Shown: in pieces, positions 1 through 64,000 of the stretch
Layout of the letters: the number at the start of each line of letters is the position of its first letter
Position numbering within the stretch: position 1 is the stretch's first letter
IMG/VR virus record: IMGVR_UViG_2706795958_000001
Location: 1 to 64,000 of that record
DNA length: 64,000 nt
Strand: one strand, 5' to 3'
Origin: a virus
Taxonomy: Duplodnaviria; Caudoviricetes
Notes under the pieces: model-generated
The model's database searches: none
What the model saw: only the letters and a program-made list of their open reading frames with translations
Told to the model about the DNA's origin: nothing
Made by a program: the position numbers and the translations under genes

Positions 1-4
1 ACTC

Positions 5-149
5 GAATTTCTCGCATTTACTTTTGTTTTGAATTCGCGCGAAATTCGATCAGCATTCCGTGAATTCTTGCCGAATTCATGGGAATGGTGGGTAATGGCA
101 TTTCTCGAATTCCATAAATGATACCGGGATATCGAATTCTGGCCCATTT
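5..149. repeat. Phased GAATTC/GCATTY motif cluster at the window start
   Basis: GAATTC at 31, 62, 73, 107, 134; variants at 5, 14, 41, 53, 98, 144; many gaps of 9-11 bp. Confidence 0.75.
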
Positions 150-255
150 ATCTATTCCGTCGACCATGCTCGATAACGTCGGTTATCGCGCAGGGCATTC
201 GATATGGGATTAATTTTTTGGAAAGGGGAGAGGTCGAAAAGCGGCGCTCTATCCC

Positions 256-359
256 CCTCTGATACCCACCTAATATCCAGCAGGCTAGAGCAGACAGGAG
301 TAAAAAGGTGCCTCTGATACCCATCTGAATACCAGCGAGCCTGAGCAGACAAGCGTAAA
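256..359. repeat. Imperfect 49-bp direct repeat, two copies, 55-bp period
   Basis: 256-304 vs 311-359; both start CCTCTGATACCCA and contain GAGCAGACA; 11 mismatches in 49 by hand alignment. Confidence 0.85.
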
Positions 360-439
360 TGCCATGATCAAGCGCTACCGACAGGAGAGAATCAACAGTC
401 CAAATCACAAAAGCCCAGGTCAGAGGCTTGCGCCAGCTC

Positions 440-489
440 CGACCACCTATCGACCTGCACCGATACCACCATCGACCACTATTGAGACC
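440..489. repeat. Iteron-like CGACC motif, about 11-bp period
   Basis: CGACC or variant at 440, 451, 461, 473, 484. Confidence 0.6.
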
Positions 490-490
490 A

Positions 491-667
491 CTATATATAC
501 GCAGGTAGATATATATTTTTAGTAGTTTATATATATATCTTGGTCCCTATTCCTATCCCTCTACCCCTACCTACCTCTCTCCCTGTGTAGGTAGGGGTAT
601 GTAGGGGTATGTATATATAGGGGCGGACCAAGAAACCAAGAAATACCCAAAAACGTACCCTGACCTG
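491..667. other. AT-rich (TA)n patch with nested inverted repeats; putative origin-like region
   Basis: TATATA runs 492-538; 13-bp IR 562-574/587-599; TCTTGGTCC 538-546 with GGACCAAGA 625-633; CAGGTCAG 416-423 with CTGACCTG 660-667. Confidence 0.45.
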
Positions 668-733
668 CGAAGATTATACGATTTTCGACCCGTAATTAAT
701 TCGGCCAAGAATGGAATCCTGGCCGGAGACGCC

Positions 734-770
734 ACGAGACCCCGGCAAAAGTTCTCTGCCGGGGTCTCGT
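734..770 (-). terminator. Hairpin terminator downstream of the leftward primase unit
   Basis: 14-bp perfect stem ACGAGACCCCGGCA/TGCCGGGGTCTCGT with 9-nt loop, 15 bp from the stop at 785. Confidence 0.65.
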
Positions 771-784
771 TTAAGGGCGGGAAT

Positions 785-2779
785 CTAACGCTGGTCTTGT
801 GGGATTATATACATTAATCCGAGTCTGCGTCCTGGTCCGGGGCGATTATCTTGCTTGGAAATAATCATACCTGCCGCCTGAAAATTGCGTAGAATTCTGG
901 TAACCTTCTCCATTGTAACCTCAGGATTCTTTCGGAACCGGCGCATAATATTCTTGATATTCGGACCCTTTTCATGACCGGTAGAGAATGTGCCTTGTTC
1001 TTTGAGAACGAAGTCATAAACCTCGCGCTCAAACAGCGTACTCTCAGAAGTCTTAATTGTTCCTTCCACGAATTCCGAACAGCGCACCGTGTACTCGAAA
1101 AGCTTCTGAGCATCCAGGATGGTCTGGTCAGAAATAATAGTCTCGCGGTTATTGATTGCCAAAAGAAGCGTAAGCTTCTTTAAGAGCAACCGTGAACGGC
1201 CCAAAATATCCGACTCATCTTCTTTGGCTCCGGCCACATTGATGCAGTAATCATCGAACAGCGGGTAATCATACGACGGCAAATCCACCATACCGTTGTT
1301 GCCCACCTTGACTGAGTACGCCCAGTTCGACAGCTTGATGAAATCCGAGTACAGATTGGAAATAATCGGACGCTTACCGCGCGAGGTCTTCTGTTTCGGG
1401 GTGCCGATTACAAAGACCCAGCGGTTAATAAATCCCGAACCAACCTGGTCATTGGAAATCAGTTTGCGGATAGATTTAAACTGAGTGGTGGTATTGACAC
1501 AGGCGAAATACTTATACGCCCTATTGTCTCCACCGCTCTGCGAAAATCCACCAACAGGACGATCAGCCGTGTCATAAAGCTGCTGCAAGATTGACTCTAG
1601 CGCTGAGCCTTTTACCGACGATTTAGCCACGATATGAGAAAACTCTGAGTAGCGCACAATACCGCGTACATTATCTACCTTCTCAATAGTGGGTTTGGCT
1701 GTTGGCGTGGACTTCTGATTAGTTGTGCCCATATTAAGAGCCTGCAAAGGTGCTGTCTTAATATGGTGCTGGAACTGAGCAGTCAAAGCCTCGCCTGAAC
1801 CGGCCCCCTCAATGATCTTGACCCCTCGCTGATCTTTGTCTCCAAATCTAAAAGGGACAGAGTTCTCGATGATGTTATTAAGAAAAGCTTCTGACCGGGA
1901 TTTGCCGCCACCGCTCTTTCCAACAATACATGTGAAGAGGTTTCCATATACATCAACCTCATCAGGAAAGAAGACATCTCTTCCACAGATAGCCCCGATA
2001 AGACAGAGGTAATTCCAGAAGTGATATTCGTCTGGCACTTCCCCGCCGCATAGTGTGGACATATAATTGTATCCAGGTGTAGTGGGGCGGAAAAACTCTT
2101 TCCAATCCAGGGCGATTCCATATTGGGCTACCTTTTCAAGTTCTGCATTGTCGAAGTCGTCGTCTGTATCGTCGTCATCAACCTTGGTCGGATCGGCAGG
2201 TGCAACAATTTGTGCGTGCTGACTGGGATCATAAATCCAGGTGTTTTTATCGCCTACTTGTTTCCAGCCTGACTGCATATCAGGAAACAAGTCCATGCAG
2301 GCGGTCTTGACGATTTCGTGGACTAGATTATCTGGTGTTCCGTTAACCCCATCACTAATGCCAGCATGAACACCAGCCAGGTCGACCATATCGCCACTAA
2401 TATTGCATCCGTAGCACGTGTAGACGTTTTCGCCGACCTTAAGGCAGAGTGAAGGATTACTGTCCCCGTTGCTGTGACCATTGCTATTAAAGCAGTTAGT
2501 AAGGTAATTGCCATTGCCAGAATCCTTCATGTCCTTGGGTGAAAACCACCGCAGGTATGCCTGGGTGATATCGTAGTTTTTGAGCTTGGACTTAGCACCG
2601 TCGTCAATAGTGTCTTCGGTAAACTCCGCCAATTCCAAACCCGACGAAGGCGGGTTAATAGGAACAGGCATAACCGGAGGTTGGGCTTGAACCTGCGCAG
2701 CTTTTTGCTCGGCAAGCTTTGCCTCGATCTTGGCCCTAAGTGCCGGATTAGCGTCAAAAACATTCATAGGTTCAGACAC
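785..2779 (-). CDS. Primase-associated Zn-finger plus P-loop (DUF3987-like) helicase protein
   Basis: N-terminal CHC2-like motif (NCFNSNGH...PSL...YTCYGC); Walker A GKSGGGKS; 664 aa. Confidence 0.7.
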   Translation of the reverse strand: MSEPMNVFDANPALRAKIEAKLAEQKAAQVQAQPPVMPVPINPPSSGLELAEFTEDTIDDGAKSKLKNYDITQAYLRWFSPKDMKDSGNGNYLTNCFNSNGHSNGDSNPSLCLKVGENVYTCYGCNISGDMVDLAGVHAGISDGVNGTPDNLVHEIVKTACMDLFPDMQSGWKQVGDKNTWIYDPSQHAQIVAPADPTKVDDDDTDDDFDNAELEKVAQYGIALDWKEFFRPTTPGYNYMSTLCGGEVPDEYHFWNYLCLIGAICGRDVFFPDEVDVYGNLFTCIVGKSGGGKSRSEAFLNNIIENSVPFRFGDKDQRGVKIIEGAGSGEALTAQFQHHIKTAPLQALNMGTTNQKSTPTAKPTIEKVDNVRGIVRYSEFSHIVAKSSVKGSALESILQQLYDTADRPVGGFSQSGGDNRAYKYFACVNTTTQFKSIRKLISNDQVGSGFINRWVFVIGTPKQKTSRGKRPIISNLYSDFIKLSNWAYSVKVGNNGMVDLPSYDYPLFDDYCINVAGAKEDESDILGRSRLLLKKLTLLLAINNRETIISDQTILDAQKLFEYTVRCSEFVEGTIKTSESTLFEREVYDFVLKEQGTFSTGHEKGPNIKNIMRRFRKNPEVTMEKVTRILRNFQAAGMIISKQDNRPGPGRRLGLMYIIPQDQR

Positions 2780-3094
2780 TTATCCTGCCTTATTCTGCGA
2801 GTAGCGTGTCCACCTAGCGGATACGCAAAACTTGCACTCAGAACGAATCTTCCCGCCGCCCTTTTTATGAAAGCAGGAGATATCGTAAACATTGCGGCAT
2901 GTGGAACACATGCGGTCTTGGCCTACGGGAGCGGTATCAGGCTTCTTTACATATCGCTTATTATCCCGATATGCTTTGACACATTCCTTGCAGTAGCTCT
3001 GCAATCCGTCACTAGATGCTGCACGCTTGTTAAAGCACGAATAACTCTTAGTGGTACCACAGCGCTGGCACTTTTTCATGAACGGAGCAACCAT
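2780..3094 (-). CDS. Cys-repeat Zn-finger protein (two modules)
   Basis: KKCQRCGTTK..F......G....CKEC and CSTCRNVY...F........SECKFC. Confidence 0.7.
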   Translation of the reverse strand: MVAPFMKKCQRCGTTKSYSCFNKRAASSDGLQSYCKECVKAYRDNKRYVKKPDTAPVGQDRMCSTCRNVYDISCFHKKGGGKIRSECKFCVSARWTRYSQNKAG

Positions 3095-3456
3095 CAGTCA
3101 ATCTCCTCAAACTGAGCAGAGTATTCCTGCCAATACTTACGCTGACATTGCTTGCAGAAGTTCCGATAGCCTTTATGACCACGATTTTCCACCGGAAACT
3201 GCGAAATAGGCTTAGTTTCACTACATTTCGAGCATTTTGCAGTCTTTTTGGTGGTTTTTTCCTCTTTTTCGCTCAAAAGATGGGAAATATCACGCTGATT
3301 TAGGTTATAATTGCGGTAATATTCGTGTTCACAGGCTTTACACTGACCTCTATAGCCATCTTTGGAGACTTTTCTGCGGTTAAATGCGGTCAAAGACTTA
3401 GTTTTTCCGCATTTTGAACACGTTTTCGCGCCGATTTCACCCTCGAAATCGCCCAT
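3094..3456 (-). CDS. Cys-repeat Zn-finger protein (two modules), paralog of neighbour
   Basis: KTCSKCGKTKSLTAF...DGYRGQCKAC and KCSKCSETKPISQF...GYRNFCKQC. Confidence 0.7.
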   Translation of the reverse strand: MGDFEGEIGAKTCSKCGKTKSLTAFNRRKVSKDGYRGQCKACEHEYYRNYNLNQRDISHLLSEKEEKTTKKTAKCSKCSETKPISQFPVENRGHKGYRNFCKQCQRKYWQEYSAQFEEID

Positions 3457-3474
3457 TTTGCACCCTATTTCTTG

Positions 3475-3669
3475 TTAATTTTCTGCGATAAGTGTGACTA
3501 GTACAGCCACACTGCCTATAAGAGCCATCCCCCCGATGGTTATTACAGCCCAGAAATCTTTCCTATGACGTTCCCAGAGGAACCTTAACCCCACGTAAAT
3601 GATCACAAAACTTGCAAGAGTGGCAATAATGTGAAACACGATTAGGAAAATAACGAGTTCGGGCCGCAT
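3475..3669 (-). CDS. Small membrane protein
   Basis: 64 aa, two hydrophobic segments. Confidence 0.6.
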   Translation of the reverse strand: MRPELVIFLIVFHIIATLASFVIIYVGLRFLWERHRKDFWAVITIGGMALIGSVAVLVTLIAEN

Positions 3670-3672
3670 GGT

Positions 3673-3885
3673 TTACCCTGTCTTAGCTTCTGTTATGGAT
3701 TTCAGTAGCTTCTGAAAGCAGTCAGGGCACCTCGTTATACCCGCTGAGTTTATATCCCACTTCATGTCTTTGAAACGATCAAGCAAATGCTCTTGATGAA
3801 TAAAAGCCCTACTGCCATTGTAGGTGGTGAGGCTAGCACCGCAATCATTGCAGTCGCAGTAGAATACAGTGCCGTAATATATCAC
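3673..3885 (-). CDS. Small Zn-ribbon protein
   Basis: CDCNDC...CPDC; tight operon packing. Confidence 0.6.
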   Translation of the reverse strand: MIYYGTVFYCDCNDCGASLTTYNGSRAFIHQEHLLDRFKDMKWDINSAGITRCPDCFQKLLKSITEAKTG

Positions 3886-4019
3886 TGAATATCCTCACCG
3901 GTAAGGGCCTTATATTCAGCCTTAAATTCTTCAAGACTCATGCCATAAATAACTCGGCACTTCTCGTCGGTAAGCTCTCTGAGATTAAGCTCGAATGTCT
4001 CTGGATTAATATCCTTCAC
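3882..4019 (-). CDS. Hypothetical protein, 45 aa (not in ORF track)
   Basis: GTG start, MKDINPETFEL...; 4-bp overlaps with both neighbours. Confidence 0.55.
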   Translation of the reverse strand: MKDINPETFELNLRELTDEKCRVIYGMSLEEFKAEYKALTGEDIQ

Positions 4020-4180
4020 TGTTCTACCTTCTTATCAAATTGACTTGCAACATCATTGGCAACTTTTACTAGATGCTTTGCTTTTTCGTCTACATATTCT
4101 TCTGGTACACCAGTGGACCTAAAGTGTTCACAAAGGCTAGCGTAGAGTAAGTCATCAAAAGAAAGTTTACTAATATTCAT
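4016..4180 (-). CDS. Hypothetical protein, 54 aa (not in ORF track)
   Basis: MNISKLSFDDLLY...; 4-bp overlaps with both neighbours. Confidence 0.55.
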   Translation of the reverse strand: MNISKLSFDDLLYASLCEHFRSTGVPEEYVDEKAKHLVKVANDVASQFDKKVEQ

Positions 4181-4995
4181 ACAATATCCATCCACGGATT
4201 CCCTGATTCCAAGACCTGAGTAGGTTTAGGATGCGGAGCCAGCTCGGTGTGTGCCAGCGTCTGATTAATAACAAAGCATGGGTCTTTAGGAGACTTGAGA
4301 TTAACCCCGAATTCCATCCGCAAGAGATTGCCGTAATGGCCCTCTTTGACTTCATCTTGCTTAGGAAAAAGCTCTAGTTCGAGTCCGGGAAACTCACCAG
4401 TCTTATCGACAAAGAAATTCGATCCCTTACCGGGCATGAAAATACCGGTCTCATCAAGCACCTGATTAGCCAGTAGACGAATCATGGAAGCATCGGCCAA
4501 CCCAGTAAACCCATACACATGAATACCCTTGTGGCCGGAATAGGTCATACACGTTGGCACGCCCATATCATGTATTGTTTTAGTGAGCACTTCACCCAGG
4601 TATCGGAAACGTTCTTTGAAATAGGGCCGCGAATGCGGGTCACGATTCTTCCAGGCTTGCCTAGGATTAATAGAATATGGACCTTGCTTATTCTCTGCGT
4701 ACCACGCGTCCATGTCGCTAATTTCCTGGACGTCGCTAGGCATAAGAGCCAAATCCGGCTCTACCCAATACATTCCTTCTGTTTGTAGGTCGATATCAAA
4801 ACAGAAGAACTTGGCCTGATTATTCGGTCCTAGCAGGTAGTGTCCATAGGTCGCGTTGCCCTGTAGGTGGTTTTCCACTACACTGCGGGTAATTGGTTCC
4901 TCAACTGGGTTATATGCCCCGTTAGAGCGCTGGATTGCATAGCAATCAGTGCGTGCAATAAAGCGAGACGCAATGAGATTTGTAAGCTCTTTCAT
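4177..4995 (-). CDS. Archaeo-eukaryotic primase (TOTE-type AEP domain)
   Basis: FIARTDCYAIQ, HLQG..TYGHY, FCFDID (DxD) and YSGHKGIHVY motifs; start moved to ATG 4995 behind an AGGAG RBS. Confidence 0.75.
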   Translation of the reverse strand: MKELTNLIASRFIARTDCYAIQRSNGAYNPVEEPITRSVVENHLQGNATYGHYLLGPNNQAKFFCFDIDLQTEGMYWVEPDLALMPSDVQEISDMDAWYAENKQGPYSINPRQAWKNRDPHSRPYFKERFRYLGEVLTKTIHDMGVPTCMTYSGHKGIHVYGFTGLADASMIRLLANQVLDETGIFMPGKGSNFFVDKTGEFPGLELELFPKQDEVKEGHYGNLLRMEFGVNLKSPKDPCFVINQTLAHTELAPHPKPTQVLESGNPWMDIV

Positions 4996-5067
4996 TAAAA
5001 CTCCTGTCGGCGTTGCTACCTGCGCCACCCTACTCTGCAAGGCTTGTTTATACAAGGAGACGCGACC

Positions 5068-6495
5068 GTGACCCACTTCCCCGGCGACGACTACCAGACC
5101 TACGTCTCCCAGGCGCTCACGTACCACCGCAAGCGTCGCCCTAGTAGGGCAATTATAGGGGGGATCAAGAACTTTATTGACTTCCGAGACTTCACCCCGA
5201 ATTATCTGAATAAAACGATCAAGGGTTGGGAAGAATACGTCTATATAGACACCAAAAACAAGACTGCCAAGATCACTTATGCTGATCCGCTATCAACTCA
5301 GCAAGCCGGATACTGGAATATTACCGAGGGAACTCTTGAAGGTTTCCTAGAGCTTGTGGATAAATACGACAAGATTTTTGTTCACATTGATGTTCAGTCT
5401 AGGACGTTTATCAACCTGTGGCATAATACGTATGCCAAGAAAGTCCGCTGGCTCTACGAAGCGCAGGAAAAGATGCGCGACACGCTTTCTATCATTCCGT
5501 TCGGTACATTCGATTACGAGATGTATTACTGCATGGGATTCGCTGGTGGTGGTCGCTCTGCTGGAATGTTCTATGAGCGCGAGATTATGTTCCCTGATGG
5601 TCGAACTTATGAGCCCAATAGTGGCGGATCGAATTGGGGAGTGTGGCAGAAATATAGGGACAGATATCCCGGTATTTCCAATCTAGCACTGAGCTTTAAG
5701 ATGTTAAAAATTACTCCTGCGCTCAATAAAGAGTATTACGACAGGATTGGTAAAATTCCGCTTACTCCCTATGTTACGGCATCAATGCTGGATCATGGTG
5801 ACGTAAGTAGTATGTTTTTCTGTCACAACTTCCGGGATACCGGAAAGAAAAACCCTCGCGCGCAGAAGTCTGTGTTTACCGGTGCGGGAAAAAATCGCGC
5901 CCGTCCTGATCAGCATCGGTTCATTACCGGCGATGCTGTTATCTGTGATAAATGTACACTTAATTATAGCTGCAAGCTTTATAGAGAAGGCGGTCTCTGC
6001 ATCGTGGATGGAAGCGAAGGCTCCGAACTTATCAAGAAGTTCAAGTCAGATAAAGCTAAGGATATCGTAGAGGGTATGCAGTACCTTCTTGTTGAAGAGG
6101 TGGTTATTCTTGAAAATGAGCTTGAAAGGCGTAAGCGCCAGATTGCTGATGGTGAAAAGCCAGACCTAACCCCGGCTCAGATTGCCAAGCAGATTAATTC
6201 GGTTATGGCTCATGGTGAAAAGGTTGCCAAGCTTAAAGACCCGAGCCTCACTAAGCCTAAGGTTAATATTAATATGCCTGCAATCCCGGCTGCACCGCAG
6301 CAAGGTCAGGTTATTGAGGGCGAGGTTGATAACCGACCACAGCTTGAAACGATGAATGATCGTGATAAGCAAGCTTTGATTCGACGCATGGAAAGTCTGG
6401 GATACAATCGAGCTAACATTACCCAAGAGACCATGCAAGAATTCCTTATTGCGGAGAAGTCGAATCTACCGCAACTCGGTAAGGCTGTTTTCTAA
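5068..6495 (+). CDS. Large protein upstream of terminase; possible small terminase with an extra N-terminal domain
   Basis: AAGGAG RBS then GTG 5068; stop overlaps terL start; CDKC-x5-C-x8-C motif followed by a helical C-terminal region. Confidence 0.5.
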   Translation: MTHFPGDDYQTYVSQALTYHRKRRPSRAIIGGIKNFIDFRDFTPNYLNKTIKGWEEYVYIDTKNKTAKITYADPLSTQQAGYWNITEGTLEGFLELVDKYDKIFVHIDVQSRTFINLWHNTYAKKVRWLYEAQEKMRDTLSIIPFGTFDYEMYYCMGFAGGGRSAGMFYEREIMFPDGRTYEPNSGGSNWGVWQKYRDRYPGISNLALSFKMLKITPALNKEYYDRIGKIPLTPYVTASMLDHGDVSSMFFCHNFRDTGKKNPRAQKSVFTGAGKNRARPDQHRFITGDAVICDKCTLNYSCKLYREGGLCIVDGSEGSELIKKFKSDKAKDIVEGMQYLLVEEVVILENELERRKRQIADGEKPDLTPAQIAKQINSVMAHGEKVAKLKDPSLTKPKVNINMPAIPAAPQQGQVIEGEVDNRPQLETMNDRDKQALIRRMESLGYNRANITQETMQEFLIAEKSNLPQLGKAVF

Positions 6496-8519
6496 TGCCT
6501 CCCCGTAACAAAAAGGTCGGCGTTCTGAAATCAAACCCCATTCAGGCACCACGACCTAGAATCGCCAACAATAACTGGGGAACCGGTGGCAACAATCCGC
6601 CCCCGGATAATACCGCATGGCTGATCAATAACCCGGAATTCGATGAGAAACCGGCTACTATGGAACAATTTCTGGGGCCGGGTTATCTTGATATGGACCC
6701 GACTCAGAACCCTAATCTGCCTAAGGGTGTGGGAATTCGACCTGGTGTTAAGCAAGCGTTGATAGACATTTTTGGCGATGATATTGATCCCGAGTGTGTC
6801 TCTGTTGCCCGGCGCGCAATGTTTACCGGTGGTATCGGTGTCGGTAAATCAACGCTAGCGGCTGTTGCGTTGAGTTACATGGTGCATTGGGTTTCGTGTC
6901 TACATGATCCGCAGGCATATTTCGAGCTTCTGCCCGATTCGCCTATTGCCTTTATGATTATGTCCACCAAGGCAACTCAGGCACGAGAAGTCCTGTTCGG
7001 TAAAGTCAAAGCTATGGTGGAGAACTCAGTATGGTTCAAAGCCAACGCTCTGCCTAACCAAGGCAAGGGTGAATCGAACATTAAGAATCAGTTGCGATTC
7101 CCGCGTCATATTTGGCTAGTGCCTGGCACATCAGAAGAAACTGCATTCGAGGGTTATGACATTCTCGGTGGAGTGATTGACGAGGGTGATTCCCATAAGC
7201 AAACGGACACAAAGGATTACGCCGAGGCAGGCTGGAACACTATCGAGTCTCGTATTTCGTCTCGATTTACTGATCCTACACGCGGGGATACGCGCGGTCT
7301 TCTGATGGTCATGGGCCAGATGAAGAAACAAGACGGGTTCATGGCCCGCAAAAAGAAAGACCTGGAAAAAGACGACAAGGCCGTTGTCGTCTTTATGAAT
7401 ATCTGGGAGTCTCGCGGCAAGGAGTACTACCGTAATCGTAAGACGGGTAAGATTGAGGTATTCCATTTCGACATTGTTCGTAAGGTCATTGTGCCGCCAC
7501 TTGCGGCGCAAGCCGTGCAGTCACCCAATATCATTGAAATCCCGGTAGCTTACAAAAAGGATTTTGAGAATGATCCGGTTAAAGCTCTCAGAGACCACGC
7601 TGGCATTCCTCCAGCAGTCGAAGATCCGTTTATTACGGCGGTCGACCGTATCGACGACGCACAGAATAAATGGGCCGAGCGATTTGCCGATATCAAGTAT
7701 ACGGTTGATTCCGATACCACTAACCCAGGCTTTCATCCAGATTTCTTCGCAACAGACGCTCTTAAGCGAGCTATACACGTTGACATTGCATACGCGTCTC
7801 ATGGAGATGCAATGGGCATGGCGATGGGGCATGTTTCGGAAATCGTTGATGTTGACGGTGAAATCAAGCCGTACATAGTCATTGACTTTTTGCTACGTAT
7901 GAAACCATCCGGTGGACAGCAGCTAATGCTTAGTGACTTCCGTCAGATTATCTATAACATTCGTGACGACCTAGGATTCAAGGTAGGCGTTGTTACCTAC
8001 GACGGATTCCAGTCGGTTGACTCTGTGCAGATTCTCAAGAAAAAGAAGTTCAATACTGCCGAGCTTTCTATGGACAAAAAGAAGGGTCCGTATGAGGATT
8101 TGCGTCAGGCTATCTATGAACGCCGTATTGAGTTTCCGGCATATCTGACGTATCTGAATAAGGGTGATTTGGAAAAGGTTAATATCGTCAAGAAAGAACT
8201 GATGGAACTTTCTGACGTTGGACTGAAGATTGATCACCCGCCAAATGGATCGAAAGACCTCGCGGATGCGCTGGCCGGAGTTGTGCATGTATTGATGGGT
8301 AACAATTCCTACCGTCGTGGTGCAGCGCGCGGTGATCGCAAGGTACCACTTATGGAAGACGATCAGGATTTGTCACAGATTTCTGTAGCAGAAAAATTGC
8401 CTGATGATGTAGAAAAGCAATTGGCTAAGAAATACGATCCGTTTACTAATGATCTTAGTAATCTAGGTCTGCCCCCCATCGAGCGAGACCCATTTAAGCG
8501 CTTGCGCATGGGCAGCTAG
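6495..8519 (+). CDS. terL: Terminase large subunit
   Basis: Walker A MFTGGIGVGKS, Walker B VIDEGD, RNase H-like HVDIAY...KDLADALAG; precedes portal. Confidence 0.93.
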   Translation: MPPRNKKVGVLKSNPIQAPRPRIANNNWGTGGNNPPPDNTAWLINNPEFDEKPATMEQFLGPGYLDMDPTQNPNLPKGVGIRPGVKQALIDIFGDDIDPECVSVARRAMFTGGIGVGKSTLAAVALSYMVHWVSCLHDPQAYFELLPDSPIAFMIMSTKATQAREVLFGKVKAMVENSVWFKANALPNQGKGESNIKNQLRFPRHIWLVPGTSEETAFEGYDILGGVIDEGDSHKQTDTKDYAEAGWNTIESRISSRFTDPTRGDTRGLLMVMGQMKKQDGFMARKKKDLEKDDKAVVVFMNIWESRGKEYYRNRKTGKIEVFHFDIVRKVIVPPLAAQAVQSPNIIEIPVAYKKDFENDPVKALRDHAGIPPAVEDPFITAVDRIDDAQNKWAERFADIKYTVDSDTTNPGFHPDFFATDALKRAIHVDIAYASHGDAMGMAMGHVSEIVDVDGEIKPYIVIDFLLRMKPSGGQQLMLSDFRQIIYNIRDDLGFKVGVVTYDGFQSVDSVQILKKKKFNTAELSMDKKKGPYEDLRQAIYERRIEFPAYLTYLNKGDLEKVNIVKKELMELSDVGLKIDHPPNGSKDLADALAGVVHVLMGNNSYRRGAARGDRKVPLMEDDQDLSQISVAEKLPDDVEKQLAKKYDPFTNDLSNLGLPPIERDPFKRLRMGS

Positions 8520-8564
8520 GGAGCTAGCATGGACATTGCCCAGCAGTGACGTGCGGGCGCACAC

Positions 8565-8627
8565 AAAACCCCCGGTAGATGAACCTTTTCTCCTGTCAGA
8601 GGCTACGACTCATCTACCGGGGGTTTT
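8565..8627. terminator. 18-bp perfect inverted repeat between terL and portal
   Basis: AAAACCCCCGGTAGATGA 8565-8582 / TCATCTACCGGGGGTTTT 8610-8627, 27-nt loop. Confidence 0.6.
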
Positions 8628-8746
8628 CTATGCTGGTAGCGACCCATATTAATGCTATAGACTGCCATCCAACGACAAAGACGCGACCTGGCTTGGCTTT
8701 TGCAATGCATCGCCATCCCTCGAAGCATTAATAGTTGGGAAATTGC

Positions 8747-10516
8747 ATGTCAGTTCTATTAGGCCCTAATGGGCAGCCTATTTCTAGTGACTATGCTAAG
8801 GCAAAAGTCAAATCTTCTAAGAAGCCTAAGGTTGGCGAAATTGGGGGATGGTCAAACCTAAGCCTCATGAAGGCTCAGCTTCTACCGGCTAATAATCATC
8901 TACAGTTTGATACTAGTAAACTTCGCCTAAGTGATTACCGCATGATGCGTGATCACTATCAGGTAAATAGCTCACTGTCGTTGCTGACGTTCATGATTCA
9001 CCAGGTTGACTTTACTGTCCAGTGCGAAGATAAAAAGGTGGCTCAGCACTGCGAGGACAATCTTCGTAAGATTTGGACTCGTTTAGTTAGGGCTATGTCG
9101 ATTTCGTTTTGGTCAGGATACTCCCCTAATGCTTTGCAGTGGGAGAATGATGACGTTGCCGGGAAGGTGATGCTGACCAAGATCAAAGACATGCTGCCCG
9201 AGGAATGCTCTCCGCGATGGAAAAAGATTCCCGCTGTCGGCGGCACTCGAATCGGTCTTGATGATCAGCTTGAAGTCCAGAACGCTAATAGCGTACGTGG
9301 ACGTAGGACTGCTAAGATTTTTGATGGAATCAAGCAGGCCGGATATGAGGACATTCCGGTAGAGAATTCTTTCTGGTATCCGCTATTGCAGGAGACCGGA
9401 AATATGTACGGAAAGAAGTTGCTCAATGCAGTCTTTCAGCCGTGGTTTTTCTCTCTTCTTGTGCATGTGTTTGCCAATCGTTATTATGAGCGTTTTGGAG
9501 AACCGGCGATTCTTGCGCGAGCGCCGTTTGACGACGAAGTAACGATTAATAATACCAAGGTTAAAGGCAACCAACTTATGCAGCATGTTGGTAGCCTTAT
9601 GCGCAGCGGTGCCATTGGTGTCTTGCCTAATGACAAAATTCAGTCCGGCATGGATAACGATAGCGACTACGAATACACCCTTGAATACCTGGAAAGTCAA
9701 ATGCGTGGCGCTGATTTTGAGCGCTACATGAGTAGGCTTGACCAGGAAATCTCTCTAGGTCTTTTCACCCCGGTTCTTATGACCCAGACCGGTGATGGCG
9801 GATCGTTTAATCTAGGCGTTACTCATACTCAAATGTATTTCCGTCAGATTAACGCTGTGTTGGCAGACATGAAGGAATACATTGACCGGTACATTCTGTA
9901 CCCAATGGCTCTGTATAACTTCGGCGATAAGGTTAAACCGCCTGAGATTAAGTTCCGCAAGCTTGGTGCCACTGATCCCGAGACCATTCGTGGAATCATT
10001 ACTGGACTTATTAGTGGTAAAAATGTCACATTCGATGAAGTCGAATTGGGGCAAGAGCTTGGTCTTACTATCGAAAAGATTGAGGAAATCAAGGAACCGC
10101 TTGACGTTCCCAATCCTGACGATAATCCTGATGACAATACCGCACCCGGCGCTAAGCAAACTGACCCGCGCATTGGTAAAGGTCGCCCTGAGCGCACTCA
10201 GCGTCCCAAGGGTGTCGATAAAAAGACTAAGGTTGCAGCCGGTCTTGCCGATCGTATTGCTCAGCAATATGAATCGGGGCGTGACAAGCCTGATACCGGA
10301 TTTAAGGCACGGTATGCGGATTGGTTCAATACCGACCTTTGCGGAGGGTTTACCAACCCAGGGGATTCCAATCAGTATTACCGTGAGCTTACCCAAGAGG
10401 TTGAAGCTGCATTCGATAACGCGAAAGCAATCGGGATCGGTGATGATGCAGGGGTTTTCTTTAAAGAGGTAATCACCAGTCATATGGATCGTTTGGAGCA
10501 TAACTATGCGGGTTAA
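8747..10516 (+). CDS. Portal protein (DUF935/Mu gp29-like)
   Basis: Position after terL; RYYERFGEP and GSFNLG motifs; ATG 8747 preferred as start. Confidence 0.88.
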   Translation: MSVLLGPNGQPISSDYAKAKVKSSKKPKVGEIGGWSNLSLMKAQLLPANNHLQFDTSKLRLSDYRMMRDHYQVNSSLSLLTFMIHQVDFTVQCEDKKVAQHCEDNLRKIWTRLVRAMSISFWSGYSPNALQWENDDVAGKVMLTKIKDMLPEECSPRWKKIPAVGGTRIGLDDQLEVQNANSVRGRRTAKIFDGIKQAGYEDIPVENSFWYPLLQETGNMYGKKLLNAVFQPWFFSLLVHVFANRYYERFGEPAILARAPFDDEVTINNTKVKGNQLMQHVGSLMRSGAIGVLPNDKIQSGMDNDSDYEYTLEYLESQMRGADFERYMSRLDQEISLGLFTPVLMTQTGDGGSFNLGVTHTQMYFRQINAVLADMKEYIDRYILYPMALYNFGDKVKPPEIKFRKLGATDPETIRGIITGLISGKNVTFDEVELGQELGLTIEKIEEIKEPLDVPNPDDNPDDNTAPGAKQTDPRIGKGRPERTQRPKGVDKKTKVAAGLADRIAQQYESGRDKPDTGFKARYADWFNTDLCGGFTNPGDSNQYYRELTQEVEAAFDNAKAIGIGDDAGVFFKEVITSHMDRLEHNYAG

Positions 10517-10772
10517 GACAAAGAATCCCTGTAGGTGCGTATGCTCTAGGCACCCCCTTTTGGGATATTATGGTCTGGATACCAACAACAAGCCTTATGT
10601 ACATGTAAAGGTGTACAAAGGAGAGCGCGTCTATGGTGAATGGTTTATGCAGGATGGAACGGTCCATATGCGGTGCAGGGATTGTTTCAGGTTTACCAAG
10701 ATTTCGTTCGTGAATCGGGATAACATAAAGGCGACGCACGGAGTGCGCCCGCCGACCGCGCTGGCTGGATGA
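10506..10772 (+). CDS. Small Zn-finger protein, Mu Com-like
   Basis: RCVCSRHPLL...VHMRCRDC resembles Com RCKNCNKLL...IEIRCPRC. Confidence 0.5.
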   Translation: MRVKTKNPCRCVCSRHPLLGYYGLDTNNKPYVHVKVYKGERVYGEWFMQDGTVHMRCRDCFRFTKISFVNRDNIKATHGVRPPTALAG

Positions 10773-10826
10773 AGGGGAAGATATGGTAGCCAGGGATAGT
10801 TCGATTACGTTACTCTGGGTGGCACT

Positions 10827-12002
10827 ATGACATTGACACTGGATGCCAGCATCGCCGGTCAGTTTTTCGCTGACTCGGAGGTCACTGGTGTCAATATCGC
10901 AAATTTTGAACACGGTCAGAATAACGGTCACGATTATCTTCGTGTAAAGGATTTTCCGATCTTTAGATCGGGGTCTTTTGAAGATTCAATGGGTGAGCTT
11001 ACAACCTTTGATCAGTTTCTTGTTGAAACGATCGTAAGGAACTTTGATTACCTAAAGGATTCAAAGGTATTCGAGCGTCCTGTTGTTCGTGCCGGTCATC
11101 CCAATACGTTTAATAATGGTCGTATGGAGTCCGTTATTGGGTACATTGAGGATATCCGTACCGAAAATAGAGAGGCACCACACGACCATAATACTTATAC
11201 ATATGTAATCTCAGACCTTATTATCCTCGATAAGGATGCAATCGCAAAGATTGAATCTGGCCTGTATCTGAATCGTTCGGCTGAAATTGGTCCGTACAAG
11301 GATAATACAGGAGCTATGGTTGGTCCAGTAATGCTCGGCGTAGCTTACGTGGATATTCCTGCCATTGAGGGACTGGATGCTTATGAAAAGGTTGAAGGTC
11401 TAGAGGGATTCTTTTTCAGCAAGAAACCAGAAACAAAGGATAAAGACATGAGTGGTTCGTCCATGCCGAATCTTTTCACCTTCAAGATTGGTGGAAATGA
11501 TACCCAGGACTTTAGTCGGGTTCAGGGGTATATCACTGACCTGGAAAGCCAGAAGGCTACGGTTGATGCGCAGTTTGCACAGGCTCAAGCCGAACTGACT
11601 GCCAAGGACACCGAGATTTCCGCACTTAAGGAATTCAAGGATAGTGCCTCTAAGAATGCTCGCGCCGATTATGTGAACAAGCTTGTTGAGGACAAGAAGA
11701 TTCTTGCATCCTCGAAGGATGACACGCTGGCGCTTTTTGGTATGTATACCGATGACCAGTTCGAGGCAGCCAAAAAGGTGTACGACAAGATGGCACCTCA
11801 GGCGCTTCTTAATAACTATGGCAATCAGGCTCCCGGTGAGCAGACCACCCCCGGTGGTGGCGATGAGACGAAGAATAAGGTTCTTGAATACAATAAGGGC
11901 ATTATCGCTTCGTTGCAGCGAATTCGTAAGCCTGCGGAGGTCATTAAGAAGACTCCGGCTTACCAGACTGTCATTGCAATTGATCCGAATTTCTCTCTGT
12001 AA
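10827..12002 (+). CDS. Prohead protease/scaffold (Mu gpI-like)
   Basis: RSAEI...GPVMLGVAYVDIPAIEGL protease motif with a coiled-coil C-terminal half. Confidence 0.8.
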   Translation: MTLTLDASIAGQFFADSEVTGVNIANFEHGQNNGHDYLRVKDFPIFRSGSFEDSMGELTTFDQFLVETIVRNFDYLKDSKVFERPVVRAGHPNTFNNGRMESVIGYIEDIRTENREAPHDHNTYTYVISDLIILDKDAIAKIESGLYLNRSAEIGPYKDNTGAMVGPVMLGVAYVDIPAIEGLDAYEKVEGLEGFFFSKKPETKDKDMSGSSMPNLFTFKIGGNDTQDFSRVQGYITDLESQKATVDAQFAQAQAELTAKDTEISALKEFKDSASKNARADYVNKLVEDKKILASSKDDTLALFGMYTDDQFEAAKKVYDKMAPQALLNNYGNQAPGEQTTPGGGDETKNKVLEYNKGIIASLQRIRKPAEVIKKTPAYQTVIAIDPNFSL

Positions 12003-12021
12003 GGTTAGGGGTTAAATAAAA

Positions 12022-12489
12022 ATGCCTTCTTTCGATAAGCCGGATCAGGTTAAATCGACTCCGTTCGGCAAGAATCAGTATCTCCATTCTACTCGGAACA
12101 AGCAGTTACAGGGTTACACCTTTGCTCATGAGACGCTTCCCGAAGAGGATTGGACCGATGGAACCGGTGATGTTCACACCGAGAAGATTTTGCAGTCCGG
12201 TGAGGTTCTAGCTAAGATTACCAGTGGTCCTAATTCGGGCAAGGTTGGAGTTTTCCAGACCGGTGCAACCGATGGTCGTGCCACGCTGGCAAATATTGTC
12301 GGAGTGAATGACACGTTTGCCCCTTGGCAGCTTAGCAAGCGTGATATTGAGGTTGCGGCCCTTTATCATGGTGTCGTTAAGCAGGCGTGGTGCTTTATTC
12401 GTGACGCCAATGGTGACCGTGTTGTTATGCCCGATAATGTCGCCGACGCATTGCGTGGCGGCAAGGGTCTCGACGTTCTTTGCAAATAA
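12022..12489 (+). CDS. Head decoration protein (lambda gpD-like)
   Basis: ILQSGEVLAKITSG motif; 155 aa between protease and capsid genes. Confidence 0.7.
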   Translation: MPSFDKPDQVKSTPFGKNQYLHSTRNKQLQGYTFAHETLPEEDWTDGTGDVHTEKILQSGEVLAKITSGPNSGKVGVFQTGATDGRATLANIVGVNDTFAPWQLSKRDIEVAALYHGVVKQAWCFIRDANGDRVVMPDNVADALRGGKGLDVLCK

Positions 12490-12503
12490 GGAGATTCTTA
12501 GAC

Positions 12504-13799
12504 ATGTCTAACGTTTATACGGATTTCCAGCCCCTTGGTGTGGCATGGAATGGTGCCGGTAAGGGCGCTGGAAGTGGCGGCGGTTCACAGGTATTTACCA
12601 ATCCTGCCGCCGGTGCCTTTAGTAAGCCGGACCCCATGCTGGAAGGTATGGGGATTAATCAGTACGCCGCTGGCGCTTCTCTTGGGCAGCTTGTTGCACA
12701 GGAACAGCATATCGGCCTTATTCGTGAACTAACCCCGCCCGAGGCGCATACTGGCCTGAGTATTGCTCCGTGGCTTGAGGTTGATTCCGATGACGTGGTT
12801 ATTGACTTCATCAATTCCACCGGTAGCGGTCTCGCTCCCGCTCGCGCCGAAGATGCCGAGTCTGAACTCTTCCAGTTCACCGAGGATATTACCGGTCAGA
12901 TGCGCGCAAGCGTCGTTGATTGGGCTATTAAGAATGCCTACACGGCTTCTGATGTGACCCGTTATCGACAGATGCGTGATGCTGCCGCATTCCTTGAAGG
13001 CGCTGGCGCAGGACTGCCGCTGTATATTCGTTCCATTATTGATGGCTTTGCTACCAAGATGGACCGCGATACCGAGCGTCGTAAGCTTTGGCTCGATAAT
13101 CGTATCGAGTGGCTGATCTGGCAGGCAATTGTTACCGGCGTTATTGAATACGTCGATGGCAAGATTAGCTGGAAGGTTGATTTCAAGCGTCCTACCGGTC
13201 AAAAGAATCAGGCCCCTGCATCGGGTGCATACAATAGTGGCAATGCCGCTAATATGGACCCCATTGGTGACGTTCTTAAGATCGTTGAATGGATGTGGGA
13301 GAATAAGGGCGTTCGTATTGATAAGGCGTGGTGCTCGCGCAAGTTCCTGAATACCATCTACCTTTCTCAGAAGTTTATTCCGCGTACCGGATTTGCACCT
13401 GCCGCAGGTGTGGACCCGCGTTACGTCATGGAAGGCTGGGGTCCGCAGGCTGCAATTGATATCTTGCAGCGTGAGACTGGCGTTACGTTCTACACGAACG
13501 ATAACGTTTTCCGTGCTCGTAATCAGGCCACTGGCGAAATTGAGAATATTCGCTACCTGCCGCAGAACAAGGTTGTATTCCTGCCGAGTGATGAGACCAT
13601 TCAGTTGGTGGATAACACCGACATTGGTTTCTCCAAGACCCTGACTTCGCCGCATCCGATGGGCGATTTCACCCCCGGATTCTACTCCTGGGAGCAGCAG
13701 GAAACTGATCCGTGGCAGCATGTTGTTGGTTCGGGCGTTAAGGCGTTCCCGGTCTTCCCGCATATGGATAAGACGTTCGACTGGAACGTCACGCTTTAA
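12504..13799 (+). CDS. Major capsid protein
   Basis: AAGGAG RBS, ATG 12504; 431 aa; EWLIWQAIVTG, KVDFKRP and KAFPVF motifs of gpE-like capsids. Confidence 0.88.
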   Translation: MSNVYTDFQPLGVAWNGAGKGAGSGGGSQVFTNPAAGAFSKPDPMLEGMGINQYAAGASLGQLVAQEQHIGLIRELTPPEAHTGLSIAPWLEVDSDDVVIDFINSTGSGLAPARAEDAESELFQFTEDITGQMRASVVDWAIKNAYTASDVTRYRQMRDAAAFLEGAGAGLPLYIRSIIDGFATKMDRDTERRKLWLDNRIEWLIWQAIVTGVIEYVDGKISWKVDFKRPTGQKNQAPASGAYNSGNAANMDPIGDVLKIVEWMWENKGVRIDKAWCSRKFLNTIYLSQKFIPRTGFAPAAGVDPRYVMEGWGPQAAIDILQRETGVTFYTNDNVFRARNQATGEIENIRYLPQNKVVFLPSDETIQLVDNTDIGFSKTLTSPHPMGDFTPGFYSWEQQETDPWQHVVGSGVKAFPVFPHMDKTFDWNVTL

Positions 13800-13811
13800 A
13801 TCAGTGCCAAT

Positions 13812-13858
13812 AGAAAAGCCGAAACAAGTTTATACAATAAGCTTGTTTCGGCTTTTCT
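13812..13858 (+). terminator. Intrinsic terminator after major capsid gene
   Basis: 17-bp stem AGAAAAGCCGAAACAAG/CTTGTTTCGGCTTTTCT with T-rich tail. Confidence 0.75.
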
Positions 13859-13881
13859 TCTGATATAGAAAGAGTAATAAA

Positions 13882-14172
13882 ATGGCTGACACCAAGCAGG
13901 GTAATCCCACCAAGTCTACCACGCCTCCGAATATGGGTAGTCCGGCAAAGCCTGCCGTTGCCCCGAGTACCAAGCCGAATACTCCCAGCGGACCCACGGT
14001 TGATACCTCTGGTACTCCTAATTTCCTGGCAGCGGAGACCGCAACGTTTGCCGATGTGTATAACGATAGCTCCGAAGGGTTTGTCGGGGTTGACCCGATT
14101 TACCAGAATTACGCGAGTCATGTCGATGCTCCCAAGCCGACTGAACCGGAAGAGGAACCGGAAACTCCGTAA
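13882..14172 (+). CDS. Pro/Thr-rich hypothetical virion protein
   Basis: 96 aa, RBS-like AGAAAGAG, in the head-tail block. Confidence 0.65.
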   Translation: MADTKQGNPTKSTTPPNMGSPAKPAVAPSTKPNTPSGPTVDTSGTPNFLAAETATFADVYNDSSEGFVGVDPIYQNYASHVDAPKPTEPEEEPETP

Positions 14173-14201
14173 ATAGATTCTGATTCAAGAGGCGGTGCAA
14201 A

Positions 14202-14702
14202 GTGGCATATTGTGAAGTCAATGATGTTCAGATTGGCAATATTGCTCTGCCCAGAGGATTGGGTACGCCAGAAGTAATTAAGCAGCGATACATCAATGAT
14301 ACGGCAGATGATATTGATGCTAAATTAGGTGCGATTTTTGCACTGCCTCTTGAGCCGGAACCTGGTAGCTTTACCGCAGCAGCATTGAAGCGTATTAATA
14401 AATATCTTGCTATCGGCAAGTTGGTTATTGACGCTGCTGCTGGTGGAGAAGATACCCAGCTTCATGCATATGGTTTCCATCACTTGCGTGAAGGCAATAA
14501 GGCAATTGAGGATATTCTTGCTGGAAAGATTGTCCTCGATCTTTCGCCGAGTGAAGATGCTGACCCCGATGATCAGCCCACCGGACCATCGGTTATTAAT
14601 AAAGAGCCTGGGAGCTTTGTAGACGCCTTCTATGGGCATTCCTTGCATCCGAGTAATATGCCAGGTGGTCTAGTGTATCCACAGATTGACAGGATTTTCT
14701 AA
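14202..14702 (+). CDS. Head-tail adaptor (Mu gp36/DUF1320-like)
   Basis: MAYCEVNDV start, IDAKLG.. motif, synteny. Confidence 0.65.
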   Translation: MAYCEVNDVQIGNIALPRGLGTPEVIKQRYINDTADDIDAKLGAIFALPLEPEPGSFTAAALKRINKYLAIGKLVIDAAAGGEDTQLHAYGFHHLREGNKAIEDILAGKIVLDLSPSEDADPDDQPTGPSVINKEPGSFVDAFYGHSLHPSNMPGGLVYPQIDRIF

Positions 14703-15196
14703 TGGCGGTTGCTAAAGGCAAAACCGTTAAGGCGAATTTTCGGCCTGTTAAGGATAAGCTTACAACCATTGAACAGGGCGTAAGTGCCCATGCTCTTATT
14801 GCAACGATGAATAGCATTCATCATTATTTTGTCAATAAGACTGAAAATATGTTCAGCGCGGAATCTGATCCATTTGGCAATAAGTGGGCACCATTGGCTC
14901 CGGCAACAATTAGCCGTCGTAGTAGCCTTGGCTTCCCGCCAGCACCTATTAACGTTCGCACAGGAAAGATGAAGGATTACATGACTCCTTCGGTTCCTGA
15001 TGTTATCGGTAGTGGAGCATTTGTTTCTATGGCTTATCCGCGTAGAAATGCTCCACCTAACGATATGCTCATCCGACTTAAGCAAGCTGGTGGAGAGCTT
15101 AAAGGACCAGCCCGCGAGGTGGTCGGAATGAATGAGACGGACGTTGCCTACGTGATTTCATATGTTAATGCATCAGTATTAGGGGAGTTGTTCTAA
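14702..15196 (+). CDS. Virion morphogenesis protein (Mu gpG-like)
   Basis: DPFGNKWAPLAPATI and PAREVVG motifs. Confidence 0.75.
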   Translation: MAVAKGKTVKANFRPVKDKLTTIEQGVSAHALIATMNSIHHYFVNKTENMFSAESDPFGNKWAPLAPATISRRSSLGFPPAPINVRTGKMKDYMTPSVPDVIGSGAFVSMAYPRRNAPPNDMLIRLKQAGGELKGPAREVVGMNETDVAYVISYVNASVLGELF

Positions 15197-15756
15197 TGAA
15201 CCCCAATGATGCTATTGATTTCAATAAACCACATTTTCCAGGCAATGTTGTTAATCTGATTGCAGCTGCAATGGAGTTTATTGCTCCCGATCAGGGTGAC
15301 CCTGTTAATGATCCCGAGAATTTTATTGAGGGTGCTAGAGTATTCAAGCGTCCATTGCAGATTACTGATGGCAGTATTTCTATCGGTGTTTCGCCTCGAA
15401 TGTGGACGCCAGATGAATCCTCATTGGAAATGGGATTCGGTCGCTCACCGGTAGAGCCTACACGCCAGTCGTATACCATTGAAATTCAGGCGCTTGTAAT
15501 TTCTGCCGATGAAGAAGAGGGTATTGCGACCCACTCGGTGCTGAGTAGCATGATTCGCCATATGCTTTACCGGGACCAGGCATTAGCGCTAGCATTACCA
15601 CAGTTGGAGGTTACTCACGCAGGTTTCGGCTCGCCAGTCAGAGAAACACTCAAGAAGTGGAATATTAGTAGACAAGTATTCATGAATACCGAATACAATA
15701 ATCAATTTGCGTTTCTTTCTACAGTCGATTTCCACGCAGAGACAACGCTACAATGA
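15196..15756 (+). CDS. Putative tail terminator
   Basis: 186 aa, position before tail tube gene. Confidence 0.55.
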   Translation: MNPNDAIDFNKPHFPGNVVNLIAAAMEFIAPDQGDPVNDPENFIEGARVFKRPLQITDGSISIGVSPRMWTPDESSLEMGFGRSPVEPTRQSYTIEIQALVISADEEEGIATHSVLSSMIRHMLYRDQALALALPQLEVTHAGFGSPVRETLKKWNISRQVFMNTEYNNQFAFLSTVDFHAETTLQ

Positions 15757-15769
15757 AAGGTTAGGCATA

Positions 15770-16126
15770 ATGCCCGATTATTCCGATGAGGATATCTTGG
15801 CTTTGCAGGAAAAGGTTGAGCAAGGTCGAGCACTAGAGGTTGAGCTTCAGCAGCAGCAGCATGATGAAGCAAAGAAGCGAGAGAATAACATTAAGGGTGC
15901 GCAGCTTACTGCGGAACTTAAGGCTATTGAAAGTCGCGTGAATTTCCTTGCTGGTGTTGCTCAGCAGCAGAACTCAGCGCCGCCCAAGGAAACCGAGAAT
16001 TCTACCGGTGGAGTTTCCGCCAATACGGACGACACCGCTAATACGGATGACACCGCTAATACGGAAGATCCTGTTACCGGTTTCCCGAGCTTTACTCAGC
16101 AGGCTAATACCGAAGGGGATAACTAA
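15770..16126 (+). CDS. Hypothetical coiled-coil protein with short NTDDTA repeat
   Basis: AAAGG RBS, ATG 15770; 18-bp tandem repeat at about 16022-16068. Confidence 0.65.
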   Translation: MPDYSDEDILALQEKVEQGRALEVELQQQQHDEAKKRENNIKGAQLTAELKAIESRVNFLAGVAQQQNSAPPKETENSTGGVSANTDDTANTDDTANTEDPVTGFPSFTQQANTEGDN

Positions 16127-16128
16127 TC

Positions 16129-17151
16129 ATGGGTTACGGTTCACAGGCTGGCGCCATTGTCGTCGGTGCTCAGAGTGCTCCCGGTACTCCTAATTCCACG
16201 CTAGCAACCGATGGTATTGGTCTCCGGTTGACCTCCGGTTCTCTTGCAGGTAATCGTGAGCTTTTGGTTACCGATCCTGAGATTGGTGGCGGTCGAGATA
16301 CTTCGGATGCATATCTCGGTGCCGTTAGTTTCGGCGGCGATTACGAGATGTACGTTCGTTTTAAGGCTGTTGCGTTTTTCCTTTATCACGCATTCGGCGT
16401 TAAGGCGAGTGTCGCTCGCGTGGGTGATACTGCCGTTTTTGACCATACGCTGACTCCCACGGATTCCAGCCAGCTTCCGATGTTCACGGTTTACGAGCGA
16501 ATCTCGAATAACCTTGAGCGGTTCCTGTATACGGACGCTGTGGTTAACACCTTCCATCTCGAAGCTGATGCAAACGGATTCCTTACCTCCACGGTGGGTA
16601 TCATTGCACGGCTTATGAATGCTGGTGCAGCGGCGGTTGACCCGACCGACGTTATGGATAATACCTCTCTGGTTGTGGGTACGAATATTACCCTGACTTA
16701 TGACGGTGTTACCGTTCCCGCTAAGTCGTTCTCTTTCGATGTTAATAACAACATCACCGATGATAACTTCTTCTTGGGGTCGTTCTTCTTGGGCGATATG
16801 ACTGCGCAGAACCGTGAGGTTACCGCGTCCATGACTGTCGAGCACACTAGCGCGTCAATGATGCGTCAGGCGCTTCTTGGTACCCCTGGTGCAACTGCTG
16901 TTGGTGGACTTACCACGAAGAAGCCTCTCGTTATCACCTGTGAGGCATACGAGAACATTCCGGGAACTACCGCTAATGCGAAGTACAAGCTTGAGCTTGA
17001 ACTTCCCAAGGTTATCTTCTCCCCGTTTGCTTTCGAGCCTTCGGGTGCCGATCCCCTGGAAAATGATGTCGAGATGACTGCGGTCCGTCCCGATATTGCT
17101 GCTCCGGTTGCAACCGCTGTCGTCTCGAATGAATTCGAGGAAGCAGCCTAA
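16129..17151 (+). CDS. Major tail (tube) protein
   Basis: 340 aa, precedes chaperones and TMP; tube-like beta-rich sequence. Confidence 0.82.
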   Translation: MGYGSQAGAIVVGAQSAPGTPNSTLATDGIGLRLTSGSLAGNRELLVTDPEIGGGRDTSDAYLGAVSFGGDYEMYVRFKAVAFFLYHAFGVKASVARVGDTAVFDHTLTPTDSSQLPMFTVYERISNNLERFLYTDAVVNTFHLEADANGFLTSTVGIIARLMNAGAAAVDPTDVMDNTSLVVGTNITLTYDGVTVPAKSFSFDVNNNITDDNFFLGSFFLGDMTAQNREVTASMTVEHTSASMMRQALLGTPGATAVGGLTTKKPLVITCEAYENIPGTTANAKYKLELELPKVIFSPFAFEPSGADPLENDVEMTAVRPDIAAPVATAVVSNEFEEAA

Positions 17152-17159
17152 TTGAATAC

Positions 17160-17236
17160 TTCTCTTTAGTGTTATGCCGAGGTCACTAAAGAGAATGGAA
17201 TCCCCCTGGTGAACCGTGATGCACCAGGGGGATTCC
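17160..17236 (+). terminator. Two adjacent hairpins after the major tail gene
   Basis: 12-bp stem 17160-17171/17184-17195 and 15-bp stem 17197-17211/17222-17236. Confidence 0.6.
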
Positions 17237-17277
17237 ACCAATTAAATATGTCACCCATGCCTAGAAAGGGCAATCAA

Positions 17278-17868
17278 ATGACGAATCCTTACCCCATCGA
17301 CACCGCTGATCCGACGAGCCTTAATTACAACAAGACTCCTGAGCAGATTGCAGCAGAGCAGGCCGCTGCTGCAAATGGTGTTCCCACTACCACGGTCATT
17401 CGCAAGGATTACTGGGCGAATGATGTAGATGAAAAGTGGTACCTTCCCGGTCAGGATGACATTCCTGAGCATGAGCGTCAGTATATCTCGTTTAAGAAGA
17501 TGAATGAGGGTATGCGCTCTAAGTATCAGAAGATGACCAATAAGGGTGTCGTTATTGAGCGAGCCTCCAATAACGCTCGAATGGGTGTCGACCCCGCTGG
17601 TGACCGTCGCGCTCTTATTGAGGTCTCCCTTACCGGCTGGAAGCTTTTCCGCGATGGTAATGAGCTTAATTTCAATACTGCTACTCTTAACCTGTTCCTT
17701 ACTAAGGCTGATCCGTATCTGATTGATCAGCTTGAAAAGGCAATCCGCAAGGTGAATAAGTGGATGTTTGCTGAGGCAACTTCCGCTGAAATCCAGGAAC
17801 AGATTGACGAACTGGAAGAGCAAAAGCAGGCTGCGCTTGATCGAGAGGAAGAGGAAAAAAATTCGTAA
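17278..17868 (+). CDS. Tail assembly chaperone (G)
   Basis: GAAAGGG RBS, ATG 17278; between tail tube and TMP genes. Confidence 0.8.
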   Translation: MTNPYPIDTADPTSLNYNKTPEQIAAEQAAAANGVPTTTVIRKDYWANDVDEKWYLPGQDDIPEHERQYISFKKMNEGMRSKYQKMTNKGVVIERASNNARMGVDPAGDRRALIEVSLTGWKLFRDGNELNFNTATLNLFLTKADPYLIDQLEKAIRKVNKWMFAEATSAEIQEQIDELEEQKQAALDREEEEKNS

Positions 17869-18125
17869 TCCAGGTTCGTTCATACGTTCGGAATGAGCCT
17901 GTAGAAAATCCTCATCCAGCATTACGAGCTTTCATGATAACAGAGTTGCTGAAAATGCAACTCCCTGTTGATGGCGGCTGGTATAACATGGACCCCATTC
18001 TTCTCGATAAATGGCTTATTATTTTCGAGGAACGGGGAAAGGCGCAAAAAGAAGAGGAACGTAAGCGGGAGAAAAAGCAAAAGATGCAAAATCCCGCGCG
18101 ACCCACCCGCAGGCGTGGCCGGTAG
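17856..18125 (+). CDS. -1 frameshift extension of tail chaperone (GT)
   Basis: Slippery A AAA AAT at 17856-17862; -1 frame open (FVIQVRSYVRNEP...MITELL...) to 18125. Confidence 0.8.
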   Translation, partial: KKFVIQVRSYVRNEPVENPHPALRAFMITELLKMQLPVDGGWYNMDPILLDKWLIIFEERGKAQKEEERKREKKQKMQNPARPTRRRGR

Positions 18126-18217
18126 ACTCCGGCCACGCCTTGCGTGTATGCTTGTCAACAGTCGTAATTAAAGGGTGCATTGCGAAACCCATGATGTGAC
18201 CTAAAGGCCACGAATAA

Positions 18218-21200
18218 ATGACTCAGGCTCAGCTTAATATCCTTATTAATGTCCGCGCAAAGCAAGCGCGTGACGCTCTTAATAAACTTACTGGCGCATT
18301 GCGTCAGCTTGAACGCGCAACTCTTATTGCCGATACTGGCCTGTCTACGCTTGTTGCGAAAATGTCTAATCTGGCTGTTCCGGCTAGCATGGCAAGCGCT
18401 TCTCTGTCGAACCTTTCTAAGAGTTTGGCATCTATTGGTAGATCTAAGGCCGCGAAGACTCTCGACACTATTGGTGTTAACGCTGCACAGGCTGCCGCTT
18501 CTATGCTCGAAGCTGGCGTAGCAGCGGAGATTCTTGAAAAGCAACTTATTGGTCTAAATCTTGCGGCGAATAGTACCGCCGCTGCAATGCGTTCGCTTGC
18601 TGGCGCGAGTGCCGCAATGACCGGATTGGGTACCGCTGGTGCCGTTGCCGGTGCTGGTGCTGCCGCTGCTGCTGCTGGCGCAACAAAGATGGCTAAATCC
18701 AATAAGGATGCTACTGACTCCATTAACAAGACCAGGACTGCACAGTCTAATCTTGGTAAGGAATTAGTTCACTCTCCCGCTTGGCGTCATTATGGTGAGC
18801 GGACTCGTTCTACATCGAAAGAGATTGACCTCTTTCGCAATAAGCTTGGCGCTACCGAGCGAAACGTTACCAACTACACCACCAAAGTTGGTCAAACGGT
18901 TCCTGTTGTAAACAATGCGTCTAGGTCAACTACGCATTGGGGCGATAATCTTTCTGCCACCGGCGCTAAGATGACCAAGTTCGGCTCACAAATGCAGTGG
19001 GCCGGTCGCCAAATGGCATTGTACTTTACTGCACCAATGGCCCTTGCAATTGGCATGGGCGTTAAGTGGCAGCTTGATCTTGAAAAGCAGCAGACCAATC
19101 TTAAGAAGGTTTATGACGCCGGTCTTGGGGACAGTATTAATGATGCTAATTCCAAGACTGCCGCTCAGTTTAGAATCCTCACCGATGAATTGCGTAAGCT
19201 TTCAGATCAGACCGGTACCTCGCAAGAGGAAATTACCGAAATGGCTGCCGCATGGGCGCAGGCAGGTAAGTCGGGTCAGGAACTCTTAGAGTTTACCAAG
19301 CTTACTAATCAGGCGATGATTGTCGGCGATATGACCGCCGAAAAATCTTCTGAGGGTATGCAGGCACTTGCTTTGCAGTGGGGATTCACCGGTAAGAAGT
19401 CTGCTGAGGGTATTTCTGAAATTCAGGGCGCATTGCAGAAATTCAACCTTGCGTCGAATATCACTCAGGTTTCGATGGAAGACCTGTTTGACGGCATGTC
19501 ACGAACTGGTGCCCAGGCTCGTGATGCTGGATTGTCTTTCGATGAGACGACTGCAATTCTTACTGCATTAACTCGCGTTACCGGTACCGCTGCTACGGCT
19601 GGTAATGGTTTGAAGTCCATTTCGACTAACCTTAGGGCATCTTCTAGGTCCATGCCAGAGGTTGTTGAGAAGGTTGGCCTTATCACCAATGGGCTTCTCG
19701 ATATGGACTCTGCTGCGTATCAGTCTCTTTCTACTATGGATAAGTTTAGACACATATCCAATATTAGTAAGAAGCTTAATACGCAGCAATTGGCAGAACT
19801 TAACTTTGCGCTGTTTGGCAAGTATCAGTCATCTCGTGGTGCTCAGATTAATAAAGACCTGCAAGACTGGGCAGGTAATATTGTCAAGGTTCAAGATGCA
19901 CTGGAAAGCGGAACAGGAAAGAATTCCCGTAGCTTTAAACAGTGGCAAGAAGAGCTTACGACTTATTTCGAGTCGAATCCGCAGAAGTTTAAGATTGCAA
20001 GTACTGCAATCAAAAACTCTCTTATGGATATCGGCGTTATTGCGCTGCCCTATATTCTTTCTATCCTGCAAACCATTGCCAAGCTAGCTAAGGCATTTAC
20101 CAATCTGCCAGAGGGTGTACAGCAGGCCGCACTTGCTTTTGGTGTATTCGTTGCACTTGCCGCACCAATTGCGGTCCTTTTGGGTGCTACGAATGTGCTT
20201 CTTGGCTCTATGGCAAAAACCTTGGGATGGTTTGGGAAGACCTTCACCAAGGCGGGTCGTGCAAGTAAAAAGGGTGGCGCTGATATTGGCGCTGCTGGCG
20301 CTACCACGGCTAAGTCTGGCAATATTATTACTCGTACTGCCGCAAAGGTTCGTAGTGCAGTAATGGGTGGCATTGCTGCACCATTTAGGGCTGCTGCTGG
20401 CGCAGTGCGTACCGGTTCTGCGCAAACTGCCGCTGCCGCTGCTACAGGTTCGCGCGCAACGTCAGCAGCATGGGCCGCAGGCATGGGTGGAATTCCCGGC
20501 TCGACCGCTGCCGCAGGAAATGCTGCTGCTGCTGCTCATGCGCAAGCCGGTCGTCGTATGCTTAATTCGACCAGGGGTATGACCCAGGCCGAAATTATGG
20601 CTTATTACCGTCGTGGAATGCTTACCACGGCGGCGATTAAAGAAGCCGGTATTACCCAGACTGCTGCCGTCAGAACTAATGGACAATTGCAGCTTGCCGC
20701 AGTACAGCGTAATGAAGCCGCAATGACCGCTGCTGTTGTGCGTGGTAATCAGGCGCGTGTTGCTGCCACTGCTGCCGGTGCGCGTAGTCAGGCTGGCGCT
20801 GCTGCTGCTGGCGGTGCCGCTGCCGCCGCTGGTGCTAAAAATGGGGCCAAGAAGGGTATGCGTGGTGGCGGTATTGCTGGCACTATTCTTACCGCACTAC
20901 TGTTTATTCCGCCAGGAATGTTTAAGTCTTGGGGAACCAAGATTAAGAATTTCTTTACCACTGAGGGTAAGGGATTCCAGAAAATTCTAGAGCGCCTTGG
21001 TATGAATTCCATGAAGGGATTCGCACGAGGACTCTCTAAAATTCTTGTCCGTGGTGGACCAATTGCTGCCGCGTTCGGCGTTGCTGCTGCACTCGTTGGC
21101 AATGCAATGGATGAGATTAAGGAGATTGTAGCTAAGATTCGTGGGGATAAGAATATCCCCATGCTGGCTAAGCCCTTTGTTGCTATTGTTCGTGGAATTG

Positions 21201-24200
21201 GTGCAGCGCTTAGTAAGCTTCCGCAGCTTGTTGCAGATGTATTCAACGCTGTTGTCCGTACAATTGCCAAGGCCGCTAAGGCTGTATACAACTTCTTTAG
21301 CTACATTAATCCGTTTGCACGTCACTCGCCTTCATTGGTTGAAAATGTGCAGAACGGTATGGCTGTCGTTACTGGTGAATTTGCTGACGCTAGTAAGAAG
21401 ATTCAGACTGATATCAGGTCTGCCTATGGTGCCATTTCTCAATTCGGTAGAGCTACATCGAATCTTAAGGTTCGTGCTACTACCATCGAGACAGAGGATC
21501 GTAATAAAGAGCTTAATCGTGCAGACCCATCTGGTGGCGCTGCACGGTCTTATGCTGCATTGGATGCACAGGCAAAGCGCCTTGAATCCACGATGCTCAG
21601 CCTTAATGCTACGGCACTTCGTCAGCAGCGTGTAATTGATGGTCTGGAAAATCAGGTCAAGCAAGCCGATGCTGCTATCGAGGGTATGCAAAAGGGTCTT
21701 ACTCTTTTGCAGAAAGCTGCCGATGCCACCGGTAAGGCTCTCGATGCTGCTAAGGAAAAGCTAGACTATTATGCAAGCGCACCCATTAAGGGTATGCGCG
21801 CGATGAGCGATGCCATTTTTGAAAATGAAATGGCACAGAAGCGACTTCGTCTGGAAATCCTTAAGCTTGAAGATGCTGGCGAAAGCATTGATAGCCTGGA
21901 AGATAAGTTCGCCCGTTTGCAGGGTCAGATTGAAACCCTGTCCGGAACTCGCATGGAATTGCAGTCTAAGGGTGCAGGTTCAGATGTTCTTGCTACCTAT
22001 GACAAGATGATTGCTGATCTTAAGTCTCAGCAAAATGCCGCGCTTGAAGGTCCGTCCACCGAGGTCGAAAAACTTAATAAGCAACTAGATGAATTGGGCC
22101 GAAAGGGTGAGCGCCTCGACCTGGAAAACTCTCTTAAGTTTGATCCGCTTACTCGTCAGATTGAGCAACTAGTCAACAACGAGAAGGAACTGGATTTCAG
22201 CACTATTGTTGCCGGTGTTACCACATACAAGTCTGCTGTTTCTGGTCTGACTATTGCTAATGATTTTGCTACCGCTGCCGTTGAGGCTCAGCAGTTGGCA
22301 ATTGATGCTGCAACTGAATCTCGTGATGCACTTAATTCTCGCCTTGATGTTGAGAAGAATAAGCTTGACCAAGTAAAGAGCGCTTATGACGCCACTTCCA
22401 CTGCTGTCGATGATACTCGCGCAGCAATGGATGAAATCACTCAGGCTGCCAGTACAGTAAATGCACGCCTTGATGAGATTGAGCAGGCGCAAAAAGAGGC
22501 TGCCGATGCAGCTAAGGAACATGCGGATGCAATTGATGCTGCCGGTGACGCTCTCGGTGATATGGCTGAAATTGATACCGAGCTTCCTGAGGTTGATAGC
22601 GCTGCGCTAGAAAACAGTCTGGGTAACCTCTTCCCTGATGTTTCTAAGAAGCTGGAAGAGTTTGGAACCAAGATAAAGAATTGGTTCAAGGGTCTTCCGC
22701 AGAAGATTGTTGACGAACTTAAAGAGCTTGGCCCTAAGATCGGCACATTCCTTATGGGATTGCCTGGTGAAATTGCGGGCGCTCTTGCATTCCTTCTCGG
22801 TTATATTATCGGTCTTATTGGCCGGGGTATTGTCGAGAGTACCAAGCTTATGCTTGGTGGACTCAAGCTGTTCTTCTACGATATTCCCAAGAATATCGGC
22901 GAGTGGCTTGCGGGAATTGACTGGGAATCGGTTCGTACTAATGTAGTTAATTTCATTAAGGGTCTATTTACCGGTGAAAGCTGGGCTAAGGCTGGAGAAT
23001 GGCTGCTTGACGTCGGTGGAGATATTATCGGTGGCCTGTTCAAGGGTATTGGTAATGTTCTGCTTAATGTCACAACCTGGATCAAAGAGAATATCGTTGA
23101 TAGATTTATCAACGGTATTAAAGAGGGATTTGAAATTCAGTCCCCATCCAAGGTTATGGCACGCATTGGCGTTGACATTATTCTTGGCCTTCTTAATGGT
23201 ATCGTTGAAAAAGCGCAAGACCTCTGGAATTGGATCACCGGCCTGGCCGGAACGGTCCGGGAGAAGCTTGGCAATGCGCGTGATTTCTTGTGGCAAAAGG
23301 GCAAGGATATCATTCAGGGCCTTAAAGACGCCGCCGTTGAAAAGTGGAACGAATTCCTGGACTGGGTTAAGGGTCTACCAGGTCAGATTAAGGATAAGCT
23401 TGGTAATCTTAAGAATACCCTCTTTGAGGCAGGAAAGGATCTCATTCGAGGTCTGATTGATGGTGCTGGCGATCTTCTTAAGAATATCGCACAGATGTTT
23501 GCGGATAAAATTCCCAATAAGATAATCCGCGAAGGCTTTAAGCGTGCAATGGGTATCGCTTCTCCGTCTAAGGTTTTCACCGAATTTGGTACAAATATTG
23601 GTGAAGGTCTCGTTATTGGCATGGAGAATCAGCTTGCTGATATCACTTCTGCGAGCAACGCATTGTCTGACGCGGCGTCTGCTGGAATAGATAATGCGGC
23701 CCCCCTATCCATCCCCGCTGTACAGGCTGCACCGGCTGCCCTTCCGGCTGCTCCGGCTGCTCCTGAGGCTGGCGCGGCCCCGGCTGCCGCTGGCCCTGAT
23801 CCGGCTGCGCTCGCTGCTCAGGTGACCGCCGCCACTCAGGCCGCAACGCTGGTGTGGCAGGGTTATTACGCGAATCTGACTGTAATGCAGACTGAGCATA
23901 ATGCTTTGGAATTGGTTGCTCAGAATACGCATGACCTTGCAAAGATGGCCGCATTGGTTGCGTACAATACTGCGGAATTGACTACGGTCACTTCTCAGTA
24001 CACTGCTCTACTGACTGCACAGCAGACGTACTACACTACATTTACTGGACTTTCTACCACGTTCCGTACTACTGAGCTTAATGCTCAGATTGCTTGGTAC
24101 GCAAGTCAGATTACAGAGTTTAACAAGTTCTCTGCTAACTACCAGAGTGCTCTTACAACTCTGCTCAATGCTAGCAAGGACTTGTTCGATACCTTCCGTA

Positions 24201-26965
24201 TTGACGTTACCGACATCTTCCAGAATCTTGCAACTAGTATGCAGGATACGGTTAACGGTCCTATTACGGACGTATTCACCTCTCTTGCTGGAATGCTGGA
24301 CGAGGCTGTTACCAACTTCCAGACTGCTGTTACAAATATCCAATCTGCATGGCTTGGAATTCAGGAGGGTACTGCTGCCCCGGTTCGCTTCACAATTGAT
24401 AGGGTCTACAACAATGGCCTTATGGGTGTGTGGAATAATGTTGCTGAACTTATCGGCGCGAACAAGATGCAGCAATATCCAGTTAACTTTGCAACTGGTG
24501 GTCCAGTCAAGGGTCCAGGTACGGAAACTAGCGATTCTATTCCGGCCAGATTGTCGCGCAATGAGTACGTACTTAGTGCCGACGCGGTTAGGCGCGCCGG
24601 TGGAGTAACTAACCTTAACCGGTTTAACTTCGGAAAGTCTACGCCGCAAGGCATGTTCGGAATTGGTGGCAATTACAAGGTTCAGAGTACCAATGGTACT
24701 GTTATGAAGCTTGCAACCGGCGGTCCCACCGACCCCGGTTCTCCGACGTGGAAAGCATTCCAGCGCGGTCACCTGTTTGCTAAGCGTATTTCTCCCGGAC
24801 CATACATTCTCGGCGGTTCTTCGGGTGGATCACGTAACGGCGGTACTGACTGTTCGGGATTCCAGTCCGAGGTTGCCGATGTAATTATGGGCGGTCCTGG
24901 TGGTTCTCGTAAGTGGGCTACCGGTTCATTCCCTGGTGGCGGTGGAGCGCAGGGTAATATCGTCCGAATTGGCAATCAGATTTGGGCCAAGGGTCTCGGT
25001 GCCGGTCATTCGATCGGTATTAGCGTTCCTCACGCTGCCGGTACATTGAGCGGCATTCCCGGACTGCCGAACGTCAATATCGAGTCCGGTGGTGGGACCG
25101 GTGGCGGTGCTACTTATGGTGGACCTGCTACTGGTGCAAACGATTCGCAATTCCCGACTCGTTATCACTTGGCAATTACAGATGGAATGTTCGTTGCTGC
25201 AACTGCCGGTGGCGGCGCTTCCATGATGGAAATTCTTGGCTCGATGGTGGAGCCTGGTCTTAAGAAGATGATTGAGGATGCCAAGGCATTCCAAGGAAAG
25301 GGCCACGCTGGAACCGTACCACTGAAAACTGCTGAGGCTTGGGATAAGGGTACTCGCAAGAAGATTGAAGACGAAGCCAAGAAGCTGGACGCAATGGGTC
25401 CGGGTCTTGGTGGTGGTGACATTTCAGGCGTTGAACGTTGGCGTCCGATGGTTATCGCTGCGCTTAAGAAGCAGGGATTCGCTGGGACTAAGCGCGAGCA
25501 GGATGCAATGCTCGGTCAGATTTGGGATGAATCTAAGGGTGATCCCAATGCAGTGAATAACTGGGATATCAACGCGCAGAACGGTACTCCGTCCCGGGGT
25601 CTCTTGCAGACGATTCCGTCCACGTTCGAGACTTGGCGAGACCCGTCGATTCCTGGCGGCATTACTGATCCGTGGGCGAATATGAATGCCGCGCTTCGGT
25701 ATTACCGTGACAACTACGGCAACGATCTTACTACTCGTTGGGGTCGTGGTAAGGGTGGATATGATAAGGGCGGATGGTTGCCGCCTACGCCTGACGGTTT
25801 CAGCACCTATTACAATCACACTGGCAAGCCGGAAGCTGTTCTGGAAAACAGTGATTGGAAGGCTATTTACACGGCTGCAAGTAAGCCCGCAATCACTCCC
25901 GAGATTATCTCTACCGGATTCATCTCGGCCATGAAGACTCTGTTCGGTGCTAATACCGATCAAAAGATTCAGGATGCCACCGCTATTGCTACTGAGGTTG
26001 CACTAGAGGGTGAGAATAAGAAGTGGAACCCGCTGATTATTGGTGCAGCAGAAGAGACGGCAAAAGCCGCTGCTACAACGACTTCGGCGGTTACCGCTTC
26101 TGGCTCCAAGGTTGCCGGTGCGGTTGATGCTAATTCGCTCATCTCTGCCGACCAGACGAAGATTCTTACGTCAATGCTCGGAGTGTTGCGCGCGGCTCAA
26201 AGTGCCGTTCCGACAGTGAAGTACACGCCCGGTAGTACCGATAAGGAAACCGGTAAGGTTACTCCTGAGAATTTCGAGATTTCCAATTTCACGTTCAGCA
26301 TGTTTGCTCCGCTGATCGAAGCTATGGGTGGTCTGATCGAAAATCTCCCCGATGCTGAGCCTACCTACGTTGACTGGGCTGGAACTAATCGACCGGTTAC
26401 CGATCAGATGCGTCAGGAAAAGCGCCTGAATGACATGGCTAATGCCAGCAAGGGCATGTACATGGCGTTCAAAACCGTTGCGCCGTCTGTACTTAAGCAT
26501 ACTGCCAAGATCGGTTCTGCAATTGAAACACTGATCGCTCAGGATGGTGCAGCATGGACCGCTGCAATTGCTGGTATTGCTGCCGGTAACCCGATGGCTA
26601 TTGCCGCTGCTGTTGCATTGGCATTCAAGGCTGTATTCACCTTGCTGCCTTTGATTCTGGAAGCCATTGTGGAAATCGTTCCGGCAATCTTCAAGGCTAT
26701 CAAGATGTTCATCACCAGGTTCTCCCCGGACTCGGTGTACAGCTACGACTCATATGATGCCGCTAACCAAGCTGTGAATGATAACATCGACGCTATCCGA
26801 AAGGGTGCCTCTGGCCCGAACTTCAAGGTGCCAGAAGAGACAATCCAGAACAACACGAATCAGACGACCGTACTCAATATTTATGGCGATATCTCACTCC
26901 CGAACGTTACCAATACTTCGGGTGCTCAGAATCTCGCTAATAATCTTGAATCGCTTGCAGGGTAG
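18218..26965 (+). CDS. Tape measure protein with NlpC/P60-like and lytic transglycosylase domains
   Basis: 2915 aa; TP901-like core; GTDCSG near 24840; ESKGDPNA...GLLQ near 25530-25610. Confidence 0.93.
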   Translation: MTQAQLNILINVRAKQARDALNKLTGALRQLERATLIADTGLSTLVAKMSNLAVPASMASASLSNLSKSLASIGRSKAAKTLDTIGVNAAQAAASMLEAGVAAEILEKQLIGLNLAANSTAAAMRSLAGASAAMTGLGTAGAVAGAGAAAAAAGATKMAKSNKDATDSINKTRTAQSNLGKELVHSPAWRHYGERTRSTSKEIDLFRNKLGATERNVTNYTTKVGQTVPVVNNASRSTTHWGDNLSATGAKMTKFGSQMQWAGRQMALYFTAPMALAIGMGVKWQLDLEKQQTNLKKVYDAGLGDSINDANSKTAAQFRILTDELRKLSDQTGTSQEEITEMAAAWAQAGKSGQELLEFTKLTNQAMIVGDMTAEKSSEGMQALALQWGFTGKKSAEGISEIQGALQKFNLASNITQVSMEDLFDGMSRTGAQARDAGLSFDETTAILTALTRVTGTAATAGNGLKSISTNLRASSRSMPEVVEKVGLITNGLLDMDSAAYQSLSTMDKFRHISNISKKLNTQQLAELNFALFGKYQSSRGAQINKDLQDWAGNIVKVQDALESGTGKNSRSFKQWQEELTTYFESNPQKFKIASTAIKNSLMDIGVIALPYILSILQTIAKLAKAFTNLPEGVQQAALAFGVFVALAAPIAVLLGATNVLLGSMAKTLGWFGKTFTKAGRASKKGGADIGAAGATTAKSGNIITRTAAKVRSAVMGGIAAPFRAAAGAVRTGSAQTAAAAATGSRATSAAWAAGMGGIPGSTAAAGNAAAAAHAQAGRRMLNSTRGMTQAEIMAYYRRGMLTTAAIKEAGITQTAAVRTNGQLQLAAVQRNEAAMTAAVVRGNQARVAATAAGARSQAGAAAAGGAAAAAGAKNGAKKGMRGGGIAGTILTALLFIPPGMFKSWGTKIKNFFTTEGKGFQKILERLGMNSMKGFARGLSKILVRGGPIAAAFGVAAALVGNAMDEIKEIVAKIRGDKNIPMLAKPFVAIVRGIGAALSKLPQLVADVFNAVVRTIAKAAKAVYNFFSYINPFARHSPSLVENVQNGMAVVTGEFADASKKIQTDIRSAYGAISQFGRATSNLKVRATTIETEDRNKELNRADPSGGAARSYAALDAQAKRLESTMLSLNATALRQQRVIDGLENQVKQADAAIEGMQKGLTLLQKAADATGKALDAAKEKLDYYASAPIKGMRAMSDAIFENEMAQKRLRLEILKLEDAGESIDSLEDKFARLQGQIETLSGTRMELQSKGAGSDVLATYDKMIADLKSQQNAALEGPSTEVEKLNKQLDELGRKGERLDLENSLKFDPLTRQIEQLVNNEKELDFSTIVAGVTTYKSAVSGLTIANDFATAAVEAQQLAIDAATESRDALNSRLDVEKNKLDQVKSAYDATSTAVDDTRAAMDEITQAASTVNARLDEIEQAQKEAADAAKEHADAIDAAGDALGDMAEIDTELPEVDSAALENSLGNLFPDVSKKLEEFGTKIKNWFKGLPQKIVDELKELGPKIGTFLMGLPGEIAGALAFLLGYIIGLIGRGIVESTKLMLGGLKLFFYDIPKNIGEWLAGIDWESVRTNVVNFIKGLFTGESWAKAGEWLLDVGGDIIGGLFKGIGNVLLNVTTWIKENIVDRFINGIKEGFEIQSPSKVMARIGVDIILGLLNGIVEKAQDLWNWITGLAGTVREKLGNARDFLWQKGKDIIQGLKDAAVEKWNEFLDWVKGLPGQIKDKLGNLKNTLFEAGKDLIRGLIDGAGDLLKNIAQMFADKIPNKIIREGFKRAMGIASPSKVFTEFGTNIGEGLVIGMENQLADITSASNALSDAASAGIDNAAPLSIPAVQAAPAALPAAPAAPEAGAAPAAAGPDPAALAAQVTAATQAATLVWQGYYANLTVMQTEHNALELVAQNTHDLAKMAALVAYNTAELTTVTSQYTALLTAQQTYYTTFTGLSTTFRTTELNAQIAWYASQITEFNKFSANYQSALTTLLNASKDLFDTFRIDVTDIFQNLATSMQDTVNGPITDVFTSLAGMLDEAVTNFQTAVTNIQSAWLGIQEGTAAPVRFTIDRVYNNGLMGVWNNVAELIGANKMQQYPVNFATGGPVKGPGTETSDSIPARLSRNEYVLSADAVRRAGGVTNLNRFNFGKSTPQGMFGIGGNYKVQSTNGTVMKLATGGPTDPGSPTWKAFQRGHLFAKRISPGPYILGGSSGGSRNGGTDCSGFQSEVADVIMGGPGGSRKWATGSFPGGGGAQGNIVRIGNQIWAKGLGAGHSIGISVPHAAGTLSGIPGLPNVNIESGGGTGGGATYGGPATGANDSQFPTRYHLAITDGMFVAATAGGGASMMEILGSMVEPGLKKMIEDAKAFQGKGHAGTVPLKTAEAWDKGTRKKIEDEAKKLDAMGPGLGGGDISGVERWRPMVIAALKKQGFAGTKREQDAMLGQIWDESKGDPNAVNNWDINAQNGTPSRGLLQTIPSTFETWRDPSIPGGITDPWANMNAALRYYRDNYGNDLTTRWGRGKGGYDKGGWLPPTPDGFSTYYNHTGKPEAVLENSDWKAIYTAASKPAITPEIISTGFISAMKTLFGANTDQKIQDATAIATEVALEGENKKWNPLIIGAAEETAKAAATTTSAVTASGSKVAGAVDANSLISADQTKILTSMLGVLRAAQSAVPTVKYTPGSTDKETGKVTPENFEISNFTFSMFAPLIEAMGGLIENLPDAEPTYVDWAGTNRPVTDQMRQEKRLNDMANASKGMYMAFKTVAPSVLKHTAKIGSAIETLIAQDGAAWTAAIAGIAAGNPMAIAAAVALAFKAVFTLLPLILEAIVEIVPAIFKAIKMFITRFSPDSVYSYDSYDAANQAVNDNIDAIRKGASGPNFKVPEETIQNNTNQTTVLNIYGDISLPNVTNTSGAQNLANNLESLAG

Positions 26966-26970
26966 GGATA

Positions 26971-29601
26971 ATGGGGCGCTACATACATAGGCCGCTGTAC
27001 TCCGTTGACTACGGTGAGGTTGAAACCGTAGGCAGCGGAGTGGTGTTGGGCGATAATAACGACAACACCTTCAAGCGTTACTTCCAGGATGCTGGCTCTA
27101 TTCAGACCTACCCTGCATTTCCTACCGTGGGAGCCATCCCGGTCGGACGAGACATTATTGCCGTGAGAAATGCTCACCGCCAACGTAATACAGGTTTACT
27201 GGGCCTGTATAACGGGTGGGTTATGTCGTACCTGCGTGTTGGAGGAAAGAAAGAACCTAGCACCCGCACCTACGTGCAGGATGGTTACAACGACGACGCG
27301 CGCACCATTGAGGGGCCAGCGCTCTACAACAAGAATCTAGCGCCGTGGCTACCCGCCGATATTACTGCTATGGGTAGCGAAACCGGTGCTGCCGTAGGCG
27401 AAATTGGTCCCAACAAGGGCAACCGTTGGTGTGTGTGCTCGGAATCGTTCATCATCGCGGTCTACGACGATCCGGTGCCGGTTCCGACCACACCATATCC
27501 GGCGAACAATCAAACCATTGATACATCGTCGGTGAATTTCTCAGCGGTGATGCCTGCGCCACAGCCAGAGCAGCCGGTACAGGCAATTTTTCAGGTTGCC
27601 CGAGATTCGGGATTTACCAACGACGTTCGCACGTTCGCCCCCGCCGCAAATGAACTCGTGCAGTCCACTGCCGCTGGCACACGTAGCTACTACAACAGCG
27701 TGTTGCTCGATGATTCCAAGTGGACCAATCTTGGTCCGGGGCAATGGTATTTGCGCATGAAGGGGCGCGACTATCGGGGCAAGGAAAGCGCGTGGGGTGC
27801 TGTTACCACGTTCAATATCGTCCACACTGCATTGCCGGTGCCGTCGCCCACCGAACCTGCTGGATCATCCACTGTTGCAACACCGTACGCAAAACGCACC
27901 GCTACGCTTTCCACAACACCAAGCGGTGGTCGGAAAGTCGGTATTACGTACCAGCTTTCAAAGCAGTCTGACTTTTCCGGCGCTGTCGTGCAGTGGACCA
28001 ATACTGCTGACGGGGTAAAGGTCGTGTCTCCGAGCTTGCCTGCTGTGATCGGTTATGACCCGACCCCGAACCCCGCTGTAATTCCTGGAAAGCAAGGCAA
28101 CACTGTATCGGTGGAAGACCCGAGTCAGTATACCTCGCAAGGGGTTTGGTACTACCGTGTGCGCGCTACCGATACCTACGGTCAATCGGGTGCATGGTCA
28201 AGCTCGATCGCTTTCACGGTTTCCCATCGACCGATTCCGGCGAACGTATTCCCTTCTGGTGGAAAGAGTTTCGACCAGGATTTGCAGATGGTTACCTGGG
28301 ACTTCACTGACCCTTGGAGCGGGGATACTCAATCTGCATACCAGATGCGCGTGCTAGATAATGCGAACACGGTTATTCAGGATACCGGTAAGCTGAATTC
28401 GTCTCTGGCGCGGGCAGATATGAATATCCCTACATCATGGCTACATCAGATGATGAAGATTGGTGTTCGTATTTGGGACGCGGATGACGTTGCCTCACTT
28501 ACTGAATACCAGTCTACATTCCGCCTGTCTGTGGCGCCGATTATTACGATGCCATTTCCCGCAGCCGATAGCGCGATTATTACCGGCCAGCCGAACATCA
28601 CATGGTCGTGTGTTTTTGCACGCCCTGAGCTGACTCAGAAATCTTTCCGTATCAAGTTCACGAATCGACTGGATTCCAAGATTGCATTCGACAGTGGCAC
28701 AATCGTTTCCACTGCTACCGCATACATGCCTCCGACGCCGATCTTGAAAAACCTTAGCGGATATCAGATTTCACTTACCGTTACCGACAGTGAGGATTTG
28801 AGCCGCACACTTATCAGGAACTTCTCAACGAACTTTGAACGTCCTGAGTTTGTACCTGCAACCTCTGACGCATCGGATTACAACGCCAATGGCTTTGTGA
28901 CGGTTAATTTTCCGAACGGTAACCCTGACCCTCAGTTCCTCGAATGGCGCATCTATCATCGTAAGCACAGCGCCTACGATGAGAATGAATGGCAGCTTGC
29001 CGGTACTGTATCCGATCCTGACACAAGAGAATTTAGGGATTGGATGATCGCTGGTAACGGTGAGTTCGACCTAAGTGTTACACAGGCGGCGTACCGATTT
29101 GGCTCTATCGTGGAGTCTTCACAGGATGAATTCGTTCAGCCTGTGTATATATTCTCGGATAAGTACTGGCTCATCTCCCCCGAGGACTCGTCTTTGAATA
29201 TCAAGCTGCACAATGTAAATGCCGATAAGTTCACTGATGAGCGCGAGTTTAATCAGTACACGATTATGAATGGTGGACGTCGAACCATCTTCGGTACAAA
29301 GATGGGAAAGACTGGCAATCTTACCTGCCAGATTAGGCACAATCAGCAGAAGGGCGCATCTGAACAGGTTGACGATCTAATGTCGCTGGCGGATCACAAT
29401 TCTGTTGTGTTCCTTAAAGACCCGTTCGGCAATGTCACACCTGTTGCTCTGGGTAATATTGGCGTGGATCGTATTCCGGGTGTTGGAACTTCGGAGTTCG
29501 CCGACGTTGATATTCCCTACGCTGAGGTGATTGATACCACCGGTGGAAAGATCGTCAATACTGTTGCTATCTACGGGATTATTGATGGTGGTGCGCCGTG
29601 A
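26971..29601 (+). CDS. Minor tail protein with Ig/FN3-like repeats
   Basis: 876 aa after TMP; repeated WYxRxxxxDxxGxxSAW motifs. Confidence 0.75.
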   Translation: MGRYIHRPLYSVDYGEVETVGSGVVLGDNNDNTFKRYFQDAGSIQTYPAFPTVGAIPVGRDIIAVRNAHRQRNTGLLGLYNGWVMSYLRVGGKKEPSTRTYVQDGYNDDARTIEGPALYNKNLAPWLPADITAMGSETGAAVGEIGPNKGNRWCVCSESFIIAVYDDPVPVPTTPYPANNQTIDTSSVNFSAVMPAPQPEQPVQAIFQVARDSGFTNDVRTFAPAANELVQSTAAGTRSYYNSVLLDDSKWTNLGPGQWYLRMKGRDYRGKESAWGAVTTFNIVHTALPVPSPTEPAGSSTVATPYAKRTATLSTTPSGGRKVGITYQLSKQSDFSGAVVQWTNTADGVKVVSPSLPAVIGYDPTPNPAVIPGKQGNTVSVEDPSQYTSQGVWYYRVRATDTYGQSGAWSSSIAFTVSHRPIPANVFPSGGKSFDQDLQMVTWDFTDPWSGDTQSAYQMRVLDNANTVIQDTGKLNSSLARADMNIPTSWLHQMMKIGVRIWDADDVASLTEYQSTFRLSVAPIITMPFPAADSAIITGQPNITWSCVFARPELTQKSFRIKFTNRLDSKIAFDSGTIVSTATAYMPPTPILKNLSGYQISLTVTDSEDLSRTLIRNFSTNFERPEFVPATSDASDYNANGFVTVNFPNGNPDPQFLEWRIYHRKHSAYDENEWQLAGTVSDPDTREFRDWMIAGNGEFDLSVTQAAYRFGSIVESSQDEFVQPVYIFSDKYWLISPEDSSLNIKLHNVNADKFTDEREFNQYTIMNGGRRTIFGTKMGKTGNLTCQIRHNQQKGASEQVDDLMSLADHNSVVFLKDPFGNVTPVALGNIGVDRIPGVGTSEFADVDIPYAEVIDTTGGKIVNTVAIYGIIDGGAP

Positions 29602-31355
29602 GTGTAGCTCCCAATAGATTTATTCAGGACGCTCTTAATGCTCCAACCTCTGAGCATGTGCGTCGTATTGAGCTATATGAATATGACGGCAAAACCCCGT
29701 GGAAACAAGAGCTTTGGGATTCTATTCTTGTAGAATGTTCCGTCAGTGCGGACTACGATCGGGACGAACGACGGAATGCCGATATAACTCTCGATAACTG
29801 GAACTTTGAACTTAATCCAGAAGCCGGTAACTTGTGGTATGACAAGGTGATTAAGCTCTACTACGGTCTTATTACTCACCAGAATCAGCGTGATCCGGCA
29901 ATCATGATCGTGGAAGAGTTCAATTCGCTTGGTCAGGCATTGGCCCTTAAACGGCTATTGTCCGCTGCCGGAATCAAAGTCGTGCATTACAATCCACAGG
30001 TAACTACGCTTGCAGAGGTTCAGGATTTCGACATACTGATTTCAATTTCTGATACTTACACGCGCAAGTTGAGCCTACTTACCTCTGCATTCAATGCGGG
30101 TAAATCCATCCTCACTTTTGGCCTGGATGCCACGAGTGCTCAGCTGCCCTACATTATCACCGGCGCTGCAACGTCTTTGGTGTCCGTTCCCGGTGAGCGA
30201 ATGATGGAACAGAACCTTGAAGTAGAGGATGAAATTATCACCGGGTGGGATTCGTGGAGAACCAATTCACCCGGCAGTATTCGTAGAATCCTTACCCCCG
30301 CAGCGGGTTCAGAGGTAATCGTCAACCACTACGACGACGCCAATGGATTCACCCCAGGCTTCGTTATGCGCTCAGACCTTAACGGGCAGACGTGGATTCA
30401 TGGCCTAGTCAACGATTTTGAAACTGACTCATTCCCCACGACGGCGGACTGGCAGGAGTACTCTAATTTTCTTGGTGCAGTGATTGATAGGCTCATCTAT
30501 TATTCGGTTGAACCTGAATGGGAAACTCAGATGGGTGAATTCGTTATCGACACTCTCGGTGGTAGCAGTGAAAGTCGTGGCATGGTCAATGTGACCTGTC
30601 GTGATTACACCAAGCGATGCTTGCAGTCTAAGCTTTCTAAAGCAACGATGTTTACTGCTACACAAAAGGTTTCAGACGTTATCAAGGCACTTGCCTACAA
30701 TGCCGGTATCACCAAGGATAAGGTGCCGGATATGAATTATACTGTAGGCAAAGACACTACGTACGAACGCGATCAGCCTCGCTGGGAAATCATGAAGACT
30801 CTTGCTCAGGCAAATAACCTAAATATCTTCTTTGATTCTCAGGGATACCTTTGCCTGACAGAGCAATCCGATCCTATTACCTCACCACCGGTTCTGTCTC
30901 TGGAAGATGGTCCGCGCGGTAACCTGGTCAATATTGATCGGCGTACCAGTGACACGAGCATTTACAACCGAGTTACTGTTGTAGGCGAGTCGTCCGACCA
31001 GACCAAGCCTCTTGTCTATGGCGAGGCGGTTAATGAAAACCCTGATTCGCCAACGAGTATCGGCGCAATTGGTGAGCGTACGAATAACATCACAAATAGC
31101 ATGGTGACCTCTAATCAGCAGGCGCAAGAGATTGCAACGACGCTGCTCAGTGTGTCATCATTGGAAGAGTTTGAAATGAATTTCACTGCATCTATGCTTC
31201 CTTGGATAGAGCCTGGTGAAATCGTTGAGCTTAATATTCAATACGGTATTGAGGCTGAGCAATGGGGACCAGCTAGATTCCTTATTACTTCGTTGACGTT
31301 TCCATTTGATCTTAGTCCCATGTCTGGCACAGGAAAGAGGATCACCAAGCTATGA
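29598..31355 (+). CDS. Minor tail (hub/Tal-like) protein
   Basis: SADYDRDERRNADITL, GEFVID and YNRVTVVGE motifs of actinophage hub proteins. Confidence 0.72.
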   Translation: MSVAPNRFIQDALNAPTSEHVRRIELYEYDGKTPWKQELWDSILVECSVSADYDRDERRNADITLDNWNFELNPEAGNLWYDKVIKLYYGLITHQNQRDPAIMIVEEFNSLGQALALKRLLSAAGIKVVHYNPQVTTLAEVQDFDILISISDTYTRKLSLLTSAFNAGKSILTFGLDATSAQLPYIITGAATSLVSVPGERMMEQNLEVEDEIITGWDSWRTNSPGSIRRILTPAAGSEVIVNHYDDANGFTPGFVMRSDLNGQTWIHGLVNDFETDSFPTTADWQEYSNFLGAVIDRLIYYSVEPEWETQMGEFVIDTLGGSSESRGMVNVTCRDYTKRCLQSKLSKATMFTATQKVSDVIKALAYNAGITKDKVPDMNYTVGKDTTYERDQPRWEIMKTLAQANNLNIFFDSQGYLCLTEQSDPITSPPVLSLEDGPRGNLVNIDRRTSDTSIYNRVTVVGESSDQTKPLVYGEAVNENPDSPTSIGAIGERTNNITNSMVTSNQQAQEIATTLLSVSSLEEFEMNFTASMLPWIEPGEIVELNIQYGIEAEQWGPARFLITSLTFPFDLSPMSGTGKRITKL

Positions 31356-33037
31356 GTCTGGATTTTGCTGATCCCGAATTTGCCGCACAGCTTGACAGTA
31401 TTATACGAAAGACTGTGCGTGCTGAGATTGACAAGAATCGTCCCGCGCCGCGATACGCCGTGGTCAATTCTATCAATCTTGCGCAGAAGTATTGCATGGT
31501 TACCTATACGGGTGAAACCGATTCCGTGCGTGTACCCTTCAATACGGTAATCCCGAATGAGGTTGGGCAAGAGGTACGTATTGAGGGGACGCCAGGAGAC
31601 CGTTATATCACGGCCATTCGAGGTACCTCAAAGCTAGAGCAGGACACTGACAACGCCACAGGGGCCGCGCAGACGGCACAGGAGCAGGCTCAGTCAGCCA
31701 GCGAGGCAGCAGAAGCCGCGTCGAATCAGGCTAATAACGTTGAAGCGCAGCTTTTTACGCGCACAACTCGACCTTTGTATCGTGGCCTAAACCCCACCGG
31801 TGAATCATCTTTTGATTACCAGCTTCTTAGTGAGCCTGGATTACATAATCATTCCGCTGGTTTTACTATGGAATCCGCTGGCTCTCATTCAGGTCATGAT
31901 GGAACCCTTGGCACTAAGGGTTCCCATACCCATGAGATGATTATCACCGTTGGTGCTGGTGGTACGTCTGAAATTGCGGTAACGGCATCACTGTTGCACA
32001 TGCCATTTATTAAGTGCGAGATGGCGTCTAGAAAAGATGTGCTGTACTTTAAGGCACGTCGAACCAATGATCTCACTACGTGTTATGCAGATATTTACAT
32101 CATGGAAGACGATGGATCGTGGACGTGGAAAGCCACTACCGCCAACCTTGCTCTTGATATAACGACCAGCAAGGGCTGGATAGTTGTCAACACCGATGCG
32201 TATGTTTCTAGTCCCAAGGATATCATAGGCGTTCAATTTAGGCCGGTTGGTGCCGGAACACTCTATCTAGACGGTAGACGTTTTCCAATTGAAAACTATC
32301 CTAATACCGTTCGACCGCTGAACGTTTCAATGGCGCGAACTACAAATTCTGCACCGGCATCCATTGCTGCAAGCGAAGCTGATTCCAGGTATTCTTACCT
32401 GCTGGCATACGTGGAATATGGACAGTTAAGTATTCCTGCACCTGCACCCAGAGACTTCTTTGAGAACTTTAATAGCGTGCCAATTGGTACATCGTTTCCG
32501 TATGCGGCTAAAGATCAGGGTGAGCATCTTTCTATTTCTAATGGAGAGCTTGTTAATCCAAGCAATCAGCTTCTTACCCAGCGAGCTATGAGGTTCTATA
32601 AGAGTCCGGTCAATACAGATGTCTTCGAGGTTGAATGGACAGTCCGAGCTATTGATGGTGATAGCATTGCAGCCGGTATAGTGCTGTTTGGTTCATCTAC
32701 CATGCAGAGATTTGCTACCGTACAAATCAACAAGAATGAAGTTGAGATTACTACCGCCGGATCGGGAATTGGCAACAGTCAAACTCAGCGAGCTATCACT
32801 TCAACAACCGGAAACAATGGTCGATGGCGAGCCACATTCGATATCAATGACAATCGTACTCTGAAAATCTACAAGCCAGGATCACCAACTGTTCCCATTG
32901 TGCAGTGGTCCGATACAGGCAATTACCTGTTCATGGGTAAAGGTAACCGTCTGGCCGGATGCTACATTGAGCACGGTAGCTTTAAGAGTGCGGGTATTCT
33001 TGAAGACTTCGCCTACAGAGATTGGATTCAGTCATGA
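31352..33037 (+). CDS. Minor tail protein, putative spike or receptor-binding
   Basis: N-terminal OB-like region, coiled coil, His-rich repeats, beta-rich C-terminal domain. Confidence 0.65.
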   Translation: MSLDFADPEFAAQLDSIIRKTVRAEIDKNRPAPRYAVVNSINLAQKYCMVTYTGETDSVRVPFNTVIPNEVGQEVRIEGTPGDRYITAIRGTSKLEQDTDNATGAAQTAQEQAQSASEAAEAASNQANNVEAQLFTRTTRPLYRGLNPTGESSFDYQLLSEPGLHNHSAGFTMESAGSHSGHDGTLGTKGSHTHEMIITVGAGGTSEIAVTASLLHMPFIKCEMASRKDVLYFKARRTNDLTTCYADIYIMEDDGSWTWKATTANLALDITTSKGWIVVNTDAYVSSPKDIIGVQFRPVGAGTLYLDGRRFPIENYPNTVRPLNVSMARTTNSAPASIAASEADSRYSYLLAYVEYGQLSIPAPAPRDFFENFNSVPIGTSFPYAAKDQGEHLSISNGELVNPSNQLLTQRAMRFYKSPVNTDVFEVEWTVRAIDGDSIAAGIVLFGSSTMQRFATVQINKNEVEITTAGSGIGNSQTQRAITSTTGNNGRWRATFDINDNRTLKIYKPGSPTVPIVQWSDTGNYLFMGKGNRLAGCYIEHGSFKSAGILEDFAYRDWIQS

Positions 33038-33285
33038 TAGTAAATTTCAACGGTATCGAGCTTGATATCGAAATTGACGAGAATGAAATGCTGTGCATCA
33101 AGCGAGATGGCTTGGCAAAGGGTGCGGTAAGCGTTCGTATGGAGGAACCTGAGACTCCTGAGCCTGAGATCGAACCCATCCGCCAGGAATTTGTACCCGA
33201 TAATCCTATCCTGCCGGATGGGTTTAACATTGTCGGAGACGATGTTCTAGACGAACAAGGTAACTCCGTGTTCGGAAAGAGTTAA
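33034..33285 (+). CDS. Small acidic hypothetical protein
   Basis: ATGA overlap with upstream stop; 83 aa. Confidence 0.65.
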   Translation: MIVNFNGIELDIEIDENEMLCIKRDGLAKGAVSVRMEEPETPEPEIEPIRQEFVPDNPILPDGFNIVGDDVLDEQGNSVFGKS

Positions 33286-33362
33286 TGCGACCCAGTCGGT
33301 CGCGTGACTGTGAGCGCATCGGACACTATACTGAGTAGTGCTAACAGACAGGAAAACATATT

Positions 33363-35138
33363 ATGGCTCACCTTATCGACTATTCGGGTGGATATCCCGG
33401 CGCGGCGGCGGTAGAAGCTGCTGGATTCGATGGTGCAATTCGGTACCTTTGTAATTCTCCCGATAGGGGATTGACAAAGAAAAAGATCACCAAGGCGGAA
33501 GCCGATGATTATAAAGCGCATGGCTTGCAGCTTGTTTCTAACTGGCAATTGGGCAAAGGTGCTAGTGCTGACTTTAAAGTTGGTGATCCATTCCGCACTG
33601 GCGCTAGCATGGGCCAGCGCGCTCTTGATGAGCACTTTGCTGTTGGAGGTTCTGGATTTACGCCGATCTATTTCTCGGTTGATGAAGATGTAAATCTTAA
33701 TACCTGGAATAATCGAGTTCTCCCTTGGCTCAATGGAATTGCTTCTATAATTGGCAAGGAATGGGTTGGGGTTTACGGCGGCCAGCGCTCTATGTGGTGG
33801 GCCAAAGAGGACGGGTTTACATGGCTTTGGCAGACTCTTGCGTGGAGCCGATATGACGTTAACGGTAATTGGAACGCAAGCCTGCCCGTTCAGTGGGAAG
33901 ACGTTCATATTCGCCAGTATGAGGTAGATAAGCAAAAGGTCAATGGAATTGGCATTGACCGAAATACTACCCATAAAACAGACTACGGTCAGTGGGGCAT
34001 CAATCGTAAGCCCGCTCCTGTAGTTATCACTGAACCTCAGGAGAATGCAGCAGTGGCAAAGCCTAATTACACTCAGCTTGATATGTACGGCAGCGGTTAC
34101 AGTAATCGCTGGGGTGCAAGGATTAGCAATATCCTGGGTCATACTCAGGAGGCTCCCGATAGCGCTACGCCGGAAAATCTTGCACGGTATTGCAATGGCG
34201 CTAACGGTGTGAGCTACCACGACATTATTGGTCATGGTCGTTTGGTTCGAGTGGTTAATCCCGACTGGGCGTCCTGGTCGGTTCTCGATGCTAATCCGTA
34301 CACCTACAATATCTGTTTCTCCGGCTCTCGCGCGTCTATGACTCGTGCAGAGTGGCTTAAGCGTGAACTGGATATTCGCATCTTTGCCTGGCGCGCTATT
34401 GAGATTGCACGCCTAAAGGGTGTAGATACTACCGTTATTAAGCCTCCGTATAAGAAGCGCGCCGGTATCTCCGACCATAACTACGTGACTCGTGCGCTTG
34501 GCATTGGTACGCATACCGACCTGGGTCCGAATTTCCCTTGGGATAAGTTGGAGCAGTTCGTGCGTGAATATCTTTCTGGTGCCGCACCCAAGCCTATCGT
34601 GAATGCTATTGATCAGGAGTACGGTCGTGCAAAGGCTTGGATTGGTAATCCCGTTGATCCTAAGGAACGTCCTACGGCTGATGGAAAAGGCCGGTTTCGC
34701 AAGTACGAATTCGGCTATATTTACTGGTCTCCACTTACGGGTGCTCACGCTATACCGGGGAGGCTCTTTGAAGTCTATGCACGTTTTGGATACGAAACAG
34801 GATTCCTCGGATATCCTATTGGTGATCATACCGTCCTCCACAAGGATAATGATAAGTCCAAGGAAATCGTAGGTGGAGTCCAGGGATTCGAGCATGGCGC
34901 GATTTATCGTCAAGAGGGTGACGATTTAGGTTGGCCTGTCGGTGGCGATATTCGTAACATGTGGAACCGTAGCGGTTTCGAGAATGGACCTTACGGATGG
35001 CCTGCCGGTAAGGAAATTGATATTGTTCCCGGCGTGAAGATTCAGGACTTCACTAAGGCACGTTTGCTGTGGGCACCGAATAAGGTTATGGCACTCAAGC
35101 CTACCGATGGTCACGATGAAGTTCTGCCAGTTTTCTAA
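33363..35138 (+). CDS. lysA: Lysin A: DUF1906 glycoside hydrolase + amidase_2 + LGFP repeats
   Basis: IDYSGGYPG...AIRY and PIYFSVD; HTQE...HTDLGPNFPWD; FLGYPIGD/YGWPAG repeats. Confidence 0.88.
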   Translation: MAHLIDYSGGYPGAAAVEAAGFDGAIRYLCNSPDRGLTKKKITKAEADDYKAHGLQLVSNWQLGKGASADFKVGDPFRTGASMGQRALDEHFAVGGSGFTPIYFSVDEDVNLNTWNNRVLPWLNGIASIIGKEWVGVYGGQRSMWWAKEDGFTWLWQTLAWSRYDVNGNWNASLPVQWEDVHIRQYEVDKQKVNGIGIDRNTTHKTDYGQWGINRKPAPVVITEPQENAAVAKPNYTQLDMYGSGYSNRWGARISNILGHTQEAPDSATPENLARYCNGANGVSYHDIIGHGRLVRVVNPDWASWSVLDANPYTYNICFSGSRASMTRAEWLKRELDIRIFAWRAIEIARLKGVDTTVIKPPYKKRAGISDHNYVTRALGIGTHTDLGPNFPWDKLEQFVREYLSGAAPKPIVNAIDQEYGRAKAWIGNPVDPKERPTADGKGRFRKYEFGYIYWSPLTGAHAIPGRLFEVYARFGYETGFLGYPIGDHTVLHKDNDKSKEIVGGVQGFEHGAIYRQEGDDLGWPVGGDIRNMWNRSGFENGPYGWPAGKEIDIVPGVKIQDFTKARLLWAPNKVMALKPTDGHDEVLPVF

Positions 35139-35151
35139 ATAAGGAGAAACA

Positions 35152-35535
35152 ATGAACGTACCAGCAAATGTCTTCCAGATTAAGACCCTGGCAGACTGGC
35201 GTGTTTTTCTGGCTTACGTCGGTATCCCGGTTATTGTCACGCTTGCAGTGGCAAAGGGTTGGGCTACTGAAAGTGTTGCCACTCAGATTGGTGTAGCGGT
35301 TCTTGCTGCTATTCCTACCAGCCTCGCGGTATTCACTTCCACAGACAGTGTTCGTCGGTGGGCATACCTGGTCGTGGGTGCTGTCGCTCCGGTGTTTATT
35401 GCATTCGGTTGGGTGAGCGATTCCGAGTGGCAGCTTTGGCTGCCTATTATCACCCTTTTCCTTGGAAACGGTACTGCTGCTCAGAATGCGCCGACTTCCA
35501 CCCCCTACGGTGAAGTTCTCAACCGGGCAGCATGA
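35152..35535 (+). CDS. Holin
   Basis: Four hydrophobic segments, immediately after lysin A. Confidence 0.75.
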   Translation: MNVPANVFQIKTLADWRVFLAYVGIPVIVTLAVAKGWATESVATQIGVAVLAAIPTSLAVFTSTDSVRRWAYLVVGAVAPVFIAFGWVSDSEWQLWLPIITLFLGNGTAAQNAPTSTPYGEVLNRAA

Positions 35536-35969
35536 TATCCCGAGGCAAAGGGATTCTAAGTAGGTCAGAGCGGGCTAGGATAGCGATATCTTACGCTAAT
35601 GTAGCATTGATGCTTCTAGCCGCTCTGGCCTATTTAGTGCCCAATGAATTCGTCAGGTCTCCTGGTAGACCTGAAAGGTATAGTGGATCACTGCTGGTAT
35701 TTATTGAAAATCTGACTAGATTTCCTATTTGGTCAACTCTTTTCTTTTCATGCGCTGCTGTTCTGTTCGTCTGTCTTGTGTGGAATAAGCCGAACATCTG
35801 GAAAGCGCATTGGTATAATTGTGTTGTTGGCTTTGCCTATGCGGCTAGCCTTTGGTATGGGGGATTCGTTGCACCGGGGACATATGTCGTATTTGCATGT
35901 TTCGCCAGCTATGTAGTTTTCGTTAATTACTCGCTGGCTGTTTCTTACGCGGAAAGACCAGCAGAATGA
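35532..35969 (+). CDS. Membrane protein (lysis cassette)
   Basis: Four hydrophobic segments; ATGA overlap. Confidence 0.7.
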   Translation: MISRGKGILSRSERARIAISYANVALMLLAALAYLVPNEFVRSPGRPERYSGSLLVFIENLTRFPIWSTLFFSCAAVLFVCLVWNKPNIWKAHWYNCVVGFAYAASLWYGGFVAPGTYVVFACFASYVVFVNYSLAVSYAERPAE

Positions 35970-36484
35970 AGACTGATGCTCTAAATCAACTGCTGTGGGC
36001 TGAAAACACGGCAGTGGTTCAGAACTTTACTCATGAAACCCTGTACGGCATCGGGACAATCGTAGTAGCGCTGGCAACGCTGGTCGGAGCCTTCGCAACG
36101 TATAAGTCCATTAAGGATCGTAGTCAGTTGCGGTCCTACGATGAGCTTGAAAAGGAACTGGAAGATACCAGAAAGGAGTTTCGGGAGAGGCTGAATAATA
36201 GGGATTTAGAGCATCAGGAGGAACGGGATAATATTGATGCTCGATGGCGTGAAGCTTTTGATAAAAATACGAATGAATTTCGCCAAGAGCTTGATACGGT
36301 AAGGGCTACCGCTCGCGCTACTGCAATTGAAGTCTCGGAGCTTAAGCGTGTTAGTATTGCGTCTATTAATCATATTGATAAGCAGAATCATCAGCTTCGT
36401 GAGGTTGGCATAAACCCTGCTCCTTTACCTATTGAGGTTGAGATTTTCAAGAATAAAGAGCTTGAACGCGGGGAGAATTCATAA
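35966..36484 (+). CDS. Single-TM coiled-coil membrane protein
   Basis: TM about residues 26-45 followed by a charged coiled coil. Confidence 0.7.
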   Translation: MKTDALNQLLWAENTAVVQNFTHETLYGIGTIVVALATLVGAFATYKSIKDRSQLRSYDELEKELEDTRKEFRERLNNRDLEHQEERDNIDARWREAFDKNTNEFRQELDTVRATARATAIEVSELKRVSIASINHIDKQNHQLREVGINPAPLPIEVEIFKNKELERGENS

Positions 36485-36828
36485 TGGCTATCAGTGACTA
36501 TGCTAATGTTGTTAAATTTCCCTCAGAAGAAAAGCTTGCGCTCTATCCTGAAATAGATTTCGCATACGAGTTTACGCCCCCAAATGATCACCAGGTCAGT
36601 AACACAGACCTGGTGATCATGAAGGTATCCGATCCATTATCATTGCAGGTTCTGTATTCATGGACAGCCACCAATGATGTAGACAATAATAAGCACCGAT
36701 TCCGTGTTCCATACAGCGATATCATCTACCTCCCTCACGGTGCGCGATATAGGATTTACTTGCAATATGGTCTTCCAGACACTAAGATTTTTCACCAGAT
36801 GGGTCCAATGATTTGGATAGGACGGTGA
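36484..36828 (+). CDS. Hypothetical tail-associated protein
   Basis: 114 aa beta-rich; coupled to the upstream stop. Confidence 0.6.
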   Translation: MAISDYANVVKFPSEEKLALYPEIDFAYEFTPPNDHQVSNTDLVIMKVSDPLSLQVLYSWTATNDVDNNKHRFRVPYSDIIYLPHGARYRIYLQYGLPDTKIFHQMGPMIWIGR

Positions 36829-36832
36829 ACTA

Positions 36833-36994
36833 GTGGCTGATAATGTGCCGGATACGGATGGAACACCGGCTAGTACGAATAAAGCACTAGAAGAACTTTA
36901 CGAATCCCTCAGCGGAAACTCCGTAGGAACGGTGGCATGGGTTGAAGACCCAGAGGGTAGCGGCCTTTATAGGATGGTAAGCACTGATGGTTAA
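36833..36994 (+). CDS. 53-aa protein with EDPEGSGLYR motif (not in ORF track)
   Basis: GTG 36833 to TAA 36994; motif shared with 38373-38726. Confidence 0.6.
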   Translation: MADNVPDTDGTPASTNKALEELYESLSGNSVGTVAWVEDPEGSGLYRMVSTDG

Positions 36995-38372
36995 TCTTCG
37001 CACTGTAATGATTGACCTCGATAAGCCTGTTGATGAGAGATTGCCTCAGGGTCTTAAAGATGCTATTGATGCTGATGGAACATTTCTTAATGGAAATCAG
37101 GCTAGCAATCTATTTGCTCCAATTTCCATTAGGGACGAACTTTCTGCACCGGTTGCAAGATTTGGACGACAGAATTTAAAGGTTGTTACAAACTTTGAGG
37201 CTGGACATGGATTTACTATTCAGTCCGCTGGTGGTGGCACGTCCAATTTGAATGACACTAGTGACTTTGCGTTTGGAACACAGAGCATTCGGGTAACAAC
37301 TGCCGGTGCTGGCGCATCTGTAATTGTACAAAAAACCGGATTAACACCTATTCCTGTTGGAAGAATGTATCGCATTTGGGTTAAGGTTGACACTCCTGAC
37401 ACATTGGCGCGAATTAGGGTTCTTCTTTCTGATGCATCTGGATTTACCAATTACTATACCCTAGAATCGGTATTTTCATCGTCTGGCATCCCAGAGGTTC
37501 AGAGACCATTCAAGGCTGGTGAATGGGTTCCTATTGCTTTGCCTTGGGCTACCGCTGTTCCGACAGGGACTCCGCCCAATAGGTCTTCTCTGACATTCAT
37601 GAGAATTCTTGTTAATGATCGCGGTACTGGTGCTGCAACCGTCCGTCTTGGGCGCATTGATACAATGAGCGATCCAGTTGAATTGTACCCTAATGGCGTG
37701 GTTACTCTTACATATGATGACAGTTTTGCAAGTCATTACAATGTAGCAAGACCTCATCTAGATAAGTACGGATATCCTGGCGTTCTATTTCCGATCGTTA
37801 ATCGCATTGATACTCCTGGATATCTTACTTCCCAACAGGTTGATAATCTGGCGTTTAAGTCATTGTGGGAAATTGGCGCTCACGCAAGTACATACGAAAA
37901 GCATGTGCAATCATTGCCGGGGATGACGCCACAAGAAAGAATTGCCGAACTTAGCTATCTTAGGTCATGGAATCAGAGTAGGGGGTACGCAACCTCATCG
38001 TTTGCATATCCCAACGGAACGGTTGACCCAGCGTCTGAAATAGAACTGAGAAAGTTCTACGGAATAGGCAGACTTGCGCTTGGTAGGTTGTCTGGTGGTG
38101 GTGCAGATGAAATGCAGAATCCATCTTTGCCTACTAGACTTTATGGTCAAAATTGTGGCAATCTCTCATTGGCTCAAATTCAGGGAGAGATTGATAGAGC
38201 AAAGGCCAATAAGGCTTGGCTCATTCTTGTATTCCATGATCTACCTGAAACCAAGGTAAGCGCAAATGATTTCACTTCTGCTAACCACATGTCTGTAGTT
38301 GACTACCTTGCATCTAGCAATGTCGATGTGGCAACTATGGACCAGGTTAGGCTAAAAGGATTGGCTTCATAA
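36987..38372 (+). CDS. Polysaccharide deacetylase (CE4/NodB) with N-terminal beta-sandwich module
   Basis: VTLTYDDS, WEIGAHASTYEKH, FAYPNG and LILVFH motifs. Confidence 0.8.
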   Translation: MVNLRTVMIDLDKPVDERLPQGLKDAIDADGTFLNGNQASNLFAPISIRDELSAPVARFGRQNLKVVTNFEAGHGFTIQSAGGGTSNLNDTSDFAFGTQSIRVTTAGAGASVIVQKTGLTPIPVGRMYRIWVKVDTPDTLARIRVLLSDASGFTNYYTLESVFSSSGIPEVQRPFKAGEWVPIALPWATAVPTGTPPNRSSLTFMRILVNDRGTGAATVRLGRIDTMSDPVELYPNGVVTLTYDDSFASHYNVARPHLDKYGYPGVLFPIVNRIDTPGYLTSQQVDNLAFKSLWEIGAHASTYEKHVQSLPGMTPQERIAELSYLRSWNQSRGYATSSFAYPNGTVDPASEIELRKFYGIGRLALGRLSGGGADEMQNPSLPTRLYGQNCGNLSLAQIQGEIDRAKANKAWLILVFHDLPETKVSANDFTSANHMSVVDYLASSNVDVATMDQVRLKGLAS

Positions 38373-38726
38373 ATGGCTGATTACGAAGAAGACCCACCGG
38401 GTAGTGGACTCTATCGCCTAGTTTCTTCTGGCGGTAGTTCAGGTGGTTCTGGCAGTTATACTCCTGGTACCGGAATGAAGATCAGAGTTCGTCGCGGACT
38501 AGCTAGCGAATGGAATGAGAAGAATCCAATCCTAGCTTTCGGTGAGCCAGGATACGATGTCACTAATAACGTCTTTAAAATGGGCGACGGCATCCATAAC
38601 TGGCAGGACTTGCCTCTGCTAAATTACCTAGGTGGTGGATTCACAAAGCTTACTCAGGCAGAATGGGACGCATTGCCACCCGAAGATCGAGATGAAAATC
38701 TCATGTACGTTATAGTGCAAGGATAG
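38373..38726 (+). CDS. Tail fibre-associated protein (Mtd_N/hyaluronidase N-terminal-like)
   Basis: IRVRRGLASEWNEKNPILAFGEPGYDVTNNVFKMGDG; C-terminal LTQAEWDALP...YVI. Confidence 0.75.
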   Translation: MADYEEDPPGSGLYRLVSSGGSSGGSGSYTPGTGMKIRVRRGLASEWNEKNPILAFGEPGYDVTNNVFKMGDGIHNWQDLPLLNYLGGGFTKLTQAEWDALPPEDRDENLMYVIVQG

Positions 38727-38735
38727 GATATTACA

Positions 38736-39173
38736 ATGGCTGTTACCGCCTACGCATATGGTCAGTTTGCCAAGAGTCTTATTAACAAAGAGATTGATCT
38801 GGATACAGACACTCTGAAACTGATGCTCTGCACTTCGGCATACACTCCGAATAAGGATACCCATCAGTATAAGTCCAGCGTCACTAATGAAGTTGTGGGT
38901 ACCGGATACACTGCCGGTGGCGCAACGCTTACCGGCGTGTCGGTTACTTACGACACTGCTACCGATACTATTATCTTTGATGCCAATGATGTGTCGTGGC
39001 TTAACTCGACTATTACGGCTCGATGGGCAGTGCTTTACGATGCATCTCCGGCCACCGATGCAACGCGTCCACTGATTGCGCTCGTTGACCTGGATGGAGA
39101 TAAGATTAGCTCCAATGCTGAGTTTAAGGTAACCTGGAATACTAGCGGAATTCTCGGCTTCCAGGCTGCATAA
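38736..39173 (+). CDS. Tail-associated structural protein
   Basis: IDLDTDTLKLMLCTSAYTP...TGYTAGG...FDANDVSW, a recurrent phage tail motif. Confidence 0.65.
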   Translation: MAVTAYAYGQFAKSLINKEIDLDTDTLKLMLCTSAYTPNKDTHQYKSSVTNEVVGTGYTAGGATLTGVSVTYDTATDTIIFDANDVSWLNSTITARWAVLYDASPATDATRPLIALVDLDGDKISSNAEFKVTWNTSGILGFQAA

Positions 39174-40820
39174 ATGGAGCTACGTACCGGTGACGGTGAG
39201 CGACCGGGAAGGATATTCTTACCCGGTAGCGAAGAGGCTATAGCTATATATGCTGGCAATGAGCTAGTGTGGGCTAAATACCGGACCTCGAATGTAGTTG
39301 TACCGAGGTCCGGTATTGTCGTGCGCGCATACATGCCTTCTATTTACACCCAGTCTTCTGCGCTCATTTCGGTACCGTAAGCTCCATTAAAAATTATCGC
39401 TTATGCACCTACTGTTAGCGGTGATCTTGCATATAATGTAACGGTACCTAGGTCTTCTCTTATTGTGCGTGCATATACGCCTACAATTAGAGCGGATCGG
39501 GCGGTCGATACAGCTGCGCCGCGCGCTGGTCTAATTGTTAGTGCTTTCAATCCCACTGTTCTTGACGCTATTGCTGTTAACGTGGCTGTACCATTTAGCC
39601 TAGTAAATATTGCTGCGCGAGTTCCTAGCATTGATACTAAGCGTGCAGTTGATATTCAGCCTCCGCGTGCAAACGTTATCCTGACTGCATCTACGCCTAC
39701 AATTAGCGCTGACCGCAAGGTTAACGTTGATCCAATTAGGGCTTCAATTGTGGTGCGTGCTTATGCGCCGACGATTGAGATTAATGACCGGGTCAATATC
39801 GACGCCCCGCGCTCGAACGTGGTCATCACCGCGTACCCGCCGACCGTGGTCGCTCAGCGCGCCGTGGACGTTGCCGTGCCGCGTGCTAATGTATCCATCT
39901 TTGCTCAGGCACCAGCCGTTATAGGGGGGATTGGTGCATTTATTGACGCACCAAGGGCTGCATTGAATATTGTGGCTTATCCGCCTACGGTTACGATTGT
40001 ATCCCTTGTTAAACAGCAGATTAACAAGGTGGGCAGGTTCTCGTTTTCTAATAGTGCGGCAATCCCCGTTACAGGATGGGCATCTGATGCCACTAATCCG
40101 GCCGTTCTCGTATCGGATAGTATTCTTGATGTTGTCGGCAACGGTGTTGGTACCGTTAAGGCATTTGTCCGAATGGGTAGAAACTCTACATCAGGAGTTC
40201 CCACTGCCCGACTGGTCATTAACGGCGTTACTGTTGATAGCGTTGACGTTAACCCTAGCTCCGCTCAATTCGGTAATACTGACCCATTACGGGGTAGACC
40301 ATGCCTTTTGCAATGGACGGGAACACTTAACGCCGGTGACGATATTCGGCTAGATGGTATTCGTACAGTTTCCACCACTGGATACGTTAATGATGGTTCT
40401 ACTATAACCGTAGAGCCGGGTAATACCGTTAAGACTATCCAGCGTATGTATAAGAATACATCAGCATTCTCGTGCCCAAACAGCCGTTCATTGGTTACGG
40501 GCTGGACACTGGATGCAAAGTATTCGGGTGGAAGTATAGTAAGCGATAGGCTAAACACTACTTTGACCGGTGTTGGTACCGCTCGTGCATATGTCGTCGG
40601 TACTAGTAATAACTCACCGGCTGAGGTTTGGTTAGTCATGGATGGCGTAGACATAGGAATGATTACAATCCCTGGGAGTGATCAGACTGGATATTGGATT
40701 GAGGTTCCCAATGTCACATTTACTGGCGCTAACGTACTCAGTATAGAAACACGACGCACAAACTCGGCTTCAACAAGATCGTTGGAAAATGATTCTATTG
40801 TTGTGGAAGCTTTGGTTTAG
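39174..40820 (+). pseudogene. Repeat-containing tail fibre gene interrupted by one in-frame TAA (39378-39380)
   Basis: ORFs 39174-39380 and 39465-40820 share a frame; the intervening codons encode an intact repeat unit. Confidence 0.7.
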
Positions 40821-40828
40821 GAGATATT

Positions 40829-41551
40829 ATGTCTGTTACATTACTTAAGGCTCGCGGTATTGGTGAACCTCTGAAAAATAACATGCTCACCGGCCTGGGT
40901 AATAGACTGCCAAAGGAAATTAAGCAAGAGGAAATTAATTACCCGGCATCATACGGTGCAGTACCTAAGCCTGGCATGAGTTTTCTTGCTTCACTGGATA
41001 TCTGCGCTAAGCTCACATTAGAGCGCATACAGAAAGCGCCCAAGGGCGAATTCTTCGTGCTGGCTGGATTCTCGGCGGGAGCAGAAGCCATGGGCAATTT
41101 TATCGCCGCTGCCGATGCTGAAATCCTGCGCCGGATTCTAGGCATATATCTTGTTGCTGATCCGTCCATGCCACGATATGCGCTCAATACGCGCAAGTAT
41201 GGTATCCGTGGAGAGCGTTATTTACCTCGTGGCGTAAAAGCTAAGTGGTCTGCCGATCCTAAGGATTGCATTCCTCTGTGTTCTCCTAAGCCTTCACCTC
41301 TGCGAGATATTGCAGATCGTAGCCCAAATATGGGAATAGGCTCCCGCCTTGATTGGCTGGGAGCCTATTCCCGGATTAATAATCGTGCTGTGCAGGGTGG
41401 CTTCGGTGTTCCTGATTTTAATGCTGCAATTCAGGAGGCTCTAGGATACCTCGTTCGCGGTGATCATACCGGCTACAATGTTCGTAGAGAGCCTAACGGT
41501 AAAGTGTACCTGCACAATGGGGCGGATTGGATTCAGTCTCTCGTCAAGTAA
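40829..41551 (+). CDS. lysB: Lysin B (cutinase-like serine hydrolase)
   Basis: KARGIGEP, INYPAS, GFSAGA (GxSxG), LVADP and GDHTGY motifs. Confidence 0.78.
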   Translation: MSVTLLKARGIGEPLKNNMLTGLGNRLPKEIKQEEINYPASYGAVPKPGMSFLASLDICAKLTLERIQKAPKGEFFVLAGFSAGAEAMGNFIAAADAEILRRILGIYLVADPSMPRYALNTRKYGIRGERYLPRGVKAKWSADPKDCIPLCSPKPSPLRDIADRSPNMGIGSRLDWLGAYSRINNRAVQGGFGVPDFNAAIQEALGYLVRGDHTGYNVRREPNGKVYLHNGADWIQSLVK

Positions 41552-41666
41552 ACCTTGGCGCTTGTGTTTGATTCAAGCAGTAACTTAAGCTCTGCGTATT
41601 CATCGACAGTGAGACCTATTTCTACACACCCATTGCCTTCTATGCTTACTTCACACATTGGCATGT

Positions 41667-41993
41667 CTAAAACCCCGCTGGTTCAATGACCGGTCGATTT
41701 AGCTTCTTGGTAAAAGGTGTAATAATATTCAATGCCCACAGTGGTGTAAATATATGATTACCGGAAAATCCGGTAATCCCACCAATCATTGAGTCGCTTA
41801 TTGGATCATACATTCTCCAACACCCACCCTGATACGATCCATAAGGACTGGTATTGTCAGTTTTAATAAAATAGGAATATGAACCCCTACTATCAGTATT
41901 ATATACTACAGTGCCTATTGGTAACATATCCATGGAGTTTGATTCCAGGTCACCGCTGGTAATAATTCTTTCTCCTAATCCGTGCATATTCAT
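41667..41993 (-). CDS. Hypothetical protein
   Basis: 108 aa, coupled to the upstream stop. Confidence 0.6.
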   Translation of the reverse strand: MNMHGLGERIITSGDLESNSMDMLPIGTVVYNTDSRGSYSYFIKTDNTSPYGSYQGGCWRMYDPISDSMIGGITGFSGNHIFTPLWALNIITPFTKKLNRPVIEPAGF

Positions 41994-43222
41994 TATCGTG
42001 CCTCCGTAATTGCGCTAGCTGGGGTGACATTCACCGATAGTGCTCCGAATTGCTTTTCAATAAGCGCCTTGACTCGCCGCTCTTGCGCCTCGTCAAGCTC
42101 ACCGTTTTTAATAAGGCGATCCAGATCAGTCACATTAATTTTACCCTCGCGTGCCATCTTATCGGGACCGATAATCTTGGCTACGAGTTCCTGATCTAGA
42201 ATCTTTCGAGTACCCTTAGAGGAAATTGTGATGGTATTTCCATACTCATCTTTCCACTCTAGAATGTCCTGTTTCTTAGCGTGCTCTAGAAGCTGAGCAT
42301 CTAATTCCTTGGTAAGCTGAGCTAGTGCTTTTGCCTTGTTATCAATCTCATTACGTAGACGTGCAATTTCACCGATATCTAGATCGGTAACAACACCAGT
42401 GCCGCCAAGATTGGTGCTCTTTTCAAGCTCAGGACACGTCGCCTTAATGGGGCAGAATCGGCAACCGGGGCCAATTTTATACTCAGCCTTTTCACGGTCG
42501 GTATCTAGAATCTTCTGTACAGTCTCACGCAAATACCGCCACGCAATCTTGCAATCTTCACGCGTGAACATAATTGCAAGAGATTGGTCATGGCGCAGAA
42601 GATCAATCTCAACCCAAATATCAGTTGGATTCCAGTCCTGATACTCGATCATTGCTGCAACTGCGTAGATATGCATCTGAATTTTCTTACGCAAATCTTC
42701 ATGAGTCCAGCGTAGGCGAACGCTCTTGTAGTCCACGACGCGGATTGACGTAGAGCCATCTTCATTAATCTCTGCCTGCACACGGTCAAAGATGTATGTG
42801 AGATCAATATCGGTGTCAACTCCACCAATAAAGATATCGTGGAATTTCTTTTCCTCTACCGCAAGAATCTGAACATCGGGATTGTTCACAACGGTATTAG
42901 CCATGCGCTTATGCCATTGCTTAATAAGCTTAGCGGATTCCTTGTAGCTATCCTGATCCACAAGAGCGGTACCGAATGCTAGCTTGTATCCGTCTTCCAG
43001 GTGCTTTAGCAGACGTTTAACGTCCGACCACTGGTGGGTTTTGTCGATCAAGCATTCCTGTACGTGCATCTGGCACGCATGGTGCATGGCGGTACCTTCA
43101 TTGGCCGCATCGGCACTACCGCTACCGGGGATATAGTCTACATACTTAACCGCGAACTGCTGAGGACATTCCTCATAGGTCTGCAAGCTAGATGCAGATA
43201 CCCGGTTATTCGCTGGTCTCAC
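41993..43222 (-). CDS. Cas4/AddB-like PD-(D/E)XK exonuclease
   Basis: SASSLQTYEECP, GTAMH, IFDRV...VVDYKS, CRFCPIKATC; GTG 43222 preferred as start. Confidence 0.85.
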   Translation of the reverse strand: MRPANNRVSASSLQTYEECPQQFAVKYVDYIPGSGSADAANEGTAMHHACQMHVQECLIDKTHQWSDVKRLLKHLEDGYKLAFGTALVDQDSYKESAKLIKQWHKRMANTVVNNPDVQILAVEEKKFHDIFIGGVDTDIDLTYIFDRVQAEINEDGSTSIRVVDYKSVRLRWTHEDLRKKIQMHIYAVAAMIEYQDWNPTDIWVEIDLLRHDQSLAIMFTREDCKIAWRYLRETVQKILDTDREKAEYKIGPGCRFCPIKATCPELEKSTNLGGTGVVTDLDIGEIARLRNEIDNKAKALAQLTKELDAQLLEHAKKQDILEWKDEYGNTITISSKGTRKILDQELVAKIIGPDKMAREGKINVTDLDRLIKNGELDEAQERRVKALIEKQFGALSVNVTPASAITEAR

Positions 43223-43363
43223 GGAGCTTACCCGCTTTCTTATCCCAGAAGGTGTAGTGGTATGCGCACAGCCAAACCTTACTGCCGGTAATCGCGCGTA
43301 CGCGGTGCATCTCACTGGCCGGATGCCACATAGTACACACGTTGCATTCTGCTACTGCTTTAT

Positions 43364-43609
43364 TCACAGGCTACTCCAAAACTTATACCAAGGGTCACCA
43401 TTGACCAATGATTCGATAACACCGCATTCTGCATCTGGGTGCTTTTCCTTGTACTTAGCTATAGCGGCAAGACAATACGCTTCGCCACCGGATGCAATCA
43501 TCTTTTGCTTTGGTTCATCAAAGACAATATGCTCTTTAGTTTCATTGCCAAAGGTGTCGTACTCAACCTTGGTGAATTCTTTCTTGAGAACGTAGGCTAC
43601 ATGTTTCAT
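43364..43609 (-). CDS. Hypothetical protein
   Basis: 81 aa, ATGA overlap. Confidence 0.6.
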   Translation of the reverse strand: MKHVAYVLKKEFTKVEYDTFGNETKEHIVFDEPKQKMIASGGEAYCLAAIAKYKEKHPDAECGVIESLVNGDPWYKFWSSL

Positions 43610-43890
43610 CGTTTTTTAACCTCTCCTGCCCATATGCCATGATTTGAGCCAGTTGCTATCGAGTACTCTTTACATTCAGCAATGACTGGACACCTATTGC
43701 ACATTTCCTTGGCTCTGCGAACTTTATCATGCTGGCCCTTAGATACGAAAAACGGATCATCGCTACCAGGTGTTACGCTGTCCCTGCATTCGGCTCGTAA
43801 TTTCCAGCTTTCGTCTGCCTCATAGAAATTGGCAACTAATTCTGTTCGTCCAGTTTCTCTTCCCTCCCCGCATTTACATCGTCCTCCCAC
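43606..43890 (-). CDS. whiB: WhiB family transcription factor
   Basis: AECR...AKEMCNRCPVIAEC...HGIWAG. Confidence 0.9.
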   Translation of the reverse strand: MGGRCKCGEGRETGRTELVANFYEADESWKLRAECRDSVTPGSDDPFFVSKGQHDKVRRAKEMCNRCPVIAECKEYSIATGSNHGIWAGEVKKR

Positions 43891-44126
43891 ACGTCCTGTA
43901 GGGAATTCTCTAGCTGGGAGGGGGATACCAGAGGGATAGAAGATTCCTCGATATTCGTTGACTGACCCACCCTTGATAATGGGGTCTTCTCGGGCGGCGA
44001 TTCGTTTACATATCCCAGTGCAAACGAGTCTTTTGGGTCAGGCTCCACCGCCTTGGGGCGAAAATCCATAACGGTTTCGTCAGGTTCATTACCACCAGTA
44101 AAAGTTACAGGCTGAATATTTTTCAT
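43836..44126 (-). CDS. Hypothetical acidic protein
   Basis: 96 aa, operon packing. Confidence 0.55.
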   Translation of the reverse strand: MKNIQPVTFTGGNEPDETVMDFRPKAVEPDPKDSFALGYVNESPPEKTPLSRVGQSTNIEESSIPLVSPSQLENSLQDVWEDDVNAGREEKLDEQN

Positions 44127-44311
44127 AGTGTTTTCATCCCAGTTGAGTATGCTACAATTTCATATGCTTGGTGATCGGTAAACCCGGCGCGCAGAAACGA
44201 GTCCTTCATTTCGCGCGCCGGGGGTACCGCATCAATGAGCCGATGATAAGGATCTATGGTAAAGAAATCCCCTAGATACTCTTTCAACTTCTCAATGAGT
44301 TCTTCGGACAT
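44123..44311 (-). CDS. Small protein with AGFTxxQA motif
   Basis: SFLRAGFTDHQAYEIVA. Confidence 0.65.
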   Translation of the reverse strand: MSEELIEKLKEYLGDFFTIDPYHRLIDAVPPAREMKDSFLRAGFTDHQAYEIVAYSTGMKTL

Positions 44312-44313
44312 TG

Positions 44314-44490
44314 TTACTCTTCGCCAGAATTCTTAATCATCTGTGCAACAAGTTTAATGGCCTGATTCTCAGTGAATCCAGCATCAATATAGGAGTCAAA
44401 AATTTCCTTCATTGCATTCATGCCCTCTTGCATAGGCGTAACATGCGGTACAATGGAAGAGATATCGTCCTTCTTGTTTTCGTCGCTCAT
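44314..44490 (-). CDS. Small protein with AGFTxxQA motif, 58 aa (not in ORF track)
   Basis: MSDENKK...SYIDAGFTENQAIKLVA. Confidence 0.65.
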   Translation of the reverse strand: MSDENKKDDISSIVPHVTPMQEGMNAMKEIFDSYIDAGFTENQAIKLVAQMIKNSGEE

Positions 44491-44732
44491 TGCTTAAACC
44501 TAACCTGGTAGGGAATTCTACGCTCGTGAACGTATTTAATAGTTTTTTCTACAAGCTCTAAGTCGGTTAGTACATTTATGGTTAGATCACTGCCATCATG
44601 AGATGTAACATAAATTGAATGTCCCGAATCTTTGTCACTTCCGATTGCAAAAGCAATGCTTCTGATTTTCTCCCATTTTAGACGATGTTCCCATGAGCTT
44701 GTAAGGATTACAAGTTCAGGTTCATTAGCCAT
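44487..44732 (-). CDS. Hypothetical protein
   Basis: 81 aa, overlapping start and stop codons. Confidence 0.6.
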   Translation of the reverse strand: MANEPELVILTSSWEHRLKWEKIRSIAFAIGSDKDSGHSIYVTSHDGSDLTINVLTDLELVEKTIKYVHERRIPYQVRFKQ

Positions 44733-45154
44733 TAGATTACCTTTCCGCCGTGTCGGTACCCGCGTGTCGGGTTAAATCGTAGCTTAGCGAGCACTCCGTC
44801 CGCAACAGGAATCTTGCGATGCTTGGCTGCGTCTCCGATTCTAATAAAAACATCAGCGAATTCAGACGGAATACCCTCAGGCTTATTCTTTTCGCCGCTT
44901 GTATATTGCTCGTCGTAGCCTTTACCGTTTCGGTATTCTTCGAGAGCTTCGGAGAGTTCTGAGTGCATCAGTGCAATTTCCTCACCAAACCCCCTATCCT
45001 GGGCGTTGTCGTACCACCCCAGAGAGAAAGCCTGCCGCCCTGACGCCTCACACAGCACCGCGATGCCCTGCAACAGCACCGCTTCGCCAGCGGGAGTGAG
45101 CGTGCCCTGGTCGTCCATAAACTGCTCGAAACCGGGGGTATTGTTTTCAGCCAT
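44732..45154 (-). CDS. MazG-like nucleotide pyrophosphohydrolase
   Basis: EEIALMHSELSEALEE...EFADVFIRIGD...KLRFN..RGYRHGGK. Confidence 0.85.
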   Translation of the reverse strand: MAENNTPGFEQFMDDQGTLTPAGEAVLLQGIAVLCEASGRQAFSLGWYDNAQDRGFGEEIALMHSELSEALEEYRNGKGYDEQYTSGEKNKPEGIPSEFADVFIRIGDAAKHRKIPVADGVLAKLRFNPTRGYRHGGKVI

Positions 45155-45343
45155 TTATTTGCTCTCTTTCTTGTAAAATCGAATACCGCTTGTTGAGGCA
45201 TAAAACAAAATTACTGCCATAATTGAGACAAAAACAGCAGTTTCTTTATCCATATCACTTTCTATGACATTACTAATGATGAGTATAGTGGCAACTAAAC
45301 ACGCACTTACATATAGAACATCATGGACATCCTTTTTATTCAC
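45155..45343 (-). CDS. Small membrane protein
   Basis: Two TM segments; GTG 45343 overlaps the upstream TGA. Confidence 0.6.
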   Translation of the reverse strand: MNKKDVHDVLYVSACLVATILIISNVIESDMDKETAVFVSIMAVILFYASTSGIRFYKKESK

Positions 45344-45729
45344 TGCCCATTCTCCACCTCTGCGCAAATGTAGTACACAAGAAAGTCAATCAATTCCTGT
45401 GCGCCATCTTCGTAATGATCACGGCCATTGCCTGTTGTAAGTGGCGTGCCGTACTTCTTAAGACCAAATTCCTTACGCTTAAGGATTTCCTCTTTGATGT
45501 CCTGTCCGCGAGACTTATACAGCGAATCCAGGTACACAAGCGCAAGGTCTTTAATCCCAAAATCCAAGAGCTTAAAGTCCACTGGCGGTGCCATAATTCC
45601 CTTGGAATCGAAGTACTCAATCAGCAAATCATGAGCACTAGGATTGCCCGTCTTCATCGGCGGTGGCTGGACGTTAATGCCCATAGATGCAGCAAGCTTA
45701 TCGTGTTCTGGATTTACGGTATCGCTCAT
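45340..45729 (-). CDS. Conserved helical phage protein, possibly an all-alpha NTP pyrophosphatase
   Basis: RKEFGLKKYGTPL...NGRD...QELIDFLVY. Confidence 0.55.
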   Translation of the reverse strand: MSDTVNPEHDKLAASMGINVQPPPMKTGNPSAHDLLIEYFDSKGIMAPPVDFKLLDFGIKDLALVYLDSLYKSRGQDIKEEILKRKEFGLKKYGTPLTTGNGRDHYEDGAQELIDFLVYYICAEVENGQ

Positions 45730-46097
45730 GATGCTTCTTTCTCTGTTTCTAGTAACGGTCTTTGCTGAGCTAATTCTTCTAGCTTAGCCCAACGACGCTT
45801 TTTTACTGCGTCTCGGTACTGATAGTTTTTGTCAGTCAAATGTGAATGATCGTAGTAATCGTGGAGAGTTATGATTTCTCCACCCCATACTCCGACCATC
45901 ATCTCCGTGGAGGTGCCTTGTTCGTTGTAATTCTCCCTAGCTTTTAATGCGGATCGAGCGCAATACCCAATTACCGGGCAACTAGATTTGCAAATAAATG
46001 TAAGCCATTTATCTTTCCTACTAAAATCTAGATCATCGACTCCGCGACAGGGTGCAAATAATCTCCAAGACTCTTCTTCTGGCTCTAGATCATACAT
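45726..46097 (-). CDS. whiB: WhiB family transcription factor (second copy)
   Basis: APCRG...ICKSSCPVIGYC...GVWGG. Confidence 0.8.
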   Translation of the reverse strand: MYDLEPEEESWRLFAPCRGVDDLDFSRKDKWLTFICKSSCPVIGYCARSALKARENYNEQGTSTEMMVGVWGGEIITLHDYYDHSHLTDKNYQYRDAVKKRRWAKLEELAQQRPLLETEKEAS

Positions 46098-46100
46098 AAT

Positions 46101-46622
46101 TCACGGCCAAGTATTGTTGAGTTTAAATTCATCAAACGTGGTGCTGTACACCCTGCCCTTGATTGAATTGTACATACGGTCCACCATTTCTAGCATACGG
46201 TCTGGAATCGAACGCCTGTACTTATATTCGCCTTCAATTTCAATAAGAATCATTCCAGGAACATGTGCGCCCTGCTCGACAATATTAGAGGTAACTGACA
46301 GAACATTCCTGTCATTGTCGATAAGGAGACCCTGCAATGAATCCTCGGTGAGCTTCTGCATATTAGTCGCGTCAGCTTCTTTGGAATTAGGATCCATATT
46401 GCGCCAGAACCAAAACTCGATTCTATATGGTGCTGTTAGCATCTCAGCACCTTGCGCTACTAGTTCCTCACGCACCGCTTCTTTGAAATCATGACCAGCT
46501 TCATCCCTGCCGGAATGCACCTTTAGCGCTCCGCTAGCAGACTTTCCAACAGAATATGGTGGTGTCTTCCACGGCCTAGGGTTAACTGGAACTAAGTAAT
46601 GCCTAACTTGCCTGACTGACAT
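46101..46622 (-). CDS. rusA: RusA-like Holliday junction resolvase
   Basis: ADATNMQKLTEDSLQGLLIDND matches the DxDN..K...D.L.G....D motif. Confidence 0.8.
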   Translation of the reverse strand: MSVRQVRHYLVPVNPRPWKTPPYSVGKSASGALKVHSGRDEAGHDFKEAVREELVAQGAEMLTAPYRIEFWFWRNMDPNSKEADATNMQKLTEDSLQGLLIDNDRNVLSVTSNIVEQGAHVPGMILIEIEGEYKYRRSIPDRMLEMVDRMYNSIKGRVYSTTFDEFKLNNTWP

Positions 46623-46760
46623 TTACATACTCGATCCTGTTGCGGTTGATACGACTAGCCACACGAAAAAGATTACAATTATTAGTGCAACTATTACCGT
46701 GCCGATTGCGGTAAGTATCGCACAAAGCATTCCGAGAGCTTTAGACCAAGGTTTATCCAT
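46623..46760 (-). CDS. Small membrane protein, 45 aa (not in ORF track)
   Basis: MDKPWSKALGMLCAILTAIG..., one long TM. Confidence 0.5.
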   Translation of the reverse strand: MDKPWSKALGMLCAILTAIGTVIVALIIVIFFVWLVVSTATGSSM

Positions 46761-47862
46761 CACTGCTCCATCTTTGAGATACCCATGCCTGATACGGTTC
46801 ACAGCTAATGTAATTGATTTTTGTATTCTCTTTATTGTAATGCAGCTTTCCTGTATGTCTAGGAGTATTGGTTACCGCTCTGAGTAGGTAATTGGGATCA
46901 TAAGAAACAACACTAGCATAGTCATGAACAGCAAAGCCTGGTACCTCGATAACATCTTGAGCAATGTCACCGGCCTTGCCCTTCATACTAATAAAAATAC
47001 TCTCATTAAGCATCATAAGCTTAACAACAGGATTCTCTGTCTGACCAACAGAGTTAATCATTGTAGTCAAAGCGTTTGCCATGACCTCATTATTAAACTC
47101 TAGGTAATGATCATATTGCGTCTGCATTGTTCTGACCGCAACTGCCGGACTCTGAGTGAATGCCCTAATGAATATCTGGGAATACTCATCAGGAATGATA
47201 CCAATATTATTGTTGTCGATGATCACCGGTACGTCAGGAATTGCCTTAATCATTGGTGTGATGATCTTGTGCGGGAATGTAATCGGCCTACCTTTTGCAG
47301 GCGGGAAGTCCAGAGGTAGCATTGCAGCCCTAAAGCTATTGGTTGCAATGATGTAGTCTCCATCTAGGCAGACACCTTGGAATTCAGGTCTAACGCTTTC
47401 CGATCCCAATGCTGCGGCCCATTGCACCTGATCAATTTTGGAATAAAACTCAGGAATAATAGTTGCATCATCTTCGCTGAAAGGTTCCCAGTGCGGGTAT
47501 TCCATACCCTCAATAAGTGAGACCTTGTGAACCTTCTTATTGTGGCGAAGTGTTAGCATACCATTATCATCGGAGAACGTGACATTCATTCCGCTACCGA
47601 TAGGTAGACCTGAACACCATTTAGATATACGGTCGGTAAAATGCCATTCCCAACTACCACCAGAATACTCTAGTGAATTTGACCATTGAGTGTAGAAAAT
47701 CTGTCCGTCGGTACTGCGGACAACAATACTCCCATCATCGAGAATCTGCATGTAAATACCTGGCGTAAATGAATAAGCGCTAGTCCCCTCTTTGGGGGAA
47801 ATTCGTGCAGCATTCTTAAGTACGTCGGCAATAGTGCTGTTCTCAAATACGATGTGGCTCAT
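46753..47862 (-). CDS. dnaN: DNA polymerase III beta sliding clamp-like protein
   Basis: 369 aa; VRSTDGQIF, RPEFQGVCL...ATNSFRAAM and YDPNYLL correspond to beta-clamp motifs. Confidence 0.8.
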   Translation of the reverse strand: MSHIVFENSTIADVLKNAARISPKEGTSAYSFTPGIYMQILDDGSIVVRSTDGQIFYTQWSNSLEYSGGSWEWHFTDRISKWCSGLPIGSGMNVTFSDDNGMLTLRHNKKVHKVSLIEGMEYPHWEPFSEDDATIIPEFYSKIDQVQWAAALGSESVRPEFQGVCLDGDYIIATNSFRAAMLPLDFPPAKGRPITFPHKIITPMIKAIPDVPVIIDNNNIGIIPDEYSQIFIRAFTQSPAVAVRTMQTQYDHYLEFNNEVMANALTTMINSVGQTENPVVKLMMLNESIFISMKGKAGDIAQDVIEVPGFAVHDYASVVSYDPNYLLRAVTNTPRHTGKLHYNKENTKINYISCEPYQAWVSQRWSSDG

Positions 47863-48049
47863 GGGCAGGTTTCACGTCCCAGATATTACTAAAGTGGTCA
47901 TAACCTGGATATTTTTCAGCCTCTACCTTAGGATGAGGCATACCCCTTGTTCCGTCAGCATTGATGATTGGATTTACGTGAGGATTGATTGCATCTTCAT
48001 ACGTTGCGTACAATCCTCTAAAGATATTATCCTCAAATAGCATGTACAT
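47843..48049 (-). CDS. Hypothetical protein
   Basis: Start moved to ATG 48049 behind a GGAGG RBS. Confidence 0.5.
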   Translation of the reverse strand: MYMLFEDNIFRGLYATYEDAINPHVNPIINADGTRGMPHPKVEAEKYPGYDHFSNIWDVKPAHEPHRI

Positions 48050-48053
48050 ATAC

Positions 48054-48716
48054 TCACCAACCTCCCATAATAAAGTCCGCGTCAAAGAAAACATCCTTGT
48101 AGAAGCGCAATTCAGCCAGACTATCTCGGCAGTCATCGAGAACACGGTGAGATTTCTTAGGCGTAATCTCTTCGTCACGCTTAACCGTAGCCTCGGGCAC
48201 CCACCAGGACGCTAGGGTCTTAACAGTAGAAATATCTACATTTCGGTAATGGAAACATCCAGTGCTAAGCTCCGGCATCTTCAAGTCAATGAACTTGCGG
48301 TCGAAGTGGACGGAACTACCTACGGCTGGGCTGGATTGCTTACCCTTGCCGATATTGTAATCTTTAAGCCATGCAATAGCTTCTTGTTCAATCTGGGCCA
48401 GGTCTTTACGATAACCTTGCTCATGCCAGCTACGAATATGAGCAGCAAGACCACTGGCTACATGCATGTCCCACACAATATGCTGATCCATATTCTTGCC
48501 CTGAGCCTCGGCCCAATTAGCCTTAATCCACGCTGCGGTCTGTTCCAGATAATTCAGATGCTCAATAACTACATCATTAACCACGACGGCAGAAAAGTCG
48601 CTAACCTCTTCAAAGGTATCACGATCAAAGATAATCATTCCGACTTCTAGGACAACGTTCTCAATAGGGTTGAGTCCGGTGGTTTCGATATCAACCGCTA
48701 GTGCGTAATTAGGCAT
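48054..48716 (-). CDS. orn: Oligoribonuclease-like DEDDh exonuclease
   Basis: VDIETTGL, GSSVHFDRKF, FHYRNVDISTVK and HRVLDDCRDS. Confidence 0.88.
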   Translation of the reverse strand: MPNYALAVDIETTGLNPIENVVLEVGMIIFDRDTFEEVSDFSAVVVNDVVIEHLNYLEQTAAWIKANWAEAQGKNMDQHIVWDMHVASGLAAHIRSWHEQGYRKDLAQIEQEAIAWLKDYNIGKGKQSSPAVGSSVHFDRKFIDLKMPELSTGCFHYRNVDISTVKTLASWWVPEATVKRDEEITPKKSHRVLDDCRDSLAELRFYKDVFFDADFIMGGW

Positions 48717-48717
48717 A

Positions 48718-48939
48718 TCAATCCTTCTTTCCATACATGCTATGTGCTAGTGCTAGGATGTTTTCTTTGGGAATCCGCCATCGTCCACCAATCTTAAAGG
48801 CTTCTGGTAACTGATTCTCTTTCAGCCATTTGAGCGCGGTCGGGCGAGTAATACGGAAGAATTCCGCTAACTCATCTACCGTGCAAAGTTCTGGCATGGT
48901 CTCAACACTAAGACCTTCCGTGCCATTCTCTTTAGACAT
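48718..48939 (-). CDS. Excisionase-like HTH DNA-binding protein
   Basis: TVDELAEFF...TALKW...AFKIGGRWRIP. Confidence 0.82.
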   Translation of the reverse strand: MSKENGTEGLSVETMPELCTVDELAEFFRITRPTALKWLKENQLPEAFKIGGRWRIPKENILALAHSMYGKKD

Positions 48940-50422
48940 ACTTGTTTTTCTCTTCTCTCAAAGCTTGCTTAATTGCGGCCTGCGTCAGTGAATCAAGCTC
49001 CGAATCAAGTTCAATCAGCTTGTTGCTGATCTTGGTTTTATTATCCAGGATTTTCTCTACTCTCTCTTCTACAGTATCCCTTGCTAGATAGTCGATAATG
49101 GTAACTGGCTTTGTCTTATCCGCACCAATTCGATGTAGCCGGTCTACTGCCTGTTTATTTAGAGATGGATTCCACAGCTTGTCAATACGCTGACCATATC
49201 TACCTGCTGTCATATTCAGTCCAACACCGGCAACCTGGTACATGCAAATAATGATCCCAGGTGTCTTATCGTTGGCCCATGCATCCACTACGCTTTGACG
49301 TTCATCAATATCAACGTCACCATTGAGCACGTATATCGGATACTTAAAGCTTCTACGATTAGTTAGGCGGTCAATGTATGCTTGCTGAACATCTCGGAAC
49401 TGAGTAAAAGCTACAAGCCTCTCGCCACCGCTGCAAATATCCTCAGCATCCCATTCGGCCATATCCAACTTACCGGAATCATCCTTATTGCTGAACGCTG
49501 CCGTAGTTCCACAGACTTGTTTAAGCCTAAGAAACTTAGTAAGGTGATTCTGAATTTCCTCTACCTGTCCGTCGTCAGAGGTTAGTTGCATATTAGACAC
49601 AACCTCTTTGTAAATCTTGATCTGAGAATTGATCAGGTCAACGGTACGGGTAGTGTATGTAACCTCTGGCAAATCCAGAACATCTTCTTTAAGCCTGCGC
49701 ACCATTACATCTTGTAATCGTGCCCTAAGCTCAGCTTCATTCTTGATACCGGTAATTTGCTTGTCCATGTATCCGCCATATGTAGCATAGCGTTGCAGGA
49801 AAGCGTAGTAATTCTCAATTTCATTTGGGGCAATCCTTTTCAGGAGAGACCACAAATCATTGACATGATTAAGGATAGGAGAACCGGTCAAAAGGATGGA
49901 GCGTCTAGTGGATAGTTTCAGTGCAGCTTGCGTACGCTTAGCTCTATGATTCTTAATCATATGAGCCTCGTCAAAGATCACCATGTCCCAGCTAATATCA
50001 CAGTAATCCTTACTCATTCCGACCAGTTGTTCGTAGTTGGTAATGAGCACGCGCGGCCCGTCTGCTGCTGCAAAGTCCTGTAGATTCTTACGCTTAGCCT
50101 CTTTGGTAAGGGCTTTACCTGTGGTATCGGTGCGAATAACCATCACCTTAATACCCCTGGTAAACTTAAGAATCTCGTTTTCCCAGTTTGTTTTCAGGCT
50201 CGCTGGGCAAACAATCAAGCACTTGCTGCTATATCCCCTAATAACATCTGCCGCGAACAGTGTAATAGCCTGCAATGATTTACCTAGACCCATATCATCT
50301 GCGAGCAATACCGAACGCATTTTAATCATGCGACGGATTCCCTCAATTTGATGTGGATAGTAAGTCAGTTCATCGGGAATGTATGGCTCTAGAGACTTAC
50401 GCGGAGGCAGTGCTAGTGTCAT
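48932..50422 (-). CDS. SNF2-family helicase
   Basis: LADDMGLGKS, DEAH, LTGSPI, VAGVGLN and QAVDRLHRIG. Confidence 0.92.
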   Translation of the reverse strand: MTLALPPRKSLEPYIPDELTYYPHQIEGIRRMIKMRSVLLADDMGLGKSLQAITLFAADVIRGYSSKCLIVCPASLKTNWENEILKFTRGIKVMVIRTDTTGKALTKEAKRKNLQDFAAADGPRVLITNYEQLVGMSKDYCDISWDMVIFDEAHMIKNHRAKRTQAALKLSTRRSILLTGSPILNHVNDLWSLLKRIAPNEIENYYAFLQRYATYGGYMDKQITGIKNEAELRARLQDVMVRRLKEDVLDLPEVTYTTRTVDLINSQIKIYKEVVSNMQLTSDDGQVEEIQNHLTKFLRLKQVCGTTAAFSNKDDSGKLDMAEWDAEDICSGGERLVAFTQFRDVQQAYIDRLTNRRSFKYPIYVLNGDVDIDERQSVVDAWANDKTPGIIICMYQVAGVGLNMTAGRYGQRIDKLWNPSLNKQAVDRLHRIGADKTKPVTIIDYLARDTVEERVEKILDNKTKISNKLIELDSELDSLTQAAIKQALREEKNKYV

Positions 50423-50621
50423 GTGCTGGATACTCCTGCGGCTTCTTAGCGAATTTCCTCAGACAGGTAGCTGAGCAGATATGGAATACTAGAGTATTCT
50501 TGGTCTCAATAATATACCATCCGTCTTCTTGTGCCTTGAAGTTGGCGTCTGCCGGGGAAATTCCAACAACTGAGTTCTTATTACATACGTCGCAGTAAAT
50601 AGCGCTGACTTTTTGTTTCAC
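50397..50621 (-). CDS. Small Zn-binding protein
   Basis: CDVC...HICSATC. Confidence 0.6.
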   Translation of the reverse strand: MKQKVSAIYCDVCNKNSVVGISPADANFKAQEDGWYIIETKNTLVFHICSATCLRKFAKKPQEYPAHDTSTASA

Positions 50622-51328
50622 GGTGAAACCCTACCGTTGATACAGAATGTCGTATGCGTTAGTGGCATTTCTTCTGCAAAGATTTTTTCCATTTCCTTTG
50701 CTACTAATTCAATCTCATACTGTGGATAGCTTGGAAAGTGAGAGCCATTATCCTTTGTCCGAAGACTTAGGAAATTCATTAGCCCGCGAGCATTCATGGT
50801 GACATAGAAGCTAGTGTAGATATTTACAGGCAATACCATGCGTGCAACTTCTTTAGCGACACCGAGATCCAGCATCCGCTGGTAGGAAGCGTAAGCTTGC
50901 TTGGAGCAATCTTCAATTTCCTCATTAACTGCAACTGTCTGAGGTCCGGTACCAGGTTCAAAATGGTAGTGTCCCGGTTTACCTACCTGTTGCAAGGGCC
51001 GAACAATACTAGGCGTATAGAATACCGGCTGCAATTCCTTATACCGGCCTGACATTTCGTTATACGATGCCATGCGATGACGAATAAACTCACGCATAAC
51101 AAAGATTGGACACTCAATATAGAACTTAAATACAGCTTGCTCAAACGGTGAGCCATGACGATTCTTCATAAGGAAATTAATAAACCCCGAACTAGCCTCA
51201 GTATCGGTTAGTGTTGGGTCGTTTTCACCAATTGTAGAAACCTTGGCAGCTTGAATAACCATGGCATCGTTAGCCATTTCATCAACAAGCTTTACGGTCA
51301 TTTCTCGTCGAAAAATAATATCATTCAT
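50618..51328 (-). CDS. thyX: Flavin-dependent thymidylate synthase
   Basis: HGSPFEQ, RHRMASYNEMSGRY signature, EVARMVLP. Confidence 0.95.
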   Translation of the reverse strand: MNDIIFRREMTVKLVDEMANDAMVIQAAKVSTIGENDPTLTDTEASSGFINFLMKNRHGSPFEQAVFKFYIECPIFVMREFIRHRMASYNEMSGRYKELQPVFYTPSIVRPLQQVGKPGHYHFEPGTGPQTVAVNEEIEDCSKQAYASYQRMLDLGVAKEVARMVLPVNIYTSFYVTMNARGLMNFLSLRTKDNGSHFPSYPQYEIELVAKEMEKIFAEEMPLTHTTFCINGRVSP

Positions 51329-51331
51329 AGG

Positions 51332-51502
51332 TTATTTACCTTCTCTAGTTCTGAAAGCTTTAATACATACTTCGCAATCGGGTCGTTTACTAACATATTT
51401 AAATCGACCGTACTCTAGCCTTCGACCGCAATATGTTCGACCACCACCCGCTCTAGCGTGTAGCCTATTTCCTTTGTTGTATAGAACAGCCTCGGGCATC
51501 AT
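51332..51502 (-). CDS. Small protein, 56 aa (not in ORF track)
   Basis: GGAGAC RBS; H...CG...CEVC motif. Confidence 0.55.
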   Translation of the reverse strand: MMPEAVLYNKGNRLHARAGGGRTYCGRRLEYGRFKYVSKRPDCEVCIKAFRTREGK

Positions 51503-51514
51503 GTCTCCTGTCTG

Positions 51515-52042
51515 TTAAGGATAATCTGGAAATGAATTGGGATACAGCTTGGTGACCTGTCCGCTACTTCGCCATGGCTTTATGCCCGGACCTTTTAATA
51601 CACTAGGCTTTACGTTCACTGGCTCAGCCTTAATGTCTTTAAACAGCTCATTAAGCGGTCTTGTGGGAATGGGGTCACGCTTTTTATATTCCCTACCCAT
51701 TCTAATTATCCACTGCTGTTCGGATTCATCATACCAGCGGCCAATTTCCTTGGGGCCGACCCAAATGGTTTCTTCTGGAATTCTATTGCCTCTACGCCAA
51801 TTACATCTAGAGTGTGCTGGTCTCCAGTTAACAGAATAATCTTGCAAATCCCATCCGAGAGATTTTGGAATGTAATGATCCAGTGACCATGCCCAAACGT
51901 CTTTTTTCTGCTTGGAGTGTACCGGTCTGTATTTGGATTTATAGTCTATTGGCTCATTACATATCCAGCATGGAAGATTCTGTTCCCTGCAAAAAGTATA
52001 GAATTCCTTTTTATTTAGGTCTCTAGGCCATTCGTCATACAA
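51515..52042 (-). CDS. HNH endonuclease
   Basis: CWIC...LDHYIP...NWRPAHSRCNWRRG. Confidence 0.88.
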   Translation of the reverse strand: MYDEWPRDLNKKEFYTFCREQNLPCWICNEPIDYKSKYRPVHSKQKKDVWAWSLDHYIPKSLGWDLQDYSVNWRPAHSRCNWRRGNRIPEETIWVGPKEIGRWYDESEQQWIIRMGREYKKRDPIPTRPLNELFKDIKAEPVNVKPSVLKGPGIKPWRSSGQVTKLYPNSFPDYP

Positions 52043-52345
52043 TTACTCATCCTCGGGTGCATCAACCTCAGGCTCAGTAGGCTCAGGAGTAACCGTCTCG
52101 GTTTCGGTCTCGGTAACCTTGACAGTCTCGGTAACAGTTTCCTCGGGTGCTGCATTACCGGGATCAACAGCCGGGTCGCCCCCGACCATCGGGATGAATG
52201 GCGGGCATGGTGCGGTACCACCTTCGATAACCATGACGCACGGCTTGGCCGGTGCGGGATCATCGCTAACAAGAGCGGTACCAACCGCTGCAAAAACAAC
52301 GGAAGATGCGGCGGCAATCGGAACAACGAGCTTCTTAATATTCAT
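52043..52345 (-). CDS. Exported or membrane-anchored Pro/Thr/Glu-rich protein
   Basis: Signal-like N-terminus, Cys pair, TETV repeats. Confidence 0.65.
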   Translation of the reverse strand: MNIKKLVVPIAAASSVVFAAVGTALVSDDPAPAKPCVMVIEGGTAPCPPFIPMVGGDPAVDPGNAAPEETVTETVKVTETETETVTPEPTEPEVDAPEDE

Positions 52346-52374
52346 AACGTTTCTCTTTTCTGCAATGTGTTAAT

Positions 52375-52479
52375 AAAAGGGAGGGGTAGGTCATGTGTAT
52401 CTCAACGAAATTCCGCGCCCAGTACTCGCCTAACGCGCAAATACACATCGTTACCGCAAGTTCGACCTACGCCCTTTTT
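52375..52479. ncRNA. Putative structured RNA element, copy 1
   Basis: Stems GTAGGTC/GACCTAC and ATGTGTAT/ATACACAT; intergenic; related to copy 2. Confidence 0.5.
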
Positions 52480-52480
52480 A

Positions 52481-52571
52481 AACCGGGTTGGAATGCACTC
52501 CCATGAAAACACATGGATCGTGAACCAGCCTTACGAATACATTCCCATTACCGGCATGGGACGACCCGGTT
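52481..52571. ncRNA. Putative structured RNA element, copy 2
   Basis: Stems AACCGGGT/ACCCGGTT, GGAATG/CATTCC, CCATG/CATGG, CCCAT/ATGGG. Confidence 0.5.
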
Positions 52572-52584
52572 AGACGATTAATGC

Positions 52585-53355
52585 CTAGAAAGGCATGTCA
52601 TCGTCATCTGCTGCTGCCGGTGCCGTAGCCGGGGCCGCTGGCGGTGCTGCCGGGGGAGCGCTCGGGGGCGCTACAGCGGCGGGCGGGGCTGACGGCGGGG
52701 CTGCGGGCGGGGCGGCAGGTGCAGCGGCAGGCGGGGCGCTTGGGGGCGCTGCCGGTGCCGATGCGGGAGGCGCGCTCGGCGGGGCGCTCGGGGGCGCTGC
52801 CGGGGGAGCCGATGCAGTCGGAGCGCTCGGGGGCGCACTCGGCTGCGTTGCAGGTACCTGCGAAACAGGGGGATTAGCCGCCGTATTGTTCATGGCAATA
52901 CCGGTAAGCTTGGACCCACGAATTTCTTCGTAAGTCTTCATCTGACGGGTAACGCGCTCATCAACAAAAACGTTGGGCTGATTAGTAACCCACTGCTTTG
53001 CATAGTTGGCCCATTCGCCTTCAAGCTGGGAAAGATTCAGGTAGTCATTCCCAGTCTTAGACTTCTTCCAATCCATCTGAATTGCAACGGCCTTGCCGAT
53101 ATACCGGCTAAGGTTATCGACAACCTGCTTATTCATCCAGAGAACACTCAGGTACTTGTCCTGTGATTGCAGGTCAAGAATATCAAGAATCAGTCCCATT
53201 TCTCCCTCGGGAGACTTAGAATGCTGAGTCTTAATCGGACCAACCTCATCGACAACATAGACCAGCAAAGGACGAGTTGCCAAATCCTTTGCCTTAATAC
53301 GGTCACCGTTTTCAACGAGTGCTGACCCTGAGAATTCTTCCAGTTCCATTGACAT
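52585..53355 (-). CDS. Single-stranded DNA-binding protein with Pro/Ala linker and acidic tip
   Basis: OB-like N-terminal domain, APPSAPP repeats, C-terminal DDDDMPF like bacterial SSB-Ct. Confidence 0.7.
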   Translation of the reverse strand: MSMELEEFSGSALVENGDRIKAKDLATRPLLVYVVDEVGPIKTQHSKSPEGEMGLILDILDLQSQDKYLSVLWMNKQVVDNLSRYIGKAVAIQMDWKKSKTGNDYLNLSQLEGEWANYAKQWVTNQPNVFVDERVTRQMKTYEEIRGSKLTGIAMNNTAANPPVSQVPATQPSAPPSAPTASAPPAAPPSAPPSAPPASAPAAPPSAPPAAAPAAPPAAPPSAPPAAVAPPSAPPAAPPAAPATAPAAADDDDMPF

Positions 53356-53479
53356 GGATTTCTTCTTTCTTTTTTCTTTTCCATACTGCACGTAATTACT
53401 TACGCGCTCCCCCCTATCCAGGTCGGGGTCGGGGAGGGGTCTGTGAGCATGGTGTTAGCTGGTCTTACGACGCTGTTAG

Positions 53480-54187
53480 CTAGTCTCCCATGCTCATGGG
53501 AGTGAGCGTACCGGATCGCGGGGGCGCTGGCAAGGCCGCTGCCTCAAATTCATCCCGGACCTGGGTAAATAGCTCTTTGAAAACCGAAGACATGGTAGCG
53601 GTATTAGCGACAATACCGTGCTTGCCCAATGTTCCAAATGACGGCACAGAATAGCGATTACCGTCATTTTCCTGTCCACGCAATTCCAAAACAGTCGAAT
53701 AAATATAGGGTGGATTTACCTTACCCATCTTAGCAAAGACCTCACCCACAGGTTTCTTTGCAGAGCGGTTCAAGCGCAAGACCTGGACGGAATTACGCCA
53801 TCCCGATTCGGTATGCCAGGGATTTACATCATGGACATTAATGAACGGTAGAATGAATACCTTACCGCATGGCTGTTTACGATCATGCCAATCACGGAAT
53901 GAACATGTAGCACAGAGTCCAATTTCAGGCAGATTGGTAACCTGGGCACCATACTGAGTGCGATATCCAATGATATTATTGGGAGACTTGCATACAGGAA
54001 TCATTCTAGGCTTATTATTATCGCCCGGCTTTTCCATAGGCCACCCTATGCGCTGTTCAAATACACCCAACAGTACGATGGGCGCTTTATTGAACTCATT
54101 GGTGCCGTCGGTGAATACAGACTTCTTATGGTTAATTGTCCAAACAGGATATTCGGATTTATCAGGTGTAAACGACTCTAGTTCCAT
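53480..54187 (-). CDS. Putative ssDNA-binding or recombination protein with Zn motif
   Basis: PVCKS...CATCSFRDW...PCG; C-terminal NGNRYSVPSF. Confidence 0.5.
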   Translation of the reverse strand: MELESFTPDKSEYPVWTINHKKSVFTDGTNEFNKAPIVLLGVFEQRIGWPMEKPGDNNKPRMIPVCKSPNNIIGYRTQYGAQVTNLPEIGLCATCSFRDWHDRKQPCGKVFILPFINVHDVNPWHTESGWRNSVQVLRLNRSAKKPVGEVFAKMGKVNPPYIYSTVLELRGQENDGNRYSVPSFGTLGKHGIVANTATMSSVFKELFTQVRDEFEAAALPAPPRSGTLTPMSMGD

Positions 54188-54188
54188 G

Positions 54189-54686
54189 CTACCTCATACG
54201 CTTAATCTTATTCTTCACTGCTGCCTTGTTGAATGCACGAACATCGTCTTCGCGCTTAGCGCGCTTTTTGAGACGCTTATCCTCTTCATTAAGCTGACGC
54301 AATCCCTTTTTGAGACCATCGGCAGTAAGACAGATAAATCGGTGAGGCTTATCCTCAGAGATATCAACGTATCCAATTGCCTGCATCTTTTTAAGACAGC
54401 GCCATACAGCATCGGAACTGGTAGAGCGTCCGTCCAGTTGCTCGGCGCGTCTTGCAATATGTTCGGCTGTACAGTCGGCAATAGACATTAGAGGGGAAAA
54501 CATCTCATCATCGGATTCTCCAACAAGCCACTCTTTGATGATGTAGTCTACTAAAATTTCAAGTTCACCCTTTCGCCTGCGTCCATCGGCGGTCTCGGGA
54601 AAGGTGGGAATCTCTGGCACATTCCAGTCCCACACTTCGGTGTAATCTGGTCTACCGTATTGGTCTGTCTTTTGAATAAGACTCAT
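54189..54686 (-). CDS. Putative winged-helix DNA-binding protein
   Basis: TAEHIA...SSDAVWRCLKKMQAIGYV...ICLTADG. Confidence 0.5.
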   Translation of the reverse strand: MSLIQKTDQYGRPDYTEVWDWNVPEIPTFPETADGRRRKGELEILVDYIIKEWLVGESDDEMFSPLMSIADCTAEHIARRAEQLDGRSTSSDAVWRCLKKMQAIGYVDISEDKPHRFICLTADGLKKGLRQLNEEDKRLKKRAKREDDVRAFNKAAVKNKIKRMR

Positions 54687-55078
54687 AGCAATGACTCCAT
54701 TCCGTGCGTATGCGGCCAGGGACCGTAATCAATTACCTGAATTCCAGCTTTTCTAGCGGCATTCATGCAATGTATAGTACCTCTTGAATCTTCAAGCGGA
54801 AAAGCTAAAACAATATCTGGCTTCATTTCTATCATGGCTAGGTTGCGAATCATTCCAGCACGATTGCCGTACTTTTCCCATTCGGCCCGAACTCCAAGTA
54901 CAGGAATTCCAAGTCCCCATGCGATGCCTCTAGCAATAATATCGGCGCCACGCGGGTTTTCACCTTCAATAATGAGATAATCGAGAGGCTTTGATACATC
55001 AATACAGTCAGTAATTGCTGAGTAAATTAGAGTACTAGAGGTCCAATTACGAGAACCTGTCACGAGAATCTTTTTCAT
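54683..55078 (-). CDS. DUF2493/YspA-like SLOG family protein
   Basis: KILVTGSR, GADIIA, AGMIRN..M...PDIVLAF...SRGT. Confidence 0.85.
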   Translation of the reverse strand: MKKILVTGSRNWTSSTLIYSAITDCIDVSKPLDYLIIEGENPRGADIIARGIAWGLGIPVLGVRAEWEKYGNRAGMIRNLAMIEMKPDIVLAFPLEDSRGTIHCMNAARKAGIQVIDYGPWPHTHGMESLL

Positions 55079-55446
55079 GACAGATGCAACCTTTCCAATA
55101 GTGTGGGTGCATATTTACGAGTGTAAGTATTATTGATAAAATCAATCAAACCTTTATCGTCACCATCAATAATTAGACGCAGGAGTCTAACATCAATACC
55201 GGTCTTATAATTTTTACCGTCACTATGTCCATGAACCTCAAGCTTCTGCGTAACATGTGGACCGTACCTGATCAGACTATCTATACGTGCAGTAATGCCA
55301 TCGCTTGCGGCAATACTATGATCGAATTCATGCTTTTCTATTGCCTGATCAAATAGGATGCCTTTATGCGTATCGGCGGAGATACAAAAATCGCAATCGG
55401 ATTCTATACATTGATAGGTGGTTGTGTGCTTGGTGATACCTCTCAT
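55075..55446 (-). CDS. Hypothetical protein
   Basis: 123 aa, ATGA overlaps. Confidence 0.6.
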   Translation of the reverse strand: MRGITKHTTTYQCIESDCDFCISADTHKGILFDQAIEKHEFDHSIAASDGITARIDSLIRYGPHVTQKLEVHGHSDGKNYKTGIDVRLLRLIIDGDDKGLIDFINNTYTRKYAPTLLERLHLS

Positions 55447-55829
55447 GATTTGCCTTCCATTTTGCGCAGCGCTGACTTCTGATAAATCTGTGCAATAAAT
55501 GCTTCAATGGCTGCCGCCATAACCACAGCGGACTGTAGCAAAACCTTTTCGGTACAATCACACCCTTCAATCCAGAGGGTATCCGAACTGCTGTCCCAGG
55601 AAATTCCGTGATTAATATTGTCATCAATAGCTTTAATATCAACAATGTCATCTGTTACAGTAACAGTGGAAATACTATTCAAATACTCCTTAGCAGCTTT
55701 ATCGCCATTGATTGCAAAATCAATAAGCATACGGGTTAGGTGAATCTGATTACTAGCTGTCAGCGGATCATTTTCATTTGTAAGCGCACCAATAAGATCA
55801 GTAACGTCTGCGTTCTTCTTATCGTTCAT
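55443..55829 (-). CDS. Hypothetical protein
   Basis: 128 aa, ATGA overlaps. Confidence 0.6.
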   Translation of the reverse strand: MNDKKNADVTDLIGALTNENDPLTASNQIHLTRMLIDFAINGDKAAKEYLNSISTVTVTDDIVDIKAIDDNINHGISWDSSSDTLWIEGCDCTEKVLLQSAVVMAAAIEAFIAQIYQKSALRKMEGKS

Positions 55830-56149
55830 TTATTAATCTCCACCCACTTGTCGGTGTTCTTGACCTTACGCTGGAAAACTAGCTCAGGATTGCGGTGCTG
55901 TTCATAATACCGCTCAGCCGATTCTAGTGTCTTGAAGAATTTATACACACCATCATTGGCGTCGACCTCTACGCCTACACGGTACTGATATTCGTCGCTG
56001 TCATCGTAATCACGGTGGCGCACCTTGTGCTGTCCGAAGTGTACGGAGCACGGTACTCGCATCTTTCCGGTCTGATATCCGCCGTGATGATATAGACTCA
56101 GTTCTACTTCGCATCCGCATTCAAGTTTACAGTTACTTAGTGTTGTCAT
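55826..56149 (-). CDS. Hypothetical protein
   Basis: 107 aa, operon packing. Confidence 0.6.
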   Translation of the reverse strand: MTTLSNCKLECGCEVELSLYHHGGYQTGKMRVPCSVHFGQHKVRHRDYDDSDEYQYRVGVEVDANDGVYKFFKTLESAERYYEQHRNPELVFQRKVKNTDKWVEINK

Positions 56150-56270
56150 TACGCCTCTTTTCTTTTAACTTATCTTCACAATGCATTGCCCACAAGATAG
56201 GTCCAACACATAGCAAACCTACAATAAATCCATATATTGCGCAGATGGTTATTGCAAGGAATGTGTTCAC
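56133..56270 (-). CDS. Small membrane protein, 45 aa (not in ORF track)
   Basis: GTG overlaps the recombinase stop; one TM. Confidence 0.5.
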   Translation of the reverse strand: MNTFLAITICAIYGFIVGLLCVGPILWAMHCEDKLKEKRRNDNTK

Positions 56271-57028
56271 AAATTCACCGCCTCAACTAGTGCAGAATCA
56301 TCCACACCCAAATACAGCTGAGTATGTGTAATCTGAGAATGCCCCAAAAGGATTTGGGTCAACCTAATGTCCTTGTGTTTGTTGTACACATGAGTTGCAA
56401 ATGTAGCACGCAAGTCATGGCTCGATACCTGCTCACCGATGACATTGGTAACACCTGCACGAGTGAATACCTTGGTAATTCCGCGCCGGGCAGATGCATT
56501 GCAAATCGGAACAAAACGCTCAGTCTCGATGCATTCCAGTTCCATTGCAAGCTCATCCGATATAGGAATACGGCGGAATTTACCACCCTTACCACGTACC
56601 ATGAGCCTACCTAGAACAATATCACTTCGGGTTGCTGCAATCGTCTCGGCTACTCGCAGACCAGCGAGCGCCCCCAGAGCCACAGCCGCCCGATGAGCGC
56701 CCATCGGTGTGCTGGTCAGCACCGCGCGCACCGTCTCGATTCCTCCGGCCACCGGGTGGGGCTGCGGCATAGGCAGTGGTGGTGCAGAATAATCGTTAAT
56801 TTCCGAATTGATGATACCAGCGAATTTATTGTATGAACGGATAGCTGCAAGCATCATCTTGATATTAGATGCAGATGCGCCATACTCGCGCTCATCGGTA
56901 ATCCATTCAGATTGTTCGTACCCGGAACGCTGCCATTCACTAACCTTAGTGACATACATGCGGATGGTATTACGTGACTTGCCTGTGCGGTTAAGCCATG
57001 CTTCAAACTCTTCAATCTGATTGGTCAT
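56267..57028 (-). CDS. Tyrosine recombinase (XerC/D-like, short)
   Basis: GLRVAE, GKGGK, HDLRATF, LLGH and TQLY catalytic set; GGAGGA RBS before ATG 57028. Confidence 0.92.
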   Translation of the reverse strand: MTNQIEEFEAWLNRTGKSRNTIRMYVTKVSEWQRSGYEQSEWITDEREYGASASNIKMMLAAIRSYNKFAGIINSEINDYSAPPLPMPQPHPVAGGIETVRAVLTSTPMGAHRAAVALGALAGLRVAETIAATRSDIVLGRLMVRGKGGKFRRIPISDELAMELECIETERFVPICNASARRGITKVFTRAGVTNVIGEQVSSHDLRATFATHVYNKHKDIRLTQILLGHSQITHTQLYLGVDDSALVEAVNL

Positions 57029-57080
57029 GGTTCCTCCTGTCTGCTCCGCGTGAGACTCACTGTATGTCATCAGTGTCGGG

Positions 57081-57737
57081 CTAGTCAACCCCCGAGAGGT
57101 TGACGAACTTGGTAGCATACGTATTATGGTATTTAACTAAATCGGTGTAGGTAATCGAATCACCATCACGCACGTACACATCTGCAAGCCAGCGGTTAAA
57201 TAGGGTTGGTTTATCACCTGCATACCCATTAATGCCAATACGGTCTGTAACGTTGGCAAGAAGTGAACGCATTGTCCAAGTATCAGAGTTCATAGTCCAG
57301 ATAAAGTTATCATTATCACTATGATTTAGTGCCACGAAATCGCCTGCAATATCCACAGAAGGGAATGGTGTCATATTAAAGATGGTTCTACCTTCGGGAA
57401 GATTAGCCATCAAAATGGGAACGAATACACCCTTCTTTGGAATCACTGGCATGAGAAAAGTGTAATCCTCATTGTTGTTCGTTGACAGCAATACCTTAAT
57501 GCTGGATTCCACATAACCGCCGGGCTGGTACCCCTCTTCAATTCCTGGGTACCAGATAACTTTTTCATCATCCACGCAAGAGAAGATGGATATCTCTTTA
57601 GGTGCATTATCTGAGTTCGTTTCATAGCTAACAGAACCGAATTCGCCATGACCCATAGTCTCATTGGATAGAGTTAGTCCGAATAAGCTCATCAGTGGTC
57701 CGACGGTTGAAATCTTGTGACCGTGCTTATTAATCAT
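57081..57737 (-). CDS. Hypothetical protein
   Basis: ATG 57737 overlaps the upstream stop; 218 aa. Confidence 0.6.
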   Translation of the reverse strand: MINKHGHKISTVGPLMSLFGLTLSNETMGHGEFGSVSYETNSDNAPKEISIFSCVDDEKVIWYPGIEEGYQPGGYVESSIKVLLSTNNNEDYTFLMPVIPKKGVFVPILMANLPEGRTIFNMTPFPSVDIAGDFVALNHSDNDNFIWTMNSDTWTMRSLLANVTDRIGINGYAGDKPTLFNRWLADVYVRDGDSITYTDLVKYHNTYATKFVNLSGVD

Positions 57738-57894
57738 CAACCATTCCTTGATCTTTAAATACCTGCACTGCTGATTCAAGTTCCAATTCTGATGCAGACT
57801 TAGGGATCACCTTTTTGCTCGGCGCTGGCGGCTTGGTTTTCTTTCTGGATTTACTCGGCTTTGACTCTGGCTTGCTCTCGAATAATTCAAACAC
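57730..57894 (-). CDS. Basic hypothetical protein, 54 aa (not in ORF track)
   Basis: GTG 57894 to TAA 57730; fills the gap between neighbours. Confidence 0.5.
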   Translation of the reverse strand: MFELFESKPESKPSKSRKKTKPPAPSKKVIPKSASELELESAVQVFKDQGMVDD

Positions 57895-58079
57895 TAGCTT
57901 CCAATCTGCTTGTCGTCTGGCATTGGACCATGAGCCAAATAGGCGGTATTATATGCATTGTATGCAGAAACTACAGCGGTATCTAGTTTCTCTTTCACGT
58001 CACTGGGTAGAAAATTGCAATCAATCTCAACCTCAGTCCTCAGACCCATTTCATTGTCAATAATAACCCGAACGTTCAT
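57894..58079 (-). CDS. Hypothetical protein
   Basis: 61 aa, ATGA overlap. Confidence 0.55.
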   Translation of the reverse strand: MNVRVIIDNEMGLRTEVEIDCNFLPSDVKEKLDTAVVSAYNAYNTAYLAHGPMPDDKQIGS

Positions 58080-58795
58080 GCCAGTGCCTTAATCTCGTCA
58101 ATGCTCACGTTATACATCTCAGCAAAAGTCTCGGCATCGAATCCATTTGCGAGACCCTTTTTAATGGACGCAATAGCAGTCTCGTTAAGCTTAGACTTCT
58201 TTTTCTTAGGGCCAGGTTGGGTAGGAGCCGGGGTAGGTGATGGGGTTTCCGTGGAAACACTCGGTGCCACACCAGACTGAACATTCGCTTCCGTGCCCTG
58301 TCCCGCAAGTCGAAGAGAATCCCCGGTCTGTCCCGGTCCCATAAAACCCGGCGTATCTGGCAGTTCCTCTCCGGCAACTTTAGCCTTATAGCGCTTAACG
58401 GCCAGCCGCACCACCTGGTCGGAATTCTCAAATGCGGGCGTGCAAATAATAACTAGAGCTTCGGCAAGGCCGCGACCGACAGAGGTTTTTCCCACATATT
58501 CAACCTTGTCATTAAGCCAATTCAATTCGTCCTCTGATGAATACCAAGGTCCAAGCTTCTCGATAGCCTTTTCCCTATTGAGAATTTTACCACCGCCATT
58601 CCAGTTCATGGCTTCGGACATTACCTCATCAAGCTTAAGCCAAATTTGTTGCACTAGAGTAGGTGCCATAACGTTTTTTCTCCTGTCGTGAAATAGCTTA
58701 TAGTGTTCATCTAATTCGTCCCACTGGGACCGTGCTGATTGCGAATGGTCTGCCGGTTTATTGCAAACCTGACAGTTCATTGCTACTGCTGTCAT
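58076..58795 (-). CDS. Hypothetical protein with C-terminal HTH
   Basis: SKLNETAIASIK...AETFAEMYNVS resembles an HTH; N-terminal CQVC. Confidence 0.6.
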   Translation of the reverse strand: MTAVAMNCQVCNKPADHSQSARSQWDELDEHYKLFHDRRKNVMAPTLVQQIWLKLDEVMSEAMNWNGGGKILNREKAIEKLGPWYSSEDELNWLNDKVEYVGKTSVGRGLAEALVIICTPAFENSDQVVRLAVKRYKAKVAGEELPDTPGFMGPGQTGDSLRLAGQGTEANVQSGVAPSVSTETPSPTPAPTQPGPKKKKSKLNETAIASIKKGLANGFDAETFAEMYNVSIDEIKALA

Positions 58796-59013
58796 AGTAA
58801 ATCAGCAAATCCGCTGCGCTTAAGACTCATTTTAAGACTAGTGCTAGCTTCATGGGTCCTTAGCCATTCTTTTATACCTTCAATTTGTTTATCAACCGGT
58901 GAATCTTCAAGCTTGAGTCTAGCTAATAGTTGTCCAACAAATGCAGGTTCGGGTAATTCTTCACCAGGGAGTACGAATACACTGTCATCCCAGAGTCGAT
59001 GTGAAATACCCAT
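58792..59013 (-). CDS. Hypothetical protein
   Basis: 73 aa, coupled start and stop. Confidence 0.6.
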   Translation of the reverse strand: MGISHRLWDDSVFVLPGEELPEPAFVGQLLARLKLEDSPVDKQIEGIKEWLRTHEASTSLKMSLKRSGFADLL

Positions 59014-59258
59014 TAATCATTATCCTTGCCTAGCTTGTATTTTTGATCAATTTTACGCTCATCTGCTGGATTAGCATCAGTTTCTTCACAAGATGAAACA
59101 TTCCATTCTTCACCAAATTCATATGGATCGAATGCACCTGCATAAGGTTCATTATCCAGGGCAATGGTTTCAGCTTCTTCTTTATTTGGTGCAACAATAG
59201 TATACGTAGCCGACACTTCGGTAGTGATAGTAACCTGATAAACCTTATTATCGCTCAT
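59013..59258 (-). CDS. Hypothetical protein
   Basis: ATG 59258 overlaps the upstream TGA; KVYQVTITTEVSATY. Confidence 0.6.
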   Translation of the reverse strand: MSDNKVYQVTITTEVSATYTIVAPNKEEAETIALDNEPYAGAFDPYEFGEEWNVSSCEETDANPADERKIDQKYKLGKDND

Positions 59259-59467
59259 TTCTTCAACCCCATCTGTACTAAGAATCCGTATACGGGTGCG
59301 CGTACCCACTCATTGTGACCGCGCAATAACACAACCTTCCAATACGTTTCGCATTCGTCACACTGCCATACGTCTCCTGGTTGTGCGTGATTTGCCTTCT
59401 GCTGAGGATCAGGCTTTTTACATTCATGAAACCCTGTGGCTTCACCCTTGCGTTTAATCCACCCCAT
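59255..59467 (-). CDS. Small Zn-ribbon protein
   Basis: FHEC...PGDVWQCDECETYW. Confidence 0.6.
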   Translation of the reverse strand: MGWIKRKGEATGFHECKKPDPQQKANHAQPGDVWQCDECETYWKVVLLRGHNEWVRAPVYGFLVQMGLKK

Positions 59468-59676
59468 TACCGCCTCCGTCGTGGCTTAGCTCGAACGCTA
59501 GATGTTTTATGGTAATACCCACACCTGCATCTATAAGTACTAGTGGGTCCAAGACCTGTCTTTGCCCATTGACCGCTAATAGCCCTATTCGCCTCATACT
59601 TATTAGTAAATCGTTGCTTGTTAGGCGTAGGGCATTTCTTAGGCATTGCCTTTCTTTTCCGGGGGACGCCAATCAT
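59467..59676 (-). CDS. Small basic protein
   Basis: CPTPNKQRF...YRCRCGYYH. Confidence 0.65.
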   Translation of the reverse strand: MIGVPRKRKAMPKKCPTPNKQRFTNKYEANRAISGQWAKTGLGPTSTYRCRCGYYHKTSSVRAKPRRRR

Positions 59677-59896
59677 ATGTCATACCCAGAATAATAAGAG
59701 CACCGGCAGACATGCCACACACAAGGCGAACAAACTGAAATCCCCACCACCACGGTTGCCACTGCTCCAAGTATACATTGCTCAGGAACGTAAATGATAC
59801 CCACAAAAATACCATAAACGCCGACATAGTGTACAAAAAACGCTTGGTAAACCTAGTTCGGCCAATTTTATTCAGGTGCTTATCAATAGGATTCAT
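59639..59896 (-). CDS. Small membrane protein
   Basis: Two TM segments. Confidence 0.6.
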   Translation of the reverse strand: MNPIDKHLNKIGRTRFTKRFLYTMSAFMVFLWVSFTFLSNVYLEQWQPWWWGFQFVRLVCGMSAGALIILGMTYDWRPPEKKGNA

Positions 59897-60099
59897 TTCA
59901 TCTCCAATGTTTCTAGTCCGAGGCTCATCATGCCAATCTTGGACTGCTTTTTTACTGCCTTACCGAAGGTGGCCGATGGTGATAATCCATGCTTACGAAT
60001 ATAGTCACCATAGTGTTCCATCCACTCAGCCTCGTCTACCTCTGCATCAACAACAACCGATACCCTGAGTTTCCCCTTATCCTTCTCAGATGCCGACAT
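59893..60099 (-). CDS. Hypothetical protein
   Basis: 68 aa, operon packing. Confidence 0.55.
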   Translation of the reverse strand: MSASEKDKGKLRVSVVVDAEVDEAEWMEHYGDYIRKHGLSPSATFGKAVKKQSKIGMMSLGLETLEMK

Positions 60100-62290
60100 T
60101 ATTAATCCTCTTCTCGATTTCCTTAAGAACCGATTTAAGGTCAGTTGGATCGGTAACTAGTACGGTATCCATTCCTACCTCATTCGGTGAATCGGTTTCA
60201 AGCCCTACGCCAAGCATTGCAATTCCAAGTCTGCGCAGAATCTTAATTTCTTTCTGAACAATAGGGATCTCTTCGTCGCGTAGAGTGGCAGGAATTTCGC
60301 CATCTGTAAAGTAGATGAGCAATTTCTTTCGTGCTCTCGACTTTTCTAGCACCTTACGATACACCTGCAAGTTGTGTCCATCAAGGCTACCTGCTGCGGG
60401 AATTAATGAAAGGCACTTTTCTTTGGCTACATTATCCCACGGTTCGTTGATAGTTTTGCAAGGCAATAGAACCTGATTAATTCGACCTGTAGCATGACCA
60501 GTGCGGTGACCATATAGTGAGAAATTAACGTCTACCTTTTGCAGAAGCTCGGCGGTAGAATATCCAATGTGAATAATGTTCTTGTATAGACCGTTAGAAC
60601 TCGTGGAACTAGAAAGGTCTAGTCCAATGCATACCTCAAAGTCAACACCTTGTGCGCGGAGCTTCTTTTTAAAGATACGCTCATCATCTCCCCATGCACG
60701 CTTTCCCAGTATTGCCCCGTCAACCTTTCCCTTTGTAAGATTACGGTAGTTCTTGTCAAGCTTTGATTCAGAAAATACACGCCTAGCATGAATAACAGAA
60801 GAGGCAATACTCATCATGTTAGGCGGGTCAACTGGCTTGAATCTTTTTTGTCGAAGGTTCTCGATAGGATTTACATACACCAATTCACCGACGAGCTTGG
60901 TGTACTCATCATAATTCTCAACCTGAGAAATGATAGCAGTAAGATTTTCTTTACTTACTTCCAGATCATTGAAGTCAATTCGATCATCATTGGCTTCATT
61001 AGATTGAACTTCGGAAGTTTTTACATGAATTGTACACTGATGGGGTGAACCTATTTGCTCGGGGGAAGGAGCTTGTTCACTAGGAACTGGTGAATTTTGT
61101 CCGCCGTTTCCGGTGCCATCGTCGGGAATATCGTCTTTATTAGACTCGGTAGTGCTATCGCCATCAGACTTATCGTTGCTATCGGACTGTGATAAATCCT
61201 GCCCTGATTGACGATCATCAGTATCGTCTGAATTCCCAGAACTATTGTCATGCTCATTGTTACCAGTATTGCGTTTTGTCTGCTCACCCTCATCCCTAGA
61301 AGAATTCGAGCTATCAGCAGTACCCTGGTCGTCTGCATCCACGGCAGTTTCGTCTGCTCTATCAGAGCTTCCAGTTCCGTCTGTGGATTCTCCTGATTCA
61401 CCTCCTGATTCGTTTCCGTCGTCTCTCCCTGGTTCCGATTGTTGTTCGTCATCTTCTTCCTGAAAAAATCCGTGCTGCTTCATGAATCCAACAAAAGCCA
61501 CACTCATGAGCACAGCGTGCATAGGATTTACAAATGGTATATTCTGAGATTCTTCAATGAAATTGCGTACAGGAGCAACAACCTTAGGATCGAAATGTTT
61601 TTCAATCTCGTGGCCTTGCGCAGCAAACAGCCAGGCACTAAACGATTGAATATCTACATGCCTGGACTTCCAGAACGTAATCTTGCCGTCTAGGTCTTCT
61701 ATACCATTAACAAGAATATTCTCAGCGTCGTGCCATACCATAGTAGCAAATCCGGGCTGAGCAATAGTTACCAATTCTTCCATTCGGTAATCTTCAAAGA
61801 AATTCCAGCCTTGGCCCACGTAAGGATTGAGCTTATTCGCTAGCTCAACAGCTTGCATGTAACGATTCTTTTCTCGAATTCGCTTTTGCAACTTAGAAGC
61901 ATAAGAAATGCCACCGAACTCTACGGCAATGTCCGAGATTTCAGATTGATATTCAAGAGGATCAATCTGAAAATTCAGAGAGTTAAAAATAATATGCCCT
62001 AGTTCATGATGCAGATTGGTGTACAGTTCCTCGATCCTGCGGCACCCCGGGCACAGTTCACGATGATCATCGCCACGCTGATAGCACAGATTGCGTACAT
62101 GCTCAGGCTTGTGGGCCAGGGTCAGCGGAGGCGTCAGGAAAATAGTCTTACCATCAGTTTGTGTAACCGGACCGGCTTTAACTTCCACCCTTTTGCCAGC
62201 AAGAGAACTGGCGAAAGAAGAAAGGCTTGGCCTAATTCGATTGAATTCCTTGACTACCCGTACTGCACGTTCTTCTTTTGTTTCATTCAA
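60086..62290 (-). CDS. CobT-like protein: HExxH domain, acidic linker, vWA domain
   Basis: HHELGH, NFFEDYRME, D/E/S-rich linker, MIDAS DLSSS...FTDG. Confidence 0.8.
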   Translation of the reverse strand: MNETKEERAVRVVKEFNRIRPSLSSFASSLAGKRVEVKAGPVTQTDGKTIFLTPPLTLAHKPEHVRNLCYQRGDDHRELCPGCRRIEELYTNLHHELGHIIFNSLNFQIDPLEYQSEISDIAVEFGGISYASKLQKRIREKNRYMQAVELANKLNPYVGQGWNFFEDYRMEELVTIAQPGFATMVWHDAENILVNGIEDLDGKITFWKSRHVDIQSFSAWLFAAQGHEIEKHFDPKVVAPVRNFIEESQNIPFVNPMHAVLMSVAFVGFMKQHGFFQEEDDEQQSEPGRDDGNESGGESGESTDGTGSSDRADETAVDADDQGTADSSNSSRDEGEQTKRNTGNNEHDNSSGNSDDTDDRQSGQDLSQSDSNDKSDGDSTTESNKDDIPDDGTGNGGQNSPVPSEQAPSPEQIGSPHQCTIHVKTSEVQSNEANDDRIDFNDLEVSKENLTAIISQVENYDEYTKLVGELVYVNPIENLRQKRFKPVDPPNMMSIASSVIHARRVFSESKLDKNYRNLTKGKVDGAILGKRAWGDDERIFKKKLRAQGVDFEVCIGLDLSSSTSSNGLYKNIIHIGYSTAELLQKVDVNFSLYGHRTGHATGRINQVLLPCKTINEPWDNVAKEKCLSLIPAAGSLDGHNLQVYRKVLEKSRARKKLLIYFTDGEIPATLRDEEIPIVQKEIKILRRLGIAMLGVGLETDSPNEVGMDTVLVTDPTDLKSVLKEIEKRINNVGI

Positions 62291-62625
62291 TTGATACCTC
62301 CCATTGCCGACTTTTGGTGCTGAGCGAATGCACCAGTCACGATACCATTGATTACCAGGTCCATACTACCTTCGGGAACCGAGGAAATAACTCGATCATT
62401 AACAATGATATCCCATTGATCGAACTGGTCTCGTCCGTCCACCAGGTGGGTGATATGGCGAACCTTGAACTTCAATCCGGTTTTAGCTTGTGCAACACCA
62501 ATCTTGTAACGGATCGAATCAAGCAAGGTGGTAAATTCACCGGGGCCAGGAACGGTATAAAAACCGCCCACATCTTCTTTGATCTCTACATCAATGGCAT
62601 CAAAAACAACCTGACGATTAGGCAT
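62287..62625 (-). CDS. Hypothetical protein
   Basis: 112 aa, ATGA-type overlap. Confidence 0.6.
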   Translation of the reverse strand: MPNRQVVFDAIDVEIKEDVGGFYTVPGPGEFTTLLDSIRYKIGVAQAKTGLKFKVRHITHLVDGRDQFDQWDIIVNDRVISSVPEGSMDLVINGIVTGAFAQHQKSAMGGIN

Positions 62626-62914
62626 TATTAACTCCTAGTACGATATGTCCGAAATCTGATACAACCTTATTGTACATCTTAATACGTTCTTCTAGATCGC
62701 TTGCCAGCTTTTCAACCCTCATCTTTTCTGGCGAGTTGTCGTTAACAATAGTCAGCGTATCCTTTACCTTTCTAGCCATAAGCAAAGCTTCATCGAGGAT
62801 TATGACCGGAACAAACACAGACTCAGTGAGAATCATCTGCGTAAGAATAGCCACAATATCTTCAACACTTGGGTTGCTTAAATTGGGTACCTCTGGCATT
62901 GGAACATTACTCAT
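62618..62914 (-). CDS. Hypothetical helical protein
   Basis: 98 aa, operon packing. Confidence 0.6.
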   Translation of the reverse strand: MSNVPMPEVPNLSNPSVEDIVAILTQMILTESVFVPVIILDEALLMARKVKDTLTIVNDNSPEKMRVEKLASDLEERIKMYNKVVSDFGHIVLGVNNA

Positions 62915-63083
62915 ATCTTTTCCTTAGCTCATCCGGTGAAAACGACCATTCCATCCCGTCAATCCAGTCATATTCAATAATTACTCTGTCGCCTTCTACT
63001 CTGACAATTTCGCCTTTGTTATTAGAAGGTGCTCTGGTTTTTACCTCCACCTTAGTACCGGGTCTACAATTTTTAAGCTTCAT
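62907..63083 (-). CDS. Small SH3-like protein, 58 aa (not in ORF track)
   Basis: PGTKVEV...KGEIVRVEGDRVIIEY...FSPDEL. Confidence 0.6.
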   Translation of the reverse strand: MKLKNCRPGTKVEVKTRAPSNNKGEIVRVEGDRVIIEYDWIDGMEWSFSPDELRKRYE

Positions 63084-63235
63084 GCTTTTTCCTTATATTG
63101 TTCACATTCACATTCAAAGCAATAGCTTGTTTGCATTCCGCATGGACAACCTTCATGGTCTAAATGGGCGTGTCCACAAATACAATTAGGAAGTTTTTCA
63201 TCTGGATCACTTGGATCACAATAGCAGATAGTCAT
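63080..63235 (-). CDS. Cys/His-rich miniprotein, 51 aa (not in ORF track)
   Basis: 9 Cys and 3 His; CICGHAHLDH...CFECEC; start overlaps the upstream stop. Confidence 0.6.
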   Translation of the reverse strand: MTICYCDPSDPDEKLPNCICGHAHLDHEGCPCGMQTSYCFECECEQYKEKA

Positions 63236-63675
63236 TAGAAATGCTGTCCAGCCTTGCGCTTTGTGGCTAAAACCTCGGAGTAGTGACGGTTCTCTTCCAG
63301 GAGTTCCTTCACGGAATTAAGAGCACCGAAAGACCGGTCATTAAAATCATCATAGGTAGATGCAATATCTACCAAGGTTTTGAGCAGAGGCTCAGAAATG
63401 GCAACCTTGTCACTATCATGCAGTGCCGTGTACAGCATATCAGCCAGGATGGCATAAGGGAAGGCTAGAAATGCATCAGGCAATCCAGTAACAGTAATTG
63501 GTTCACGCGGAATCTTGTCCAGATTATCGTAATCCGTAGCCTGAACCGAATTAGCGGTATTATTCATTATCAATTGCAGATTAAAATGCTTACGCTCTCT
63601 TTCGCTCTGCTGATACATGCCATATGCAGACTGAATACCATGAGCAACAGCAACAAGAATACCTGTAAAGTTCAT
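63235..63675 (-). CDS. Hypothetical protein
   Basis: GGAGG RBS before ATG 63675. Confidence 0.6.
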   Translation of the reverse strand: MNFTGILVAVAHGIQSAYGMYQQSERERKHFNLQLIMNNTANSVQATDYDNLDKIPREPITVTGLPDAFLAFPYAILADMLYTALHDSDKVAISEPLLKTLVDIASTYDDFNDRSFGALNSVKELLEENRHYSEVLATKRKAGQHF

Positions 63676-63725
63676 ATTTCCTCCAAAAAGCCAGCTTTTA
63701 TTTTGTCCGATATTTGAGAGACCTA

Positions 63726-63983
63726 TCACCGTGAATTACTCTTAACAATCCCCAATACAATTTCCCCTGAGTCTGGATCAATAAAGTCCACGATAGCTAG
63801 CCTAAAGCAATCAACGATATTGAAATACTGAGTAGCCAATGCCACCTTAATTGTCTGTGCAGTTCCCCACCTAAATGGCAATGTGTCGCTAGCAGACTGA
63901 GCACGAATAACATTGACAATTCTACTGATAGTGTTGTACAGGGAAGTTGGCAGTGCATATCCATCGGTGAGGCAGCGTTCCAT
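63726..63983 (-). CDS. Hypothetical protein, possibly truncated by the window end
   Basis: Frame stays open from 63983 to the window edge. Confidence 0.45.
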   Translation of the reverse strand: MERCLTDGYALPTSLYNTISRIVNVIRAQSASDTLPFRWGTAQTIKVALATQYFNIVDCFRLAIVDFIDPDSGEIVLGIVKSNSR

Positions 63984-64000
63984 AATGATTTGCTTTTCAG

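Follow-up and report, generated by a model that had tools for sequence, protein, structure and literature searches.

Does the gap between two minus-strand genes of an actinobacteriophage hold a functional RNA, and if so, of what kind? The gap lies in the window analyzed here, a stretch of 64,000 nucleotides that comes from a virus genome of 80,650 bp carrying direct terminal repeats and is 97% identical to Gordonia phage Gibbles (Orchidvirus). A first-pass annotation, made from the letters of the window, had described in this gap a tandem pair of related multi-stem elements of about 100 nt. The motifs and stems that it listed are all in place, namely the shared 8-mers at 52428 and 52528, the shared 6-mers at 52451 and 52548, and the inner and outer stems of both units (Table 1). 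Read on the minus strand, the words common to the two units are blocks that do not vary within the family described below, namely the end of P1 plus one G, the CGGUAA of J1/2 and the start of L3. The decisive feature, a covarying pseudoknot, was absent from that description.

The Gap and Its Flanking Genes

The gene upstream of the gap encodes an SSB-like protein in which Pro/Ala-rich repeats cover about 70 residues and which ends in an acidic tail that we take to be typical of SSB C termini. This protein matches phrog_14234, with a weak match to DUF669 in addition, and its homologues in Camerico and GMA3 are encoded two genes upstream of the elements of those phages. On the other side of the gap, the start codon of the downstream gene is found 40 nt past P1 of unit 1. 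A small hairpin at the upstream edge holds the stop codon of the SSB-like gene in its loop and 3' arm, and one of its loop bases is changed in Gibbles. This hairpin is not followed by a U-tract, and the terminator scan made no call on it.

Table 1. Positions of the two units, their parts and the flanking features in the window, together with the related variant unit of contig L062 (positions of that contig)
Feature	Position	Strand	Remarks
Intergenic gap	52346-52584		239 bp, between two minus-strand genes
Upstream gene	52585-53391	-	268-aa protein, Pro/Ala-rich linker, acidic DDDDMPF tail (SSB-like)
Small 5-bp hairpin	52581-52596	-	Overlaps stop codon of the SSB-like upstream gene
Unit 2, diverged variant	52481-52571	-	P1 formed by 52564-52571 with 52481-52488
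Unit 2 inner stem	52535-52545 with 52490-52500	-	
Unit 2 retained blocks	52562-52566, 52548-52553, 52528-52535	-	
Unit 1, canonical family member	52386-52470	-	From P1 5' strand to P1 3' strand
Unit 1 P1 5' strand	52464-52470	-	Pairs with 52386-52392
Unit 1 J1/2	52449-52463	-	Includes pseudoknot 5' strand, 52456-52461
Invariant block CGGUAACGA of unit 1 J1/2	52448-52456	-	A2 columns 21-29, invariant
Unit 1 P2 5' strand	52439-52448	-	Pairs with 52393-52402
Unit 1 P3 hairpin	52414-52437	-	Stem strands 52433-52437 and 52414-52418
Unit 1 loop L3	52419-52432	-	14 nt; pseudoknot 3' strand, 52424-52429
Unit 1 J3/2	52403-52413	-	Variable linker
Downstream gene	52043-52345	-	100-aa protein, N-terminal signal-like segment
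L062 variant unit	6943-7003		Analogous to unit 2

Unit 1 Belongs to an Uncatalogued RNA Family

Unit 1 is 85 nt long, or 97 nt including its flanks (52380-52476), and scores 86.1 bits (E 5e-22) against the covariance model R1, with all helices and blocks present. It is the only strong R1 match in the 80.6-kb genome. A BLASTN search with unit 1 and two relatives located the core in about 58 phage records. The carriers among Gordonia phages are the Gibbles, Jumbo, Woes/Nimi13/Harambe, Chidiebere and Stormageddon lineages, the UBSmoodge/FlyingTortilla/ScarletRaider and GTE7/GMA7/Austin groups, and GMA2, GMA3, GMA6, Camerico and DumpTruck/Zany; the others are Tsukamurella phage TIN2 and the Mycobacterium abscessus prophage prophi79-1. 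These matches fall in unannotated intergenic DNA, once per record, barring a couple that clip the end of a neighboring gene. R1 likewise gave one strong match (76–96 bits) in each of six complete genomes; weak second matches in Jumbo and Stormageddon lie in coding DNA and were rejected.

Three exact-pattern scans of viral contigs returned mostly chance matches, and a combined degenerate pattern performed better, yielding more copies in IMG/VR, in one Streptomyces assembly, on two Pseudonocardiaceae MAG contigs and in soil and other metagenomes. The Streptomyces copy (L045:1815-1911, on a contig of Streptomyces sp. NPDC012769) has very AT-rich flanks within a high-GC assembly and a helicase-like gene downstream, a setting that suggests a foreign island, either prophage or plasmid.

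A search of Rfam 15 came up empty in the gap even with E values up to 10, and over the full window no family reached its gathering threshold. ARAGORN reported 0 tRNA or tmRNA genes in the window, and none of the D, anticodon and T arms comes after the 7-bp outer stem of unit 1. These empty searches agree with the first-pass annotation, which could match the pair to no tRNA, known ribozyme or riboswitch. A literature search that included the Gordonia phage genome papers PMC5559632 and PMC4524720 found no prior description of the family. Unit 1 belongs to an uncatalogued pseudoknotted RNA family of actinobacteriophages, with members of about 85–95 nt.

A Covarying Pseudoknotted Fold

The fold was examined in alignment A2, a plain MAFFT alignment of 36 distinct copies made without fitting to the structure, in which unit 1 is row 1; one of the 36 rows, the L057 copy, comes from an unpublished genome and is the sole basis of no claim made here. 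The element is closed by P1, a helix of 7–10 bp. P2, of 10–11 bp, abuts P1 on the 3' strand, and on the 5' side the 15 nt of J1/2 are inserted between the two helices. P2 carries the 5-bp hairpin P3 with its 14-nt loop L3, and six nucleotides of J1/2 pair with six in L3 to form the pseudoknot. Such an arrangement implies two side-by-side helical stacks, for which the variable linker J3/2 would serve as the hinge.

Over all helices, 89.1% of the cells of A2 are paired compared with 70.9% in shuffles, and double changes are found at 24 of the 31 pairs. The covariation score is 0.488, against 0.157 for shuffled alignments, with none of 500 shuffles reaching the observed value, and sliding the partners lowers it to at most 0.11. 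The pseudoknot itself (columns 16–21 with 51–56) is paired in 99.1% of cells and compensated at five of its six pairs, the two-sided changes occurring in the UBSmoodge/Zany/ScarletRaider/prophage group, TIN2, Camerico and GMA6 and further in the Streptomyces copy and several metagenome copies. P2 is paired in 95.8% of cells with double changes in 9 of 10 pairs, and P3 in 97.2% with four of five pairs compensated. The four innermost pairs of P1 vary little or not at all, and covariation is seen in the pairs beyond them (columns 8–9 with 103–104, with 15–21 double changes). About 21 columns of A2 are invariant, and these hold unpaired or junction nucleotides. Once homologues are added, the structure of unit 1 is thus far beyond chance, its loops conserved and its stems compensated as had been proposed for an RNA from the two copies in the gap, and the covariation on which that proposal depended is present in the 36-copy alignment. 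Single-sequence folding z-scores on the minus strand are modest (-2.1 and -1.8). We regard it as very nearly certain that the minus strand encodes a genuine family of structured RNA.

P1, P2 and P3 were also recovered by RNAalifold without guidance. The program proposed in addition that the invariant block CGGUAACG folds as a 2-bp mini-hairpin with a GNRA-type loop as its cap. Since the block is constant in canonical copies, covariation has no bearing on this predicted mini-hairpin; a single substitution, from C to U, is found in the two variant units described below, where a G-U pair would survive. The linker J3/2 measures 11–24 nt in A2, contains an insertion of ~62 nt in L111 and accommodates a GNRA-capped hairpin in L062, and this tolerance of insertions resembles the optional domains of ribozymes and riboswitches.

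Two further observations concern single parts of the element. The trinucleotide CCG is enriched in J3/2 (A2 columns 67–88), where it occurs in 15 of 36 copies compared with 7.1 in shuffles, a count inflated by related sequences. CCG is complementary to the CGG that never varies in J1/2, and the two may touch in an additional contact. The copy in Zany (L032:1492-1584) is degenerate, with the 5' half and the pseudoknot intact and the 3' strand of P2 missing, and it scores 51 bits, against 76–96 bits for other copies.

Strand and Coding Potential

The first-pass annotation had called the strand unresolved on account of conflicting G-U pairs. The element is co-oriented with the upstream gene at every annotated locus, and its firm helices contain 46 G-U pairs versus 20 A-C pairs when read in this sense; at one P2 position (columns 38/90) a U-G pair is present in 18 of 36 copies. 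Given this co-orientation and the excess of G-U pairs, the RNA sense strand is the minus strand of the window, and unit 1 is read from it within a leftward early/replication operon. The same asymmetry is expected for a lagging-strand template if the genes run with the fork, and it is therefore compatible with a signal in single-stranded DNA as well.

Open reading frames across the element are sporadic and occur on either strand. Conserved translation of the plus-strand ORF 52367-52573 had been named as a finding that would remove the RNA interpretation; this ORF is absent in Gibbles, at 97% identity, and in other members. A short protein-coding ORF was rejected because substitutions track base-pairing rather than codons. 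Stimulation of stop-codon read-through or frameshifting, which was considered in view of the short stop spacing, was also rejected, as no reading frame is kept through the element.

Unit 2 and the Tandem Pair

Unit 2 is the second-best R1 match in the window, full-length and on the same strand as unit 1. Its score of 15.1 bits (E 0.078 for the window) is by itself below significance, and R1 scores of 15–17 bits occur in coding DNA of other phages. The model aligns P1, the J1/2 blocks and P2 of unit 2 and skips the P3/L3 core. Because 15-bit scores also arise by chance, support for unit 2 rests on context: it abuts unit 1, keeps three invariant blocks in order, shows a U-G to C-G change in its inner stem when compared with Gibbles, and has a counterpart in a second tandem pair, in contig L062. 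The pseudoknot potential of unit 2 amounts to 3 bp, with an alternative 7-bp pairing between J1/2 and J3/2. Of the tandem related pair that had been claimed, unit 1 is therefore firm and unit 2 weaker, given its score and the many gaps in a two-sequence MAFFT alignment of the two units.

A unit analogous to unit 2 is carried by the metagenomic phage contig L062, which is otherwise unrelated to the window. At L062:6943-7249, behind a Sak4-like gene and a gene for a 215-aa protein with an acidic tail and all on one strand, a compact 68-nt variant is followed by a 65-nt spacer, a canonical unit and, 3 nt later, a tRNA-Lys(UUU). No homology was detectable between the SSB-like upstream genes of the window and L062. 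The L062 variant could form a 5-bp pseudoknot. The two variant units differ from canonical copies in the same three ways: the C of GGUAAC is replaced by U, the loop contains the word AAGGCU, and the P1 3' strand opens with AACC rather than GACC. Two scans for variants of the unit 2 type returned L062 and otherwise chance matches in coding DNA, and an inspection of 20 other phage loci found no tandem second unit beside the canonical one. We take unit 2 for a probable diverged paralogue without the canonical P3/pseudoknot core. In a family that is single-copy, this phage lineage and L062 are exceptional in having a tandem pair.

Genomic Context

The element starts no more than 15 nt after the upstream stop codon in 25 of 35 members, and the distance to the next ORF ranges from an overlap (about -9) to about 176 nt. 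In an all-against-all BLASTP comparison the neighboring genes, upstream and downstream, fell into lineage-specific and mutually unrelated groups. Most loci are in replication/recombination modules with genes for SSB, Sak4/RecA-like proteins, Cas4-type exonuclease, RusA, MazG, DNA methylase and helicase, and the prophi79-1 locus is near lysis genes rather than replication genes.

In the Woes, Chidiebere, Stormageddon and GMA2 lineages, the next gene begins close by, with its ribosome-binding site and its start codon about 25 nt beyond the element. In GTE7 a strong sigma-70-type promoter, with 10 of 12 hexamer matches and an extended -10 TG, is found about 15 nt past the element (L025:1605-1633), and the same holds in GMA7 and Austin; a promoter in this position indicates that the element ends a transcription unit in that group. 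In prophi79-1 (L031:1590-1636) a long terminator hairpin, the base of which overlaps the weak P1 3' strand, stands directly after the element and is followed by a convergent gene for a 371-aa protein, an arrangement also seen in L061, L063, L069 and L107. Long perfect hairpins lie behind the element in Jumbo and GMA3. A U-rich run after P1 is confined to the window, Camerico and the Streptomyces copy, and a simple terminator scan made no call at the element site in the window.

Some 21 nucleotides stay the same in phages that infect at least five host genera, the neighboring genes are unconserved, the spacing to the upstream stop codon is tight and the distance downstream is free, with surroundings there that in many cases indicate where a transcription unit ends. 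From these features we infer that the element is an autonomous module that would need only to be transcribed. Its invariant core would then be either catalytic or recognized by machinery common to all hosts.

Possible Functions

Our leading reading, which we hold tentatively, is that the co-transcribed element marks or processes a transcript boundary. It would fold right behind the terminating ribosome and, once folded, would cut the polycistronic RNA, direct a cut in it or fix its 3' end, and the upstream message would thereby be uncoupled from what follows. The promoter behind the element in GTE7 and the terminator with a convergent gene in the prophi79-1 group are consistent with such a role, as are the tRNA-Lys in L062, the strong hairpins in Jumbo and GMA3 and the U-rich runs downstream. 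However, an element with a general boundary or stability function should recur many times in each genome, and here it is found once; the Woes, Chidiebere, Stormageddon and GMA2 lineages, with a ribosome-binding site so close behind, show no sign of a transcript end; and the element has no known ribozyme core, while the terminator scan is empty at the site in the window. The single copy argues against a generic stability element, and it keeps both catalytic and polymerase-binding readings alive.

The element might represent a new RNA class, either a self-cleaving ribozyme with a novel fold or an RNA that, in the manner of put, would reprogram the RNA polymerase of actinobacteria; we consider this possible, though doubtful. 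Small self-cleaving ribozymes are common in phages, among them twister, pistol, hatchet, twister-sister, hammerhead and HDV-like forms. The element shares with these ribozymes a size within 50–100 nt, stabilization by a pseudoknot, a concentration of invariant nucleotides in junctions, an intergenic site independent of its neighbors, optional variable stems and, at times, an occurrence close together. Each known class has a conserved core and helix order of its own, such as the three-way junction of the hammerhead, the nested double pseudoknot of HDV and the double pseudoknot of twister. No Rfam model of a known self-cleaving ribozyme class matches in the gap at E up to 10. Compared with HDV and pistol, the 3' strand of the pseudoknot is within the P3 loop and the order of the helix strands differs, and the hammerhead core is lacking.

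The putL and putR RNAs of HK022 and the EAR of Bacillus are cis-acting antitermination RNAs that are folded and lie within operons, upstream of terminators. They are co-oriented with the genes, occur in one or two copies per genome and have no dedicated neighbor gene. The element is like them in being folded, intra-operon, co-oriented and of low copy; it bears no likeness to them in sequence or architecture, put consisting of two simple stem-loops. An RNA for processive antitermination, which would stay with RNA polymerase and carry it through terminators down a long early operon, is in our judgment unlikely. A single copy, co-oriented within the operon and independent of the flanking genes, is what such an RNA would show. 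Jumbo, GMA3, the Chidiebere group and the M. abscessus prophage group have strong hairpins or terminators a short way behind the element, and an invariant core would fit recognition of a conserved host enzyme. In the prophage group, however, the terminator closes a convergent pair of genes, where read-through looks counterproductive, and the GTE7 group has a promoter in its place.

We attach a similarly low probability to a stable RNA that would be released from the mRNA and act in trans, either as a protein sponge or decoy, Y-RNA-like or directed at defense, or as a base-pairing small RNA. Transcription alone would suffice for such an RNA, which fits the variable downstream context, and in L062 the element adjoins a tRNA gene; on the other hand, the element is without a promoter of its own. 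Three features mark Y RNAs and YrlA: the motif GNCGAAN0-1G close to the 5' end, a domain that resembles tRNA, and a same-strand Ro/TROVE gene no more than a few kb away (PMC4201824). Y RNAs also have a terminal stem formed by the 5' and 3' ends and a large internal loop, as does the element (PMC4201824). The block at the end of P1 resembles their Ro-contacting motif, and Y RNAs are known in actinophages. The element has no tRNA-like domain, however, and identity with the Y RNAs was rejected: the positions of GNCGAAN0-1G vary in A2 (columns 15–17), no Rfam Y-RNA or YrlA model matches, TROVE/Ro (PF05731) is absent from the genome, and the vWA protein encoded beside the GMA6 copy is of the MoxR-partner type.

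That the element is a riboswitch or other ligand-sensing leader controlling the downstream gene appears very unlikely. Its compact pseudoknotted fold and invariant junction nucleotides would suit such a role, the tandem pair recalls tandem aptamers, and copies of the Woes group have a P1 3' strand overlapping a stretch that could pair with the ribosome-binding site of the next gene. With downstream genes that are unrelated or convergent, a leader-type riboswitch is nevertheless a poor fit; the spacing to these genes is as variable as described above, in the prophage group the strand of the element carries no gene downstream, and the possible pairing in the Woes group and the U-rich tails of three lineages have no design in common.

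We give a similarly small probability to a signal in single-stranded DNA, for example a site where primase or a primosome is loaded, or a portion of an origin. Such a signal would fold on the lagging-strand template, which carries the mRNA sequence where genes and fork run the same way. The single copy and its usual place in a replication/recombination module, near SSB-like, Sak4/RecA, helicase and Cas4 genes, accord with such a signal, and strand asymmetry alone cannot separate it from RNA, but a covarying pseudoknot, invariant loop nucleotides and conserved wobble pairs are typical of RNA tertiary folds, and the copies in M. abscessus prophages adjoin lysis genes. The RNA-based prophage origins of cluster A phages are likewise non-coding and transcribed in actinophages, and they are linked to DNA replication (PMC7157519). 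Those origins measure about 400–500 bp, lie beside parABS, are transcribed against parA and are required for the plasmid prophage state (PMC7157519). We rejected a relation to them on size (the element is about 90 nt), position and orientation, the element being co-oriented with the genes; unlike these origins, it also occurs in phages described as lytic.

That the gap holds no functional element, only chance hairpins or the 68-codon plus-strand ORF that spans it, is a reading to which we give practically no weight and which the covariation in A2 refutes for unit 1, since, for all the modest z-scores, the ORF is not kept, substitutions follow the pairing, and the element is conserved across very distant phages with unrelated flanking genes.

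Significance of the Family

Actinobacteriophages are among the most densely sequenced phage groups, and their non-coding RNA content is almost unannotated; the copies described here all come from DNA that the annotations leave empty. Phages of Gordonia, Tsukamurella, Mycobacterium, Streptomyces and Pseudonocardiaceae have here retained a well-supported tertiary fold, a constraint usual in ribozymes, riboswitches and RNAs that dock onto core machinery. For phage annotators the family is a feature to add, and for RNA biologists it is a ready candidate that comes with an alignment, a model and clear compensatory mutants. With tractable hosts and existing engineering methods, its function is directly testable. 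If the element did prove to be catalytic or to modify the polymerase, it would define a new class of such RNAs, present once per genome in many actinophages, including prophages of Mycobacterium abscessus.
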